Below, piece by piece: positions 1 through 64,000 of a stretch of 64,000 nucleotides of DNA. Position 1 is the first letter of the stretch; each line of letters begins with the position of its first letter. Under the pieces are notes generated by a model. It saw only the letters and a program-made list of their open reading frames with translations, had not been told where the DNA came from and ran no database searches. The stretch is from Ureaplasma sp. (GTDB lineage: Bacteria; Bacillota_I; Bacilli_A; Mycoplasmatales; Mycoplasmoidaceae), in contig JBNMHK010000001.1 of NCBI GenBank assembly GCA_050872725.1, positions 44,850 to 108,849 on the forward strand, in the 5' to 3' direction. The position numbers and the translations under genes are program-made.

Positions 1-246
1 ATTGTGGCCATACATGTTTTTAATGCCACCATTTTCTCCATTTTTAGCAATAATCTTCTTTTTATAATTTAAATATTCTAAAGAAGTCTCATTGTTATTG
101 CCAACAAAATAAATGTTGCCACCATTGCCACCATTGCCACCAGCAGGACCACCTAATGGTACATGGGCTTCTCTTCGCCAAGAAACAATCCCATCACCAC
201 CGTTACCAGCTTTTATTAAAACTTTACAACGATCTATAAAAGACAT
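1..246 (-). CDS. obgE: GTPase Obg/CgtA, N-terminal part (runs off window)
   Basis: Translates MSFIDRCKVLIKAGNGGDGIVSWRREAHVPLGGPAGGNGGNGG, the glycine-rich Obg N-terminal fold. Confidence 0.95.
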   Translation of the reverse strand, partial: MSFIDRCKVLIKAGNGGDGIVSWRREAHVPLGGPAGGNGGNGGNIYFVGNNNETSLEYLNYKKKIIAKNGENGGIKNMYGHN

Positions 247-362
247 TTTTTATTTGATTTCTTATAAAATAATTCTTATATATTTTACTAAATCATTTTT
301 TAAAATTAAGTTTTAAAATTATACATGTAATTAAATACATAAGCATAAAAATTGAGGATAAA

Positions 363-1115
363 ATGGCTTCTATTCTAGAGACAATTAAAAATACAAAACA
401 ACCTAAAGATGGATTTTTAGCACCGAGTCAATTTAAAGAGATTTTTTTAAATGATGAGCTAGAAATTACTAATGAAGAAAATATTCCTTTAAGTCTTGTA
501 GGAATTGTTATTGACTATATGACAAGATTTTTATTGATTGGTGATGCAAGAAATTGTTTTAGAGTATCATTAGCAGGGGCGATGGCTGTCAATGAATTTG
601 ACAAAGCTAAGGAACTGTTAGACACTATCGATGGATTAAATGACCAATCTATTGTGGCAGCATGTAAATTAGTTGGTTATGACATTTGCTTTAGAGAACA
701 CCCAAGACTATTCAAACCAATTGAAACTATCAACCCAGATGCTCAAACCATTAGTAACATTAAAGCAATGATTATAAGATGTTCATCATTTGCTAAAGAA
801 TTTGGCCCAATCATTAAAGAAGGAATCACATTTGAAGGTGGATACACTGACAAAATTACAGCTGGGGATGGTGACTTTTTAACTGATGGAACAATGTGAG
901 ACATTAAACTGTCAGCTGATGGTATTGACACTAACAATACATTGCAATTATTAATTCACTACATTATGGGTAAACATTCAAATTATCCTGAATTACAAAA
1001 TGTTTATAAAATTGGTTTTTTCAATCCAAGATTGAACAGAATATATTTAATGGATGCTAGTGATATTGATCCTAATGTTATTAGTGAAGTTGAAAAAAGT
1101 GTAATTGGTTACTAA
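363..1115 (+). CDS. Hypothetical protein with PD-(D/E)XK (RecB-like) nuclease motif, 250 aa
   Basis: ORF 363..899 reads through TGA to TAA at 1113-1115. C-terminal half has GDGDFLTDGTMWDIK...LQLLIHY (D...DxK plus QLxxY). Confidence 0.6.
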
Positions 1116-4100
1116 TTAAAATTAAAGAACTTATCAAAATAAGCTTGCAAGTCAATAATGACTTGCTGCTTTTTTTCTATCCTATTCTCAGATTTATTAA
1201 TTGCAAATCTTGACATTGCAGGCAAAAGATCGTCAATTTCAGTGCCATTTGTTTTAAGAAATTTTTGTTGAAAACAACTGTTAACGAAATTGCGTGTTCC
1301 GTCTGGTTTTAAATTGTGTTTTGTGATGATTGCTTCTAATTCAACATTTCTTTGCTCATTAATAAAACTATTAAAGCTATCATAAATTGAATTATCGCTT
1401 TCATCATTTAATGAATTAATAAATGCAATAATTAAATCTTTTTTATTTCTAAATTCATATGATGAATCAAGAATCTTGTTAATTCAAGCTAGATTATCAA
1501 TTTTTTTATCTTTTTTATCTGGGTCAATATATTCATGTATTAATTGAAAAATATATGCTAAATTGACATCAATTTGTTGAACTAATGTTGTTTCAAAAAC
1601 AATGTCTTCTACAACACTAGTCTTTTTTGTATCTGCTTCTGTTTTTAAATCACTGTAATATGTGTTGTATTTTCCTAAGTAATTTGTTAATTCGTCTTCA
1701 CTCAGAATTTGTTGGCTATCATCATAATTGTTAATGAATGATTTAAGTAAATTTAGTTTTTGTAAGATAAGACCGAAGTCATTAATAAATGCTTTTTTAT
1801 GTTCATCAGAATGCAATTCTTTACTTGTGGGAAAATTATGTCTTAAATTTTCTACAACTTGACAATATCCTGGCTGATACACACCTTTTTCATCTGTGTA
1901 GCCATTATAGTAATCATTGTATGCACGTAATGTAACAATATTGCTAGAATGACTGCCACTATAAACCCTAATTGCATCATCAAGTTCTTTTTTTATTGGT
2001 AGAAAACTAACAATATTACCTGATGTTTTAACAGAGTTGAAAATTCTATTAGTTCGTGAAAATGCTTGAATCAAACCATGTAATTTTAGTTTTTTATCTA
2101 CTCATAATGTGTTCAGTATTGGAGCATCAAATCCAGTTAAAAACATATTAACTACAATTAATAAATCAACTTCTTTGTTTTTCATTTTTAATGAAAGATC
2201 ACGATAGTAACCTTGAAACCCTTCATTACTAATGTCTCAACTAGTACCAAACATTTGGTTGTAATCATTAATTGCTTGTTTTAAAAATTCTTTTGATGAT
2301 TGATCTAATGATTCCACAGATTCATTATTTTCATCCTCAATGTAATAATCATCTGTGTCAAAGATAATATCATTTTGGGAAAATGAAAAAATCGTTGCAA
2401 TCTTAAGATCAGGATAAATTTTGTTTTCTTGTTGTCTTTTAAATTCTTGATAATATAACCTAGCATGTTCAATACTTGAGGTTGCTAAAATAGAATTAAA
2501 TCCTTGGATATTTCTTACATCATAGTTGGCATTTAGTTTATTATGTTTGTCTTTTGCTAAATAGATAGCATTAGTAATGCATTTGTGTTTAAATGCACTT
2601 TCACGACAAGTTATCCTGTCAAAGTTTTTAATAATGAATTCAACATTATTAGCAATTCTCTCTGGAGCTAAAAAGATTTCTTTCTTGTCAATTTGACTGA
2701 TTTCTTCATCTTCAACATCATCCTTTATGCTTTTAATGGTTTGGATAGTTGATAAATTAAATGGCAAGACATTATTATCATTGATTGCATCTACAATATT
2801 ATATGTATGCAAACGTTCCCCAAATTGTTGGTCAGTTGTATAACCTGATAAATAGGTTTTGCTAACATCATTGGCAATTGTTTTAGTAGAAATTACTTTA
2901 GAATTTTCAGAAAAAATTGGCGTGCCTGTAAAACCAAATATATTGTGTCTTATAAAATTCTTTTTAATTGATGTATTCATTTCACCAAATTGTGAACGAT
3001 GACATTCATCAAAAATTAAAACAATGTGCTTGTTGTAAACATCACTATTTTTATTATTTTTAATAAAACGGGATAATTTTTGGATTGTTGTAATAATTAT
3101 TTTTTTCTGTGGATCATTAGACTCTAATTGCTTTTGCAAAATTTTTGTTGATGTGTTTGAATTTGCACAGCCTTCTTCAAACTTATCATATTCTTTCATT
3201 GTTTGATAGTCTAAATCTTTTCTATCAACAACAAAAATCACCTTATCAATATAGTCTAATTTCGATGCAATTTGAGCAGTTTTGAATGAAGTTATTGTTT
3301 TACCACTACCAGTAGTATGCCAAATATAACCACCTGCTTGAACTGTGCCTAATACCTTGTTATCATTGTGAGAGTACAGAATCTTATTTATAATTCTTTC
3401 AGTGGCAACGATTTGGTATGGACGCATCACCAATAGTTCATTTGTGCTAGTGAAGATACAATATTTTGTCAAAATGTTTAAAATTGTATGTTTAGAAAAG
3501 AATGTTTCTGTAAAATCAAAAAGATTGTCAATCTTTTGATTTTTAGCATCAGCTCAATACATTGTAAATTTGTAACTATTTTTGGATTTAGATTCTTGTG
3601 TTTTCCCATTTTGTTCAATAAAACGTTTAGTATTGGCAAAGTATTTTGTTTGGTTAATATTAGACATAACAAAAATTTGCACATAATTAAATAAACCATG
3701 AGACGAGCTAAATGAATCATCACGATAGCGTAATAATTGGTTAAATGCTTCTTCAAGTTTAACTGCCGGTCGTTTTAATTCAATACTTATAATTGGTAAG
3801 CCATTGATTAAAATTGTTACATCATAACGATTATGATTTTCATGTTTACTAACATATTGATTGATGACTTGAAGTTTGTTTGCATGTAAGTTATCATCTT
3901 TTTTAATTAGGTAAACATTAAAAATGTCACCATTATCACGTCTCAATTCATAAATATAATTTGTCTGGAATTTCTTAGTTTTTTCTGTAATGCCATCATT
4001 GCTTTTGGCAATGAAATCATTAAATAATAAATTTCATTCAGGGTCGCTGAATTTAGTTTTATTAAGGCTTTCTAATTGTAATCTTAGGTTTTCAATTAGA

Positions 4101-4294
4101 AAATCTTCATGGTTAGTGTTACTAGGTAATTTTAAATATTCATAACCTTGTGCTTCTAATTGATTAATAAATTTTTGCTCTAATTCTTTTTCGCTTAGAG
4201 AATTAAAATTGTTATGATTTCTTTTCTTGAATTCTTCTATAACTGTTGGTTCATCGGATAATATTAAATTAGAAAAAGTTGATTTGTTATTCAT
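1112..4294 (-). CDS. hsdR: Type I restriction enzyme subunit R, 1060 aa
   Basis: Four track ORFs share one frame, joined by TGA=Trp. Motifs [51 protein letters not shown]; TAG at 1112-1114. Confidence 0.95.
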
Positions 4295-6500
4295 TGTTCT
4301 TCACTTTAAATGTTAATAATTTGTTGCTATAGTACTGGTATTGTTTATGACGTAATTCAATTTCTTTGCGAATGCCCTCATCTACCAAACTACTAAATTT
4401 GTCCAAAACTTGGACAATTTTTTCTTGAATTTCTAGAGGTGGGATGGGGATGGAAATTTCTAAAATTTTGCTCATGTCTGGGGTTTTAAATGGAACGCCT
4501 CTACCTCGATAAAAACTCTTAATCAAACTAATATTATTTCTTAAAAAATAATATATGTATTTTGTGTTGTACACACTACTATCACGTGTTGTACAAATCA
4601 AGTCTCCTGAATTAACGAATTTGCCATTTCAATATTCAATTTCTAGTGATTCACTTGTTAATGATGGTTGTAATGTAATAATTTCGCCTTCTGATAAATT
4701 TTCGCCTGCTAGTATTTCATTAGTTCAACCCTCAAAATTATTTGCAGATAACAATTTAACATTACCTGTTTTTAAATTTATATCTTTAAGCGTATTAGAT
4801 GAAATGGATTTAAATTTATTAAGTTTATCTTGTTTACTTTTATCTGTATTTTGAAATTTTTTATTTCAAATAGTTATTTTTCATAGTGGTAATCATTCAA
4901 CATCTTTGCCTTCAAAATCAAAAAGCTTATCAAGACAAAACTCATTAATTTGCTTATCTTCTAATTCATTAATTATTTCCCTAATTGCTTGTTTTGATTC
5001 TTGGTTTATCTTGGATAATTGATTAATTTCTTCATTTAATTGTTTTATATCAACTACTTCTTTTTCATCATTTTTTAAAATATATGAATCCACATGTAAG
5101 TCATAGTCATTGCTTGCAATTTTATCTTGGCTAACTAATCTAGATAACTTATCAACATCTTTTCTATCGTTATAAAGTTTGATGATTTCATCAATGTTTT
5201 CATCACTTAATTTTTTTTGATTAGTAACTTTAATAAACAAATCACTTGCATCAATAAATAATATGTCATTATCTTTTTTAGATTTTGATAATACTAGGAT
5301 ATTAGTAATTACTTGTTTACCATAAAATAAATTTTCTGGTAACCGAATTATTGTGTCAATAAAATTATTGTCTACCAAATATTTTCTAATTTTTTGTTCA
5401 GCGCCACCGCGATAAAAAATTCCTGGAAAACAAACAATTCCAGCTGTCCCAGACGTTTTTAATAAATATAAACTATGCATAATAACTGCAAGATCAGAAT
5501 TGCTTTTAGGTGCTAATATTCCTGCAGGACTATAACGTTCATCATTGATTAAAATTGGATTGCTATCACCTTCTCAGTCTTGATGATAAGGCGGATTAGA
5601 AACAATAATGTCATAGCGATTATCTAATGAATGTTTTGGGTTAGTTAGTGTATCACCACATTGAATGTCAAAATTACTACAATTAACATTATGTAAAAAC
5701 ATGTTCATGCGGCATAAATTGTATGTTGTATAAACATTTTCTTGCCCATAAAAATTGATGTTAGAATTTTTTAAAATTTTTAGTGGTTGTAATAATAGTG
5801 AACCTGACCTACACATTGGGTCATATACAGTTTGAATATCTTTCTTATCTTTAATAGCTAGTAAAGTTAGTAATTTACTAACCTCTTGTGGAGGATCAAA
5901 GAACTCTCTGTTTCGCTTACCTGATTTAGATGCATACATGTCAATAATGTATTCATATGCATCACCAAATATATCAATCTCGTCATCATCAAAATTACTA
6001 AGCTCAAAGCTAGCAATTGCAGCAATAATCTTAATTATTTTTTTATTTCTATTAGTGACATTTTCACCTAAATTATTTGATGACAAATTAATTCCAGTTA
6101 ATAAACCTATGATGTCTTGTTCATTTGCTTTGTTTAATGAACGTTCCTCAATATTTTTAAAAATATTAGTAATAACAACATTTAGGTCACTGGGGTTGGT
6201 TTTATATTTTTCATATACATTATTAAATAATTCTGATGGATAAATAAAGAAACCTTTAGAGTTAATACAATCTGAAATTATTTCATCTGAAATTTCATCA
6301 TCATTAAGTTTGGCATAATCAAAATCAACATTACCAGCAGCATGTTCATTTTTATTGAAATAATTAATAATATTTTCAGAAATATAGCGATAAAACAGAA
6401 ATCCTAGGACATAGAATTTCAACTCTGAAATGTCAACTGATCCTAATGATTTATTAAGAGTTTCTCAAATTTGACTAAATAATTCTTGTTTAGTTTTCAT
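4287..6500 (-). CDS. Fused type I methyltransferase HsdM plus single-TRD HsdS, 737 aa
   Basis: ATG 6500 to TAA 4287 in one frame with no TAA/TAG. HsdM motifs (YVLGFLFYRYISE, DPMCRSGSLL, NPPY) continue into an HsdS start (VEWLPLWKITIWNKKF) and one conserved helix (IPIPPLEIQEKIV...YQYYSNKLLTF). Confidence 0.85.
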
Positions 6501-6571
6501 AGCAAAAATACACAAATACTATTTTAACTAAATATTATTTGTTTTGTTTAAGCTAAAACTTTATACATTTA

Positions 6572-8737
6572 TTAAATAAGTTGAGCTTTTTTCTTTTTGA
6601 TTATTTCAACAACAATATCTCTATATTTTTTAATGAATTCCTCATTAATATTTTCCATAAAATAAGTTTTTGGAATTCGCTTTATACGTTCTGCATAATC
6701 TGATTTGATTTTATTTTCAATTATTGAATTGTAAATTGTATCAATCAGCTCATTATCATCCATAAATTCATTAATAAAGATAGCTATTTTTTGTTTTAAA
6801 TTATCATATTTTTTGTTTATTACTGCATCAATTAAATTCTTGTAATTTTTATTTTTACGATATGAACAATTGTTAATTAAATTCATTTGATCTTGATTAT
6901 ATTCGTTTAAATGAAATAAAACATCCTCAATGGTTTTGAATTCGTTACCAACATTAAATAATTGATTATAAGTTAGATAATTTATTTTGTTTTTGTCTAA
7001 CTTGTTCTCACTAATAAATTGGTCATTGTCACATATGACTAAAAAATGAAATTTATTTGTTTGTTCATGTAAAAATTTTAAGCTATTTAAAAAATTATGG
7101 TTAAATTTAAAATCATTTTTAACAATGAATTTGTCATCATTGTTGCCTCCAATAATTCTTTTTATTAAATTTTTATCAGTATTGGCTTCAACAAAAATAT
7201 GGTATTGTAAATCACTTAGTTTCTTTATTCCATAATGGATATTATATTTTTCTAATTCTCTATACTTATCTAATAAATTATTTTCTGAATTAAATTTTTT
7301 GTTAGTTACTAAATAAATTAATTTTGGAGTTGGATTATTAAAATCAGTAGTAGATATTCTTCCTACTGCTTGATATAATTTCTCAGGTGAATATTCATCA
7401 CATATATAAATTCCTAAATCTGCTTTATCTAAGGTTATACCAATAGCAGTGTCTTTTTGTAAAACTATTACATTAAGATCTTCATTTTGAAATTCATTAA
7501 TAATTTTTTGTCTTTCTTTTGAATTGACATTAGCATTTATATGTTTTGCATTAATACCATATTGTTTAAAATCATTAATAATATTGGTTTGAGCCTCTTT
7601 AAAATAACAAAAAACAACAATTTTTTTATCTTTATTTTTATTGATTAACTCAATTGCTTTTTCAATTTTTTTAGGCAAAAATAAATTATTATTTATAGGA
7701 TCATTTGTTATTCTAGGATCGTCAGATCATTTTTGTTTTTCTATAAAATTACGTTCCGACCTAATTTTCTTTTGTATATTTGGATATTCCTCAATTTCTA
7801 TTTCATCAATGTATAAGTAATTTAAAGGGTTATATTTATGACAATCATCAGGTCTGTATAAAAATTCATCTAACACTTTCCTTATAACATTAGGACGATT
7901 AATTTTATCTTCCGAACCATATTTTAATTGAATATGTTTGACGTCTGATTTATTTTTCCAATGTCTTTCAATAAATTCTTTGTCTAATAACTGAATAGCC
8001 TTAAAAATATCTAAAATTTTATGATTAACTGGTGTTGCAGATAATAAAATGAATAAATCAATATTAGTAAAATATTTCTTAATGATATCTTTAATTGATT
8101 TATGACGTTTATCACCAGTTTTTATAAAATTATGGAATTCATCAATAATAATATTTTTAAATAATTTAAATTTTTTAAATACTTCTGAATTATCTTTTTC
8201 TGATGAGAATCTTTTGGCAAATGTTTCTTCCGTAGTAATGATTATTTTGTAATCATTACTATTATCATTAATCTTGTCAAAAATATCATCATTCTTCTTA
8301 CTATGATAAATATAAACATTTTTTTCATTGTGATCTTTAAATGTTTTTTCAAATGTTTCAATCATATTTTTATCAACAAATAAAATAGTGTTTGCTTTAT
8401 TATTTAATATTGCTGTTATTGAAATATATGTTTTACCAAATCTAACCGGTAAAAATAAGCAAACTTTTCTATTTTTTAAAATATGGTTTAAACTATCTTT
8501 TTGATAATCATGTAATTTGTAGTATTCAATATTTTTATCATCAAAATTTTTATTTAAATATGAATTTTCACTAAATATTTCTAATAATTTAACTCTATTC
8601 TCATTTGTTAGAAAGAAGTATATGTGCTTATAATCTGGTGTTTCATAATAAAAATCTTCATCAAAATCAGATAGATTTATATTTTTGTATTCATCTGAAT
8701 TGATGTCAATTTTTTTTATGTATTTCCCATTGAGCAT
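6572..8737 (-). CDS. SF2 (SNF2/DExH-like) helicase with C-terminal OLD-like TOPRIM domain, 721 aa
   Basis: Two track ORFs joined through TGA 7727-7729. Helicase motifs LHDYQ, PVRFGKT, IIIDEFH, LSATP, KIVVFC, AIGITL, QAVGRI; then IFVEANTD, VICDND, TIEDV. Confidence 0.75.
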
Positions 8738-8828
8738 ATTAGCCTCGTCACAAAATTTTTAATTTATAAAAAATTAATATGTATCCTATACACTAATATT
8801 ACGATTTTTATGAAAGATAGTTATTAAA

Positions 8829-10909
8829 TTATATATCTTTATATTTTTCTTTGTATGCATCTAGATTTTGTAAGACATCACAAAGTTCATTGATCTTATC
8901 TTCATTCTTACTAATTCAATCAAAAATATTGTTATCTAGTGGTTTTTTTGAGCCCTAGATAACTGAAAATATCATGAGGTATCCAGCCTTTGAAATTTTC
9001 GTTAAACAATGCTTGCTCAATTTTTTCATAGGTCATATTGTCATTAAAATATTTAACTAAGATATTTTTAATTGTGTGGTTATTAATATCTAGTCTTTTA
9101 AAAACGTTAGCGTGACCAAATATGTCTTTCATACGTTGTTCTAACAAGTCTTCTTCCATAGCTGTTGAGTTCATCTGATTAGGTGTGGTACACAGAACCT
9201 TAAGATGGTCAAAGTTTCAAAGTAATTTAAACTTATGATACATTTGAATAGACCGTTGTTTAATGTCATGAATGGTCAATTAGACTTAGCAATAATTTCA
9301 TCATTGAATCTATACTCATCTTTTTGCATCGCTAACTTTTTCTCTGCAAAACTCTTGTTAGAATAACTAGAATTATACTCTTGAGGAGTTAAGGTTAAAT
9401 TGCCAATGGTGTGCTTATAAGTTTCTGCCATCTCAGGATCAACTTGTCAAGTGTTATCATAACTTTGGGGCAAGATATGCTCAACAGAAACATTACTAAA
9501 GTCATACTTAATTTTTGAATCCCCAGTTAGAATCCTAATTAAAAATAGCTTAGTAAACTCATTATTCTTATCATAAATACGGGTAGTTTCAAAACTTTGT
9601 TTAATTAAATTTTCACTAGGGACACTATATTTGACATCATGATTGACTTTAGAATTAGTTGGTAAATAAATGAGGTAGTAATATAATTGGGCATGAAAAT
9701 TTGCATTAAACATGTGTTTATTATTGCTCATGTCTTTTACAATTCTAGGGATGGCACGATTAACATCTTTATCATGGCGGTTAATGTCAAATTCCCGACT
9801 AATAAAGTAGTATTCTAAAATTTTGAATGCCTTTAGCAAATCTGATTTGTTGGTAATCTCAATTTTATTATTGATGGTGATATAAGTATATTGTTTCATG
9901 ATGTAAACTAACAAAACAACATACGAGTCAAATCTAGATTTAACAATGTCTAGTTCATGATTAGTAAAATCATGTAAATATTCATTTTCAGAAAAATACT
10001 TATAATATCTAGCAAATTCTAGGTATTCTTGTAATAATGTGTCAATTTTGTCCTCATACTGACTAGTTTTTAATTCATAGTAAGCCATAAAAATATGTTT
10101 ATTATCTTTACTAGAAACACAACCAGACACATAAGCTAAGGAATGTCTTAATAAGAAACTAGATTTTTTACCTAAATATGATGTGAGCTCATCTAATTGA
10201 CTATTCCAAGTGTCAATTTTATGTTCAATGTCTGCATCGTTTTCATGAACTAATGATAAAGAGGAAATCAAATCATTTTTAAACATGTCATAAGCAGTCA
10301 ATTCCACACCTGTGGAATTAATCTTAGAAAAAACAATATTTTCATTTAAGTTATTCATGATTTGAATTTGGGTGATGCTAGATTGATCTAATAACTTGGT
10401 GAAAAAAATGTTAATTTTGTCAACATTAAAATTATTCTCAAAATATGCTTTAATTTCCTTGTAATTAATGTAATAATTACTAGCTTCAGTTATACTGTCA
10501 CAAGGTTGTTGTTTAATGACATGGCGAATTAAATTTGATAACAAACTCTTGCTTTTGATGTTAAATAAGTTGAAATCAAAATTATCTAAAAGTTCAACCA
10601 CTTGATTCTTATTGTCAAGATCTAAATCCTTATGGCTATACAAGGCTAAAATAAGCAAAAAGATGGTAGTAATTCTTTGCTGCCCATCAATTACTAACTT
10701 AAATCTATAGTTGTATTTAATAATAGTGCCTAAAAAATGGCACTACCTGGGTTCAAATTAATATCGTCAAGCAAGTCTTGAATTAAGGTTTTAATTTGGG
10801 TTTTAAAAGTTCATACATATTGACGTTGAAAATAAGGAATTTTGATGTGTCTGTTTTCTTTTAAGAAATCTTTAATACTTAGACAATCAGCTTTAATATC
10901 TTTAATCAT
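8829..10909 (-). pseudogene. GmrSD-type (DUF262+DUF1524) restriction nuclease paralog with three frameshifts
   Basis: Starts MIKDIKADCLSIKDFLKEN...QRQYVW; has IDGQQR, FSKINSTG, EHILPQ, GNLTLT. Collinear with the 11011-13098 paralog only after correcting single-base indels near 10741, 9276 and 8945. Confidence 0.8.
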
Positions 10910-10919
10910 AATGAGTTTT

Positions 10920-10925
10920 AGTATA
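10920..10925 (-). promoter_or_regulatory. -10 box (TATACT) of the frameshifted GmrSD paralog
   Basis: TATACTAAAACTCATT-ATG, nearly identical to the leader of the intact paralog. Confidence 0.5.
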
Positions 10926-11010
10926 AACGATTAAGATTAAAATAACTAAATATTAAGATAATATATTAAAAAATCCGATATAATTGCGCAACACTTAAGT
11001 AATCCGTGGT

Positions 11011-13098
11011 TTACATCGTAGTTTCACGATAGTTTTCTTTGTACCAGTCAATGTGTTTTAAAATATCACTGAGTTGTTTAATGTCAGCGTCATGGTCATA
11101 AATCCAAGCAAAGATGTCTTGGCTTAATGGTTTATGAATATCAAAATAAGCTAAGACAGCACATGGGATCCAACCCCTGTAGTTAGCATTAAACATGGTT
11201 TCTTCAATTTTCTCATAGCTATAATTTTCAGAGAAATACTTTACTAAGATACTTTTGATTGTCTTGTCATCAATTTTTTCTCGTCTAAAATTAGCTTCAT
11301 TTTTAAAGATGTACTCTAATTTTTGAGCAAGCAAATCATGCTCCACAGCAATAGAATCCAACATGAGATGTTCATTGACTTGAGCCTTAAGCTCTTTAAA
11401 ATCATAGATTTTAGTAAACTTGTCAAACATTTGGTTAGCCCGAGTTTTTATCTCATCAATTGTCCAAGTAGGCTTAGCAATGATTTCATTATTAAACCAA
11501 AATTCGTCATTTTGCATGGCCTGTTTTTTCTCACTGAAACTTTTATTAGAATAAACAGAATTGTACTCTTGGGGAGTTAAGGTTAAGTTCCCAATGGTAT
11601 GCATATAGTCTTCTGCTTGCTCAGGAGATATATCTCAATTAGCCTCATATTTTTGGGGCAAAATATGCTCCACTGAAGCATTGCTAAAGTCATACTTAAT
11701 TTTTGAATCCCCAGTTAATAACCTTATTAAAAATAACTTTGTGAACTCATTGCTGTTGTGATAAATTTTAGTGGATGCAAAGCCTTGCTTAATGGCAATT
11801 TCATTAGGAACACAATATTTGACTTCATGACCCATAGGTCTGTTTTGTGGCAAATAAATTAGGTTAGCATACAAACTAGCCACAAAGGCAGGATATTGGT
11901 CTTGTTGTTTAATAATATCTCCTAAGATTTTAGGGATTGCCCGAGTGATCTCTTTTTCATTTTTATCAGCAAACTCGCGGCTGATAATGTAGTACTCCAA
12001 AATTCTTAAAGCGGTCTTTAATTCATTAGGATGGGTAATGTAAATTTGGTTAGACTCATTAATATATGAGTACTGCTTCAGAATATGAATCAACAGCACA
12101 GCATAAGTGTTGAACCTAGAGATAATAATGATAAGTTCATTATTATTTAAATCACTTTTAAACTCATTTAGTTTAAGATATTTGTAATATCTAGCAAAGC
12201 TAAGATATTCTTTTAATAAGACATCTAAATTAACTAGATAATTAGTGTTCTTGAGTTCTAGATAGGCATTAAAGATTTTCTTGTTTTCTTTGTTGGGAAT
12301 GTTAAATGTTTTATAAGCAATAAAATGTCTTAACAGCAGGCTACTATCCTTGTCTAAGTAAGAAGTCAATTCATCCAGCTGATTATTTCATGTTTCAATT
12401 TTAGTATCAATAATATCTTTATCATCTTTATGTTCAAAAGATAATGAAGAAATGATGTCATTTTTGAACATATCATAAGCTGATAATTCTTCACCAGTGG
12501 AATTGATTTTAGAAAAGATAATGTTTTCATTTAAATTATTTTTTATCTCAATCTGGGTGATGATTGAGAAATTAAGTAATTTATTAAAAAAATGATTAAT
12601 TTTATCTTCATTAAAACGTGAATCAAGATACTTTTTAATCTCTACAAAATTGCAATAGTAATTGCTATTAGAAGTTGTATTATCTAGTGATGTATTTTTA
12701 ATGACATGATCTATGAGATTTTTAAGCAAGTTCTTGTTTTTGACATTGAATAAATCAAAGTCAAAAAATTCTAATAGATCCGTTATCGTTTTCTTGTTTT
12801 CATCATTTAAATGGGGATGCTGATAGATGGCAACAATCAATAAAAATATTGTTGTTATTCTTTGTTGACCATCAATTATTAATCTATATTTAGAATCATA
12901 TTTAACAATAATCGTCCCAAGAAAATAGAATGAACCAGGATTAACATTCATGTCCTCAGTTAAATCATCAATTAATGTTTTAATTTGAGTTTTAAATTTT
13001 CAGACATATTGGCGCTGAAAATAGGGGATTTGAATGTACTTATTTTCTTTTAATAATTCTTTAATAGATAAGCATTTTGAATCAATATCTCTTGACAT
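11011..13098 (-). CDS. GmrSD-type (DUF262+DUF1524) modification-dependent restriction endonuclease, 695 aa
   Basis: ATG 13098 and three track ORFs share one frame via TGA. Motifs IPYFQRQYVW, IDGQQR, FSKINSTG, SVEHILPQ, IGNLTLT..YNSVYSNKSFSEKK. Confidence 0.9.
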
Positions 13099-13108
13099 AA
13101 TCAGTTTC

Positions 13109-13117
13109 AGTATAACA
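13109..13117 (-). promoter_or_regulatory. Extended -10 box (TGnTATACT) of the intact GmrSD gene
   Basis: TGTTATACTGAAACTGATT-ATG, 10 nt upstream of the start codon. Confidence 0.55.
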
Positions 13118-13165
13118 TTAATGAAATAACAATTGAAACTAATTATGTTAATTAGTTGAGATTAA

Positions 13166-13666
13166 CTAGTGAAAATCACCATAATCTAAAGGGATTAGGA
13201 TGTGTAAATGTTTTGATTTATTATCATCTTTACAATGCTCATTATGACTTGCATTAAAGTGCTTATTAGGCTTCACATGAAATAAATATGACACCAATCT
13301 TTTTTGATCCTTGTTTTTATCACATGGAATTTTAGTTTTAACTATCATGTAATCAATAAGTACTTTTTCATACATTTGTTGTATAGCATCTTTATATTTT
13401 TGAACTTTACCAAGCTTGGCATATTTTCCTTTAATCTTAGGTTCAAGACCTGTGTAAAACAAGCAACTGTTGTCATCGTTGCTTGTTAATTTGTTATGAA
13501 ATACAATAAACTCATTATCTTTACATGAATGTTTTAATTCATTGTATTTATTGTGTAAAGCAATAAAAGACTTTAAGATTTCAAAATTATTTTCAAAACT
13601 TTTGGAAATGCTTCTAGGGTCAATATTTAAAATTAAAAGTTCTGACTCAAAGTTTATTTCAAGCAT
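13166..13666 (-). CDS. Hypothetical protein, putative toxin paired with Panacea antitoxin, 166 aa
   Basis: Starts 3 nt after the DUF4065 stop. No family recognised; ends KRLVSYLF...HILIPLDYGDFH. Confidence 0.55.
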   Translation of the reverse strand: MLEINFESELLILNIDPRSISKSFENNFEILKSFIALHNKYNELKHSCKDNEFIVFHNKLTSNDDNSCLFYTGLEPKIKGKYAKLGKVQKYKDAIQQMYEKVLIDYMIVKTKIPCDKNKDQKRLVSYLFHVKPNKHFNASHNEHCKDDNKSKHLHILIPLDYGDFH

Positions 13667-13669
13667 ATA

Positions 13670-14098
13670 TTAAAAAAAGATTCTGGCAAATTCATCTTGA
13701 ATTTCTTTAGCAGAAATTACTTTATCTTTCTTTTCATAATGATTTTTTCATGAATCTAATGTGTGAGTGTAATCAACTAATTCTCAAACTGAAAATCCCA
13801 AAAGTTTAATGATCATTTTTTTTAATTGATTTTTTTGATCAATGCTTAATTGGTCAATATCAATAGGTTTAACCAACTCTAGATTATGACGATAATTTGT
13901 TTCAACAGGACCATATTTTCATGCTTCAAAATTGGGTTGTCACAATTCAATGTTGTAATGGTTATAAAATCTACCATAGATTAAAAACAACATTTTGTGC
14001 ATTTGTAATTCTGTTACTATGCTAGATTCTTCTGTCCCTTCACTTAATCCAGCATTTACTTCATTAATGTATTGAACTATATCTTTATTTTCATGCAT
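13670..14098 (-). CDS. Panacea/DUF4065 (SocA-like) antitoxin, 142 aa
   Basis: With TGA=Trp: ELQMHKMLFLIYGRFY..., FEAWKYGPVE, SVWELVDYTH..DSWK, which are DUF4065 hallmarks. AGGTG RBS before ATG 14098. Confidence 0.85.
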
Positions 14099-14184
14099 TA
14101 TAACAACACCTAACTTTCTATTGGCACTCTCTAAAATCATCTTCCATAATGAAGATATTCTTATTCATCATCACTGACATTAAA

Positions 14185-14307
14185 TTATTCTTTGGCTAAT
14201 CTTTTTAAAATGTCTATACAATATTTGTAATCTTCAGTCTTTTGTCATTCTTCCATGATTTTCTTACATCTTTCAGGGTCATCTCATCTTGGTGTATTTT
14301 TACTCAT
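14185..14307 (-). CDS. Small hypothetical protein, 40 aa
   Basis: Strong AGGGAGG RBS; MSKNTPRWDDPERCKKIMEEWQKTEDYKYCIDILKRLAKE (two TGA=Trp). Absent from the ORF track. Confidence 0.55.
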
Positions 14308-14426
14308 AATTGCAGTTCCTCCCTATAGTTATTAGTACTCTTTAATAACCAAAAATGCTAATTATTAAATACTTACCAATAACAATAATTAATATTAATT
14401 ATAGATTACAAATAAGACGAAAAATG

Positions 14427-14459
14427 AAAAAAGCTACTAGTCAATAAACTAGTAGCTTT
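14427..14459 (-). terminator. Intrinsic terminator of the tRNA operon
   Basis: Inverted repeat AAAGCTACTAG/CTAGTAGCTTT followed by a T-run on the minus strand, just past tRNA-Gly. Confidence 0.75.
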
Positions 14460-14471
14460 AAGTTTTTAAAA

Positions 14472-14545
14472 TGGAGCGGGTAATGAGAATCGAACTCACA
14501 TTAATAGCTTGGAAGGCTATAGTTCTACCATTGAACTATACCCGC
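14472..14545 (-). tRNA. tRNA-Gly(TCC)
   Basis: Cloverleaf GCGGGTA...CTTCCAA...GTTCGATT...CCA. Confidence 0.95.
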
Positions 14546-14550
14546 AATAA

Positions 14551-14636
14551 TGGTGCTGGAAGAGGGACTTGAACCCTCACGTCCTCGCGGACACAGGATT
14601 TTAAGTCCTGTGCGTCTACCATTCCGCCACTCCAGC
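14551..14636 (-). tRNA. tRNA-Leu(TAA)
   Basis: Long variable arm, anticodon loop CTTAAAA, encoded CCA. Confidence 0.95.
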
Positions 14637-14640
14637 AAAG

Positions 14641-14715
14641 TGGTGCCCCATACAGGACTTGAACCTGTGACCCCTTCATTAAAAGTGAAATGCTCTACCG
14701 CTGAGCTAATGAGGC
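14641..14715 (-). tRNA. tRNA-Lys(TTT)
   Basis: GCCTCAT acceptor, loop CTTTTAA, CCA. Confidence 0.95.
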
Positions 14716-14726
14716 AATAATTTTTG

Positions 14727-14790
14727 TAGTGTCTTATATTGGAATTGCACCAATATCAATCATATGGTTTTACTATTAAACTAATAAGAC
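14727..14790 (-). ncRNA. tRNA-like element lacking an anticodon arm
   Basis: GTCTTAT TA GTTT AATAGTA AAAC CATATGATTGAT ATTGG TGCAATT CCAAT ATAAGAC A CTA: perfect 7-bp acceptor, 4-bp D and 5-bp T stems, only 12 nt between the D and T arms. Confidence 0.7.
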
Positions 14791-14793
14791 ATG

Positions 14794-14868
14794 TGGCTGG
14801 CCTGGTAGGGATCGAACCTACGCGTGGAAGAATCAAAATCTTCTGCCTTACCGCTTGGCTACAGGCCA
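14794..14868 (-). tRNA. tRNA-Gln(TTG)
   Basis: TGGCCTG acceptor, loop TTTTGAT, CCA. Confidence 0.95.
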
Positions 14869-14872
14869 ATAA

Positions 14873-14956
14873 TGGTGGACAGAGTTGGATTCGAACCAAC
14901 GAAACCGGGGTGGCTGATTTACAGTCAGCTGCGTTTGGCCACTTCGCTATCTGTCC
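14873..14956 (-). tRNA. tRNA-Tyr(GTA)
   Basis: Loop CTGTAAA, long variable arm, CCA. Confidence 0.95.
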
Positions 14957-15017
14957 AAAGTGTTATGCTTTTTTTACAAAACACAATGATTATTTTAACA
15001 AAATAATATATTAATGA

Positions 15018-15497
15018 TTATTTTTTTATTTTTTCAATTTTTACCCTATAAGGTTTTTCGATTCCTTTAACTTCGACAGTGTCACCTTTTTTTAGTCCAA
15101 TGATGCTTTTTGCTAGTGGGGATTCATTAGAAATTTTAAAGTTTTCTGGATCAGAACCTTCTGATCCAACAATTGTAAATGAATATTCTTTATTGTCTTG
15201 ATAATCAAAAACAGTCACTGTACAACCAATTGAAACAACATTAACATCAATTGTTGATGAATCAATAATTGTAGAATTTTCTAAAATATGTTTAATCTTT
15301 TGAATTTGTTCTTCAATTCTACCTTGTTCATTTTTTGCAGCATCGTAGTCGGCATTTTCAGATAAGTCACCTTGTTCTCTAGCATCTTGAATCTGTTTAA
15401 TAATTTCTGGTCTACGAACATTAATTAGAAAATCTAATTCTGTTTCTAATTTTTGCTTATCTTCTAAAGTTAAAAGTTGTTTATCATTATTAGACAT
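15018..15497 (-). CDS. greA: Transcription elongation factor GreA
   Basis: AREQGDLSENADYDAAK and ISNESPLA motifs. Confidence 0.97.
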   Translation of the reverse strand: MSNNDKQLLTLEDKQKLETELDFLINVRRPEIIKQIQDAREQGDLSENADYDAAKNEQGRIEEQIQKIKHILENSTIIDSSTIDVNVVSIGCTVTVFDYQDNKEYSFTIVGSEGSDPENFKISNESPLAKSIIGLKKGDTVEVKGIEKPYRVKIEKIKK

Positions 15498-15546
15498 ATT
15501 TATTTTGTTCCTATTTATAGAATGATTATAACTATATGATTATATA

Positions 15547-16164
15547 TTAATTTTGCACTTTAACCAAGGCATGCTTAATTACTTTATCATTAAATTTGTA
15601 TGCAGGACTCAAAACTTCAACTACGGTATTGGAAGCAAAATTTTCTTGATTCACCATTTCAAATGCTGACATATATTTTTCATCAAATGGATCACCAACT
15701 TTAATATCCACACATACAATATCCATTTCTGCTAAGCCACGACTAAAAAGGTCTAAAATCATTTTGAAACCAACAAGGTACTTTTCTACTTCCTTGCTAG
15801 TAACATTAGAATTAATAATGGTTGTTAATTGATTAATGCAATCTAAAAATGTACTAAACTTCTTTTCTACATAATTATTGATTTTGCTATTCAATTCGTC
15901 ATTAAACCTTGTTTCTAATTCTTGTTGTTTTTGTTTAACAAGTTCTTGAGCCTCATTAGCTTTTGCAGTGACTTTTTCAATGTAGCTAACATTCAAGTTT
16001 TTTAATTCATTTTCTAAATTACCTAATTGTTCTTGTAATTTTATAATCTCTTGCTTTAAAGTTTCATTTTCAGCAACTAATGGGTTATCTTGTTGCTTAT
16101 CACTTTCAGTTTGAATTTCTTCTTCTGGTTGAACATCATTTTGTTTAGTATTTTTATTGCTCAT
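15547..16164 (-). CDS. grpE: Nucleotide exchange factor GrpE
   Basis: Coiled-coil N-terminus; GDPFD...VVEVLSPAYKFNDKVIKHALVKV C-terminus; coupled to dnaJ. Confidence 0.85.
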   Translation of the reverse strand: MSNKNTKQNDVQPEEEIQTESDKQQDNPLVAENETLKQEIIKLQEQLGNLENELKNLNVSYIEKVTAKANEAQELVKQKQQELETRFNDELNSKINNYVEKKFSTFLDCINQLTTIINSNVTSKEVEKYLVGFKMILDLFSRGLAEMDIVCVDIKVGDPFDEKYMSAFEMVNQENFASNTVVEVLSPAYKFNDKVIKHALVKVQN

Positions 16165-17315
16165 TATTTAATCTCCTTTAATAATTTATTATTCCAATCA
16201 ATAATCTCTTGATTTTTTGAATTTGATGCAAGAATTTTTTTAATTACTTCAACTTCAGATTTACTTAATGGATTTGGTTTAGCAAATTTTATAGTCACAA
16301 TTAAATTGCCTGCACTATTATTGAATAATAGTTTCTTGCGATCATTTTTTACACCATATCCTGGCACTCTAACTTTATCTTCATCTCTAGTGTTAGCGGG
16401 AATGTCAATTTCTACTTCTCCATATGGACTAACAACTTTAGTTTTTCCTCCAACAATTGCCAATAATGGATCAACATAGCCAACAACATAAATATCATTA
16501 CCTTGACGTTGGAAATATTTAGAAGGTAGAATATCAACATGCAAGTACAAGTTACCAATATTTTTACCAATTTCATTACCACGATTAGAAACTGTTAATT
16601 GGTCGCCTTGGTCAATTCCAGCAGGAATAGAAATAGTTAATTTAACTTCTTCATCAACTAATTTCTTACCTTTACATTTCTTACATTTGTTCTTAATAAC
16701 AGTACTAGTTCCATCACAGGTAGTACAAATTTGTTGCGAACTCATGACACCAAAACCAGTTCTTACTTCACGAGTTACATATCCACGACCATGACAAGTT
16801 GGACATTCTTCAGCGCCACTTTTATCTTCTGAGCCTGTACCATTACATGAACTACAATTCTTTTTTCTAGTGTAAACAATTTTCTTGTCACCACCTTTTA
16901 TAGCATCAATAAAATTTATTTTTAAAATAAGTTCAATGTCTGGATTGATTTCATTTCTTGATTGTTGTCTTGATGATCTTGAACTTGATGAAAATCCTGA
17001 AAAACCACCAAACATTTGGTTAATTATGTCATCAAGATCACCCATTCCACCAAATTCAAAACCTGAAAAACCACTAGCACCTTGATAACCTTGTGTAGAT
17101 TGGTGTCCAAATTGGTCATATGCTTGTCTTTTTTGAGGATCAGATAAAACTTCATATGCCTCATTTATTTCTTTAAATTTTTCTTCAGCATCAGCTGCCT
17201 TATTAACATCTGGATGGTATTTTTTTGCTAGAGTTCGAAAGGCTTTTTTGATTTCATCTGTACTGGCTGATTTATTAATTCCTAAAACATCATAATAATC
17301 ACGTTTATTTGCCAT
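16164..17315 (-). CDS. dnaJ: Chaperone DnaJ
   Basis: J domain with HPD, G/F region, four CxxCxG repeats. Confidence 0.97.
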
Positions 17316-17350
17316 TCTAATTCCTTATTTTCTAAATGTACTAATATATT

Positions 17351-17377
17351 TTAGCATTTAAATACCCAGAGTGCTAT
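17351..17377. promoter_or_regulatory. CIRCE (HrcA operator) upstream of dnaJ
   Basis: TTAGCATTT-N9-GAGTGCTAT versus consensus TTAGCACTC-N9-GAGTGCTAA. Confidence 0.8.
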
Positions 17378-17428
17378 TTTGACTTTATTTTTGCTTTGAA
17401 AGTATATAATTTAACCAAGGAGAAATGT

Positions 17429-17914
17429 ATGAAAAAAAGTCCTGTTATTAGTAGTGCACTTAATGAACATTACAATCTAAATTTTCAATTAGGAATTGAG
17501 TACCTATCTTTAAGTCAACAAGTTTATAAAATTGGTATGCAAAACCTTGCTAGTTATATCAAGAAGTTAGCAGAAGATAAATTAACAATTCATAAAGATA
17601 AATTGTTTAACTATTTAGTCAATCAAAACATTGCCATTGATGGTAAAATCCAAACTTCAACTTGCAAAACATTTGCAAAGCCAGTTGAAATGGTAAAACA
17701 CATTTTAGAACATGAAGAAAATGTTAAAGAGAAGATTCTGGAATTAAGTAACTTGTCATTAAAAGAAAATGATCATGAAACTTTTCATTTCTTAACATGA
17801 TTTGTCAATGATGGTGTCAAAGACTATAGTGAAGTAAAAAATATTTATAATTTGTTTAGTTTATCAGATGATATTCTTGCAATCGATCAAAGTGTTAAAG
17901 ATCTAGATTACTAG
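17429..17914 (+). CDS. Ferritin-like protein
   Basis: AAGGAG RBS; ALNEHYNL...LEHEENV...ENDHETFHFLTWFV (TGA=Trp) resembles non-heme ferritin; TAG 17912-17914. Confidence 0.75.
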
Positions 17915-18466
17915 GTTATTAATTCATTCCGGTATTGTCACTTTTGATGTTATTTCTATAGTTAGTACTACAGCATTTGCATTGAATAATTTGTTTATAA
18001 TTTTGATTTTATTTGTATTAACAAAATGATCAACTTGTTTATACAATGAGTAGCTAAATTCTAACTTAATGGTTTTAGTTTCAAAGTATTCAGCTAAGTT
18101 GTTTTCAATTAGTTGTTGTGCAGCTATAACATAACTTCTCATTAGGTTGCCTGTACCTAATTTAGTTCCACCAAAATATCTAACTACTATGATTAAGCAG
18201 TTAGATATTTTTTGTTTTATGAGTAATTCTAAGATTGGGTATCCAGCTGTATGATGAGGTTCACCATTATCATCATATTTTTGTATTTCTTGATTAATTC
18301 CTAAAACGTATGCATAACAAATATGACTAGCATCACTATATTTATCTTTAACACTAATGAGAATTTCTTTAATTTGTTCCAAATTTTGAACATAATAACT
18401 AAACCCTAAAAATTTAGATTTGTTGATAATATAACTACTTTGTGTTGATTTAACTAGTATTTGCAT
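17903..18466 (-). CDS. IMPACT/YigZ family protein
   Basis: INKSKF, DASHICYAY, DDNGEPHHTAGYP, VVRYFGGTKLGTG motifs. Confidence 0.9.
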
Positions 18467-18586
18467 TTGTATTATTAATTATCTAATTATTTAACTAATA
18501 ATTAACAATTATTGTTAAACTTATAATTGTTATTATTTTGTAAAAATAACAATGTCATTAATAAAAAATAACAATGAAAGAATCAA

Positions 18587-18802
18587 ATGTCAAACGATAA
18601 AATTAAATTATCAGGAATAATTGAGGAAATTTTTCCGGGTTCAAAATTTAAGGTTAAACTAGAAAATTCATTAACTATTAATTGCACATTATCAGGAAAA
18701 ATGAAAATTAACTCAATTAGAGTGCTTCCTGGTGATAAAGTAGATGTTGAAGTTAGTCCATACGATGTTACCCAAGGAATCATCACCTACCGGCACAAAT
18801 AA
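18587..18802 (+). CDS. infA: Translation initiation factor IF-1
   Basis: LSGKMKINSIRVLPGDKVDVEVSPYD. Confidence 0.97.
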   Translation: MSNDKIKLSGIIEEIFPGSKFKVKLENSLTINCTLSGKMKINSIRVLPGDKVDVEVSPYDVTQGIITYRHK

Positions 18803-19325
18803 TGTAGCACAATTATGTTTGGCGAGTGCATTTTTAGCTCTGATTATTGTTACTAGACTAGTTAGCATAATGTTGGGTCCATTTATTTTGGGTTATAGTT
18901 TGCAGCTCCATTACATACCTTATTCATTAGGATTAATTTATTTAAAAGACTATAAGTATAAATTAGGGTTGTTCATTTTTGCACCATTAATATTAATTGT
19001 TTTTACTATTGGAATTAATCCTATATTTGATTATGTCTTAACAATGTATTCTTTCTTTATTTTGTTAATAATCAAATTTAAAGACTACCCAATCAAAAAA
19101 CAAATTATCATTTTGCTAGTAGTAATGTTTTTTAATTTTAATTTAGCAAATTTATGAAATGTTATTTCAGGTGTTGTGTTCTATCGTGTAACATGAAATT
19201 ATAGTTTTGTTTTTAATACTATTTTTAATGCTATAAATTTTGTCATCATAACACCAATATTTTTAATGTCATATAAAATTATTACTACCTATCAGAAAAA
19301 TATTAATTATGAATTCACAAATTAA
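18765..19325 (+). CDS. ECF S-component, ThiT-like (start uncertain)
   Basis: Hydrophobic; read-through gives ISGVVFY...WNYSFVFN and IFDY motifs resembling ThiT. Confidence 0.55.
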
Positions 19326-19929
19326 CCGAGATCCTTATAAATTAATACCAGGTAAAACTGTTATGATCCATGCATATAAATTCAATGGATGACTTTATCG
19401 TTGTTGAGATTTTCCTAAAGTGATTGCCGACAATGAAAAATATACAATTGTAGATTTAACAGACATTAAGATTATTTCTGCAGAAAAAAACTCAATGCGC
19501 TCTTTTGTCAATTGAAGTAATAAACAAGCATTTTGAGTATTTATGAAAAGAAAATGATTTAATTTTAGAATTAGTAAATCACATGTTGGTTACAAAATTT
19601 ACATCAATCTTGCAACTCCATTTATTTATGAGGAATCAGCAATAAAATATTATGATTTAGATTTAGATTTTAAATATTATAGCAATGGCGTATGAAGTGA
19701 AGTAGATATTAAAGATTTGGATGAAAATGCCCGGAAATTTAATTATCCTAAAAAGTTAATTGATATCATTCATGATGTTGAAAAGGAAATTTGAGAATTA
19801 ATTAATAGAGGATTTTTTAATAAGTTTATTGAACCAAATTACTTAAAGGCAATTAATAGTCTCATGAATAAATATAAAAATAAAGAAATAAATCATAAAG
19901 TGGATAGTGATATTAAAAATGAACAATAA
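19309..19929 (+). CDS. DUF402 (YgaC-like) protein
   Basis: IHAYKFNGWLYRCW, YINLATPF, IKYYDLDLD; several TGA=Trp, so missed by the track. Confidence 0.85.
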
Positions 19930-20701
19930 AATCGCATTAAATGATGAAGTTATTAAATACTATGATGAGTTATTAAGTAATATTAAAAAAGATTTTGCTA
20001 ATGGACAACATCAAAAAGCAATTGAAAGATTGCAAGAGGAATTAGAACAAACTTATATTCCTTTTGAATATCAACAAATTTTTGAAAATGAATTACATGT
20101 TTTGCAAACAGAATATCGTTACTTACAAATTGATGAAAAAATTAAACAATTACCACAAGACAAAATGTTGGAGAAAATTGTTGTCAACAACAAGTTTAAT
20201 GTGTATTTGTTAGACTATTTTTTGCAATTATTTCATAACAAACTTACAGATAAAGATTACTTTGTTATTAGTGAATGATTAAAATCTAATATTTTAGACA
20301 ATACACAAAAATTTTATGTTTTAGATAGTCTAGCACACTTTAACATTGACAAAGATTTTATTTTTTATAATCATTTGGTTCAAGATGATGTTGTATTAAA
20401 TACATTAAATTTTCACGACCATGAAAATTTTAAAAATTACAACATCACTTTAGACATTATTGAAAAAACATTATTCAAAGATCCAATTGTCACAAAATTT
20501 GCTGAAGATTTATTAAATGCTGTTACAACTCATTATTTTCCTAGTTTCATTTTTAATGATCCCGAAAATTTAGCAAAAATTATTTTAAAAATTATTAATA
20601 ATAGCATGAATTTTGTACAACTAGATTTGGCAAATTTATCGGAAGATGAACGTAAGGTTTACAAAATTTTTCTAGATTTACAATCCAGTGAATCTATCTA
20701 A
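19919..20701 (+). CDS. Conserved Mollicutes protein (DUF3196/MG237-like)
   Basis: EELEQTYIP motif; position immediately upstream of tig-lon; two track ORFs in one frame. Confidence 0.6.
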
Positions 20702-20766
20702 TTTATATATATTGGTATAATTTATTAGGAATGTTTTAAAACATTGATCTATTGGAGAAAATTATT

Positions 20767-22164
20767 ATGAAAATAACAAATGTTGACCAACAAAAAAATG
20801 CTGTTATTTTTACAGTAGAAGTAGACAAAAATCTTTGACAAAAAAGTTTTAAAAAAGTAATGACAGATGCAGCTAAAAACATTAGAATTGAAGGTTTTAG
20901 ACCTGGGAAAACTCCACTTAATCTGGTTGAAAAAAGAATTAATCGTGGTGATGTGTATCAAAAAGCTGCTAATAACACAATTAATGAAGTATTAATTAAC
21001 GTGGAAGAAAGTCCAGAATTCAAAAGTGATAAATATGAATTGCTAGACCGGCCAAGTGTTGACATTAAAAATGTTAATGATGATGAATTAACATTGTTAT
21101 TTAGCTATGATATCATGCCAAAAGTTACTATTAAAGATTATAGTAAGCTTAAATTGAATTGGGATAAACATAAAGTTGTTGAAGATAAAGATGTTGATAA
21201 CGAAGCAAATGCATGATTACAAAGTAGTAAAAAACTTTTAGATGTAACAGATAGAAGTTTAGCAAAAGATGATATTGCAATCATTGATTTTGTTGGTTCA
21301 ATTGATGGTGTGGAATTTTTAGGTGGAAAAGGTGAAAATTTTAGTTTAAAAATTGGTTCTAAGCAATTCATTGATAATTTTGAAGACCAATTAATTGGAA
21401 TGAACATTAATGATAGTAAAACTATCACTGTTAAATTCCCTAAAGATTATCATGCTAAAGAGTATGCAAATAAAAAGGCTGATTTTAAAGTAGACTTAAA
21501 AGCAATTAAGAAAGAAAATGACATCAAATTAGATGATGATTTTGTTAAATCATTGAATTTAGATGATGTAAAAACTGTTAAAGAATTTAAAGATTACATC
21601 AAAAAACATTTACAAGAAAGAAATAATAGTATTCTAAAAACTGACATTCAAAAAGATTTGTTAATGAAACTAATTGAATTAGTTGAATTAGATTACATTC
21701 CTAAAAGTTTGTTAATTGATGAAAAAAGAAGAATTGAACAAATCTTCATGAATCGGTTAAAAGAACAAAAAACAAATTTCAACAAATATTTGAAAGATAA
21801 CAATCTTAAAGTTGAAGATGTTAACAATGTTATTGAACAAGATGCAATTAACTCTATTAAATATGCATTAGCAATTGAAAAAATTGCTGATGATAATAAG
21901 TTAAATATCACTGATGAAGATTACAAGGAATATGCTAGTAAATTAGCTAAGTTGTATAATTTGACACTAGAAGATGTGTTAGATAAAATGAAAGCTAACG
22001 AGGAATGAATCAGGGAAGATTTGTTAAATGATAGAGTAATTGATCATATCATTGCTGTTAATGTAAAAAATTTACCTGCTAAATCTGTTAAGAAAGATAA
22101 AGAAGTAAAAGAAGAAAAACCAAAAACTACAAAAGCAAAGTCTACAACTAAAACTACAAAATAA
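20767..22164 (+). CDS. tig: Trigger factor
   Basis: IEGFRPGKTP ribosome-binding motif and FKBP domain (IGSKQFIDNFEDQLIG); joined through TGA. Confidence 0.95.
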
Positions 22165-22170
22165 AATACA

Positions 22171-22200
22171 TAAACTAACCATTTTTAAAGGTTAGTTTTA
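22171..22200 (+). terminator. Intrinsic terminator after tig
   Basis: AAACTAACC...GGTTAGTTT hairpin plus T-run. Confidence 0.6.
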
Positions 22201-22217
22201 TTTTTTAATTTGATTTA

Positions 22218-22244
22218 TTAGCAATCTAATAATATGAGTGCTAA
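22218..22244. promoter_or_regulatory. CIRCE upstream of lon
   Basis: TTAGCAATC-N9-GAGTGCTAA. Confidence 0.9.
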
Positions 22245-22301
22245 AAGATTATATTTTATGTTAGGATATAGATAACATTTTTAGTAAAGGGGTGTAATAA
22301 A

Positions 22302-24701
22302 TTGAGTAAACAACCACTACCAATTATTGCTACTAGAGGGCTTGTAGTATTACCTAAAACTGATCTTGCTATTGAAATCGGTAGGGAAAAATCAATTCAG
22401 GCTCTAGAATTAGCTATTGCTAATAAATCACAAGTTATTGTTGTTACACAAATGAATCCTGATTTAGATGATCCTAAATCAAAAGATCTTAGCACTGTTG
22501 GAACATTAGCTAAAATTAAAAAAGCTAAGAAAAATGAGAATGACAATGATTATTCAATTGTTGTAACAGGTTTGAAACCTGTCATCTTACAATTACCAAG
22601 TGGTGATGAAGAGCTACCTTTAACATGTGATTATAAAGAATTAGAAGAAAAAATTGAATTTGAAGAAGATTATTTAGCTGATCTACAAACATTAATTATT
22701 CAAGCAATTGAAAAAAATATTCCTTTTAATGACAAATATTTTAATGTTGCTCAAAAAATTCCTTCATCAGAAGAAGTAAAACCAGATGAATATTTGGCAT
22801 TGCTAAATAATTTATTAATGGCATTTAATTATGATGATTTTCAAACATTGCTAGATGCCTTAATTGGAAAAGATACAAAAACAAAACAAGAAGTTTTTAC
22901 AGATGCATTATTAAGAAAGATGCCTGATGAAAAAGCGCAATCTAATGTTGATAATTTAATTAATAAGAAAATCAATGAAAGCTTGTCTAAACAACAAAAA
23001 GAATTCTATTTAAGAGAACGTTTAAAAGCCATCAAAGAAGAATTGAAAATGATTTCTTCACGTGATGAAGAAATTGATGCTATCAAAACAAGATTAAATA
23101 AAGAACCGTTTCCTGAGCATATTAAACAAAAAATTCTTCATGAAATCAATAAATATGAACAAGCAAATCCTAATGAAACTTCAATTATCAAGTCATACAT
23201 TGATTGACTAATGTCTATTCCATGATGACAAGAAAGTCAAGATAATGAAGATTTAGTTAGTGTTTCTAACACTTTAAATAAGAATCACTATGGAATTGAT
23301 AAAGTTAAGGAAAGAATTATTGAATACTTAGCTGTTAAAATCCAAAATAAAAATGCCAAAGGACCAATTATTTGTTTAGTTGGACCTCCAGGGGTTGGTA
23401 AGACATCTCTAGCAAAATCGATTGCTGAAGCACTACATAAGGTATACGTTAAAGTGTCTTTAGGTGGTGTAAAAGATGAATCAGAAATTAGAGGACATAG
23501 AAAAACTTACTTAGGTGCAATGCCGGGTAGAATTATCAAAGGAATGAAAAAAGCCGGAGTAATGAACCCACTCTTCTTACTTGATGAAATTGATAAGATG
23601 GGTAGTGACTTTAAAGGCGATCCTTCAAGTGCATTGCTTGAAGTGTTAGACCCGGAACAAAACATGCACTTTAGTGATAACTATATTGAAGAGGAATATG
23701 ATTTATCAAAAGTAATGTTTGTAGCAACTGCTAACTACTATAATCAAATTCCTGAGGCATTAATTGATCGTTTAGAAGTAATTGAATTATCCAGCTATAC
23801 ACCTAATGAAAAACTAGAAATTGCTAAATCACACCTAATTAAAAAGGTTTTAGAAACTGTGAATATTTCTAGTGATGAATTAACATTTACTGATGAAGGC
23901 ATCAATCATATCATCAATTATTACACACGTGAGGCTGGTGTAAGAGAATTACAAAGAATGATTGAAAAAATTGTAAGAAAACATCTTGTTCAAAAACTCA
24001 ATGCTAAAGATAAAACTAAAATTAGTAAAGAAATTGTTGATCCTAAATTAGTAGAAAAATACTTAGGACAAAAGAGATTTGATGTAACTTTAAAAGATAA
24101 AGAAAGCATTCCAGGTGTTGTTAATGGTATGGCGTATACATCTGCTGGTGGTGACTTATTACCAATTGAAACAACTTTCTTTAAAGGTAAGGGTGATATC
24201 ATTATCACAGGTAATCTAGAACAAACGATGAGTGAATCTGCATCAGTTGCATTAGGCTTTGTTAAAGCGAATGCAGAAAGATTTGGAATTGATCCAGAAA
24301 TTTTTAAGTCTATTGATATCCACATTCATGTTCCAGCTGGTGGTATTCCAAAAGATGGACCAAGTGCAGGTGTAACATTAACATCATCAATTATTTCAGC
24401 ATTAAACCACATTCCAGTATCTACTAAAATTAGTATGACTGGTGAAATTACTTTGAGAGGTAAAGTTGGAATTATTGGGGGAGTTAAAGAAAAAGTAATT
24501 TCAGCGTTTAGAGCAGGAGTTAATGAAATTTTCATCCCAAGAGATGATGAGCGTTTCTTAGAAGATATTCCAAAAGAAATCTTGCAACAAATTACAATTC
24601 ACTTAGTTGATACATATGATGATATCTTTAATGTTATTTTTAAAGATATAAAACCATTTATCAAACAAGTAGAAGAAGCTAGGTCAAGTACAATAAACTA
24701 A
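22302..24701 (+). CDS. lon: ATP-dependent protease Lon
   Basis: GPPGVGKT, LLDEIDK, PKDGPSAG; joined through TGA; TTG start with RBS. Confidence 0.97.
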
Positions 24702-24704
24702 TAT

Positions 24705-24748
24705 TAAAAAACCAACTAGAGTTACTTAGAGTGTCTAGTTGGTTTTTT
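24705..24748. terminator. Bidirectional terminator after lon
   Basis: AAAAAACCAACTAGA...TCTAGTTGGTTTTTT inverted repeat. Confidence 0.75.
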
Positions 24749-24756
24749 ATGTTATT

Positions 24757-24933
24757 TTATTGTTTATTTGATTTACTACGATTACAATTTTTACACAACA
24801 TTTGAGTGTTTTCAACTTGGGTTTTCCCACCTTTAGAAAATGGTTTAATGTGATCAAACTCTACTTCATTAAAATTGATAAATTCCTTTTTACATAAACT
24901 ACACTTATGTTCATTGGTATTTCAAATTTTCAT
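24757..24933 (-). CDS. Stand-alone HNH endonuclease domain, 58 aa (possible remnant)
   Basis: MKIWNTNEHKCSLCKKEF...EFDHIKPFSKGGKTQVENTQMLCKNCNRSKSNKQ: CxxC, DH, N, CxxCN. Missed by the track. Confidence 0.75.
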
Positions 24934-25012
24934 GTAAATAAATGCGTTACAAATCAAATGTAAAAAAATAAAAAAACTAGCAATCATAAAGATTACTAGT
25001 TTAATTTTAAGA

Positions 25013-25092
25013 TGGGGCGACTAACGGGGCTCGAACCCGTGAAAATACCTGAGTCACAGTCAGGCGTGTTAACCAACTTCACCATAGCCGCC
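25013..25092 (-). tRNA. tRNA-His(GTG)
   Basis: G-1, loop CTGTGAC, CCCA end; downstream hairpin terminator at ~24971-25003. Confidence 0.95.
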
Positions 25093-25124
25093 AAATGTTA
25101 CTCTAAAATTATACTAAAATATTT

Positions 25125-26057
25125 TTATTTTTCAGAATGGTAAGAATTAATTATACGATTCTTAAAACTTACAATTGCAGGATTCAAAGCGCAAACCAAG
25201 GCTGTTAAAACAATGATATAAATTGGAGTTTTAAAACATTCTTTAATAACTCTTGGTAATAAGTAATACATGACACCATAATTAACCAAATTAGGTACAT
25301 AGTTTGTATTATTTAAAAATTTATAATATTCAATTGCTGAAATTGGTCCTAATAGAAATGAAAAAATTACTGTACTAGTTAAAGTGACAATTGTTATAAA
25401 TAAAAATGTTTCAAAACGAATAAAATCACCATTCATATCTTTTTTAAATTGGTAATATCTATAACCAACAATCATCTCAACGATCACAAATAATCCAAAT
25501 AGAATACCTAAAATAATTCATCGTAAATATAATTGGGTTGTTTTAATCATGTTAGATGTAGAATTTTCTACATTACTAATGGATTTGAAAAATGTATTAT
25601 TAGGATCAGTGTAATAAAACACAATAAAAATGCTACTAATAATAAAGCCTATCAACATGATTTGATTGATAATCAAGCAAATACTAAAATGTTTTTTGGT
25701 ATTTCTAATAATGTTAAATAAACTAGAAATTATTCCAACAATTAGCCCTAAGATTGGTTCTTGCAATGCATACATTCAAAATCACACACCACCAAAGATT
25801 AATCAATTGATAGTATCAATTAATGCACCCATCAATAATCCAACAATTGGACCAAAATATCAGCCAATGATAATTCCTGGTAATCAGGCAAATGAAATTG
25901 TAATGCCAGCTGTAATATTAATTTTGAAGAGATTAAGGAGAATACTTAATCCTAGTAGGGCTGCTAAAACACAAATGCCAGTAATAGATTTAAAAATCTT
26001 TACTGGTCAAAATGGAAATAAGAATTTGATAAACTTATTTGTTTTTTGGTGTTCCAT
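25125..26057 (-). CDS. ECF S-component, folate (FolT)-like, 310 aa
   Basis: Read-through gives ISFAWLPGIIIGWYFGPIVGLLMGALIDTI and C-terminal LLPRVIKE, typical of S-components. Confidence 0.7.
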
Positions 26058-26061
26058 TTAT

Positions 26062-27312
26062 TTAAATCATTCTAGTGCTAATGCCACCAAATGGTGAACG
26101 CCCAAAGTCAGTAGTATCTATTTCACCATTTCTAATTTGTTGAACATATTGATCTAATAATGCTTGAATTCTTTCAACGTCTTTTTTAGGATTAAAAATC
26201 ACAGCAGTTACAATACACACAACAATTAGACCTAGGGCTGCATATGTAATATATTGGAAAATTTTCCATAAATCAATCATTTTGATTGCTTCTAATGCAG
26301 CTGGTGTTCAATTACCATTGGTTCCACTATTTCAAGGTTTAAATACAGCGTCGAATGAGCCTAAACGATTGAACAAAAGAACTTGTGATTCATTAGCAGT
26401 TAAAGTAATGACTAAAAAGGAAAAAACAAAGAAGGACAATCAACCTCAAGGCATAAAAAATTTAGCATTATCATTCTTCATATTTCTAATGACAGAGACT
26501 GCCATCAATGCCAAAAATAAAACTGTCAAAATTAAAATGTAGGGAAATGGTGAAACAAAGCTAATCTCTGTGGCTGCAGTAGCATCTGATGTAGTTGATG
26601 GTTTGTAATACAATCTTGTTTGTGGCAACATCAAAACTGTATAACTGGCAATTGCCATTCCCATCAAAATAACAAATAATGCAAAAGTTAGCACTTTTAT
26701 AACTGGAATAATCATTGGTTTAGATTTATAAATAAAAACTTTACCCTTAGCAATGTTGCGTTGTAACAAAATTGAGGCTTGAGTAGCCACCAATTGGTCA
26801 GCAACATCATGCATTGTATAACCGCTACGCTCCAACACTTCTTCATCAGACATTCTATGAGAATTATTATTGTTAGTTGCTTCATTAATAGGAATAGTTT
26901 CAACTACATCATCATGCGGTTGAGATGAATTATCATTACTATTAGCTGCTTTAAAAGAATTTTCCAATTCTTCAACATTCATACCAATTTTATTAACTAA
27001 ATAAGTATTTAAATAATTAACTTTATCTTGCAAATCAATAGTATTTTTATATAAATTTACATCATCATCAAAGTTGATAGGTTGGTTGCAAATTGCATAG
27101 TAGGCTTCACTATACCTAGAAACATTGCTATTTGCAATCCCAAAATTGGTTTCAAAGTAATTGACAATACCAATACATTCAATAAAAATTTTTCTAAATA
27201 AATTATCAGTCTTTAACAAATTAATTGTAGGTTGAGCTAAAACGATGATATCTAAATATTTAATAGTTTGGTGATATAAATCGTTCTGAGCTGTAGTCAT
27301 TTTTTTACTCAT
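26062..27312 (-). CDS. Hypothetical membrane protein, 416 aa
   Basis: Two track ORFs in one frame via TGA; soluble N-terminus plus about four TM segments. Confidence 0.7.
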
Positions 27313-27328
27313 AATGATTACTAAACTC

Positions 27329-28246
27329 CTATCTAAATAATTTTAATAGAAAATATTTAAATGCTTGATTTTTATCAATTAGATTTCGTTTTATTTTGAT
27401 ATCTAATTCATATAAAGTATCAATCATTTTAATTATTTTTTTAATTGCTTGTTTTCTCAAAATATTATCAATATTTTTATAAACATAATAATTGATTTCT
27501 AATAAACTACAAATTTCATCGTATTGATAGTTATTTTGTTGTAATTGATAGACACAAATGATTTGATTTATTTGTAGTGCAATCATATGAATAATGTAAT
27601 TTAAATCAGGATCAGTTTTAAAAAATTTTTCATATATTAACATTGCACTATTTAAATCTTTTTGAAAACAATAAGATACTAGTTCAAAAATAGTAGCTTG
27701 TCTATAGTCGGAAACTAGCGATTTAATGGTGTCTAAATTAACATCATGATAATTAACAATTTTGTTAATTTCGTTTTCAATGATGCATGCATCATTTGGT
27801 AATTTATTAACTAATAGATCTAATTCATCACTATCTAAATACAAATTATGATTTATTAATAAATTTTGTAAATAACTATACTTGTTTTTATCTGTTAATT
27901 GCTTAACTTCATAATAATTAATTTGGTTTAAAAAAGATGTAACTTTACTAGCATTAGATGGTTTCTTATTTGTAATAATCACAATATTTTCAGGATTATT
28001 TTTAGTTTCATTTAACAACCCTTCATGATTATTAAAATCACTCAATGAACTAAAAATATCATTACTATAAAAAACATAGGCTTGAGGTAAGAGAAATAAA
28101 CTAGTTTGCAAGCTAGCAAAATAAAATTCGTTAAAGTTTGTTAGATCTTTAACAATTTTAATTTCATCAGGATTAAATGATTGCAAGATTTTTTTTAACT
28201 CGCTATCTACTAGTTTGGTGTCTTGGCCATAAATTACTGTTAGCAT
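27329..28246 (-). CDS. holA: DNA polymerase III delta subunit
   Basis: MLTVIYGQD start, QTSLF, IENEINK, IFELV, LYELDIKIKR patterns; about 305 aa. Confidence 0.85.
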   Translation of the reverse strand: MLTVIYGQDTKLVDSELKKILQSFNPDEIKIVKDLTNFNEFYFASLQTSLFLLPQAYVFYSNDIFSSLSDFNNHEGLLNETKNNPENIVIITNKKPSNASKVTSFLNQINYYEVKQLTDKNKYSYLQNLLINHNLYLDSDELDLLVNKLPNDACIIENEINKIVNYHDVNLDTIKSLVSDYRQATIFELVSYCFQKDLNSAMLIYEKFFKTDPDLNYIIHMIALQINQIICVYQLQQNNYQYDEICSLLEINYYVYKNIDNILRKQAIKKIIKMIDTLYELDIKIKRNLIDKNQAFKYFLLKLFR

Positions 28247-28323
28247 AAGTTAATTTTATTAAAAAAGTAGTTATTACCATTTCTAATAATAACTACTTTA
28301 TATATTATTTTAATAATTTAGAC

Positions 28324-30282
28324 TTATTTCTTTTTAGAAGAGCTTGCTTTCTTAGCAGGAGTTGATTTTTTAGAACTTGATGTAGTTTTTTTAGAAGAGC
28401 TTGCTTTTGTCGTTTTAGTTGTTGATGTTGAGATTAATTCTTCAACTGGATCAACTTCACTAGCAAATTCACCATAAATTACATTAAGTTCTTTTACAGT
28501 TAATTCATTTCTATTTAATGCTTTTTGTTCTCAACTCTTTAATATAGTTCTTCTTTCAATACCTAAGTTAGCTAAAATTTCTTGTTCTAGGCTATGACCT
28601 TTAATTTCAGCCATAACTTTAGCTCTTTCAATTTGTGCATTGTCTAAAGAACCATATTTTTTCTTATCTAATGCTTCTTCGATGTAAATTGGAGCAAGCA
28701 TTAGAGCTAAGAATAAGAATAGTACTACCACAACCATTAATCTTGGTACAAATATGGCTGTTACATATTCTGTTGACCAACCGTCTGTTGGTATTCTAAA
28801 TAAGAAGAATAGGTTTGCAATTGGTTCAAAGAAAGTGAAGAAGATAGCAATAGCATTGATAACGATTGTACAAATTGCCATTGGCATGAAGTAACTTGTT
28901 TTTTGAACTTTAACAAGACCTGTACTTCTATTTTTAACAGCCCCAGCAATTGCAAATGTAATAAATGCAAATGCTAGTAATGCGGTTCATGTAGCCATTA
29001 AATCAGCAAATGAATATAATTCAGCTACACCTGTACCATAATTTGGATAATTAGTTGCATTAACATAACCTAAACCACCAATTATACAGAAGATAACTAC
29101 AATTGGTAAGCTAATTACTAAATTGTACATAATTCCTACTCATGGAGTCTTAGGATTAATTTTTCCAGCAAATTTAGTACTAAATGGTACTTCATCAGCT
29201 AAAACTAAATCTTCCATGAAACGAGTAGATCAAAGTGCAAATCCATTAATGATTCCAAGCACACCAACCCCAATTAGGATTTGGAATGTTGCATACAATC
29301 ATTCTAACTGGTGCCCTTTTAATCAGTCTTCGAAACCAAATGGTTGACCATCTGTTGAACCTAAAGACATAGCAATAGCAATTAATAAGTAAATTACAGT
29401 AACAATAATTAAACCAAATAGAATTGCTAAAGGTGTTTTCTTAGGTTCTTTCATTTCTGATTGAATACCAGCTGTTACATAGAAACCATCATATGCAAAG
29501 AAGATAGCTGCCACTGCAATAAATAATCCAAATCCTGGAGTCATTGTAGCAAAGCTATAAGTAGTAGCAGCCATTGCTGCAGCACTAGTAGGTTCGGTAG
29601 GAGTTCCTGGGTCTGGAACTATAGGTTTAAAACCTCAATCAAACTTAGGTGGTAATTGGCCACCATTTTGAGCAAAAGCTGCAAAACCTATCCCAATTGC
29701 TAATACTAATGGAATAAATTTCACACAAGTAATTACTCAGTTTTGGATATTTCCAGCACGTGAAGAAACCCCACATACTACAATAAAGTACACTGACATT
29801 ACAATGGCAATAACCATCATAATAGCTCAGTCAGCACTTGTTCCAAATGTTGCATTTGTTAAAGCACTAACACCATCTTGAATACTCATCACAACGTATA
29901 ACGGCATGAAGAAGTATGTTAGTGGTAAGTAAATATAAACCATGAAGTTTTTACATGATTTATAGATAAGTTTTCCATTAAACGTTTGAGACCAACCGAT
30001 AATGGAAAGGTTATCATTTCTAGCACTTGCAATTTCAATCAAAGCTAGCCCCATTGCAATTACTGCAAAGGCTGCTAGAATTCATGCGAACATTGCAAGA
30101 ACAACAGAATAATTAGAGTATTTTAGAACATTGCCAGCTTTAAAGAAGATACCAGCACCAATACATGACCCCACAACGACCATCATGGCACTAAAGAAAC
30201 CAATTTTCTTCTTTAAAGGAGCGTTTGCTAGTCCTTCTGTTGCTTGTTTAGCTTGCTTTTGTAAAGCATTTTCGCTAGACAT
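28324..30282 (-). CDS. APC family amino acid permease (probable arginine/ornithine transporter), 652 aa
   Basis: VVVGSCIGAGIFFK and FFAYDGF motifs; fragments share one frame; downstream of arcABC. Confidence 0.85.
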
Positions 30283-30440
30283 AACATTCTCTCCCTATAA
30301 AATTAAGTTTTTTTAGATATGAAAGATAAAAGTCCTTCACATGACATATTATAAATAATTAACTTGTTTTGTAAAACAAAACAGACAAATATAAACCAAA
30401 TATTTGCCTGTTTTTTATTTTTTAAATAAATCTAATTATT

Positions 30441-32252
30441 TTATTTTGCATCAGTGTCTGAAGTTGAACCTAATGGTTTATGCATGATAATATCAATTTG
30501 ATTGATTTTTTCTTCCTCATATTTTGCAATTGAGCCATATTTTTTGATACCAATTTTATCTTCAATGATTGTTGGTAATGTTGCAAACGCTAGATAGAAG
30601 AGTAGCATTACTAAAGCCATAATTCTTGGAACCAATACTGAATCAACGTAACCATTAGTGTTGGTTGGTATTTTAGCTAAAAAGATTAAATTCACAAATG
30701 GTTCAATGATTGTAAAAATAATTGGGATAGAAATACAAATTGTAGCAATTAAAGACATTGGAATAAAAAATTTAAATTGATTAACTTTTACTTGATTAGT
30801 TTTTCTATTTTTTAAACCACCTATTAGTGCCAGGGTAATGAATAAGAAAATAAACAATGCACTTCAATTAGATACCATATCACAGAATGTATATAATTTA
30901 CCAACACCTGTACCATATGTATAATAAATTGCACCATCTGGTGAAACTAAACCTTGAACCGCACTATAAATTGGTGCCCCTTGTAGAGAGTCTAATTTGG
31001 AAAATAAAACACCATTACCCGCATCAGTTGTATTAATATAGAATGAACCAATAATGCTAAATAGTACAATTATAGGAATTGTAATTGCTAGACAATAAAT
31101 TGCACCAACAAATCTATTTCCTTTAGCTAAATATTTTGCTCCAGTTTTACTAAATGGTAGTTCGCCATCTCTAACAAGATCTTCTACAAATCTTGTTGCA
31201 AACATATTGTAACCATTGGTTACACCCATAATACCAATTCCAATAAAAATTTGGAAAACTGCAAATAATCAAATAATGTTTTTCTTTGCAAAGAAATGCA
31301 CTAACCCTTGTGGGTTACCAGCAGTTGAGCCTAATGACATACTAATTGCAATGATTAGATAGATAATTGTTGTTACAACCAAACCCATAACTATTGCCAT
31401 CGGTGCTTTATTTGGCTCTTTCATCTCAGTTTTTATCCCCGCTGCACCATAAAAACCATCATATGCATATAAAATTCCTGATGCTGCAATGAAGAATCCT
31501 AAACCAGGTAAAATCTTAAAAGTATAAAATTGTTCAGGACTCATTGCACTTGGATCTCATTGACTGAAACCAGGGGCAAATTGTGAACCTTCTGGTAGTC
31601 CATGACTCATACCAAAGATTACAAACCCAACAACTGCTGCTAAAGCTAAAGGAATAAACTTTACTGATGTAATTACTCAGTTTTGCGCATTACCAATTTT
31701 TATCGAATATCCACAAGTAAGTGTGAAATATAAAGAAATACAAATGGCAATGACCATAATGATAGTTCAATCTGCAGAAGTACCAAATCCTGAATATTGC
31801 ATTCCCTTACTAATATAAATTGCAGCAACTGCATCTTGCATTGACATTACCATGTATAGTGGTAAAAAGAATCCTTTAATTGGTGTGTATAGGTAAAACA
31901 TATAATTCTTACTAAATTTATAAATCAACCTATTATTAAACGTTTTACACCATCCAATCAAGGAAAGATTATCATTTCTAGCACTTACAATTTCAATTAA
32001 GGCTAAAGCCATGCACAGTGTTGCAAATGCAACAAAAATCCAACACACCATAGCTAAAATAATTGAATTTTGTGAACCAACTAAAACATTTTTAGCTTTA
32101 AAAAAAATTCCTGAACCAATACAACTACCAACAACAACAAGCATTGCTGAAAAAAATCCAATTTTCTTTTTTATAGGGGCATTGGCAAAATTAGAATCAT
32201 TTTGATTCATTATTTTAGTTTTACTAGTTTTTGCTTTGATTATTTTTTTCAT
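30441..32252 (-). CDS. APC family amino acid permease, paralog, 603 aa
   Basis: VVVGSCIGSGIFFK, LYAYDGF; four track ORFs in one frame. Confidence 0.85.
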
Positions 32253-32358
32253 ACTTAGACAAAATTTTATACATTATATAATAAAAATTTTATTTTAATT
32301 AAAAAGGTCCTGACCGATTCAAGACCTTTTAATTCCGATTATTATAATACTCTATTGA

Positions 32359-33285
32359 TTAAGCAATAATAGCAGTTCCGATTTCACCTTTTAATGCTTT
32401 TTCAATATCTTTTAAATCAGCAATGATTGCTTTTTTGCCGGGTTTGCCTTTAACAAAATTAATAGCAGCTTGAACTTTTGGTAGCATGCTTCCTGGAGCA
32501 AATTGATTTTCACTAATGTATTGTTCCATTTCAGCAACTGTAGCTGTTTCTAAACCTTTTTGATCAGGTTTACCTCAATTAACATAAACATGGTCAACAG
32601 CAGTTAAAATCACAAACACATCAGCATCTATTTTTTCAGCAATTTTTGCACATGTAAAGTCTTTATCAATAACACCATCTAAACCATAAACAGTGCCATC
32701 TTTATTAACTGTAGGAATGCCACCGCCACCGCCAACGATAGCAATTACACCACTGTCAATTGATGCCTTAATTGCATTTATACCAACAAAATCAATTGGT
32801 TTCGGACTTGGCACAACCACTCTATAACCACGTCCTGCATCTTCAACAATTGTTGAACCTGGATTGGCAGCTTCTGCTTCTTGTTGAGTAGCATAGAATG
32901 GACCAACTGGTTTAGTTGGTTTTTGGAATGCAGGATCATTTGCATCCACATAAGTTAATGTTTCAAAATATGCAACATCTTTCTTAATGTTTAATTTATT
33001 CAATTCAGTTTGAATTGCAGCCAACATATGATACCCAATGTAACCTTGACTCATTCCACCAGCTTCAGCAAATGGAACATGCGGTGTCTTAGGGTTTACT
33101 TTTTTAGCATCAGCAAAAGCATTGAAAATCATACCAACTTGTGGACCATTACCATGTCCAATTACTACAGTATGTCCGCTAGATGCCAATGATGCAACTT
33201 TTTCCGCTGGAACTTTAACTAATTCTTTTTGTTCAGCGGGACTATCACCTAGTGCATTACCACCTAATGCAATAACAATTTTCAT
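32359..33285 (-). CDS. arcC: Carbamate kinase
   Basis: ALGGNAL, HGNGPQVG, PTKPVGPFY, GGGGIP, VIDKD, GSMLPK. Confidence 0.97.
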
Positions 33286-33308
33286 ATATTTATTATCCTA
33301 AATTTAAA

Positions 33309-34334
33309 TTATTTTAATAATTCTTGAATAATTGCAGCAATTGAAGTTCAACGATTTCCTGCTTCAACAAATGATCAATTTCATTTTTTGTTGCTAAACA
33401 CTTCATCAGTTACTTCAATAGCTCCGCCTTTAACTTGTGGGTATTTACTTCCATATAATTCAGCAACTTTTTTACCATATTCAGTATTCATGTCATGGAA
33501 AGCAGGTAAACAGTGCATGAAAATTACATTTTCAGCAGCCATATTCATCATTTCTGCATCAACTTGGAAACTATGCATTTCTTCTAAACGTTGACCTCAA
33601 AGATCAAATGACTCACCTAATGATACTCAAACATCAGTTGCAATAACATTTGCATCTTTGGCAGCTTCTTTTTTAGATTCAGTAATAGTGAAGCTACCAC
33701 CATTTTGTTTGTGTAGTTTGTCACAGAATGCTCTAATTTCTGGGTTAATTTCTTTTTCATATGCTTTTGGACCATAGAACACTAAATCCATTCCAGCAAA
33801 TGCAGCAGCATACATTCATGAGTGCCCCATATTGTTTTTGTAATCACCACAGAAAACAACTTTTAAACCTTTAAAACATCCAAATGCTTCTTTAATAGTT
33901 TGAAGGTCAGCAATTGTTTGTGTTGGGTGTTCTTGATCAGATAAACCATTAATTAATGGAATACGACTATTAGCAGCATATGTATCGATTTTATCTTGAC
34001 CAAATGTTCTAAATAAACAAATGTCATACATTTCAGTAAAAACATTAGCTGTATCTGCAACTGATTCTTTTGTACCCATATTTGAACCTGTTGGACCATT
34101 ATAAAAGTTCATCATTCCTAAATAATGAGCTGCACGAGCTGTTGCATTAGCAGTACGTGTAGAATTTTTTTCAAAAATACTAACGATTGATTTACCTTTA
34201 CATGTGTTTGCACAAACACCATTTCTATCATTTTCTTTGATTTTGATTGATTGGTCAACAAGATACATAATTTCTTCAGTTGTGAAGTTCATTAATGTAT
34301 CAAAATGACGTGGACTTTTTAAGTTTCAAGACAT
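33309..34334 (-). CDS. arcB: Catabolic ornithine carbamoyltransferase
   Basis: STRT, HPTQ, DVWVSLG, FMHCLP; one frame via TGA. Confidence 0.92.
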
Positions 34335-34398
34335 TATTAAATTCCTCTAAAATTTTGAAAATAACAAATTAATTTTATATTAATTTTGTAAATGGAAA

Positions 34399-35613
<1,215 letters not shown>

Positions 35614-35783
35614 AACAGAAAAATCCCTTCAGATTTTAATCAGACATATTTTTAGTTTGGAGTAGTTAATGCTCCACATCCAAAATTATATTACTTTAAA
35701 ATAAAAAAGACATGAAAAAATACCTAGTTTTTCCTCAAGAAAAACCAGGTAAATTATCTATATATCTTATGACATTTTTAGGA

Positions 35784-35859
35784 TGGTGGTTTCGGGCAGA
35801 ATTGAACTGCCGACACTCGCATTTTCAGTGCGATGCTCTACCGACTGAGCTACGAAACC
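35784..35859 (-). tRNA. tRNA-Phe(GAA)
   Basis: Loop CTGAAAA, CCA. Confidence 0.95.
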
Positions 35860-35860
35860 A

Positions 35861-35936
35861 TGGCGGTCCTGACGAGAATCAAACTCGCGATCTCCTCTGT
35901 GACAGAGAGGCATGTTAATCACTACACTACAAGACC
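35861..35936 (-). tRNA. tRNA-Asp(GTC)
   Basis: Loop CTGTCAC; D-loop GA and T-loop TTTGA variant. Confidence 0.93.
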
Positions 35937-35939
35937 ATG

Positions 35940-36016
<77 letters not shown>

Positions 36017-36067
36017 ATGTATATGTCACAAGTATATATTATATCAATCTTGTGACAAATTTTAAAA

Positions 36068-36160
36068 TGGCGGAAGATGAGGGATTCGAACCCCCGCGTG
36101 AGTTTCCCCACCTCTCGGTTTTCAAGACCGATCCCTTCAACCAGACTTGGGTAATCTTCC
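36068..36160 (-). tRNA. tRNA-Ser(TGA)
   Basis: Long variable arm, loop CTTGAAA. Confidence 0.95.
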
Positions 36161-36167
36161 AGAATAA

Positions 36168-36244
36168 TGGTGCTTCTTACAGGACTCGAACCTGTAACCA
36201 ACCGATTATGAGTCGGGGGCTCTAACCAATTGAGCTAAAGAAGC
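36168..36244 (-). tRNA. tRNA(CAT), probably Ile2 (lysidine)
   Basis: Anticodon CAT; position matches the conserved Met-Ile2-Ser-fMet-Asp-Phe order. Confidence 0.85.
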
Positions 36245-36249
36245 AATAA

Positions 36250-36326
36250 TGGTGGCTAGACAGGGATTCGAACTCTGGACCTTCCGGGTATGAACCGAAT
36301 GCTCTAACCAACTGAGCTATCTAGCC
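36250..36326 (-). tRNA. Elongator tRNA-Met(CAT)
   Basis: GGC start, loop TTCATAC. Confidence 0.9.
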
Positions 36327-36330
36327 ATAA

Positions 36331-36407
36331 TGGTCGGGAAGACAGGATTCGAACCTGCGACCCCTTGGTCCCAAACCAAGTGCTCTACCAAGCTAAGCTA
36401 CTTCCCG
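36331..36407 (-). tRNA. tRNA-Pro(TGG)
   Basis: CGGGAAG start, loop TTTGGGA. Confidence 0.95.
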
Positions 36408-36410
36408 AAA

Positions 36411-36487
36411 TGGCGCACCCTATAGGAGTCGAACCCATAACCTTCTGGTCCGTAGCCAGACGCTCTATCCAATTGAGCTAAGGATGC
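36411..36487 (-). tRNA. tRNA-Arg(ACG)
   Basis: Loop CTACGGA. Confidence 0.95.
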
Positions 36488-36491
36488 TTAA

Positions 36492-36566
36492 TGGAGGTGC
36501 CGATCAGATTCGAACTGATGAATAAGAAGGTTGCAGCTTCTGACCTTACCACTTGGCTACGGCACC
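36492..36566 (-). tRNA. tRNA-Cys(GCA)
   Basis: Loop CTGCAAC, U discriminator, CCA. Confidence 0.95.
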
Positions 36567-36722
36567 ATGGATGACCTATTTATACAAAAAGTACAAATAA
36601 TGTAGGCGACCACTTAGATATTATAACTAAAAAATTAATTTTGAATATTAACTAATTTCATAAAAAATAAAAACTACCAGAGTGACCTAGTAGTTTCTTT
36701 AAAAAATTAAAGTAAGAAAAAA

Positions 36723-38510
<1,788 letters not shown>

Positions 38511-38584
38511 TCATTACCTCTTCATAATTAAACTTTTAATTATCAATAACAATAAATAGTTATAAATGAGTATAACATATTTTT

Positions 38585-38611
38585 TTAGCACTCATGTATC
38601 TAATGTGCTAA
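38585..38611. promoter_or_regulatory. CIRCE upstream of dnaK
   Basis: TTAGCACTC-N9-ATGTGCTAA. Confidence 0.9.
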
Positions 38612-38653
38612 AAAATAGTTTGGTTGTTATTTAAATTAAATTTTCAAATAAAA

Positions 38654-39766
38654 CTATTTTCGTTCTACCAAATCAATTTGCCCGCCACCTAGACAAACTT
38701 CATTTTGATAAAGTACACAATATTGACCACAAACAATATTTTTTTGTTTTGGATAAAAAACTTGGATTTTATTATTGTCATTACCAATATAAATTTTGAC
38801 ATTTTGCAATTCTTGACGATGACGAAATCTAGCTTTAACATTATTTAAATTTTTAGGTTTGATAATTCAATTAAAATTATTAACCTCTAAATAATTAGAA
38901 GATAAATATTGATCTTCTAATGAATTAGGAGCAACATAAATAATTTTATTTTCAAGGTCTTTTTTACAAACAAAATATCTCTCTTTTTGCCCGCCTAAAT
39001 TTAAACCTTTTCTTTGGCCAATTGTGTAATACATTGTTCCAATGTGTTTACCAATGACATTATTGTTTACAATATCAATAATATCTCCGGGTTGATTGGG
39101 TAAATAATTAGTTAAAAAATTACTAAAATTGCGTTCGCCAATAAAGCAAATTCCTGTTGAGTCTCTCTTGGTTGCATTTGGTAATTTAATCTGTTCACCA
39201 ATTTTCCTAACTTCATTCTTAGTTAAATTTTCTAGAGGAAACAAAACTTTAGATAGTTGCCATTGATTTAATGAACATAAAAAATAAGTTTGATCCTTAT
39301 TTTGGTCTTTGCACAATTTTAAATAACTTATATCATCATGATGTTCAACTTTAGCATAATGACCCATAGCTATATAGTCACAGTCAAATGTATTAATGGC
39401 ATAATTTAAAAAGGCATCAAATTTAATGTATTTGTTGCAAAGTACATCGGGATTTGGTGTACGATTTTTTTTAAATTCATTCAGAAAATAACTAAATACA
39501 TCATCTCAATATTCTTTAATAAATTTTTGATGATATAGTCTAATTCCTAAATGATCAGCTACTTTTTTTGCATCCTCATAGTCTAATTGGGCATCACATT
39601 TATTTTGGTGATTATCATAATTGGTCTCAAAATTAGCTACACTATCCCAATTTTGCATGAATAAACCAATAACTTCATACCCTTGTTGAATTAATAAATA
39701 AGCACTAACTGCACTATCTATTCCACCTGATAGGCCAATAACTACTTTTTTAGACTTGTTTTCCAT
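38654..39766 (-). CDS. mnmA: tRNA 2-thiouridylase MnmA
   Basis: [42 protein letters not shown]. Confidence 0.97.
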
Positions 39767-41195
39767 TTAAACTAAACCTTGATGCAGAATCAATATGAAC
39801 CATCACTAAATCACCTGGCTTAGCATTACCAATAAAATTTACAACTTTTTGTTGTGGACTATAGCCTGTTAAAACATCAGGATTAGTCTTGGATGGGCCC
39901 TCAACTAGAACTTCAATATCTAATCCAATGTATTTTTCATTATTTAATTTTGCATATTTTTTAACTAATTCATTTAAAGTATTTAAACGTGTTTTTTTAG
40001 TTTCTAAACTAGTGTTATCAATTAATTTAGCAGCTGGAGTACCATCTCTTTTAGAGTAAATGAATGTGTAAGCATTATCATATTGTACATTGTTGTACAA
40101 GTTTAATGTGTTATTAAATTGTTCATCACTTTCATTCGGAAAACCAACAATTAAATCAGTGGAAATTGACACATAAGGAATCTGCTTTTTGATGTAATTT
40201 ATGTATTCCAAATAATCAGCAATTTTCATTTTTCGGTTCATTTTTAATAATATATCTTCATCACCAGATTGCACTGGCAAATGAATGAATGGCATAATAT
40301 TTTTATATTTTGTCATCACATCAATAATTTTATTATCTCAATCAAATGGATTAGATGTGGTAAATCTCAACCTTTTAACTCCCGTTTCAGCTACATCCTT
40401 TAACAAATCTCAAAATTTATATTCTTGATTTTTAAAATCACAACCATATGAATTAACATTTTGACCTAACAAAGTTATATCTTTATAACCTTGTTGAATT
40501 AATTCCTTAATTTCTTTAATAATGTCATCTTTCAATCTACTTCTTACTTTTCCTCTAGTGTAAGGGACTATACAATATGTGCAAAATTTGTCACAACCAT
40601 ACATAATGTTCACTCAAGCTTTTATTTTTGAATCACGAGTAGATGGTAAATTTTCTATTACATCTCCCTCTTTATTTCAAATTTCTACAATTGTTTCTTT
40701 GCTTAATATTGCTTGTTCGATAATTTGAGGCAAACGAAAAATATTGTGTGTTCCTAAAATAAAATCAATATGTTCATGGTTAGTTAAGATTCTTTTTACA
40801 ACTACTTCTTCTTGAGACATGCACCCAGCAATACCAAAAATAAAATTTGGATTAGTATATTTAATCTTTTTAAGCATACCAATCTCACCAAAAACTTTTT
40901 CTTCAGCATTTTCTCTCACTGCACAAGTATTTAAAATAACTAGATCGGCTTGATAGATATCATCAACTCATTTGTAACCCAAGAGCTCACAAATTCCTTT
41001 CATTGTTTCTGAATCTCTCAAATTTGATTGACATCCATATGTTCTAATGTGGTAATTTTTATTATTACCAATGTTTACAACATTAGTAGGAATCTCAAAG
41101 GAATCACTAATGATTTGGGCATCATTTAGTCTTTTTCTAGCCTTATTTAAATCAGGCATAAAATACTTATTGAAATCAATTACTCGCTTTTTCAT
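39750..41195 (-). CDS. miaB: tRNA methylthiotransferase MiaB
   Basis: [26 protein letters not shown] (radical SAM), HLPVQSG, C-terminal TRAM; four fragments in one frame. Confidence 0.95.
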
Positions 41196-41249
41196 ATCTC
41201 TATAATAGTAATATTTTAAAATATGTAATGTGCTAAAATATTTTACTAA

Positions 41250-42212
41250 ATGAAAAAATCAATCATTTCTTCAATCATTACAATAAGTTGTGTTAGTGCT
41301 GTTACAGCGGCAGCTGTTTTTCTTCCTGCGGTTGCGGCTAATAATGGATATTCAATCTACACTTTTGACTATACAAAAGCTATTGATAATAGCGATAATT
41401 TCAACCTTCAAACTAATTATATGAATGGAATCAATGTAGGGTTAAAAGAAGCAATTTTGGGAACCACAAAGATTAATAATGGTGACTATGTTTTATACAT
41501 TGGTAGTGAGGCATATGGTAACAACCGTAACTTTTTGTATAAACAAAGTGATATCAACATTTTTCAAAGTGATCCTTCTAGACCACTAGATACAAGCGAT
41601 TTTGGCAACGGATTACAATATTTGAATTCCAACGAATTTAAACAAGAATACAATAAAAAATACAAAACATTACCAACTGTTGTTACATATATTGATTCAC
41701 TAACTCTAAATGATTTCACAGCTAGAGATAATTATGAAAACTTAGTGAAAAGTTACAAAAAATTGCGGATCACTAATGATGGCTTAAAAGATGATGAAGA
41801 AAAGTTAAGTGATGCGCAATTAAAAGAAAATAAGAAAAAGTATGATTGAGCAGTTTCGGCACCAGCATTTAGTTTTGAACCTGGTAAAAGTTATACTGAT
41901 TTACAAGGTAACAAAAAGTATTTTCGTGACTCATACCAATCAGGATTACAATTCAATGAAATCTACAACTTTGTAGTTAATAACTTTATGGGATTGACTG
42001 ATATCTCAAGTTCTAGTGGAATTGTTTTAGGTTATAGAAAAGGATCTTTAGTACCAAGACAATATTCTGGTACATTTAGTGGAGATAATAGTAGTTCATC
42101 TACATCAAGTACATCAGTCAGTATGCTTGCCAGATGAACACCAGCAGCATCATATGATACAGTTTTTGCAAATTGACTAAAACTTGTATTCATTGAAACA
42201 AATGTTAACTAG
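41250..42212 (+). CDS. Hypothetical secreted or membrane-anchored protein, 320 aa
   Basis: N-terminal hydrophobic signal (MKKSIISSIITISCVSAVTAAAVFLP); reads through TGA to TAG 42210-42212. Confidence 0.7.
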
Positions 42213-42214
42213 AA

Positions 42215-42787
42215 ATGTTGAATAATGAATTATTAAAAAAGTGTTTGGAAGACAATATTCCCATTGTTCGAAAGCAAACAAGTGAATTGATATTATCATT
42301 AATTGATAAACACAAATTCAATAGCTTGTTAGAAATCGGTACTGCATATGGTTATAGTTGTAGCTTATGACTTGAAAGTAATCAATTGCAAAAGATTGTA
42401 AGTTTAGAAAAAAATTTTGATAATTATTCAATTGCAAAAAAATATTTAGATGATGAAAGATTAGAGTTAATTAATATTGATGCCTTTGAATATCATCCAA
42501 AGTCTAAGTTTGACATTATCTTCCTTGATGGCCCTAAATCACATCAAGAAATTTTAGTGCAAAAATACTTGAACTATTTAAATGAAAATGGGATAATGGT
42601 TATTGATAATTTATATCTCAAAAAGTTTGATAAACTAGCACTTGACAAACTATCTAAAAACCAACTAAAATTGATTCAAAAAATTGACAAATTTAAACTG
42701 TGATTACAACAAGGTATAGTTGGATATAAATTTACATTGTATGATATTGATGATGGAGTGGGAGTACTAGTTAAAAATGCCAACTAA
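42215..42787 (+). CDS. O-methyltransferase, YrrM/TrmR-like
   Basis: NIPIVR, LEIGTAYGYS, FDIIFLDGPK, IDN, DDGV. Confidence 0.85.
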
Positions 42788-42953
42788 AGAACAAAATAAA
42801 AGGTATAAAAAAACTCAACAAGATAACGAAAATAGCCTTGTTGAAAAACAAGGGAAAAACTTAAAAAATTGACAAAAAATATTAATTATTTTGCTTTTGG
42901 TTGCACTTTGTGTTGCTGCAATATTAGTTCTAATTTATTTAGTTATTAAGTAA
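42777..42953 (+). CDS. Small single-TM protein, 58 aa
   Basis: Fills the gap between the methyltransferase and miaA with overlapping/abutting start and stop; C-terminal hydrophobic helix. Confidence 0.55.
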
Positions 42954-43862
42954 ATGAAAAAATTAATTGTCATTATTGGTCCTACTGCTAGCAAAAAAAC
43001 TACTCTTGCTCATCAACTTGCATTAAATATCAATGGTGAAATCATTAATGGTGATGTATTTCAAATGTATAGAGACATAAATGCAGGAGTTAATAAACCA
43101 AATGAACAACAATTACAAGAAGTTAATTATCATCTACTAAATCAACTAAATGTTCTAGAAAACTATAGCATATTTAATTATCAAAAAGATTTTGAATTAA
43201 CTTATAGAACTATAGATAAAAAAAATAAACCAGTTATTTTGTGTGGTGGTAGTCATTTATATTTAGATGCAATCATCAAAGGATATGATTTATCCAATTC
43301 TGAGATTCAAAAGTATTATGAAATAGTCGATAAATGAAGTGACAATAAATTAATAGAGTATTTACAAAAATATGATCCTATTAGTTTACAAAAAACACTT
43401 AATAATTTTCACCGCATGAAAAGAGCTGTTGCTTATTTAAAAGCAAACAATAATCAACCTAAACAAGAATTAGAAAAACAAAATAATAAACCCAAATACA
43501 ATACATTGGTTATTATGACTTATAAATCTAGAGAAGAATTGTACAATGATATAAACAATAGATTTGATAGTTTCTTTAAAAATAATTCTTGAATTCATGA
43601 AGTAAAAGAATTAATCAATCAATATGGCGAAAATATAATTGATACTCAAGCGTTCAAGGCAATTGGATACCGTGAAATTGCACAACATTTAATTAATAAA
43701 TGTTCATTAGATCTAGAAAAAATCAAAACTAAAACTCGGCACCTAGCTAAACATCAACTAACTTGATGTAATAATAAATTCAATAATAAAATCATGTTTA
43801 ACTATGAAAATGATAATTTTGAAGAATTACTTACTAAAGTAAAAGAATTTCTTTATGACTAA
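42954..43862 (+). CDS. miaA: tRNA dimethylallyltransferase MiaA
   Basis: IIGPTASKKT, IINGDVFQMY, CGGSHLY, KAIGYRE, TRHLAKHQLTW. Confidence 0.93.
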
Positions 43863-44904
43863 ACATCTATATATTCATATTCCTTTTTGTAATCAGATTT
43901 GTAGTTTCTGTGACTTCAAACGTATCAAAACTAATGAAAATGAAATTATGAATAATTATGTTGACAAAATTATTAGACATGTCAAGTATACTAGCAAATA
44001 TAAACAATATAAAACAATTTATTTAGGTGGTGGTACCCCTAATCATTTACCTAATAATGTTTTAGAAAAATTACTTTTAAATTTACAAATGTATTTAGAT
44101 GATGATTATGAATTTAGTATTGAGTGTAATCCTGATTTAATTACTGATGAACAAGTAGTAATTTTTAAAAAATGTGGAATCAATCGAGTGTCACTAGGTG
44201 TACAAACTACTAATGATTTTATTCTTAAAAAAATGCATCGTACACACACAATAAATGATGTTGTCAATGCAATAAAAAAATTACAACATGTTGAAATTAT
44301 GAATATTAATTGTGATTTTATATATGATTTGCCAGGAGTAACAATTGAAGACATAATTACATCAGTAAATTTTATTAAAAATCACAATATCCCTCATGCA
44401 TCATTCTATGCTTTAGAAATTAAAACTAATGCAATCTTAAATAAACAAAATTATGTTTTAGATGTTGAAAATCAAGAAGATAAGATGTTGTTTCTACAAA
44501 AAATCTTAAAGGATTATGGATATCAACGTTATGAAGTTTCCAATTGAGTTTTAAATAAAAGAGATGTGTGTCAACATAATTTAGCATATTGATTATCTCA
44601 TGATTGGAAAGCAATTGGTTATGGTGGGTGTGGATTTGAGAATCAAAATAGGTATGAAATTTTAGGTAATATAAATAATTTTTATGTTAGTAAATGTGAA
44701 AAATTATCACAATTAGATTACTATTTTCAAATTCTAATGATGGGATTAAGATTAAGTGATGGATTAGATCTAAACCAGGATATTTACTATCAAGCATTTA
44801 ATTTTTATAAAGATAAACTAATCAATTACAAAATTGATGATAACAATTATTTAAAAGCAAATAATATTGACTTATTAGATGATATCTTAGTCAAATTAAT
44901 TTAG
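43855..44904 (+). CDS. hemW: Radical SAM heme chaperone HemW (HemN-like)
   Basis: HLYIHIPFCNQICSFCDF, GGGTP, YEVSN, HNLAYW. Confidence 0.9.
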
Positions 44905-45573
44905 TTTTAGATGCAAGAAATCTAATATTTTTTGACAACACTCATCAATTGATAAATTATCTGTACTAATCAAGATTGCATCTTGAGCTTGTTGTAATGC
45001 ACCAATTGATCTACTTTTATCAAGTGTGTCACGTTTATGAATTTCTTGTTCCAAATTTTGTAAAGAAATTCCTGGTTTATTTAATTGTAAATATCTCCGT
45101 CTAGCACGTTCATGGATTGATGCATCCAAATAAATTTTTAGAGTTGCATTTGGTAAGACCACTGTCCCAATATCACGGCCATCCATAATTACATTATGAT
45201 TACTAGCTATTTTTTGTTGGTCAGAAACTAATTTTTTTCTTACATCTTCAAATGTTGAAATTTTAGAAGTGAGTTTGGCAATCTCTTCGTTGTAAATAAA
45301 TGGTGTAGCATCAATGCTTTTACCATCAAATTCTAAATACACATTATCGTTAATCAAATTAATACAAATTTTATTCAAAACTGATTGTCTAGCAACTGGG
45401 CTATCAATATTAATGTTATTGATTTTAAAAAAATATGCTAAAGCCCGATACATTGCACCTGTATTTATATAAACAAAATCTTGCAAATACTTTTTTTGTA
45501 GTTGTTTAGCAACTGTAGACTTACCACTGCCAGCTGGACCATCGATTGCAATTCAAATTAATTTATCTGTCAT
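44896..45573 (-). CDS. cmk: Cytidylate kinase
   Basis: IAIDGPAGSGKST, NTGAMYR, MDGRDIGTVVLP. Confidence 0.97.
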
Positions 45574-45630
45574 AATAAGATATTATAATTACATTATCAT
45601 ATTTTGAATTAAAGTGATTTGGGCAAAATT

Positions 45631-45888
45631 ATGGGAACAAGAGCAACAGTTAATGCTAAAGATTGCATTGCATGTAATACATGTGCAAGTGTTTGCCCTG
45701 TAGATGCTATTGAAGTTAGAGAAGAAGGTTTTGCATTTGCTAATGATAAATGTATTTCATGTGGTGCATGTTGCTTAGTTTGTCCAACTCAGTGCATTAG
45801 TATTGAATCATTAAAAGATTGGTATGAAATGGCAAAAAAATATAACGTTAAATCAATTGTAATTGATGAAATTAAAGATGAAAAATAA
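45631..45888 (+). CDS. 2[4Fe-4S] ferredoxin
   Basis: Two CxxCxxCxxxCP motifs. Confidence 0.92.
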   Translation: MGTRATVNAKDCIACNTCASVCPVDAIEVREEGFAFANDKCISCGACCLVCPTQCISIESLKDWYEMAKKYNVKSIVIDEIKDEK

Positions 45889-46708
45889 TAATCCTGTTAT
45901 TGAGTTTAAAGATATTCATTTTAGTTACAGTAAAAACACACCTATTTTAAAAGGTGTTACATTTAATGTTTACCCTAATGAATATGTTTGTATTATTGGG
46001 CATAATGGTTCTGGAAAATCCACAATTTCTAAAATATTAGCAGGATTGTTAAAACCTCAAAAAGGTGAAATTAAATTATTTGGAGAAACCATTTCAGCAA
46101 GTAATGTTAAACATTTAAGAAACAACATTGGAATTGTTTTTCAAAATCCTGATAATCAATTCGTTGGTCTTACTGTGGAAGATGATATTGCATTTGGTCT
46201 AGAGAATAGAAAAGTACCACCAAAAGAGATGCCCAAAATAATTGAATTAGCTGCTCAAGCTATTGGTATTAGAGATTTACTAAAGAAAGAACCCAATGAT
46301 TTATCAGGTGGCCAGAAACAAAAAGTTGCAATCGCAGGGATTTTAGCAATTAATCCTGAAGTAATTATTTTTGATGAATCAACATCAATGTTAGATCCAA
46401 AAGGTAAAAGAGAATTAAAGCAACTAATTTTGGATTTAAAAAACAAAACTAAAAAAACAATTATTAGTATTACTCATGATATGGAAGAAGTCATTAATGC
46501 AGACAAAGTTATTATAATTAATGGTGGTATTGTTCATGCAATGGGTACACCAAAAGATGTATTTTTATATCAAGATCAGTTAGAAAAGTTGAAGCTAGAC
46601 TACCCTTTCATTTTAAAACTAACTAAAGAATTAAAAACTCAAGGTGTAGATGTGATACCAACACTAGATGAAAATGAATTTTTAAAATGATGAAAACAAA
46701 AAAAGTAG
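45878..46708 (+). CDS. ecfA1: ECF transporter ATPase A1
   Basis: GHNGSGKST, FQNPDNQF, LSGGQKQ, DESTSMLDP. Confidence 0.93.
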
Positions 46709-47973
46709 ATAGAGATATTTACACAAACCCACATGTTGCTATTAAAATTGAGCATTTATTTTGTGTCTACAATGAAGGCAATGAAAATCAATTAGTTAGT
46801 CTATGTGATAACAATTTAGAATTAGAAAAAAATAAAATTCATTTCATCATTGGTAGCTCAGGCTGTGGAAAGTCAACATTAGTTAATCATTTCAATGGTT
46901 TGTTAAAAAGTCGATATGGAAATGTTTTAGTTGACAATAATCATAAAATAGGTAATGATTTTTTTTTAAATGATTATTTAATAGGTGTATTGAAACAAAA
47001 TAAAAATGATTTTGAAAATTTTTTTCATAAACAACATTTATATAGTAATCAATCTGGTTACTATGTGGCATTTAGACAAAAATTACCAAAATCATTAATC
47101 AAAATCATTTTTGAAGCTTATTACAAAATCAAGATTAAAAAAGTTATAACCTTAGTACCAAAACATAAAACTAATGTTAAATACTATTTTTTAATTCCCA
47201 ATATTGATGAGTACAAAATAGATGTTTTGGACTCTATTAATTTAAATGATATAAAAGATGATCAAATATCAAATAATGATAATTGACTAATGTTGCTTTG
47301 AAAAAAATATAGAAAAATTAAAAAGATTAAAAAGATTAAAAATTTAAAGAAAACGGTTGGTGTTGTTTTTCAATTCCCAGAATATCAATTGTTCAAAGAT
47401 ACTGTATTGAAAGATGTAATGTTTGGTCCGGTAACATTAGGAGTTGATAAGGAAGAAGCAAAAACAAAATCAATTGATTATCTTAATGAATTAGGAATCA
47501 ATAATAGTTTTTTAGACAGAAGTCCATTTGATATGTCTGGTGGACAAAAAAGAAGAGTGGCAATTGCAGGGATTTTAGCATTTGACCCAAATGTTCTTGT
47601 TTTTGATGAACCAACAGCAGGATTAGACCCATTTGGTGAACAAGAAATTTTGAAAATTATTCAAAAAGCAAAAGATGATGGCAAAACAGTAATTGTTATT
47701 AGTCATAACATGGATCATGTTTTACAAAAAGCTGATAATGTCATTGTTATGAATGATGGAGAAATAATTCAAATAGGCTCACCATATGAAATTTTTACTA
47801 GCAATAAAATACTAGAATTAACTTCAATTGATAAACCAAAAATAATTAGTATTATTCAGGGTTTGATAAAGCAAAATCATAAATTTAACAAGCTTTGAAA
47901 TTATAAACCTAGAACGGTGGAAGAGTTAAGTTTAGCAATAGCTGAAATTGTAAAAAGTGAGAATATAATTTAA
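46687..47973 (+). CDS. ecfA2: ECF transporter ATPase A2 with large insertion
   Basis: GSSGCGKST, FQFPEYQLF, MSGGQKRR, DEPTAGLDP; one frame via TGA. Confidence 0.9.
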
Positions 47974-47979
47974 GAAATT

Positions 47980-49251
47980 ATGCAAATTGGATTTACACAT
48001 AATAACTCTGTGGTACATCGACTAAATCCTTCATTAAAATTTATTGCTTTTGTGGTGATAATTGTAATGATTTTTTTACCATTGGGGTTTTTTGCACAAT
48101 TAATTATTGGTATTTTATTAATTACTCTTTATATTGCATCTAAACTATCATTTAAGAAATTTTGAAATATTTTAAAATCAGTTATTTTTTTATTTTTAAT
48201 TTTATTGTTAATTAATTGAGTAATTTACAAAGCGCCAATTGCTATTTATGTCCCTAATGGATATTTCAAAATTAGTATTGGAAATACTAATTTATTTCAT
48301 TTTCAAGGACTAAATCCAGTTGATACATTTAATGACAGTAATAAAATTGGAACAAGCTATGTTTCTTCATTAATTGGTGGGAACATTATTGGATATCTAA
48401 ATCCAATTGATGGTTTTACCATTAATGGTCAAAAATTAACAATTGATAATGTTTTGCAATCAACATCTAATTACTCACTTGATGATGCAGTACGACTATT
48501 TAATTCTTTATCAGCAAATGCACAACAACAAGTTTTATCAATTTGTAATGGTAATTTAGGATTAGCTCAAAATTATAATTGAATTCTTAATAATGGATTT
48601 GTTTATATGAATCAAAAATATGTGATTCAAGTTTTGTCCAATACTAGTAATGGAATTGCCAATATTCATAGTGCAGTGATATACCAAAGCAATTGGTATA
48701 CATTATCACCTCGTGCATTTCAATTAGCACTTTATGTAGCAATTAAAGTATTGTTAATGATTTTAGCAGCAACAATTTTAACCTCTACAACATCATCGAT
48801 TGAATTAGCATATGCATTAGAAGACATCCTAAGTCCATTGAAAATTTTTAGATTTCCTGTTGTTGAAGCATCAATGATGATAGCAATTGCACTAAGATTT
48901 GTACCATCATTGTTATCAGAATCACAACGGATTTTGAATGCACAATCATCAAGAGGAATCGACTTCAAAAATGGAACTATTAAAGATAAATTTAAATCAA
49001 TGGCTAGTTTAGTTGTTCCATTATTTAACATTGCATTTATTAAATCAGGAGAATTGGCAAATGCAATGGAGGCACGTGCTTATAGTACAAGACATGCAAG
49101 AACAAGATATAGATCATTTAAACTTAGATTTTTAGATTGGTTTAGCTATGGAGTACTTTGTCTAATTACAGGATTTTTGATTGGTATCATGATTAAGCCA
49201 TTGTTATTTACACCATTTGGATTGTTTGAATTGGGAATTTTACTTGGTTAA
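47980..49251 (+). CDS. ecfT: ECF transmembrane component T
   Basis: VHRLNP, IALRFVP, AQSSRG, AMEARAY. Confidence 0.9.
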
Positions 49252-49252
49252 A

Positions 49253-49984
49253 ATGAATTACAAATTAATTATTAGCTATAAAGGAACTAATTATTCGGGT
49301 TTTGCAAAACAAGTTGGTGTTAACACAATTGAACAAACAATAATTGATACCATAAATAATTTGTTTCAAATTAATGTGAAATTGTTCGCATCTGGAAGGA
49401 CCGATAAATATGTCCATGCATGTGGTCAAGTAGTCAACATTAAACATGATAATTTAGGATTTGAACCACAAATCATTTTAAAAGCATTAAATGCAAAATT
49501 ACCAAGTGATATTAGGGTTTTAGAATGTGAACAGGTTGATAATAAATTTCATGCCCGCTTCAATGCAAAACATAAAACTTACCAATATTTAATTAATCTC
49601 AATTCACAATTTAACATTTTTGAACAAGAAATTGTGTATCAATACAATAAAGATGTTGATTTAAAAAAACTAGATGTTTTTTTAAATTTGATTAAGGGAC
49701 AGCATAATTTTCTGTCATTTTCCACATCTGAATTAGAAAATACTACTAGAGAAATATTTGCCACTAATTATGAAATAAAAGATGAAATTTTAAAAATTAC
49801 TATTACAGGAAATGGATTTTTAAGAAATATGGTTAGGATGCTCATCGGAGCATTTCTAGATTATAACGAAAACAAAATTGACATAAATCATCTCAACAAA
49901 ATGTTTTTAGAACCTAAAAAAGGTGCTGCAATTAGAAAAGTGCCAGGAGGTGGACTATACCTAATGAGCGTTACTTATGTTTAA
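49253..49984 (+). CDS. truA: tRNA pseudouridine synthase A
   Basis: SYKGTNYSGF, SGRTDKYVHA, FHARF, GFLRNMVR. Confidence 0.95.
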   Translation: MNYKLIISYKGTNYSGFAKQVGVNTIEQTIIDTINNLFQINVKLFASGRTDKYVHACGQVVNIKHDNLGFEPQIILKALNAKLPSDIRVLECEQVDNKFHARFNAKHKTYQYLINLNSQFNIFEQEIVYQYNKDVDLKKLDVFLNLIKGQHNFLSFSTSELENTTREIFATNYEIKDEILKITITGNGFLRNMVRMLIGAFLDYNENKIDINHLNKMFLEPKKGAAIRKVPGGGLYLMSVTYV

Positions 49985-50948
49985 GACTATAAAAACTATG
50001 ATTATTGTCACTCATTTGTGTATAAATGTAGTTAATTGCTAATGTTGCTTCACTTATACCACTAGCAATCATGTCAATTTTATTTGGATTGTAGCAACAA
50101 TTGCCAGCTGCAAAAAAATTAGGAACTGATGTTTCACAATGTTCATTAACAATAAATTTCAATTTGTGTTTATTAAAACTAGATCACTGGTGAATTGGTG
50201 AACCTAAACTTTTTAAACCAAATTGTACTAAACCATAATCATAAGGAAATGACATCATCTTTTCCTTATTTTTAATTGTGTAAAAATCATTATCAATGGC
50301 TACCAATTCACTTTCTAAGTGCAAATTCACACCACTTTCAATTAATTCGTTTTCATCATGAATAATTGCTCGTAGTTTTTCGCCCCGATGAACTAAGTTT
50401 ACTTTTGATGTAGGAAACTTAGTTTTAATTTGATGTGCATACTCTACAGCTGAATCACCGCCACCAAATATAACTACCTGTTTATTCGTTGCATCATAAT
50501 TATTATCATGGTGATAAAAAACATTATCTATAGTTATATCCTTGGTGATGCTATCATCCAATTTGATTGGTTCAAATGCACCTGGTCCTACTGTGAATAA
50601 AACATATTTAGTAAAATACTTTCCCCCATTACCATCAGTTAAAGTAATTAAGTTGTCATTGACTTGATAACTTTCAATTTGAATGTTGGTTAAAATTTTA
50701 GTATTATCAAATTGAGTTGCTTGATTATAAAGATTATGAATTAAGTCACTAGCTTTTATTTCAACATAGCCAGGGAAATCAATGATAGTTTTAAATGGAT
50801 AAAGTTTCATTGCTTGACCACCTAAATTATGATCTCTCTCTAAACATAAAGTATCCATTTTAAAATATCCAGCTAAGAATGTTGCATATAATCCAATTGG
50901 TCCAGCACCAATGATGATTAAATCATGAACTTGTTTTTCTGTTTTCAT
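49971..50948 (-). CDS. TrxB-family FAD oxidoreductase, ferredoxin-NADP reductase (YumC-like)
   Basis: IIGAGPIGL, GGQ..LYP.K.I.DFPG, GGGDSA; no CxxC as in true TrxB. Confidence 0.8.
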
Positions 50949-51034
50949 TATTTTCTTATTTAATAAATCATATAATTAATCTTAAGCATATCAAAAAAAC
51001 ATTATTTTTATTAGATGGGAATTTTAAGAACAAC

Positions 51035-51580
51035 ATGACGTCAAATGAAAATAAAAAAAGTGTGATTATGATTAAACCAAAAGATGCTACTAATATGGGT
51101 ATCATTAAAAATTCTACTAAGAATGTAGTTATTAATGATGCATTGGTAGATGTCTTTTGACCAGATAGAAGTGAGATTAAATGCTTCTTAACAACCAATG
51201 CACTAAAAAGAGATTTAGTTTTAAAAACATTGTCTGATCCAATTGCTAAAAAATACTATAAACTAGACAGTAATAAGAATGCTAATTTTCGTCGGATTAT
51301 TAGCTTGGATGTTTTAGATGAATATAAAACATCAACTAAACAGATAAAAACAACAAAAATTTCAAGTTCTGTAGTAACTGAAAATAAGGTTGATGACAAT
51401 CTTTTTGACATGAATCCTATTCGTAAAATGAGTATTGATTATAAAGTTCTTGGTGATAAATTTCTAAAATTATTTGAAAACACATTACCTAAAGAATTAC
51501 CAAATATTTTCAAAGATATTAATAATAAATTGGTTAGTCTAGACAACCAAGAGTTAGTAGAAGTACTTTATAAAAAATAG
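51035..51580 (+). CDS. Hypothetical protein, 181 aa
   Basis: ATG 51035 in frame with track ORF 51230 via TGA. Confidence 0.65.
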
Positions 51581-51603
51581 ATTAAAAATAAGGAATAATT
51601 AAG

Positions 51604-53424
51604 ATGGTAAACAAACATTCAAAAAATAAATTAAATTTTGAATTGACTAAAAAGGGCAAAAATGCAGTTTTAGTTAAAAATAATAATGGTAGTTCAGATA
51701 ACTTTATTTCACAATCATTTATAAATTTGAAGGATTTTTATAATAAACCATTAACATTAGGTGAATGAGTTGATAATTTAAAAACACTAAAAATTAGTGA
51801 TGGTACATGGGATGAAGATTTTTTGTTAGTCAATATCTCTAATAATGATGAACAAATTGATGATGCTTTTAAAATTAAGCATAATTTCAAAAGACAAAAT
51901 AAAGATGATTATGATTCACAAGCAAGTAGATATCTTAAAAAGTATGAAAAAAGACTAGAGAAAGAACTTGATGATTATTTAGAGCTAGTTGATGATGTAA
52001 TCTATAATATTGAGGTTGATTGAAATGATGCTCACAACTTTGAACACAAATTAAACTTATATAATGCAACATTAGAAAAAGTAGAAAATACAGATCCATC
52101 TAAGGCTATTCTTATTGAAAAACCACAAAGTAGTGGCATTGATGATGTTAAAAACACAAAAGAAATGGTTTGGAATTCACAAATAATTCAAGCTTCAAAA
52201 GAAAACCATGGTGAAAAATTTGATGCTAAAAGTTACACAAAGTATTTAAAGAGTATTTCTTATAACAGTGTCACAAAAGTATTAAACAAGATTATTGATG
52301 AAGGTTTTAGTGTCAAAAGCATTACAAATGCATTGAAAAACCTTTGAGATACAATTTCCACAAAAAAAGTGTCTTCACTTAAAAAACCATTATATGAATT
52401 GTTGAACAGTTTACAAAAAGATTCAGATAATGCTCAAAAGATTGTAAAAAGTCTCAACAAGGATTGAAGTGAATTCAAAAAAGTTTCTGATATAGAACTA
52501 TTAAATAATATTATTCAACACATCGATGTAGATGCGATGTTAAGTGAACTAGAAGATGAAATCAATGATTATCGGATTCTTTTTGACATTATTTTAAGAA
52601 GATATGCAATTGCCCAACATATTGCAAAGGATTTATTTATCAAAGAAGTAAAAGCAGCTGCAAATTTTGATGATCGGTTTAATGGAACTAGAAAAAGAAA
52701 TTTATTAGCCAATGATGTTATTTTTGATAAAGATGATATCACTAAAGTTAAGGATAGTGATAAATTGGCAGATTATCAGTATGTTGAAAAGTTTAGAAAA
52801 TCACTTTATGATTCAATTGTAAACACTAACAAGATTAAGGTCGTTGCACAAAAAGAAAATGCAATTGATGAGAAGCTATTAAATAATTATTTCCAAAAGA
52901 TCAATGTTGAAGCAGGAATTTTGTATGATCTTAATGAACTTTTGGAGTTACTAGAAGTTCAATATGAAAAAGACAAGAAAAAATTTGTTGGTAATAAAAA
53001 AGACCCTAAATTAGATAGTGCTATTTTGTATGGTTACCAACAAGGTTTATTGATTAAAAAATTAAGTGCATTTAATATGATTTATAAAAATGCTATTTTT
53101 CATTTAAAAAACTTGTTGCACTTGCAAAATGATCTTGAAATAATCTTAATGAACACACACCAAAATTGATTAGTTTATTTTGATAAATGAATAGAATTTA
53201 AAAAGGCTCATATTAATAAAAATAGTCAAGAATTTAAAGGATTAAAAAATACTACACTTGAAATTACCTTGCCTAGTGATGATGGTGAAGAAAAAACAAT
53301 CAAGGAAAAATCTTCATCAACAAAAAATTTAAAGGTTTTAAAAAATAAGTTTAGTAAAGCAGGGGTTAAAATCGAGGAGATTGTTAATATAACTAAAAAT
53401 GAATTAGAAAATGAACAAAGTTAA
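51604..53424 (+). CDS. Hypothetical acidic, helical protein, 606 aa
   Basis: AAGGA RBS; three track ORFs share one frame; TAA 53422-53424. Confidence 0.75.
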
Positions 53425-54274
53425 AGTTATTGCAACCGACTTAGATGGAACCTTATTGCATAATCGTTCTACAATTAGTAGAAAAAATTTAATTGCACTA
53501 AAACGTTTTATTGGTGATGGTGGAATTGTTTGTTTTGTTACCGGAAGATGTTTTGTATCAGCAAAGAGTTATGCTGACAAGTTTTATAGCAAAACAGGAT
53601 ACAAAATTCACTTTTTATCTTGCTTAAAAGGGGCAGTTCTATATGACAATATAGAGAATAAATTTATTTATCAAAGAATAATGAATGCAAATATCACATC
53701 AGAAATTTTAGCAGTTAGTAAACAAACTAATTGCTCTTTTGCTGTTTATTTAGAAAAAGATATCTATAACAAAAATATGTGAATTTATGGCAATGATAAA
53801 ATTGTTTGGTTATTAAATAAAAGTAGAATTTTTCCTGATTGCTTAATTATTAAGAATTGAGATGCAAATGAAGCTTCTTACAAAATTAATATTAGTGGTT
53901 TTAAATTTAATTTAAGAATTTTGAAACAATTAAAATCTTTACAAAATTGCTATCAACAAATAAAAAATAAACTTGGTGATGAAATTGATATTGCAAAAAC
54001 ATCAAAATACATGTATGAAATTACAAGTAAAAATTCTGATAAAGGGATTGCAATTAAAACAATTAGTGAATTATTAAAAATTGATCTTAATGAATTTGCT
54101 GCTTTTGGTGACTCTGCAAATGACATAGAAATGATGAAATTAGTAGGGCTACCAATTGCAATTGGAAATAAAAATTGCAATTTAAATAAAATTGTTAAAC
54201 ACAATGTTCAAGGACTGCAAAAAAATGCTGTGGGTAAGGCTATAAATAAATATATTTATTTAGGTGAAAAATAA
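53411..54274 (+). CDS. Cof-type HAD hydrolase
   Basis: ATDLDGTLL, VTGR, DKG, AFGDSAND. Confidence 0.92.
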
Positions 54275-54332
54275 TTTATAATTTATGAAATATTGATTTT
54301 TGTTATTTTATTTAATTTAGGTAGTAACAAGA

Positions 54333-55934
54333 ATGAGAAAATTGATCCTAGAATTATTAAATATTAATAAAGTATATGAAGATGGTTTTGTTGCTGTCAA
54401 AGATTTTAATTTAAAAATTAATAAAGGGGAATTTGTCACATTATTAGGTCCTAGTGGTTGTGGTAAAACAACTATTTTGAAAATTATTGGTGGATTTAGT
54501 TATCCTACCAAAGGCAAAATTCTTTACAATGGAATTGATATTAAAGACATGGATATTACCCAACGTCCAACATCAACCGTGTTTCAGGATTATGCACTAT
54601 TTCCTAATATGACAGTTAGGCAAAACATAGAATATGGTTTAAAACTAGTGCGAACACCTTTAGTTGGTGTGGATAAAGATATATCTAGACAAGCAAATAA
54701 AATTTATAGTGCTAGTGAAAAAATAGCACAAAGAAAAATTCTAGAGATTGAAAAAACTAAAAAAAATATCAAAAAAGAAATTGATAAATTAAGTAAGAAA
54801 TATCAAAAGAACCCATACTTAGCTGAAATTATGGAAATGAGAAAACCAGAATTTCTAGCGACTTTAGATTCTTTATATCAAAAATTAGATGAACAATATG
54901 GTGAAGATTATGTTTCTAAAGTAAGATTTAGAGATAAATTTTTTACATTCTTAAATAATTTATTGAATGAATTGAGAATTAATTATCAATTTAAAGTTTC
55001 AATTTCTAAAATGAACGAAATTGAAAAGCAAATTCACAATTTAAAAAAATGGTATCATTACAAAAAACCAATTGACAATAAGTTTGTTGCTCTTAACGAA
55101 AGATATGATGATTTAGATTATGATATTTCTTATTGACAGAATTATCCTGATTTAAAAAAGGAAGCTTTTGAAAATAAAAATTTAACAAGAAAGCTTAATA
55201 AACAAGAAATTGATGAACGTGCTACCAAAGTAATTGAACTAGTAGGATTAGTTGGAAAAGAGAATAATTATCCAAGTGATTTATCAGGTGGAATGCAGCA
55301 AAGAGTTGCATTGGCACGTTCAATTGTTATTGAACCTCAAATATTATTGCTAGATGAACCGCTTGGTGCATTAGATGCAAAAGTAAGAAAACAATTACAA
55401 AATGAAATTAAACGTCTTCACCATGATTTAGGATTAACATTTATTCTAGTTACTCATGATCAAGAAGAAGCACTAATGTTGTCCAACAAAATTGTGGTAA
55501 TGTCTGAAGGTAAAATTGAGCAAATTGGAACACCAAACGAAATTTATGACACACCAAAAAATTTATGGGTTGCTAATTTCGTTGGTCGAGCTAATATTTT
55601 TAAAACTATTGCTTTGTCAAGTAAACAAATTACATTAGCTAGTAAAACAATTAATTTACCAATTAACAATAATTATCATTTACATAAAAATGAATCAATA
55701 AATGTTGTTATTAGACCAGAAGATCTACAAATTGTGGAGAACAAAACTGGTTTTATCGATGATGTAAAAATTGTTGATGTAACCTACAAAGGTTTAATGT
55801 ATGATATCAAATGTTTATGGAATGAACATACTATCAATGTTGAAAGTATTAATCAATATGAAATTGATAAAGTTGTTGCTCTAAATTTTGATGTCAATGA
55901 TATCCATATCATTAAGGATAGTGATAATGAGTAA
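54333..55934 (+). CDS. potA: Spermidine/putrescine ABC ATPase
   Basis: GPSGCGKT, LSGGMQQR, LLLDEPL; long internal insertion. Confidence 0.92.
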
Positions 55935-56832
55935 AAAAAATATAAAGAAAAAGCAAAAATTTTTAAAAGTTGAAACTAGGCAAGCTAATAACTTTGTTAA
56001 TAAGCTAACAATTAATAAACGGTTGTCATTGATTATTCCCTTTATTTTAATTACAATTCTTTTAGTTGTTGCACCATTAATTGTCATTATCATCAACATC
56101 TTTAATCCCTCTAGCGGTAGTGTGCAAGATAATTGAGGAATTATGACAGGTACAATTTGAAATAAAATTGGTAAATCAATTTGGGTTTCATTAGTTAGTA
56201 CAATAATTATTTTAGTTATTTCATTTCCGTTTGCTTATGGATTAGCACAATCAAAAAATAAAGTGTTTCAAACTTTAACAATTCTAATTGTCACTGCACC
56301 AATTTGAATTAATATCCTTATCAAATTAATAGGATTAAAAAGTTTATTTGACATTATGAATCATGAACTTAATAGTACTTATGGTGACATTTTTACTATT
56401 ATTGGATTAGTATATTTGTTCACTCCTTTGATGATTTTACCAATTTATTCTGCATTACAAACATTGCCAAAAAATTTAATCAATGCTTCAAAGGATCTAG
56501 GTAGAAACAATGTTTATACATTCTTTATGGTGACAATTCCTTGGTGCAAGACTGCAATCATTAGCGGAATAACATTGGTATTATTGCCATGCTTCACAAC
56601 TGTAACTGTAACTGCTTTCTTAAATAATAGTAATGATGGAAGTATGATTGGTGGAGTGATCATGGGCCAAGGCGAATCAGGGTTAAGTAGTCCAATTGCT
56701 TTAGCCAGAACATCAGTATTAGTTTTAATTGTTAGTGGATTTACATTGTTGTTGTACATGTCAATTGCTTATTTACCAAAAATAGTATTATTCATTAGAA
56801 GAAAGTGAGAACAAAGACACTATGAAAAATAG
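55927..56832 (+). CDS. potB: Spermidine/putrescine permease
   Basis: PLMILPIY...LINASKDLG EAA-like loop. Confidence 0.88.
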
Positions 56833-57688
56833 ATTTTTACACTTTCTTAAAAATAGTTATATTTTCATCATTGTGGCTGCAACTTATATTCCTTTGATTA
56901 TTGTTATTATTTTATCTTTTACAGCACCAAGTGACAAGGGGAATTTGAATCTTGGTTTCAATTTTAACAATGGAGAAAATTGATTAACATTATTTAAAAA
57001 TAATGAATTTACTAATGCATTAGTAAATACTATTATTATTGTTGTTATTACTGTACCAATATCAACAATTATTGCTACAATCACATGTTTTGGAATTTGA
57101 AATTCTAAGCAGTTTTATGTTAATACTGTCATGACCACTTCAAAAGCAAACATGTTAATTCCTGATGTGATTACAGGAATAGGATTGGCAATTTTATTCT
57201 CTATTACAATTATTCCACTAGGTATTAATTTAGGATTTGCAACAATTGTATTAGCACACATTTCTTTTTGCACTCCATATGCAATTATTATTATTTATCC
57301 TAGAATGCAAAAAATGAATAAAAACCTGATCTTAGCATCAATGGATTTAGGTTATTCGCAGATTGTAACTTTTTTTAAAGTAACAATACCATTTTTACTT
57401 CCGGCAATTTTAAGTGCAGCAGCAATTGTTTTCTCTATGAGTTTTGATGATTTTATCATTACTAAATTAGTAGGTGGTAAAGTTAACACAATTTCTACAG
57501 AAATTTATAGTATGGCTAAAGGTATCAAGATGTGGGCTGTAACATTTGGGGCAATTATTGTTATTATTGGTATCATCATCACAATTATTATTGGTATTAA
57601 AAAATATATCGAAGAAAGAAATAAATGTAAAGCAATTAGTCTTAAGAAATTTGGTGGTCGAATTAAGAAAAAATTAAAAAGGGTATAG
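56822..57688 (+). CDS. potC: Spermidine/putrescine permease
   Basis: PDVITGI, LAHISFCTPY, ASMDLG, SFDDF. Confidence 0.9.
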
Positions 57689-57691
57689 AAA

Positions 57692-59089
57692 ATGAGAAGT
57701 TGAATTAAAAAGACATTGTTAGGAGTAGGTTCAACTATTGTTGGTTTAGGAATCATTGTTTTACCATTTTTAATTTTTATCCAACCAAGTAATGAATTTG
57801 TTTTTGGTAACTTTCAGTCTTATATGTCTGATAATGTCAAAGATGATCTTAGTAGCAAATATAAAATTAATTGACAATATTATAGTAGCAATGCTGAAAT
57901 ACCTACTTATATTCAAAATAAAACTTTGGATTTAGCAATTGCAACTAACAATATGATAGCCCAGCTTGCTATGAGTAATCAATTATTACCAATCCCATGA
58001 GATGAATTTAATTTGATTAAAAGTGATGGAAATAAAATCAACAATTATAAGGATTTAGAGGGATTTGTTTCTGATGCAACATGATGATTGTCTAAAACAA
58101 TTGGTGGAGCTATTAAATTACCAGATGTAAATGGTGAACCATGTGATAATTTATTAGCATATTGTGTACCATATTTTATGCAAGATTTTGCATTTTGTTA
58201 CCGGGGCGAAAAAATAGATGAACTAAGTAATGAATCAATAAGCTTTAAAGAGATCTTTGACTACATTAGTAATGATTCAAAATTTAATTCTAAAAATTCT
58301 AATGTGATGATGATAGATGATTCACGCTCTGTTTATAATGTTGCTAAATTTGTTGGCAATGATAGTGATATCAATCCTAGTTCTGGTGTCTTATTTCCTG
58401 GGACAAGTTTAAATTCTACTAATGCACTATCAATTAAACATTTTGATGAAACATATGACAACATTGCTAAATACTACACCAATAAAAAGAAAAATATTCT
58501 TACATTTAACAGTGATTCATCAATTGTATTAAATAAAATTGCCCTTAATCAAACAAAAGGTGCATTCATGTACAATGGTGATGCAATTTATGCTGCAATG
58601 GGTGGTGATAATGAAAACAATCAAACAGGTTTACCTCAATTTGGTGATAATCAAGATTTTTATAGCATTGTACCAAATGTCAATTTTTATGCACTAGATG
58701 GTGTTGTTATAAACAAAAGTATTGATCAAAAAAAGAAAAAATTTGCAGTTGAAATTATTAAATCACTTTGTCTATCTGGCTTACAGCAAGGTGAGGTAGT
58801 TTCAGATAGAAATATAAATGGTGATTACAAATATTTAAGTGTACAAAATTTTAATTTTGTAAACTACACACCTTGCTATAAGTCACTATATGAATATGCT
58901 ATTGATCCAAGTGAGAATGGCTATTTTAGTCAAAATGATATTGAAAATTATGAGCAAAAACAATTGCTAATTGATTTAATAAAAATTAATTCAGAGTCAA
59001 TTAATCAAGAAAATATAGAGCTACCAGTTACAGAGTTGACAAAATCCAATATTAATCTAGCATACCTTGATTTCAAAAATAAAATCTAA
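57692..59089 (+). CDS. potD: Spermidine/putrescine-binding protein
   Basis: GNFQSYMS, YCVPYFMQD, DDSR, MYNGDA, NFNFVNYTP; follows potABC. Confidence 0.8.
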
Positions 59090-59483
59090 AATTGCTCTGT
59101 TTCCTGGTAGTTTTGATCCCTTTCATGATGGTCATTATGCGATATTAATGAAAGCCCAACAAATTTTTGATGAGGTTATTATTTTTGTTGGTATCAATCC
59201 AAATAAAAAAAGTAATAGTTTAGAAGAAAGAGTCAAGCAAGTTGAACACTATCTTAAAAATAAAGGTTTAAGTAATAAAGTTATTTATGGTCATCAATAC
59301 ACTGTTGATGTAGCACATCAAAATCATTGTAATTTTTTGATTCGTGGCCTAAGAAATAATGATGACTTTAAATATGAAATTGATTTGTATCAACAAAATA
59401 AATTCCTCAATCCAAAAATAGAAACTATCTATTTTATCGCTGATGAGGAATTTATCAATCTACATAGTAGTAACAAAAAATAA
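59067..59483 (+). CDS. coaD: Phosphopantetheine adenylyltransferase
   Basis: FPGSFDPFHDGH, LIRGLRN..DFKYE. Confidence 0.93.
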   Translation: MISKIKSKIALFPGSFDPFHDGHYAILMKAQQIFDEVIIFVGINPNKKSNSLEERVKQVEHYLKNKGLSNKVIYGHQYTVDVAHQNHCNFLIRGLRNNDDFKYEIDLYQQNKFLNPKIETIYFIADEEFINLHSSNKK

Positions 59484-59484
59484 A

Positions 59485-59796
59485 TTATTTCAAACTATTA
59501 ATTTTAGTTTTTAAAGCATCTGCATCCATAAATCCAACTGATCTAGTTAATTCTTTGCCAGCTTTTGTGTAAACAATTGTGGGTACAGATTGAATACCAT
59601 ACATTGATGCAATTTCATTAAATTTATCAATGTCAACTTTTACAAAATTAACATCTGTTTTCATTTCATCTGCAACACTACTAAAAACTGGTCCTAGCAT
59701 TTTGCATGGTCCACATCATGTTGCAAAAAAATCAATTGCAGTTATTTTGTCTTCATTAATTAATGATTGAAATTGTTCTAAGCTTTGAATTTCCAT
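59485..59796 (-). CDS. trxA: Thioredoxin
   Basis: DFFATWCGPCK with W encoded by TGA; SVPT. Confidence 0.96.
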
Positions 59797-59837
59797 AGCT
59801 TATCCTTTCTTACTACTATCAATATAGCATATTAATT

Positions 59838-61853
59838 TTATTTTTCTTTTTTAATATATTTACAATTTGGATAACTACTACAACCAATAAACATTTGTTG
59901 TTTTTTATTAAATCTTTTTATTAATTTACCACCACATTCTGGACATTCTTCTCCAGTGTAATTGTTAGAGTTATCAAATTCTGCATATTTACACTTTGGA
60001 AATCCACTACAAGCAATAAATTTACTTCCAAATCGACTTTCTTTTACGACCAATGGTGAATTACATTTAGGACAATTACGCCCAACATAATCAACATCAT
60101 TTTTCTTTTTTTCGGCATTGGTTTTGAAAACAATTTTAATTTTATTTTCAAATTCTGGGGCAAATTTTTCTAAATATGAAATTCACTTTTCATCACCATT
60201 TGCAATTTTATCTAACTCTTGTTCCATATTAGCTGTAAACTTTGAATCTACCACTTCTGGAAAATCCTTCATTAATTCTTCAATAACCCTCATTCCCATT
60301 TCAGTGGGAATAAGTTTTTGACCTTCTTTGGTTACATATCCACGAGTTTCAGAAATTTTCGCCATTGCAGCATATGTTGATGGCCGACCAACACCAGATT
60401 CTTTTAATGCAGCAATTAATGTAGCCTCAGTAAAATATGCTGGTGGTTGTTTATCAAACTCATTTAATTTAGCATCACCTTTGTATAGATTATTTTCTAC
60501 TAAATTAGGCAATTTATCATTAAATGAGTTAACTACCTTGTTATAAAAATTTAAAATTAAATAACCTTTAAATTTAATTTCTTTGTGTGCAGTATAGAAT
60601 TCATGACCTTGATTATCAAAAATCATACCTTTAGTTGAGTAAATTGGACTATTCATCAATACACACATTGTGCGAGATCAAATCAAATTATATAACTTAT
60701 ACGCTGATTCATCAATAAATGGTTTAACATCTTCTGGTGTTAATGAAACATCTACTGGCCTAATGGCCTCATGTGCATCTTGAATATTTTCATCTTTTTT
60801 CTTGGTTTTTTTTCTACCTGGTTGATAGTTAAAATTAACATATTCCTGACCATATCTTTGATTTAAGTAATTTTGTGCTTCATGAATGAAATCTTCATTA
60901 ATTCTTTCACTATCAGTTCTCGGATAAGTTATTAAACCTAAATGTTTACCATTGAGTTCAATGCCTTCAAATAGTTTTTGGGCAACTAATGTTGTTTTAC
61001 TAGCACTTCATCCTAATGATGTTCCTGAAATTTGCAACATCTTATCAGTTGTCAAAGGAACATATTTATCACCTTTTGTCTCCTTATCAGGTAAATACTT
61101 AACAAACTTAAATTCATTGGTTAATTTTTCAATTACACTTTGTGCATCAGATAACTCAGCAAATTTAAAATTGTATTTATTTGAACTAGAGTCATTATAT
61201 GGTTTAAAGTTTTGATTGTTAGCAGTATAAGTTAAAACTAATCCATTTTGTAATTCGGCACTAATTTCATACCATTTTGATGAGACAAAATTACGTCTCT
61301 CCAATTCTCTACTTACAATAAACATCAATGCAACAGATTGAACACGACCTGCAGATTTACCATGTACTGTACGACGAACTAAATCTGATAGCTTATATCC
61401 TACTAATCGATCAATGATTCGGCGGGTAAATTGTGAATAAACTAAACTCATGTCTAAGTCATGTTTATTTTCAATGGCAGATATAATAGCTTTTTTTGAA
61501 ATTTCATTAAAGGTAATTCTTTGACATTTAGATTTGTCAGTTTCTTTTAACAAATCATAAATATGCCATGAAATAGCTTCACCTTCACGATCAGGGTCAG
61601 TTGCAAGATAAACGACATCTGCATTTTGTGCAGATTTAATAATTTGTTGAATAATTTTTGTTTTAGATGTCTTTATATTAGCATCCTTAATAACTACTCA
61701 ATTCGGTTGATAAGTAACCTTATCATAACCCGCTTTAGGATCCATTTCTCTTAAGTGACCATAACTAGCAATAACATCATAATTATTACCTAAATATGAT
61801 TTAATTGTTTGAATTTTATTTGGTGATTCAACAATAATAAGATTTTTACTCAT
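59838..61853 (-). CDS. topA: DNA topoisomerase I
   Basis: IIVESPNK, ATDPDREGE, SAGRVQS, ITYPRTDS, AHEAIRP, GVGRPSTY, C-terminal Zn ribbons. Confidence 0.97.
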
Positions 61854-61926
61854 ATGATATATACTGTTTTTATTTCTTTTATAAATAATAAGGTATTTTT
61901 TCAAAAACTCATAGATTTTTTACTAT

Positions 61927-62616
61927 TTAAATAATGTCTTGAATGTTTTGAATACAAAACATTTCAGTGTTTGTTAAATTTAAATTGTCAATAGCTAATT
62001 TTTGGGATTCTTTACAATAAATTGGTTTTTTAACTTGTTGAAGATTAAACAATAAATTATTTGTTTCAATCTTATCCACTTTACTTACATAAATTTTGTT
62101 TGACATTGCAAACATTAATCTTTGCACAGTTTGATCATCACAAGGATCATAATTTTGTGGATCATTATATTCACTAATTAATAAAAGATTTTTATAATCT
62201 TTGTAGTATTTAAAGGAACTAATTCCTCCTTCACAAACTACAATAACTTCACGGTTTTTTTTCATTACTAAATCAAAAATTTCTTTTTTTAATTCATGAT
62301 TATCTAAACAAAGAACATATTTATTAGAATTTTGTTCTTCCACAAGTTTCTCGAATTCATCAAAAGAGATATCACCATTAATTGATAAAACATCTTTATT
62401 AATTAAATCTGCTCTTCCTTCATAATACATGAAAAATGGTGGAGCTAAAATTTCTTTTAGCTTGTCAGGATAATCATTTTCAGTAATAAAGAAAAATTTT
62501 TCTTTATTACGATCAACTGTAAGAATTTCTATTTTTTCTCGACTAGTAATAGCATGGTAAATCTTGTTTCAATTCCCATGATACTTTTTTGATAAATGTA
62601 AAATTGCTTCAATCAT
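61927..62616 (-). CDS. DprA/Smf-like protein, strongly diverged
   Basis: KYHGNWNKIYHAI, DYPDKLKEILAPPFFMYYEG, LLISEY; upstream of topA. Confidence 0.65.
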
Positions 62617-62666
62617 TTAATTATTTTCCTTTCTAAAAATAACTAACTGAATGATACTATTTTTTA

Positions 62667-63503
62667 CTAGTCAAAATGTGTTTTGCAAATTTTGCATTGA
62701 CTAAAATCATTAAAAACTTGCGTTTCAAATCGATTTATATCTAATTGATTATTACTTAAGTATCACTTATTTTTGTTACAAACTTGTAACATAAAATCAT
62801 GATAATCACTAACACTACTTAAACCATAATATTTTAATAATTCTTGATAGTGATTTTTTTGAAAGTGATTGAAACCAAATTCTAGTACTGGCTCAAGTGT
62901 AAGAATTTCTTTTCTTATACAATTTATTAATACTAATTTATAAGCAGTTGATATATCACTAATATTTTTTACTAAAATACCAGGTGTATCAATCAAACTC
63001 AATGTGTTATTGATTGTAACAGTGTGTTGATTTCTTGTTACACCAGGCATATTTTTAACTATTAAAGTATTTTTAGCTTTTAAAAAATTAATGAGACTAG
63101 ATTTACCAATGTTTGGTAACCCTAACACTAGAATACAAAATTTAGGGTTTATTAATCCTTTTTTGCGATAGTGATCAATTCTATTTTGCAACACTGAATT
63201 AATTTTATTGATAATTACATTTCGAAATTTATAATCTTTTATACTACCAACTATAATATCTTCAGGGTATGATTTTAAGTCACAATAATCAGATTTTAAA
63301 CCAATCTTTAAAATGGGTTTATTATTAATTACATTTAATAATTCTGAATTATCTGAAGATGACAATGCCCGAGCATCTAGAACTTCAATTATTAAATCAG
63401 CACACTTGCTAGTTTTAACTATTTCATCAGTTCCCTTCTTCATGTGCCCAGGAAACCAATTAATATTTAAACCTTCTTTGGTTTGTTGTTGATTATTTTT
63501 CAT
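62667..63503 (-). CDS. rbgA: Ribosome biogenesis GTPase RbgA/YlqF
   Basis: INWFPGHM, EVLDAR, GLPNIGKSS, PGVTR, DTPG. Confidence 0.95.
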
Positions 63504-64000
63504 AAGAAGAAGTTGGTAATTCTCCATCAAATCCAAATGTTGAATAAATTGTAATTAAACCTTCAGTATCAATACTTCTAATTGTAGAAATTAAAGCTGG
63601 AATGTCAATATAGAAACAAATTGTTTCCAATGAATGATTAATATCTTGATTAGACAAGACATTATCATGGTCTTTTGTTAAAAGTAATTTATAATTTCAA
63701 TCTGATGCAGTCAATGCAATCGCAATTTCACTAGCATGCGCTGAATAAATTTGCACTTTAATAACTTTATTTCTTGGAAAATAGTAATTATAAATTACAC
63801 CAGCTAAAATCGCACCAGCTATACTAGCTACTAAATTTGGTGAAAAAAACGCTTCTAAAATTGTCGTTTCATTTAGGATAATATCCTCATTATTTACTGC
63901 TTTTAAAATCCAACACACAAATGAACCTAATGTAACACCAATGAACAAACTCACAATATTAAAAATTGTTAGCATATTACCAATAGATTTATTTCTCACT
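63493..64000 (-). CDS. YitT/DUF2179-like membrane protein, C-terminal part
   Basis: FFSPNLVAS, YFPRNKVIKVQIYS, ETICFY, IRSID pattern; partial. Confidence 0.6.

Follow-up and report, generated by a model that had tools for sequence, protein, structure and literature searches.

Within the window, by which we mean the whole 64,000-nucleotide stretch of Ureaplasma sp. DNA that was analysed, the minus strand carries a single gene joining an altered hsdM to half of an hsdS, and this gene runs directly into hsdR. The features of the locus are as follows.

1112..4294 (-), hsdR of type IC, 1060 aa (Pfam HSDR_N, SWI2_SNF2, T1R_D3-like and EcoR124_C)
4287..4294 (-), stop/start overlap of 8 nt, ATGAATAA, in which the fused gene ends AAT GAA TAA and hsdR begins ATG AAT AAC
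4287..6500 (-), fused gene (altered hsdM with half-hsdS), 737 codons from ATG at 6500, with an in-frame TTG at 6515
4317..4436 (-), single conserved coiled-coil helix, the HsdS C-terminal conserved region (C-terminal part of Pfam Methylase_S; AF2 helix 689-728)
4443..4898 (-), single target recognition domain (TRD), aligning with EcoR124II HsdS (beta-rich fold 535-686 in the AF2 model)
4881..4961 (-), fusion junction, comprising the HsdM end ELEDKQ, the HsdS N-terminal stub INEFC and the TRD start LDKLFDFEGKDVEW (DNA comparison with hsdM/hsdS of L005)
4962..5048 (-), HsdM C-terminal helix, which packs on HsdS helices (AF2 helix 485-513 in P0004 numbering; part of the predicted dimer interface)
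5010..6488 (-), HsdM part of type IC, residues 10-502, HsdM_N and gamma-class N6_Mtase (TIGR00497)
5586..5597 (-), motif IV NPPY, residues 307-310, retained (homolog alignment)
5799..5822 (-), altered motif I, DPMCRSGS against DPxCGSGS in the family (homolog alignment)
5886..5921 (-), altered motif X, GKRNREFFDPPQ against GKSGGEFFT-PQ in the family (homolog alignment)
6501..6531 (-), 31-nt leader common to the fused gene and, in relatives, unfused hsdM; 100% identical upstream of both in L005 and L024

Reading frame and domain architecture

Read with table 11, minus-strand positions 4287-6515 give three open reading frames, whereas table 4 gives a single one, 4287..6515, of 742 codons from TTG with seven in-frame TGA codons. 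The use of genetic code 4, in which TGA specifies tryptophan, is justified since the genome carries tRNA-Trp(UCA) beside tRNA-Trp(CCA) and since two of the seven TGA codons (W17 and W314) fall on tryptophan columns that are invariant in HsdM homologs, and the three fragments of the table 11 reading were dropped on these grounds; the GC content of the window is about 27%. The ATG at 6500 is the likely start codon and the product accordingly 737 aa long, since every homolog begins MKTKQ, which sets the limits of the gene at 4287-6500.

Residues 10-502 match the hsdM family TIGR00497 with 554 bits against a cut-off of 243 (E=3e-166) and EcoR124II HsdM (7bst_D) with E=4e-147, and this part of the protein thus has the combination of HsdM_N and gamma-class N6-adenine methylase that characterises type IC. 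The Pfam domain set of the fused protein is limited to HsdM_N (15-166), N6_Mtase (179-486) and one Methylase_S match (629-720) corresponding to the C-terminal half of the model, and the nuclease or motor that marks the methylase-TRD chain of Type ISP and Type IIG enzymes is absent from it. The C-terminal 223 aa align with residues 7-198 of EcoR124II HsdS, the HsdS N-terminus included, while the conserved coiled-coil helix matches residues 308-397 of the same protein (E=4e-25 for the HsdS helix), and as judged from these alignments the C-terminal 223 aa are an HsdS N-terminal stub followed by a single TRD and a single conserved helix. The AF2 model, with a mean pLDDT of 82.6, likewise shows the HsdM C-terminal helix, a single beta-rich TRD and a single long terminal helix. 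The TRD is 38-48% identical to those of ordinary HsdS proteins, and at most 48% identical to TRDs of uncharacterised specificity. The chain therefore has the one TRD and one coiled-coil helix of a half-HsdS, but the separate HsdS with two TRDs and two conserved helices typical of type IC is missing, no separate hsdS having been found among the open reading frames and domains of the locus.

The partner HsdR matches 2w00_A with E=3e-128 and has the PD-(D/E)xK nuclease, SF2 motor and EcoR124_C domain of type IC. Its D...ExK, GSGKT (Walker A) and DECH motifs are conserved, and the nuclease and motor motifs are by this measure intact. The 8-nt overlap recurs in every close relative with hsdR on the contig, and in relatives with enough contig the position of the fused gene on the chromosome is constant, with a defence island on one side and obg-nadE-pheS on the other. 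Genes for GmrSD, which acts on modified DNA, adjoin the module. The genome has a second type I system on contig C2, which belongs to a different family with 27% HsdM identity.

A sequence-only reading of this DNA had described HsdM as continuing without a stop into a specificity module with one TRD and one helix, and this description is borne out by the single 737-codon gene under code 4, located exactly where it had been placed, and by the EcoR124II HsdS alignment and the AF2 model; the peptide quoted in that reading, ...INELEDKQINEFCLDKLFDFEGKDVEWLPLWKITIW..., is found in the translation. The junction, previously given as 4880-4960, was placed at about 4881-4961, the proposed overlap of the stop with the hsdR start is the one at 4287-4294, and the separate HsdR suggested as partner is intact and translationally coupled.

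Relatives and descent of the fused gene

In L005 and L024 a classical hsdM (517 aa) and a two-TRD hsdS (394-396 aa) lie directly upstream of the fused gene and make it possible to follow its construction. The hsdM of the classical pair ends GAT GAG CAA AAT TAA and is overlapped by 14 nt in the +1 frame by the hsdS start, ATG AGC AAA ATT AAT..., whereas the fused genes read GAT (G/A)AG CAA ATT AAT... with an A4 run that is short of one A, and it is the loss of this A in the overlap that joins the two frames. A second join, between NEFC and LDKLFDF, falls in the short direct repeat ATGAGTTTT[G/A]TC, with one copy at hsdS codons 9-13 and the other where the central conserved region ends. Loss of an A from the A4 run of the 14-nt overlap brought hsdS into the hsdM frame, whereupon a deletion between the two ATGAGTTTT[G/A]TC copies removed TRD1 and the central helix. 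The comparison at the DNA level shows in this manner that the fused gene descends from a classical overlapping hsdM/hsdS pair by way of two small lesions. The half-S is furthermore close to TRD2 and the C-terminal helix of the adjoining full HsdS in L005 and L024 (dN 0.07-0.09). The central helix of the full HsdS of the relatives contains a repeat, TEME x4, that we take to resemble the TAEL repeat of EcoR124I. A comparable first step has been made by hand in EcoKI, where hsdM and hsdS were fused by a single-adenine change in the overlap (PMC3510504).

The fused protein is identical to the database protein P0004, and its architecture recurs at 83-95% identity in seven more database entries (737-748 aa) that stem from various samples and pipelines, the fusion being carried by eight independent assemblies. 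Where the fused proteins have a database name at all, it is only 'type I restriction enzyme M protein'. Calculated with code 4, the M part has dN/dS values of 0.20-0.46, the S part lies mostly at 0.2-0.6 with one pair at 0.80, and hsdR, which was measured in six relatives and is open and constrained in all of them, lies mostly at 0.12-0.21. About 4.4% of single-base changes in the fused gene would create a stop, and for the pair formed by the window and L017 roughly 18 stops are expected under neutral drift at the observed dS; none of the eight copies contains a stop or frameshift, although dS reaches 0.28. On this comparative evidence the fused gene is under purifying selection and not an artefact, and a pseudogene was likewise ruled out because the eight assemblies agree, because of the dN/dS values and because the frames are free of stops. 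A spurious 1-nt deletion, introduced in sequencing or assembly and joining what are really separate hsdM and hsdS genes, might be suspected because the two frames are joined by a change of 1 nt within a short run of A, a kind of site at which indel errors arise. The same junction is however present in the eight assemblies regardless of sample and pipeline, the deletion of TRD1 is a second and independent lesion, and analogous fusions exist in distant lineages, so that this explanation is barely credible.

The search for full-length fused homologs that the sequence-only reading had called for thus returned the seven close ones, and it returned more distant ones as well. Some of the distant fused proteins are 44-46% identical at 99% coverage, and an exhaustive search gave many representatives of fused length (685-793 aa). 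Of ten distant proteins of fused length that were tested, seven have HsdM_N, N6_Mtase and one Methylase_S domain, and in each of the four distant loci inspected the fused gene lies beside hsdR without a separate hsdS. Most of the distant fused proteins keep canonical catalytic motifs. From these matches, M-half-S fusions appear to be widespread and to occur in several distant lineages.

Among the close relatives the locus exists in three states, namely hsdM-hsdS-fused gene-hsdR (state A; L005 and L024), fused gene-hsdR (state B; the window, L017 and L018) and a pocket-intact chimera followed by hsdR (state C; L008). The fused-length protein P0006 is a clean recombinant: as far as about alignment column 330 it does not differ from the unfused HsdM P0125, and from about column 351 onward it does not differ from the fused P0387 (100% identity in both stretches). 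The sequence preceding the fused gene in state B corresponds to that preceding unfused hsdM in state A, and this match, together with the identical leader, indicates that state B arose by deletion between duplicated 5' ends. The loss of catalysis probably dates from a time when an intact hsdM-hsdS pair was located immediately upstream, as it still is in L005 and L024, and the genome of the window would later have lost the upstream pair by recombination between the duplicated 5' ends.

The AdoMet pocket and the predicted dimer

An alignment of 237 homologs, 230 of them outside the window clade, contains 51 columns that are at least 93% conserved in those 230, and the window protein deviates at five of these (G203R, T207D, G236R, S311H and F344V), all of which lie in or beside motifs X, I and IV and the DFAF motif. 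The columns of G203, T207 and G236 are 96-99% invariant across the 230 homologs; counted over all 237 aligned sequences, G is found at 203 in 221, T at 207 in 227 and G at 236 in 230. Motif X reads RNREFFDPPQ against GGEFFTPQ, and the proline inserted adjacent to T207D occurs only in the window clade; the motif X loop has a pLDDT below 50 and is the least confident part of the AF2 model. In motif I, R236 aligns with G177 of EcoKI, where the G177D mutation affected cofactor binding (PMC2647291). The canonical forms of motif I (DPxxGxG) and motif X (GxFFTP) are thus absent, their places being taken by DPMCRSGS and REFFDPP. The catalytic motif IV, NPP(Y/F), is present as NPPY, but the residue that follows it is H where 93% of the family has S (S311H), and F344V is within the DFAF motif. 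The adenine-stacking phenylalanine (EcoKI F345) is retained as F397. Four clade mates (P0005, P0009, P0010 and P0387) have SPPY instead of NPPY (N307S), whereas the unfused paralogs P0125 and P0127 and the recombinant P0006 keep both the pocket and the catalytic residues. The altered HsdM part is 55% identical to outgroup HsdMs against 57-60% for the paralogs, and overall dN/dS is about 0.25 for the former against 0.31 for the intact paralog.

The window copy is unlikely to be a working methyltransferase, the doubt stemming from the altered motif X and from the correspondence of R236 in motif I to EcoKI G177. The working, methylating M-half-S system of the sequence-only reading is therefore in poor agreement with a pocket that is altered at nearly invariant positions, and a symmetric m6A motif is not expected for the window genome, but would be predicted for the pocket-intact allele of L008 and for the distant fused systems.

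The quaternary part of that reading, a homodimer formed through the helices, fares better as a prediction. Modelling two copies of residues 475-737 gave a dimer score of 0.71 against 0.00 for the best of three controls, although the predictor may already have met the solved HsdS and M2S1 structures, so that the score indicates resemblance to these. Of 30 proteins whose solved structures are pairs 20 attain this mark, as does 1 of 23 whose solved structures are single chains. The runs share at least 81% of contacts, and the partner pLDDT is at least 81. In the modelled interface the helix 695-734 lies antiparallel with itself and the HsdM helix 489-513 is packed against the pair, which is the four-helix-bundle geometry of M2S1. 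The single HsdS helix of each chain would accordingly pair with that of the other, and the HsdM C-terminal helices of both chains would complete the four-helix bundle. The dimer would thereby restore an M2S1-like core in which the TRD is present twice in identical form; this core would recognise a symmetric bipartite site and dock the separately encoded and intact HsdR motor-nuclease. This model supports homodimerisation, and so does the behaviour of an engineered Staphylococcus aureus M-half-S fusion (PMC6158711), which formed dimers, had methylating activity on a palindromic site and carried out restriction together with HsdR.

Function of the module and relation to known systems

The fused protein is probably a non-methylating recognition and assembly scaffold for HsdR, and the fuller reading, in which a single chain of altered HsdM and half-HsdS forms a paired half-S core whose HsdM bodies serve HsdR as a non-methylating scaffold, is in our judgement on balance probable, though only just. 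The notion of a non-catalytic HsdM scaffold stems from the observations that the structure is conserved while the pocket residues are eroding, and that an intact paralog lies upstream in the older state of the locus. The charged residues would rebuild the AdoMet pocket such that the HsdM part methylates poorly or not at all, and this part would be kept for structural roles in clamping DNA and in bridging the half-S dimer to HsdR. It should also be mentioned that a constraint on the altered HsdM similar to that on the intact paralog fits retained activity as well, and that the selection measured may in large part go back to the four-gene state.

Retained activity would make the locus a working two-gene type I restriction-modification system, in which (M-half-S)2 binds AdoMet despite the substitutions, methylates a palindromic bipartite site and restricts together with HsdR. 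This would be consistent with the retained NPPY and stacking Phe, with purifying selection on the M domain, with an intact and translationally coupled hsdR and with a host that is viable without another matching TRD; furthermore, the engineered equivalent functions (PMC6158711), and distant fused systems with canonical motifs adjoin hsdR without a separate hsdS. Three AdoMet-motif residues that are 96-99% invariant have however been replaced by Arg, Asp and Arg, with a Pro inserted, the EcoKI substitution equivalent to one of them affected cofactor binding (PMC2647291), and sister alleles in addition lose the Asn of NPPY, which is the pattern to be expected when catalysis is no longer selected, and on this balance we hold a working system to be rather unlikely, if worth keeping in mind. 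The opposite view, that the fused gene and hsdR became useless after loss of the intact hsdM-hsdS and are an inert remnant too young to have acquired stops, agrees with the degenerate pocket, with the mosaic and recombination-prone nature of the island, with an origin of the two-gene state by deletion that may be recent in each lineage, and with the slow decay seen in reduced genomes. It is difficult to reconcile with eight copies free of stops and frameshifts where roughly 18 stops are expected for the window and L017, with an hsdR that is open and constrained in the six relatives measured, and with the fact that L005 and L024 have kept the altered copy although an intact paralog adjoins it, which implies that the altered copy has a separate function, and an inert remnant consequently seems improbable.

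If the scaffold reading is followed, an active HsdR on a non-methylating core should attack host sites, and the question of self-protection arises. Comparison by blastp of the half-S with the S proteins of the C2 and C15 loci, in a genome that is 89% complete, found no protecting methylase with a matching TRD. Neither was a palindromic bipartite motif cleanly missing among those with 3- or 4-nt half-sites and 4-9-nt spacers, in a scan that is weak in being blind to GC-rich sites, for which expected counts are near zero; the strongest deficits concern TAG-containing words, which are possibly depleted for unrelated reasons. EcoR124I is reported to have no strict need of AdoMet for cleavage, and a methylation-free restriction complex is therefore conceivable, provided that the host is without the site. 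Carried to its end, this would make the module a methylation-independent type I restriction device in which a dead HsdM and a half-HsdS only aim and dock HsdR and self-protection does not come from methylation, a suggestion to which we would attach little weight. Protection might then result from absence of the target, possibly a GC-rich palindrome, from a 0.6-Mb genome with 27% GC, or alternatively the rebuilt pocket might recognise a modified base, which would confine attack to modified foreign DNA, and the latter option would fit the neighbouring GmrSD since this acts on modified DNA.

The closest likeness to the window protein is the engineered 'M1/2Sfus' of S. aureus CC398-1 (Bower et al. 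2018, PMC6158711), which has the same order of a whole HsdM, one TRD and one helix with HsdR separate, and which dimerises and has a palindromic bipartite target. It is however a laboratory construct, with TRD1 and the central helix as its S portion, and has catalytic activity, whereas the window protein is natural, uses TRD2 and the C-terminal helix and has an altered AdoMet pocket. In the EcoKI 'MSFusion', for which the name 'Type IMS' was proposed (Roberts et al. 2012, PMC3510504), the overlap frameshift was removed just as by the natural loss of an A in the window lineage, but this type IA protein retains HsdS whole, with both TRDs, and for activity in vitro it was supplemented with additional free HsdM; the window protein is a type IC half-S, and it is because of the half-S, in place of a full HsdS, that its stoichiometry closes as a homodimer. 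EcoR124I/EcoR124II (type IC; PDB 7BST, 2W00) are matched by the window proteins in HsdM, HsdR and the HsdS helix, yet the subunits of EcoR124I are separate and three in number, it possesses two TRDs, its target is asymmetric and its AdoMet motifs are canonical. The natural half-HsdS NgoAV and the truncated EcoDXXI and EcoR124I have one TRD and one helix and form dimers that read a palindromic bipartite site (PMC10030836), but these are separate polypeptides working with a free, active HsdM, unlike the fusion in the window. Type ISP (LlaGI) and Type IIG/IIB enzymes do combine a gamma-class methylase and a single HsdS-like TRD in one chain, as in the window; that chain however also holds the nuclease, and in Type ISP the motor too, both of which are found in the separate HsdR here.

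M-S and M-half-S fusions have been proposed by Dryden and colleagues as evolutionary intermediates between type I, ISP and IIG, and the same group constructed them in the laboratory (PMC3510504, PMC6158711). In the literature consulted, which consisted mostly of open papers with REBASE outside its scope, we found engineered fusions and separate half-S proteins only, and neither a natural M-half-S fusion nor a methylation-dead type I system. The parts, the mechanism and an engineered version of the exact architecture are already known, and what is new is the natural occurrence with its molecular origin, the breadth across lineages and the subclade with a rebuilt pocket next to an intact HsdR. 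The locus and its relatives provide natural examples of M-half-S proteins together with the exact lesions that made them, and the three locus states within one species cluster offer a ready comparison for the roles of the HsdM body beyond methyl transfer, and lend themselves to asking if a type I motor-nuclease can be retained when it has no methylase of its own.

Island mosaicism and the fusion junction

Two relatives (loci L005 and L024) carry a four-gene arrangement, hsdM-hsdS-M*half-S-hsdR, in which hsdS and the fused gene are separated by 714 nt; this spacer contains a 3'-end remnant of a helicase gene with approximately 81% identity to the window copy, which belongs to an intact gene at 6572-8737.

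L005:6757-6942 and the L024 equivalent: helicase 3'-end remnant; counterpart in the window at 6572-6901

The island is a recombination mosaic. The fusion junction itself (window 4881-4961; junctions of L005, L016 and L018) shows a 12-nt indel polymorphism flanked by two ATTAATGA repeats, the codons for I-N/D-D-x being found in L005, L016 and L018 but missing from the window and from L008, L017 and L019.

The full-length HsdS proteins of the four-gene loci carry a fourfold TEME tandem repeat, which sits in the central conserved helix.

L005:5096-6286: full-length HsdS with TEME x4
L024:6103-7287: full-length HsdS with TEME x4

This repeat looks similar to the TAEL repeat, which determines the length of the spacer in EcoR124I and EcoR124/3, and a change in TEME repeat number could by analogy alter the specificity of HsdS.

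Other modification systems of the genome

The genome of the window (G000) harbors two further sets of genes on other contigs.

C2:73223-81092: a further type I system, complete and from a different family than the fused locus (loci L001, L003, L010, L015)
C15:3003-5691: gamma-class methylase gene followed by an S protein gene (loci L002, L011, L012)

The former comprises an hsdR of 1044 aa, an hsdM of 515 aa with canonical motifs, and a 262-aa tyrosine recombinase between two oppositely oriented hsdS genes, which is how phase-variable systems with invertible hsdS genes are laid out. The C15 methylase (564 aa; motifs DLACGSG and NPPY) is extended at the N-terminus, where a D...EDK nuclease-like motif may be present, and the S protein following it (336 aa) has two TRDs; no match to hsdR was found on contig C15, and the pair may constitute a BcgI-like (type IIB) system.

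Distant fused forms

L007:9165-12192 and L021:8165-11192: split hsdR beside a motif-intact fused gene, distant code-11 lineage
L022:3213-3536: DUF4357 gene (107 aa) separating hsdR from a distant fused M-half-S gene

The split hsdR consists of two ORFs (456 aa and 501 aa) with an identical break point in two independent assemblies, and the break could reflect either a shared frameshift or a truly split HsdR. In L022 the hsdR that partners the fused gene is intact and lies beyond the intervening DUF4357 gene. Finally, two fused-length HsdM-like proteins from unrelated clusters, representatives from an exhaustive homolog search, have degenerate motifs (P0258/P0268: DPACKSGS and NPPH; GGEF lost and NPPY absent), and because these too are degenerate, loss of the catalytic pocket may be recurrent in fused-length forms.

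What the first reader, a model, noticed from the sequence alone, without database searches (positions are those of the whole stretch)
6572..8737. SF2 helicase fused to an OLD-type TOPRIM nuclease domain: candidate new single-gene defence system
Seen: a 721-aa ORF with a full SF2 motif set (variant Walker A PVRFGKT, DEFH, SATP, QAVGR). It is followed at ~7200-6920 by IFVEANTD, FLVICDND and KTIEDV. Established: VEGxxD, DxD and a downstream xED are the catalytic pattern of OLD-family TOPRIM nucleases, which in OLD, GajA and PARIS are normally coupled to an ABC-type ATPase. Inference: replacing that ATPase with an SNF2-like motor in one chain is an architecture I do not recognise from named systems. 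Its position between GmrSD and type I R-M genes points to anti-phage function.
Basis: inference. Interest (0 to 1): 0.85.

Follow-up and report, generated by a model that had tools for sequence, protein, structure and literature searches.

The report
SNF2 helicase fused to OLD-like TOPRIM nuclease
A rare 721-residue protein in a Mycoplasma-like bacterium joins a chromatin-remodeller-type DNA motor to a metal-dependent nuclease domain of the kind found in OLD/Gabija anti-phage proteins; it sits in a defence island and is probably an untested one-gene DNA-cutting defence, a new combination of known parts.

Summary
Read with TGA=Trp (the window is Mollicutes-like, 22-35% GC), window 6572-8737 (-) is one 721-aa ORF. 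Residues ~72-465 are an intact SF2 ATPase whose fold is closest to SNF2 motors (Foldseek E ~1e-12).

Residues ~508-721 match no Pfam, NCBIfam, PHROG or PDB sequence. A confident AF2 model (pLDDT 83.6) shows a TOPRIM-type beta-alpha core plus a helical domain. Its best structural neighbours are a small TOPRIM protein, OLD C-terminal regions, GajA and OLD/DUF4435 Atlas clusters.

A profile-profile test puts its ExxxD and DxD motifs on the OLD VEGxxE and DxD motifs (score 39, probability 72-86%). Reversed, shuffled and receiver-domain controls score 14.6 or less. E517, D521, D570, D572 and E604 are invariant in 11 homologues down to 35% identity.

The family is tiny: 11 hits in 1.84 billion representatives, all TGA=Trp, and only the window's genome among 298 genomes of its order. 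It has no conserved partner gene, usually lies near R-M, GmrSD or candidate defence genes, and is frameshifted in a sister strain.

I found no named system with this architecture. The nearest are the two-gene Toprim-TA and other helicase-nuclease fusions. Verdict: new variant of a known kind; the defence function is inferred.

The parts
6572..8737 (-). Whole gene: 721 codons plus stop, one in-frame TGA=Trp (W337). A GAGG Shine-Dalgarno-like box lies 7 nt upstream of the ATG.
8570..8737 (-). N-terminal small beta/alpha domain (residues 1-56) of unknown family, followed by a low-confidence linker (57-71).
   Evidence: No Pfam hit. AF2 secondary structure and pLDDT.
7343..8524 (-). SNF2-like SF2 ATPase/translocase core (residues ~72-465). 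RecA lobe 1 carries Walker A GKT 101-103, DEFH 199-202 and SAT 233-235. A helical/beta insertion spans 241-355. RecA lobe 2 carries QAxGR 456-460.
   Evidence: Pfam DEAD and Helicase_C. Motif residues invariant. Foldseek top hits are ALC1, CHD1, Sulfolobus SWI2/SNF2, ISWI and INO80 at E ~1e-12 to 1e-10. phrog_62 DNA helicase 5e-39.
6953..7216 (-). TOPRIM core (residues ~508-595). Beta1 is 511-516, followed by E517 and D521. Beta3 is 563-569, followed by D570-N-D572. Beta4 is 587-589.
   Evidence: AF2 models. hhalign to the OLD TOPRIM profile: probability 72-86%, P 3.5e-5 to 5e-6, with nulls of 14.6 or less. Fold hits 2fcj/2i5r, 6nk8, 6p74 and GajA. Invariant acidic residues.
6575..6940 (-). 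C-terminal helical domain (residues ~600-721). It opens with [T/N]-I-E604 at the N-terminus of its first helix and contains the invariant K690 (KSYFM motif).
   Evidence: AF2. Structural alignments to OLD C-terminal regions extend over 130-189 residues, beyond the TOPRIM core. There is no sequence-level similarity to OLD in this part.

Best explanation
The gene encodes a stand-alone, single-chain ATP-dependent nuclease. An SNF2-type double-stranded-DNA translocase (residues ~72-465) is covalently coupled to an OLD-like, probably two-metal, TOPRIM nuclease with its helical domain (residues ~508-721).

Shown:
- The ORF is intact under code 4.
- All ATPase motifs are present and invariant.
- The motor is SNF2-like by fold.
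- The C-terminal domain is TOPRIM-like by fold and by profile, with the E / E+4 acidic / DxD pattern in OLD register.
- The family is rare, patchy and dispensable, has no conserved partner gene, and recurs next to restriction or defence genes.

Inferred:
- The motor loads on and tracks along foreign duplex DNA using ATP.
- The TOPRIM site (E517 and D570/D572 for metal A; D521 and E604 for metal B) nicks or cleaves that DNA when translocation is engaged or stalled. This would make it an accessory anti-phage/anti-mobile-element defence in Mollicutes.
- The SNF2 motor takes the regulatory-NTPase role that the ABC ATPase has in OLD, GajA and PARIS.

How self is spared is unknown.
For: - ORF and genetic code.
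- ATPase: Pfam DEAD 2.9e-16 and Helicase_C 3.9e-15. G101, K102, D199, E200, H202, S233, A234, Q456, G459 and R460 are invariant.
- SNF2 fold: 7enn_K 2.1e-12, 1z63_A 5.5e-12 and dozens more SNF2 ATPases. The nearest helicases in other genomes are SNF2-rel_dom proteins.
- TOPRIM model: AF2 pLDDT 83.6 with beta-alpha-beta topology, E after beta1 and DxD after beta3.
- ESM Atlas shape neighbours are mainly OLD-type AAA_21/AAA_15 + OLD-like_TOPRIM 'ATP-dependent nuclease' clusters (TM 0.48-0.52, 170-189 residues aligned), with DUF4435, HEPN_Toprim_N and DUF4276.
- hhalign against 25 OLD C-terminal regions: score 39, probability 72% (core 86%). ES.SD lies on VEGxSE and CDND on D.D. Controls: reversed profiles 13.8-14.6, 30 column shuffles at most 13.3, receiver-domain profile 14.
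- The catalytic pattern matches the BpOLD set E400/E404/D455/D457 (PMC6755086).
- Accessory nature: the full-length gene is found only in the window's genome among 298 same-order genomes. There are only 11 hits in 1.84e9 representatives. A sister strain is frameshifted in an A9 run, seen in two samples.
- Context: type I R-M and 2x GmrSD here; Dcm + HNH and GmrSD in L001; N6_N4 methyltransferase fragments in L054; PDC-S61 in L057. No shared neighbour.
- Precedent: Toprim + SF2-helicase operons defend E. coli (bioRxiv 10.1101/2025.07.10.664194).
Against: - There is no experimental or expression evidence.
- No TOPRIM Pfam model, including PF20469, hits the domain even at E<=10, and the profile finds no OLD protein by HMMER.
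- The segment after the DxD has no detectable sequence similarity to OLD. E604 and the catalytic-lysine equivalents are therefore assigned from position only. I could not inspect coordinates to confirm that the five acidic residues cluster.
- One of the five contexts (L002) shows no recognisable defence gene.
- The helicase core also matches a phage helicase family (phrog_62), so origin from, or function for, a mobile element is possible.
- Several OLD-like TOPRIM effectors cut tRNA rather than DNA.
Confidence: 0.6

Rival explanations
1. Same architecture, but the TOPRIM domain is an RNase (for example a tRNA anticodon nuclease) that aborts infection. The SNF2 motor acts only as the sensor of foreign or damaged DNA. 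This is the logic reported for AriB in PARIS, proposed for P2 Old, and likely for RT-TOPRIM retrons.
For: - Atlas neighbours include DUF4435 (AriB-type) and HEPN_Toprim_N clusters.
- The E / E+4 / DxD / helix-E site is shared by OLD, RNase M5 and DnaG (PMC6755086).
- PARIS AriB cleaves host tRNA (PMC12839542), and a 2026 preprint calls P2 OLD an abortive tRNase.
Against: - SNF2 motors act on duplex DNA, and a covalently attached nuclease is most simply delivered to that DNA, as in type I/ISP restriction enzymes and ZorD.
- The closest solved matches with the longest alignments are DNA-cutting class 1 and 2 OLD/GajA regions.
- No data here discriminate between substrates.
Confidence: 0.15
2. 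It is not an immune gene. It is a DNA-metabolism protein of a mobile element or of the host (repair, recombination, replication restart or element maintenance) that happens to lie in a variable region.
For: - The helicase core matches phage DNA-helicase families phrog_62 (5e-39) and phrog_16.
- TOPRIM domains also occur in primases, RecR and topoisomerases.
- L002 and L054 have metabolic or unannotated neighbours.
- The island abuts a tRNA operon, a typical integration site.
Against: - No integrase, replication or structural phage genes flank it in the loci read.
- It lacks the DnaG N-terminal polymerase subdomain and any topoisomerase tyrosine domain.
- Its distribution (1 of 298 genomes in the order) and a frameshifted orthologue argue against a housekeeping role.
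- Four of five contexts carry R-M, GmrSD or candidate defence genes.
Confidence: 0.12
3. The C-terminal domain is not a catalytic TOPRIM but a receiver-like or other flavodoxin-type regulatory alpha/beta domain. The protein would then be a plain regulated SNF2 helicase.
For: - No TOPRIM Pfam model hits.
- Foldseek E-values are weak, 0.04 or worse.
Against: - hhalign against a 25-sequence receiver profile is at null level (score 14, probability below 1%), versus 38-39 for OLD TOPRIM.
- The invariant pattern is E after beta1 and DxD after beta3, which is the TOPRIM signature, not DD after beta1 and a single D after beta3.
- Receiver alignments cover 100 residues or fewer, while OLD alignments cover 130-189 and include the helical domain.
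- Atlas neighbours are mainly OLD, DUF4435 or Toprim families.
Confidence: 0.06
4. It is an accessory subunit of the adjacent type I restriction-modification system (same strand, 56-bp gap to the hsdM-S fusion) rather than an autonomous system.
For: - It is co-oriented and adjacent to hsdMS-hsdR in the window and in the sister strain L055.
- No terminator-like site lies between the genes.
Against: - That adjacency is seen only in this one lineage. P0011, P0004, P0010 and P0015 have no type I genes next to them.
- The sister strain keeps intact hsdMS/hsdR with the helicase gene frameshifted.
Confidence: 0.05

Closest known systems
OLD-family nucleases (class 1 P2 Old / TsOLD 6P74; class 2 GajA and BpOLD 6NK8)
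   Same: Both have a C-terminal TOPRIM plus helical domain, with the Toprim Glu, an acidic residue four positions later, and DxD, all in the same register by profile alignment. OLD proteins are the best or near-best structural neighbours. In both, an NTPase sits N-terminal to the nuclease in one chain, and both have a defence-island lifestyle.
   Different: The N-terminal NTPase here is an SNF2-type SF2 motor, not an ABC ATPase. PF20469 does not hit. The helical domain has no sequence similarity. There is no UvrD-like partner (GajB).
Toprim-TA (Toprim nuclease + SF2-helicase NTPase; bioRxiv 10.1101/2025.07.10.664194)
   Same: It combines a Toprim/OLD-type nuclease with an SF2-helicase-like NTPase and has been shown to give broad but weak phage defence in E. 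coli.
   Different: It is a two-gene operon rather than a fusion. HMMER found no stand-alone TOPRIM or helicase relatives of the present family.
SNF2/SF2 helicase-nuclease fusions in defence: ZorD (SNF2 + Mrr-like), PbeA (HKD/PLD + SF2), BREX-related helicase-PD-(D/E)XK, type ISP/type I R subunits
   Same: All follow the same logic: an ATP-driven SF2 DNA translocase covalently linked to a nuclease. PbeA is the best PADLOC hit (2e-14), and ZorD, DpdE/F and DrmD give weaker hits, all on the helicase core.
   Different: The nuclease superfamily is different (TOPRIM versus Mrr/PD-(D/E)XK or HKD). PADLOC hits cover only residues ~54-461. No partner genes (ZorABC, PbeBCD, methyltransferase) are conserved.
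PARIS AriB / DUF4435 and RT-TOPRIM retron effectors (Eco2/Ec67)
   Same: These are OLD-like TOPRIM effector domains detached from, or fused to, a non-ABC sensor module. They show similar shapes in the Atlas and PDB searches.
   Different: They are tRNA-targeting effectors released or activated by an ABC ATPase or a reverse transcriptase, with no helicase in the chain.

Membership tests
OLD family nucleases | N-terminal ABC-type ATPase domain | tested here: not met
   The N-terminal part is DEAD/Helicase_C by Pfam, and its nearest folds are SNF2 ATPases. There is no AAA_15, AAA_21 or AAA_23 hit.
OLD family nucleases | C-terminal TOPRIM fold with an invariant Glu after beta1 and DxD after beta3 | tested here: met
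OLD family nucleases | Second acidic residue four positions after the Toprim Glu (BpOLD E404, metal B) | tested here: met
   D521 is invariant and aligns with the last E of VEGxSE in the OLD consensus. The role is taken from PMC6755086.
OLD family nucleases | T-x-E on the first helix of the helical domain (BpOLD T506/E508) and a catalytic Lys from a later helix (K562) | tested here: inconclusive
   [T/N]602-I-E604 sits at the start of the first post-TOPRIM helix, and K579 and K690 are invariant. However, the post-DxD profile comparison is at null level, and model coordinates could not be inspected.
OLD family nucleases | Match to Pfam OLD-like_TOPRIM (PF20469) | tested here: not met
   There is no Pfam hit on residues 465-721 at E<=10. 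PF20469 finds nothing in the window's genome, while it does hit in control genomes.
SNF2 family (SF2) ATPases | SF2 motifs I, II (DExH), III and VI intact | tested here: met
   GKT 101-103, DEFH 199-202, SAT 233-235 and QAxGR 456-460 are invariant across the family.
SNF2 family (SF2) ATPases | SNF2-type fold of the two lobes with their insertions | tested here: met
   The Foldseek top hits are nearly all SNF2 remodellers, at E 2e-12 to 4e-10 and TM (by target) up to 0.73. XPB/Ssl2 first appears at rank 31.
SNF2 family (SF2) ATPases | Pfam SNF2-rel_dom (PF00176) above threshold | tested here: inconclusive
   My hmmscan lists only DEAD and Helicase_C. The precomputed table lists PF00176 for P0001 and P0003. 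The nearest outgroup helicases carry it.
Toprim-TA system | Toprim nuclease and SF2-helicase NTPase encoded as two genes, with sequence homology to the tested system | not testable with these tools
   The domain pairing is the same, but here it is fused. The paper's sequences and supplements are not held.
Gabija | GajA (ABC ATPase + TOPRIM) plus an adjacent UvrD-like SF1 helicase GajB | tested here: not met
   There is no ABC ATPase and no UvrD-like gene. The helicase is SF2/SNF2 and is fused.
PbeABCD (PbeA) | HKD/PLD nuclease fused to an SF2 helicase, with PbeB, PbeC and PbeD neighbours | tested here: not met
   The PADLOC PbeA hit (2e-14) covers only helicase residues 54-461. There is no PLD domain and no CxC ABC ATPase or DndE neighbour.

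The most novel reading that the evidence does not exclude
This is the founding example of a Mollicutes-restricted, autonomous one-gene immune system. In it an SNF2 dsDNA translocase has replaced the ABC ATPase as the controlling NTPase of an OLD-type two-metal TOPRIM nuclease. That would show the OLD nuclease module to be portable between unrelated motor classes. It would also give minimal-genome bacteria a compact restriction-like weapon that needs no methyltransferase.
Probability: 0.45. Interest if true: 0.65.

Novelty: new variant of a known kind. Interest (0 to 1): 0.55.

Why it matters
NTPase-nuclease pairs are a recurring design in anti-phage immunity. OLD-type TOPRIM nucleases have so far been described with ABC ATPases (OLD, GajA, PARIS), with reverse transcriptases (retrons), or next to a separate helicase (Gabija, Toprim-TA).

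A natural single chain that joins this nuclease to an SNF2 translocase would extend that modularity. It would also offer a simple one-protein system for asking how a DNA motor gates a TOPRIM nuclease. And it would add to the very short list of defence genes known from Mollicutes, whose phage biology is poorly explored.

The family is rare and untested, so the immediate impact is modest.

Tried and rejected
- Pfam (E<=10), NCBIfam (E<=1) and PHROGs (E<=0.1) on the C-terminal 257 aa: no hits.
- Profile of the C-terminal domain against PDB sequences: no hit at E<=10.
- The same profile against 1.84e9 representatives: only its own family, no OLD, GajA or AriB and no stand-alone TOPRIM form.
- Helicase half alone against 5.8e9 proteins: only its own family at E<=1e-8, so no split form was detected.
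- Genome-contig scan: only remote SNF2 helicases in Lactobacillus/Clostridium, no true member.
- Viral structure library (BFVD): nothing at E<=0.001.
- hhalign of the post-DxD segment against OLD: null.
- DUF4435 (AriB-type) profile comparison abandoned. Only two good sequences were found in 301 genomes.
- Language-model neighbours scored 0.84 with OLD-like_TOPRIM/Toprim_2 on a minority of members. This is below the level that counts, so it is a lead only.
- Sequencing runs: four DNA metagenome runs of one study hold the gene, and no RNA holder is listed.
- Promoter and terminator scans: no more sites than in shuffles.
- Model coordinates are not exposed to scripts, so 3D clustering of the acidic residues could not be measured.
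- Toprim-TA sequences are not held.
- Neighbours of homologues compared pairwise: no shared partner.
- One literature search failed on term format.
Full report

Under the standard bacterial code the stretch 6572-8737 (-) is broken by one TGA into 336- and 368-aa ORFs. The window has 22-35% GC. Reading TGA as Trp merges not only this gene but all its neighbours into long ORFs, so this is a Mollicutes-type genome. It is a 605-kb, 17-contig, 89%-complete metagenome-assembled genome.

The gene is then a single 721-aa ORF (P0001) with a GAGG box 7 nt before the ATG.
- PVRFGKT, residues 97-103
- DEFH, residues 199-202
- SAT, residues 233-235
- QAVGR, residues 456-460
- VEANTD, with E517
- ICDND, with D570 and D572
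- TIED, with E604

**2. The N-terminal two thirds.**

Pfam finds DEAD (2.9e-16) and Helicase_C (3.9e-15) over residues 78-461. NCBIfam and PADLOC give only sub-threshold, core-only matches: DbpA, DpdE, RecQ, XPB, DrmD; PbeA 2e-14 on residues 54-461; ZorD 1e-5.

A full-length AF2 model (pLDDT 83.0, pTM 0.77) was searched with Foldseek against the PDB. The top hits are nearly all SNF2-family ATPases: ALC1 2.1e-12, CHD1, the Sulfolobus SWI2/SNF2 core 5.5e-12, ISWI/SNF2h, INO80, Rad54, Mot1 and CSB. XPB/Ssl2 appears only from rank 31.

The nearest helicases in other genomes are plain SNF2-rel_dom proteins without a C-terminal extension. One example is a 544-aa protein in a larger-genome Mollicutes genus, and there is also a 653-aa Lactobacillus protein. 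The core also matches phage helicase families phrog_62 (5e-39) and phrog_16. 'SNF2-like motor' is therefore supported.

**3. The C-terminal third.**

Residues 465-721 hit nothing in Pfam (E<=10), NCBIfam or PHROGs. A family profile hits no PDB sequence.

An AF2 model built on the 10-sequence alignment is confident (pLDDT 83.6; above 90 over most of residues 50-250 of the fragment). It shows a beta-alpha-beta-alpha-beta-alpha-beta core followed by a six-helix domain. The invariant Glu lies directly after beta1 and the DxD directly after beta3, which is the TOPRIM arrangement as defined in PMC6755086.

Structure searches:
- Foldseek's best PDB hits are the C-terminal regions of Xanthomonas and Burkholderia OLD (E 0.04-0.07, probability 0.63-0.89) and the small TOPRIM protein of B. 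stearothermophilus (probability 0.96).
- The ESM Atlas shape search is clearer. Its nearest clusters are mainly OLD-type AAA_21/AAA_15 + OLD-like_TOPRIM 'ATP-dependent nucleases' (TM 0.48-0.52, 170-189 residues aligned), with DUF4435, HEPN_Toprim_N and DUF4276.

**4. A sequence-level test with controls.**

I extracted 25 genuine OLD C-terminal regions from PF20469 hits in related genomes, aligned them, and compared profiles with hhalign.
- The family aligns to OLD with score 39, P 3.5e-5, probability 72%. For the TOPRIM core alone the figures are 86% and P 5e-6.
- Its 'ES.SD' block lies on OLD 'VEGxSE', and 'CDND' lies on 'D.D'.
- Null controls: reversed query or template scores 13.8-14.6. Thirty column-shuffled templates score at most 13.3.
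- A 25-sequence receiver-domain profile scores 14, with probability below 1%.

The TOPRIM reading is therefore preferred over the receiver-like rival.

The link is limited to the E...DxD core. When both profiles are cut at the DxD, the remainder scores at null level (12.2).

**5. Conservation.**

The family is very small.
- The 5.8-billion-protein index gives 10 relatives.
- An exhaustive HMM search of 1.84 billion representatives with the C-terminal profile gives 11 hits. All are the same helicase-fused family or fragments of it.
- Across 11 full-length members (35-79% identity) the invariant residues include every ATPase motif.
- In the C-terminal part, E517, D521, D570, D572, K579, E604 and K690 are invariant.

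The B. pseudomallei OLD catalytic set is E400, E404 (i+4), D455xD457, T506xE508 on the first helix of the helical domain, and K562 (PMC6755086). The target matches it as follows:
- E517 corresponds to E400.
- D521 (i+4) corresponds to E404.
- D570xD572 corresponds to D455xD457.
- [T/N]-I-E604, at the N-terminus of the first post-TOPRIM helix, is positioned like T506xE508.
- Invariant lysines are available for the K562 role.

The last two equivalences are positional inferences only.

**6. Distribution and context.**

With the full protein as query, only the window's own genome among 298 scored genomes of the same order has the gene. The others give helicase-core matches at 1e-12 or weaker. No species-representative genome holds a true member. 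Every locus recovered needs TGA=Trp, so the family appears confined to code-4 Mollicutes.

Contexts:
- Window: the gene lies between two GmrSD genes (one apparently decayed) and an HsdM-S fusion plus HsdR, with a Panacea module and a tRNA operon further upstream.
- L055 (sister strain): the same island, but the orthologue is split into 420 + 324 aa by a 1-nt insertion in an A9 run. This is seen in two samples.
- L001: Dcm + HNH about 2.4 kb away and GmrSD about 6.2 kb away.
- L054: N6_N4 methyltransferase fragments about 0.9 kb downstream.
- L057: a PADLOC candidate, PDC-S61 (6e-31), about 1.8 kb away.
- L002: only unannotated genes.

No neighbour is shared between lineages. The helicase half alone finds no stand-alone relatives. 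The gene is thus a self-contained, dispensable accessory gene that tends to sit among restriction and defence genes.

**7. Mechanism.**

SNF2 ATPases are duplex-DNA translocases. This is established knowledge, and it is consistent with the DNA- and nucleosome-bound hits.

The most economical model is that ATP-driven tracking along foreign dsDNA delivers or licenses an OLD-like two-metal TOPRIM nuclease that nicks or cleaves it. This is analogous to type I/ISP restriction enzymes and ZorD. The SNF2 motor would fill the regulatory-NTPase role of the ABC ATPase in OLD/GajA.

The domain architecture and residue conservation are shown. DNA targeting, ATP coupling, defence and self-sparing are inferred. 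The main mechanistic rival is an abortive RNase (tRNase) effector, as in PARIS AriB or as proposed for P2 Old. Non-immune roles, and a non-catalytic receiver-like domain, are less likely for the reasons given under rival explanations.

**8. Comparison with what is known.**

It is not an OLD-family member. The defining ABC ATPase is absent and PF20469 does not hit. It nevertheless carries an OLD-like TOPRIM.

It is not Gabija, PbeA or ZorD, because those have different nucleases, partners or helicase classes.

The closest concept is 'Toprim-TA', a two-gene Toprim nuclease + SF2-helicase system that gave broad, weak defence in E. coli (bioRxiv 10.1101/2025.07.10.664194). Its sequences are not held, so homology is untested.

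Literature searches for SNF2 + Toprim in defence found no single-chain example. Earlier notes from this scan describe PLD-SNF2 fusions and ABC-TOPRIM proteins, but not this fusion.

**9. Verdict.**

It is a new variant (domain combination) of the known helicase/NTPase-nuclease defence theme. The family is rare and experimentally untested. Interest is moderate (0.55), not 0.85.

Noticed in passing
L055:782-2960 (sister-strain orthologue); corresponds to window ~7480-7520: The orthologue in a closely related strain is split into 420 + 324 aa by a one-base insertion. It turns the window's AAAAGAAAG into an A9 run. Two independent samples carry it, so this could be slipped-strand on/off switching or early decay.
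   Followed up: partly
window 8932-10658 (-): The GmrSD copy next to the target gene looks damaged. The 505-aa ORF has only a weak, partial GmrSD_N match (E 0.0013), and an overlapping 115-aa ORF in another frame continues its 3' end. The upstream copy (11011-13098, 695 aa) is intact.
   Followed up: partly
window 4287-6515 (-): HsdM continues without a stop into a single-TRD specificity module (N6_Mtase 7e-102 plus Methylase_S on residues 629-720), giving a 742-aa HsdM-half-HsdS fusion. Its end overlaps the hsdR start. The same fusion (738 aa) is present in L055.
   Followed up: no
window 363-1115 (+); L055:8421-9173: A 250-aa ORF converging on hsdR has no Pfam family but is conserved, at the same length and position, in the sister strain.
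   Followed up: no
window 13166-14140 (-): A SocA/Panacea-domain protein (156 aa, 2.3e-9) is followed by a 166-aa protein with no family. This is a possible toxin-antitoxin pair at the tRNA-proximal edge of the island.
   Followed up: no
L057:4129-5499 (-): A 456-aa protein matching the PADLOC candidate defence family PDC-S61 (6.4e-31) lies about 1.8 kb from the homologue P0010. The intervening 423-aa gene has no family.
   Followed up: no
L014:385-2019 (and L015-L018): A larger-genome Mollicutes genus carries one or two copies per genome of a 544-aa stand-alone SNF2-type helicase. It is the nearest helicase relative within the order and has no nuclease domain.
   Followed up: partly
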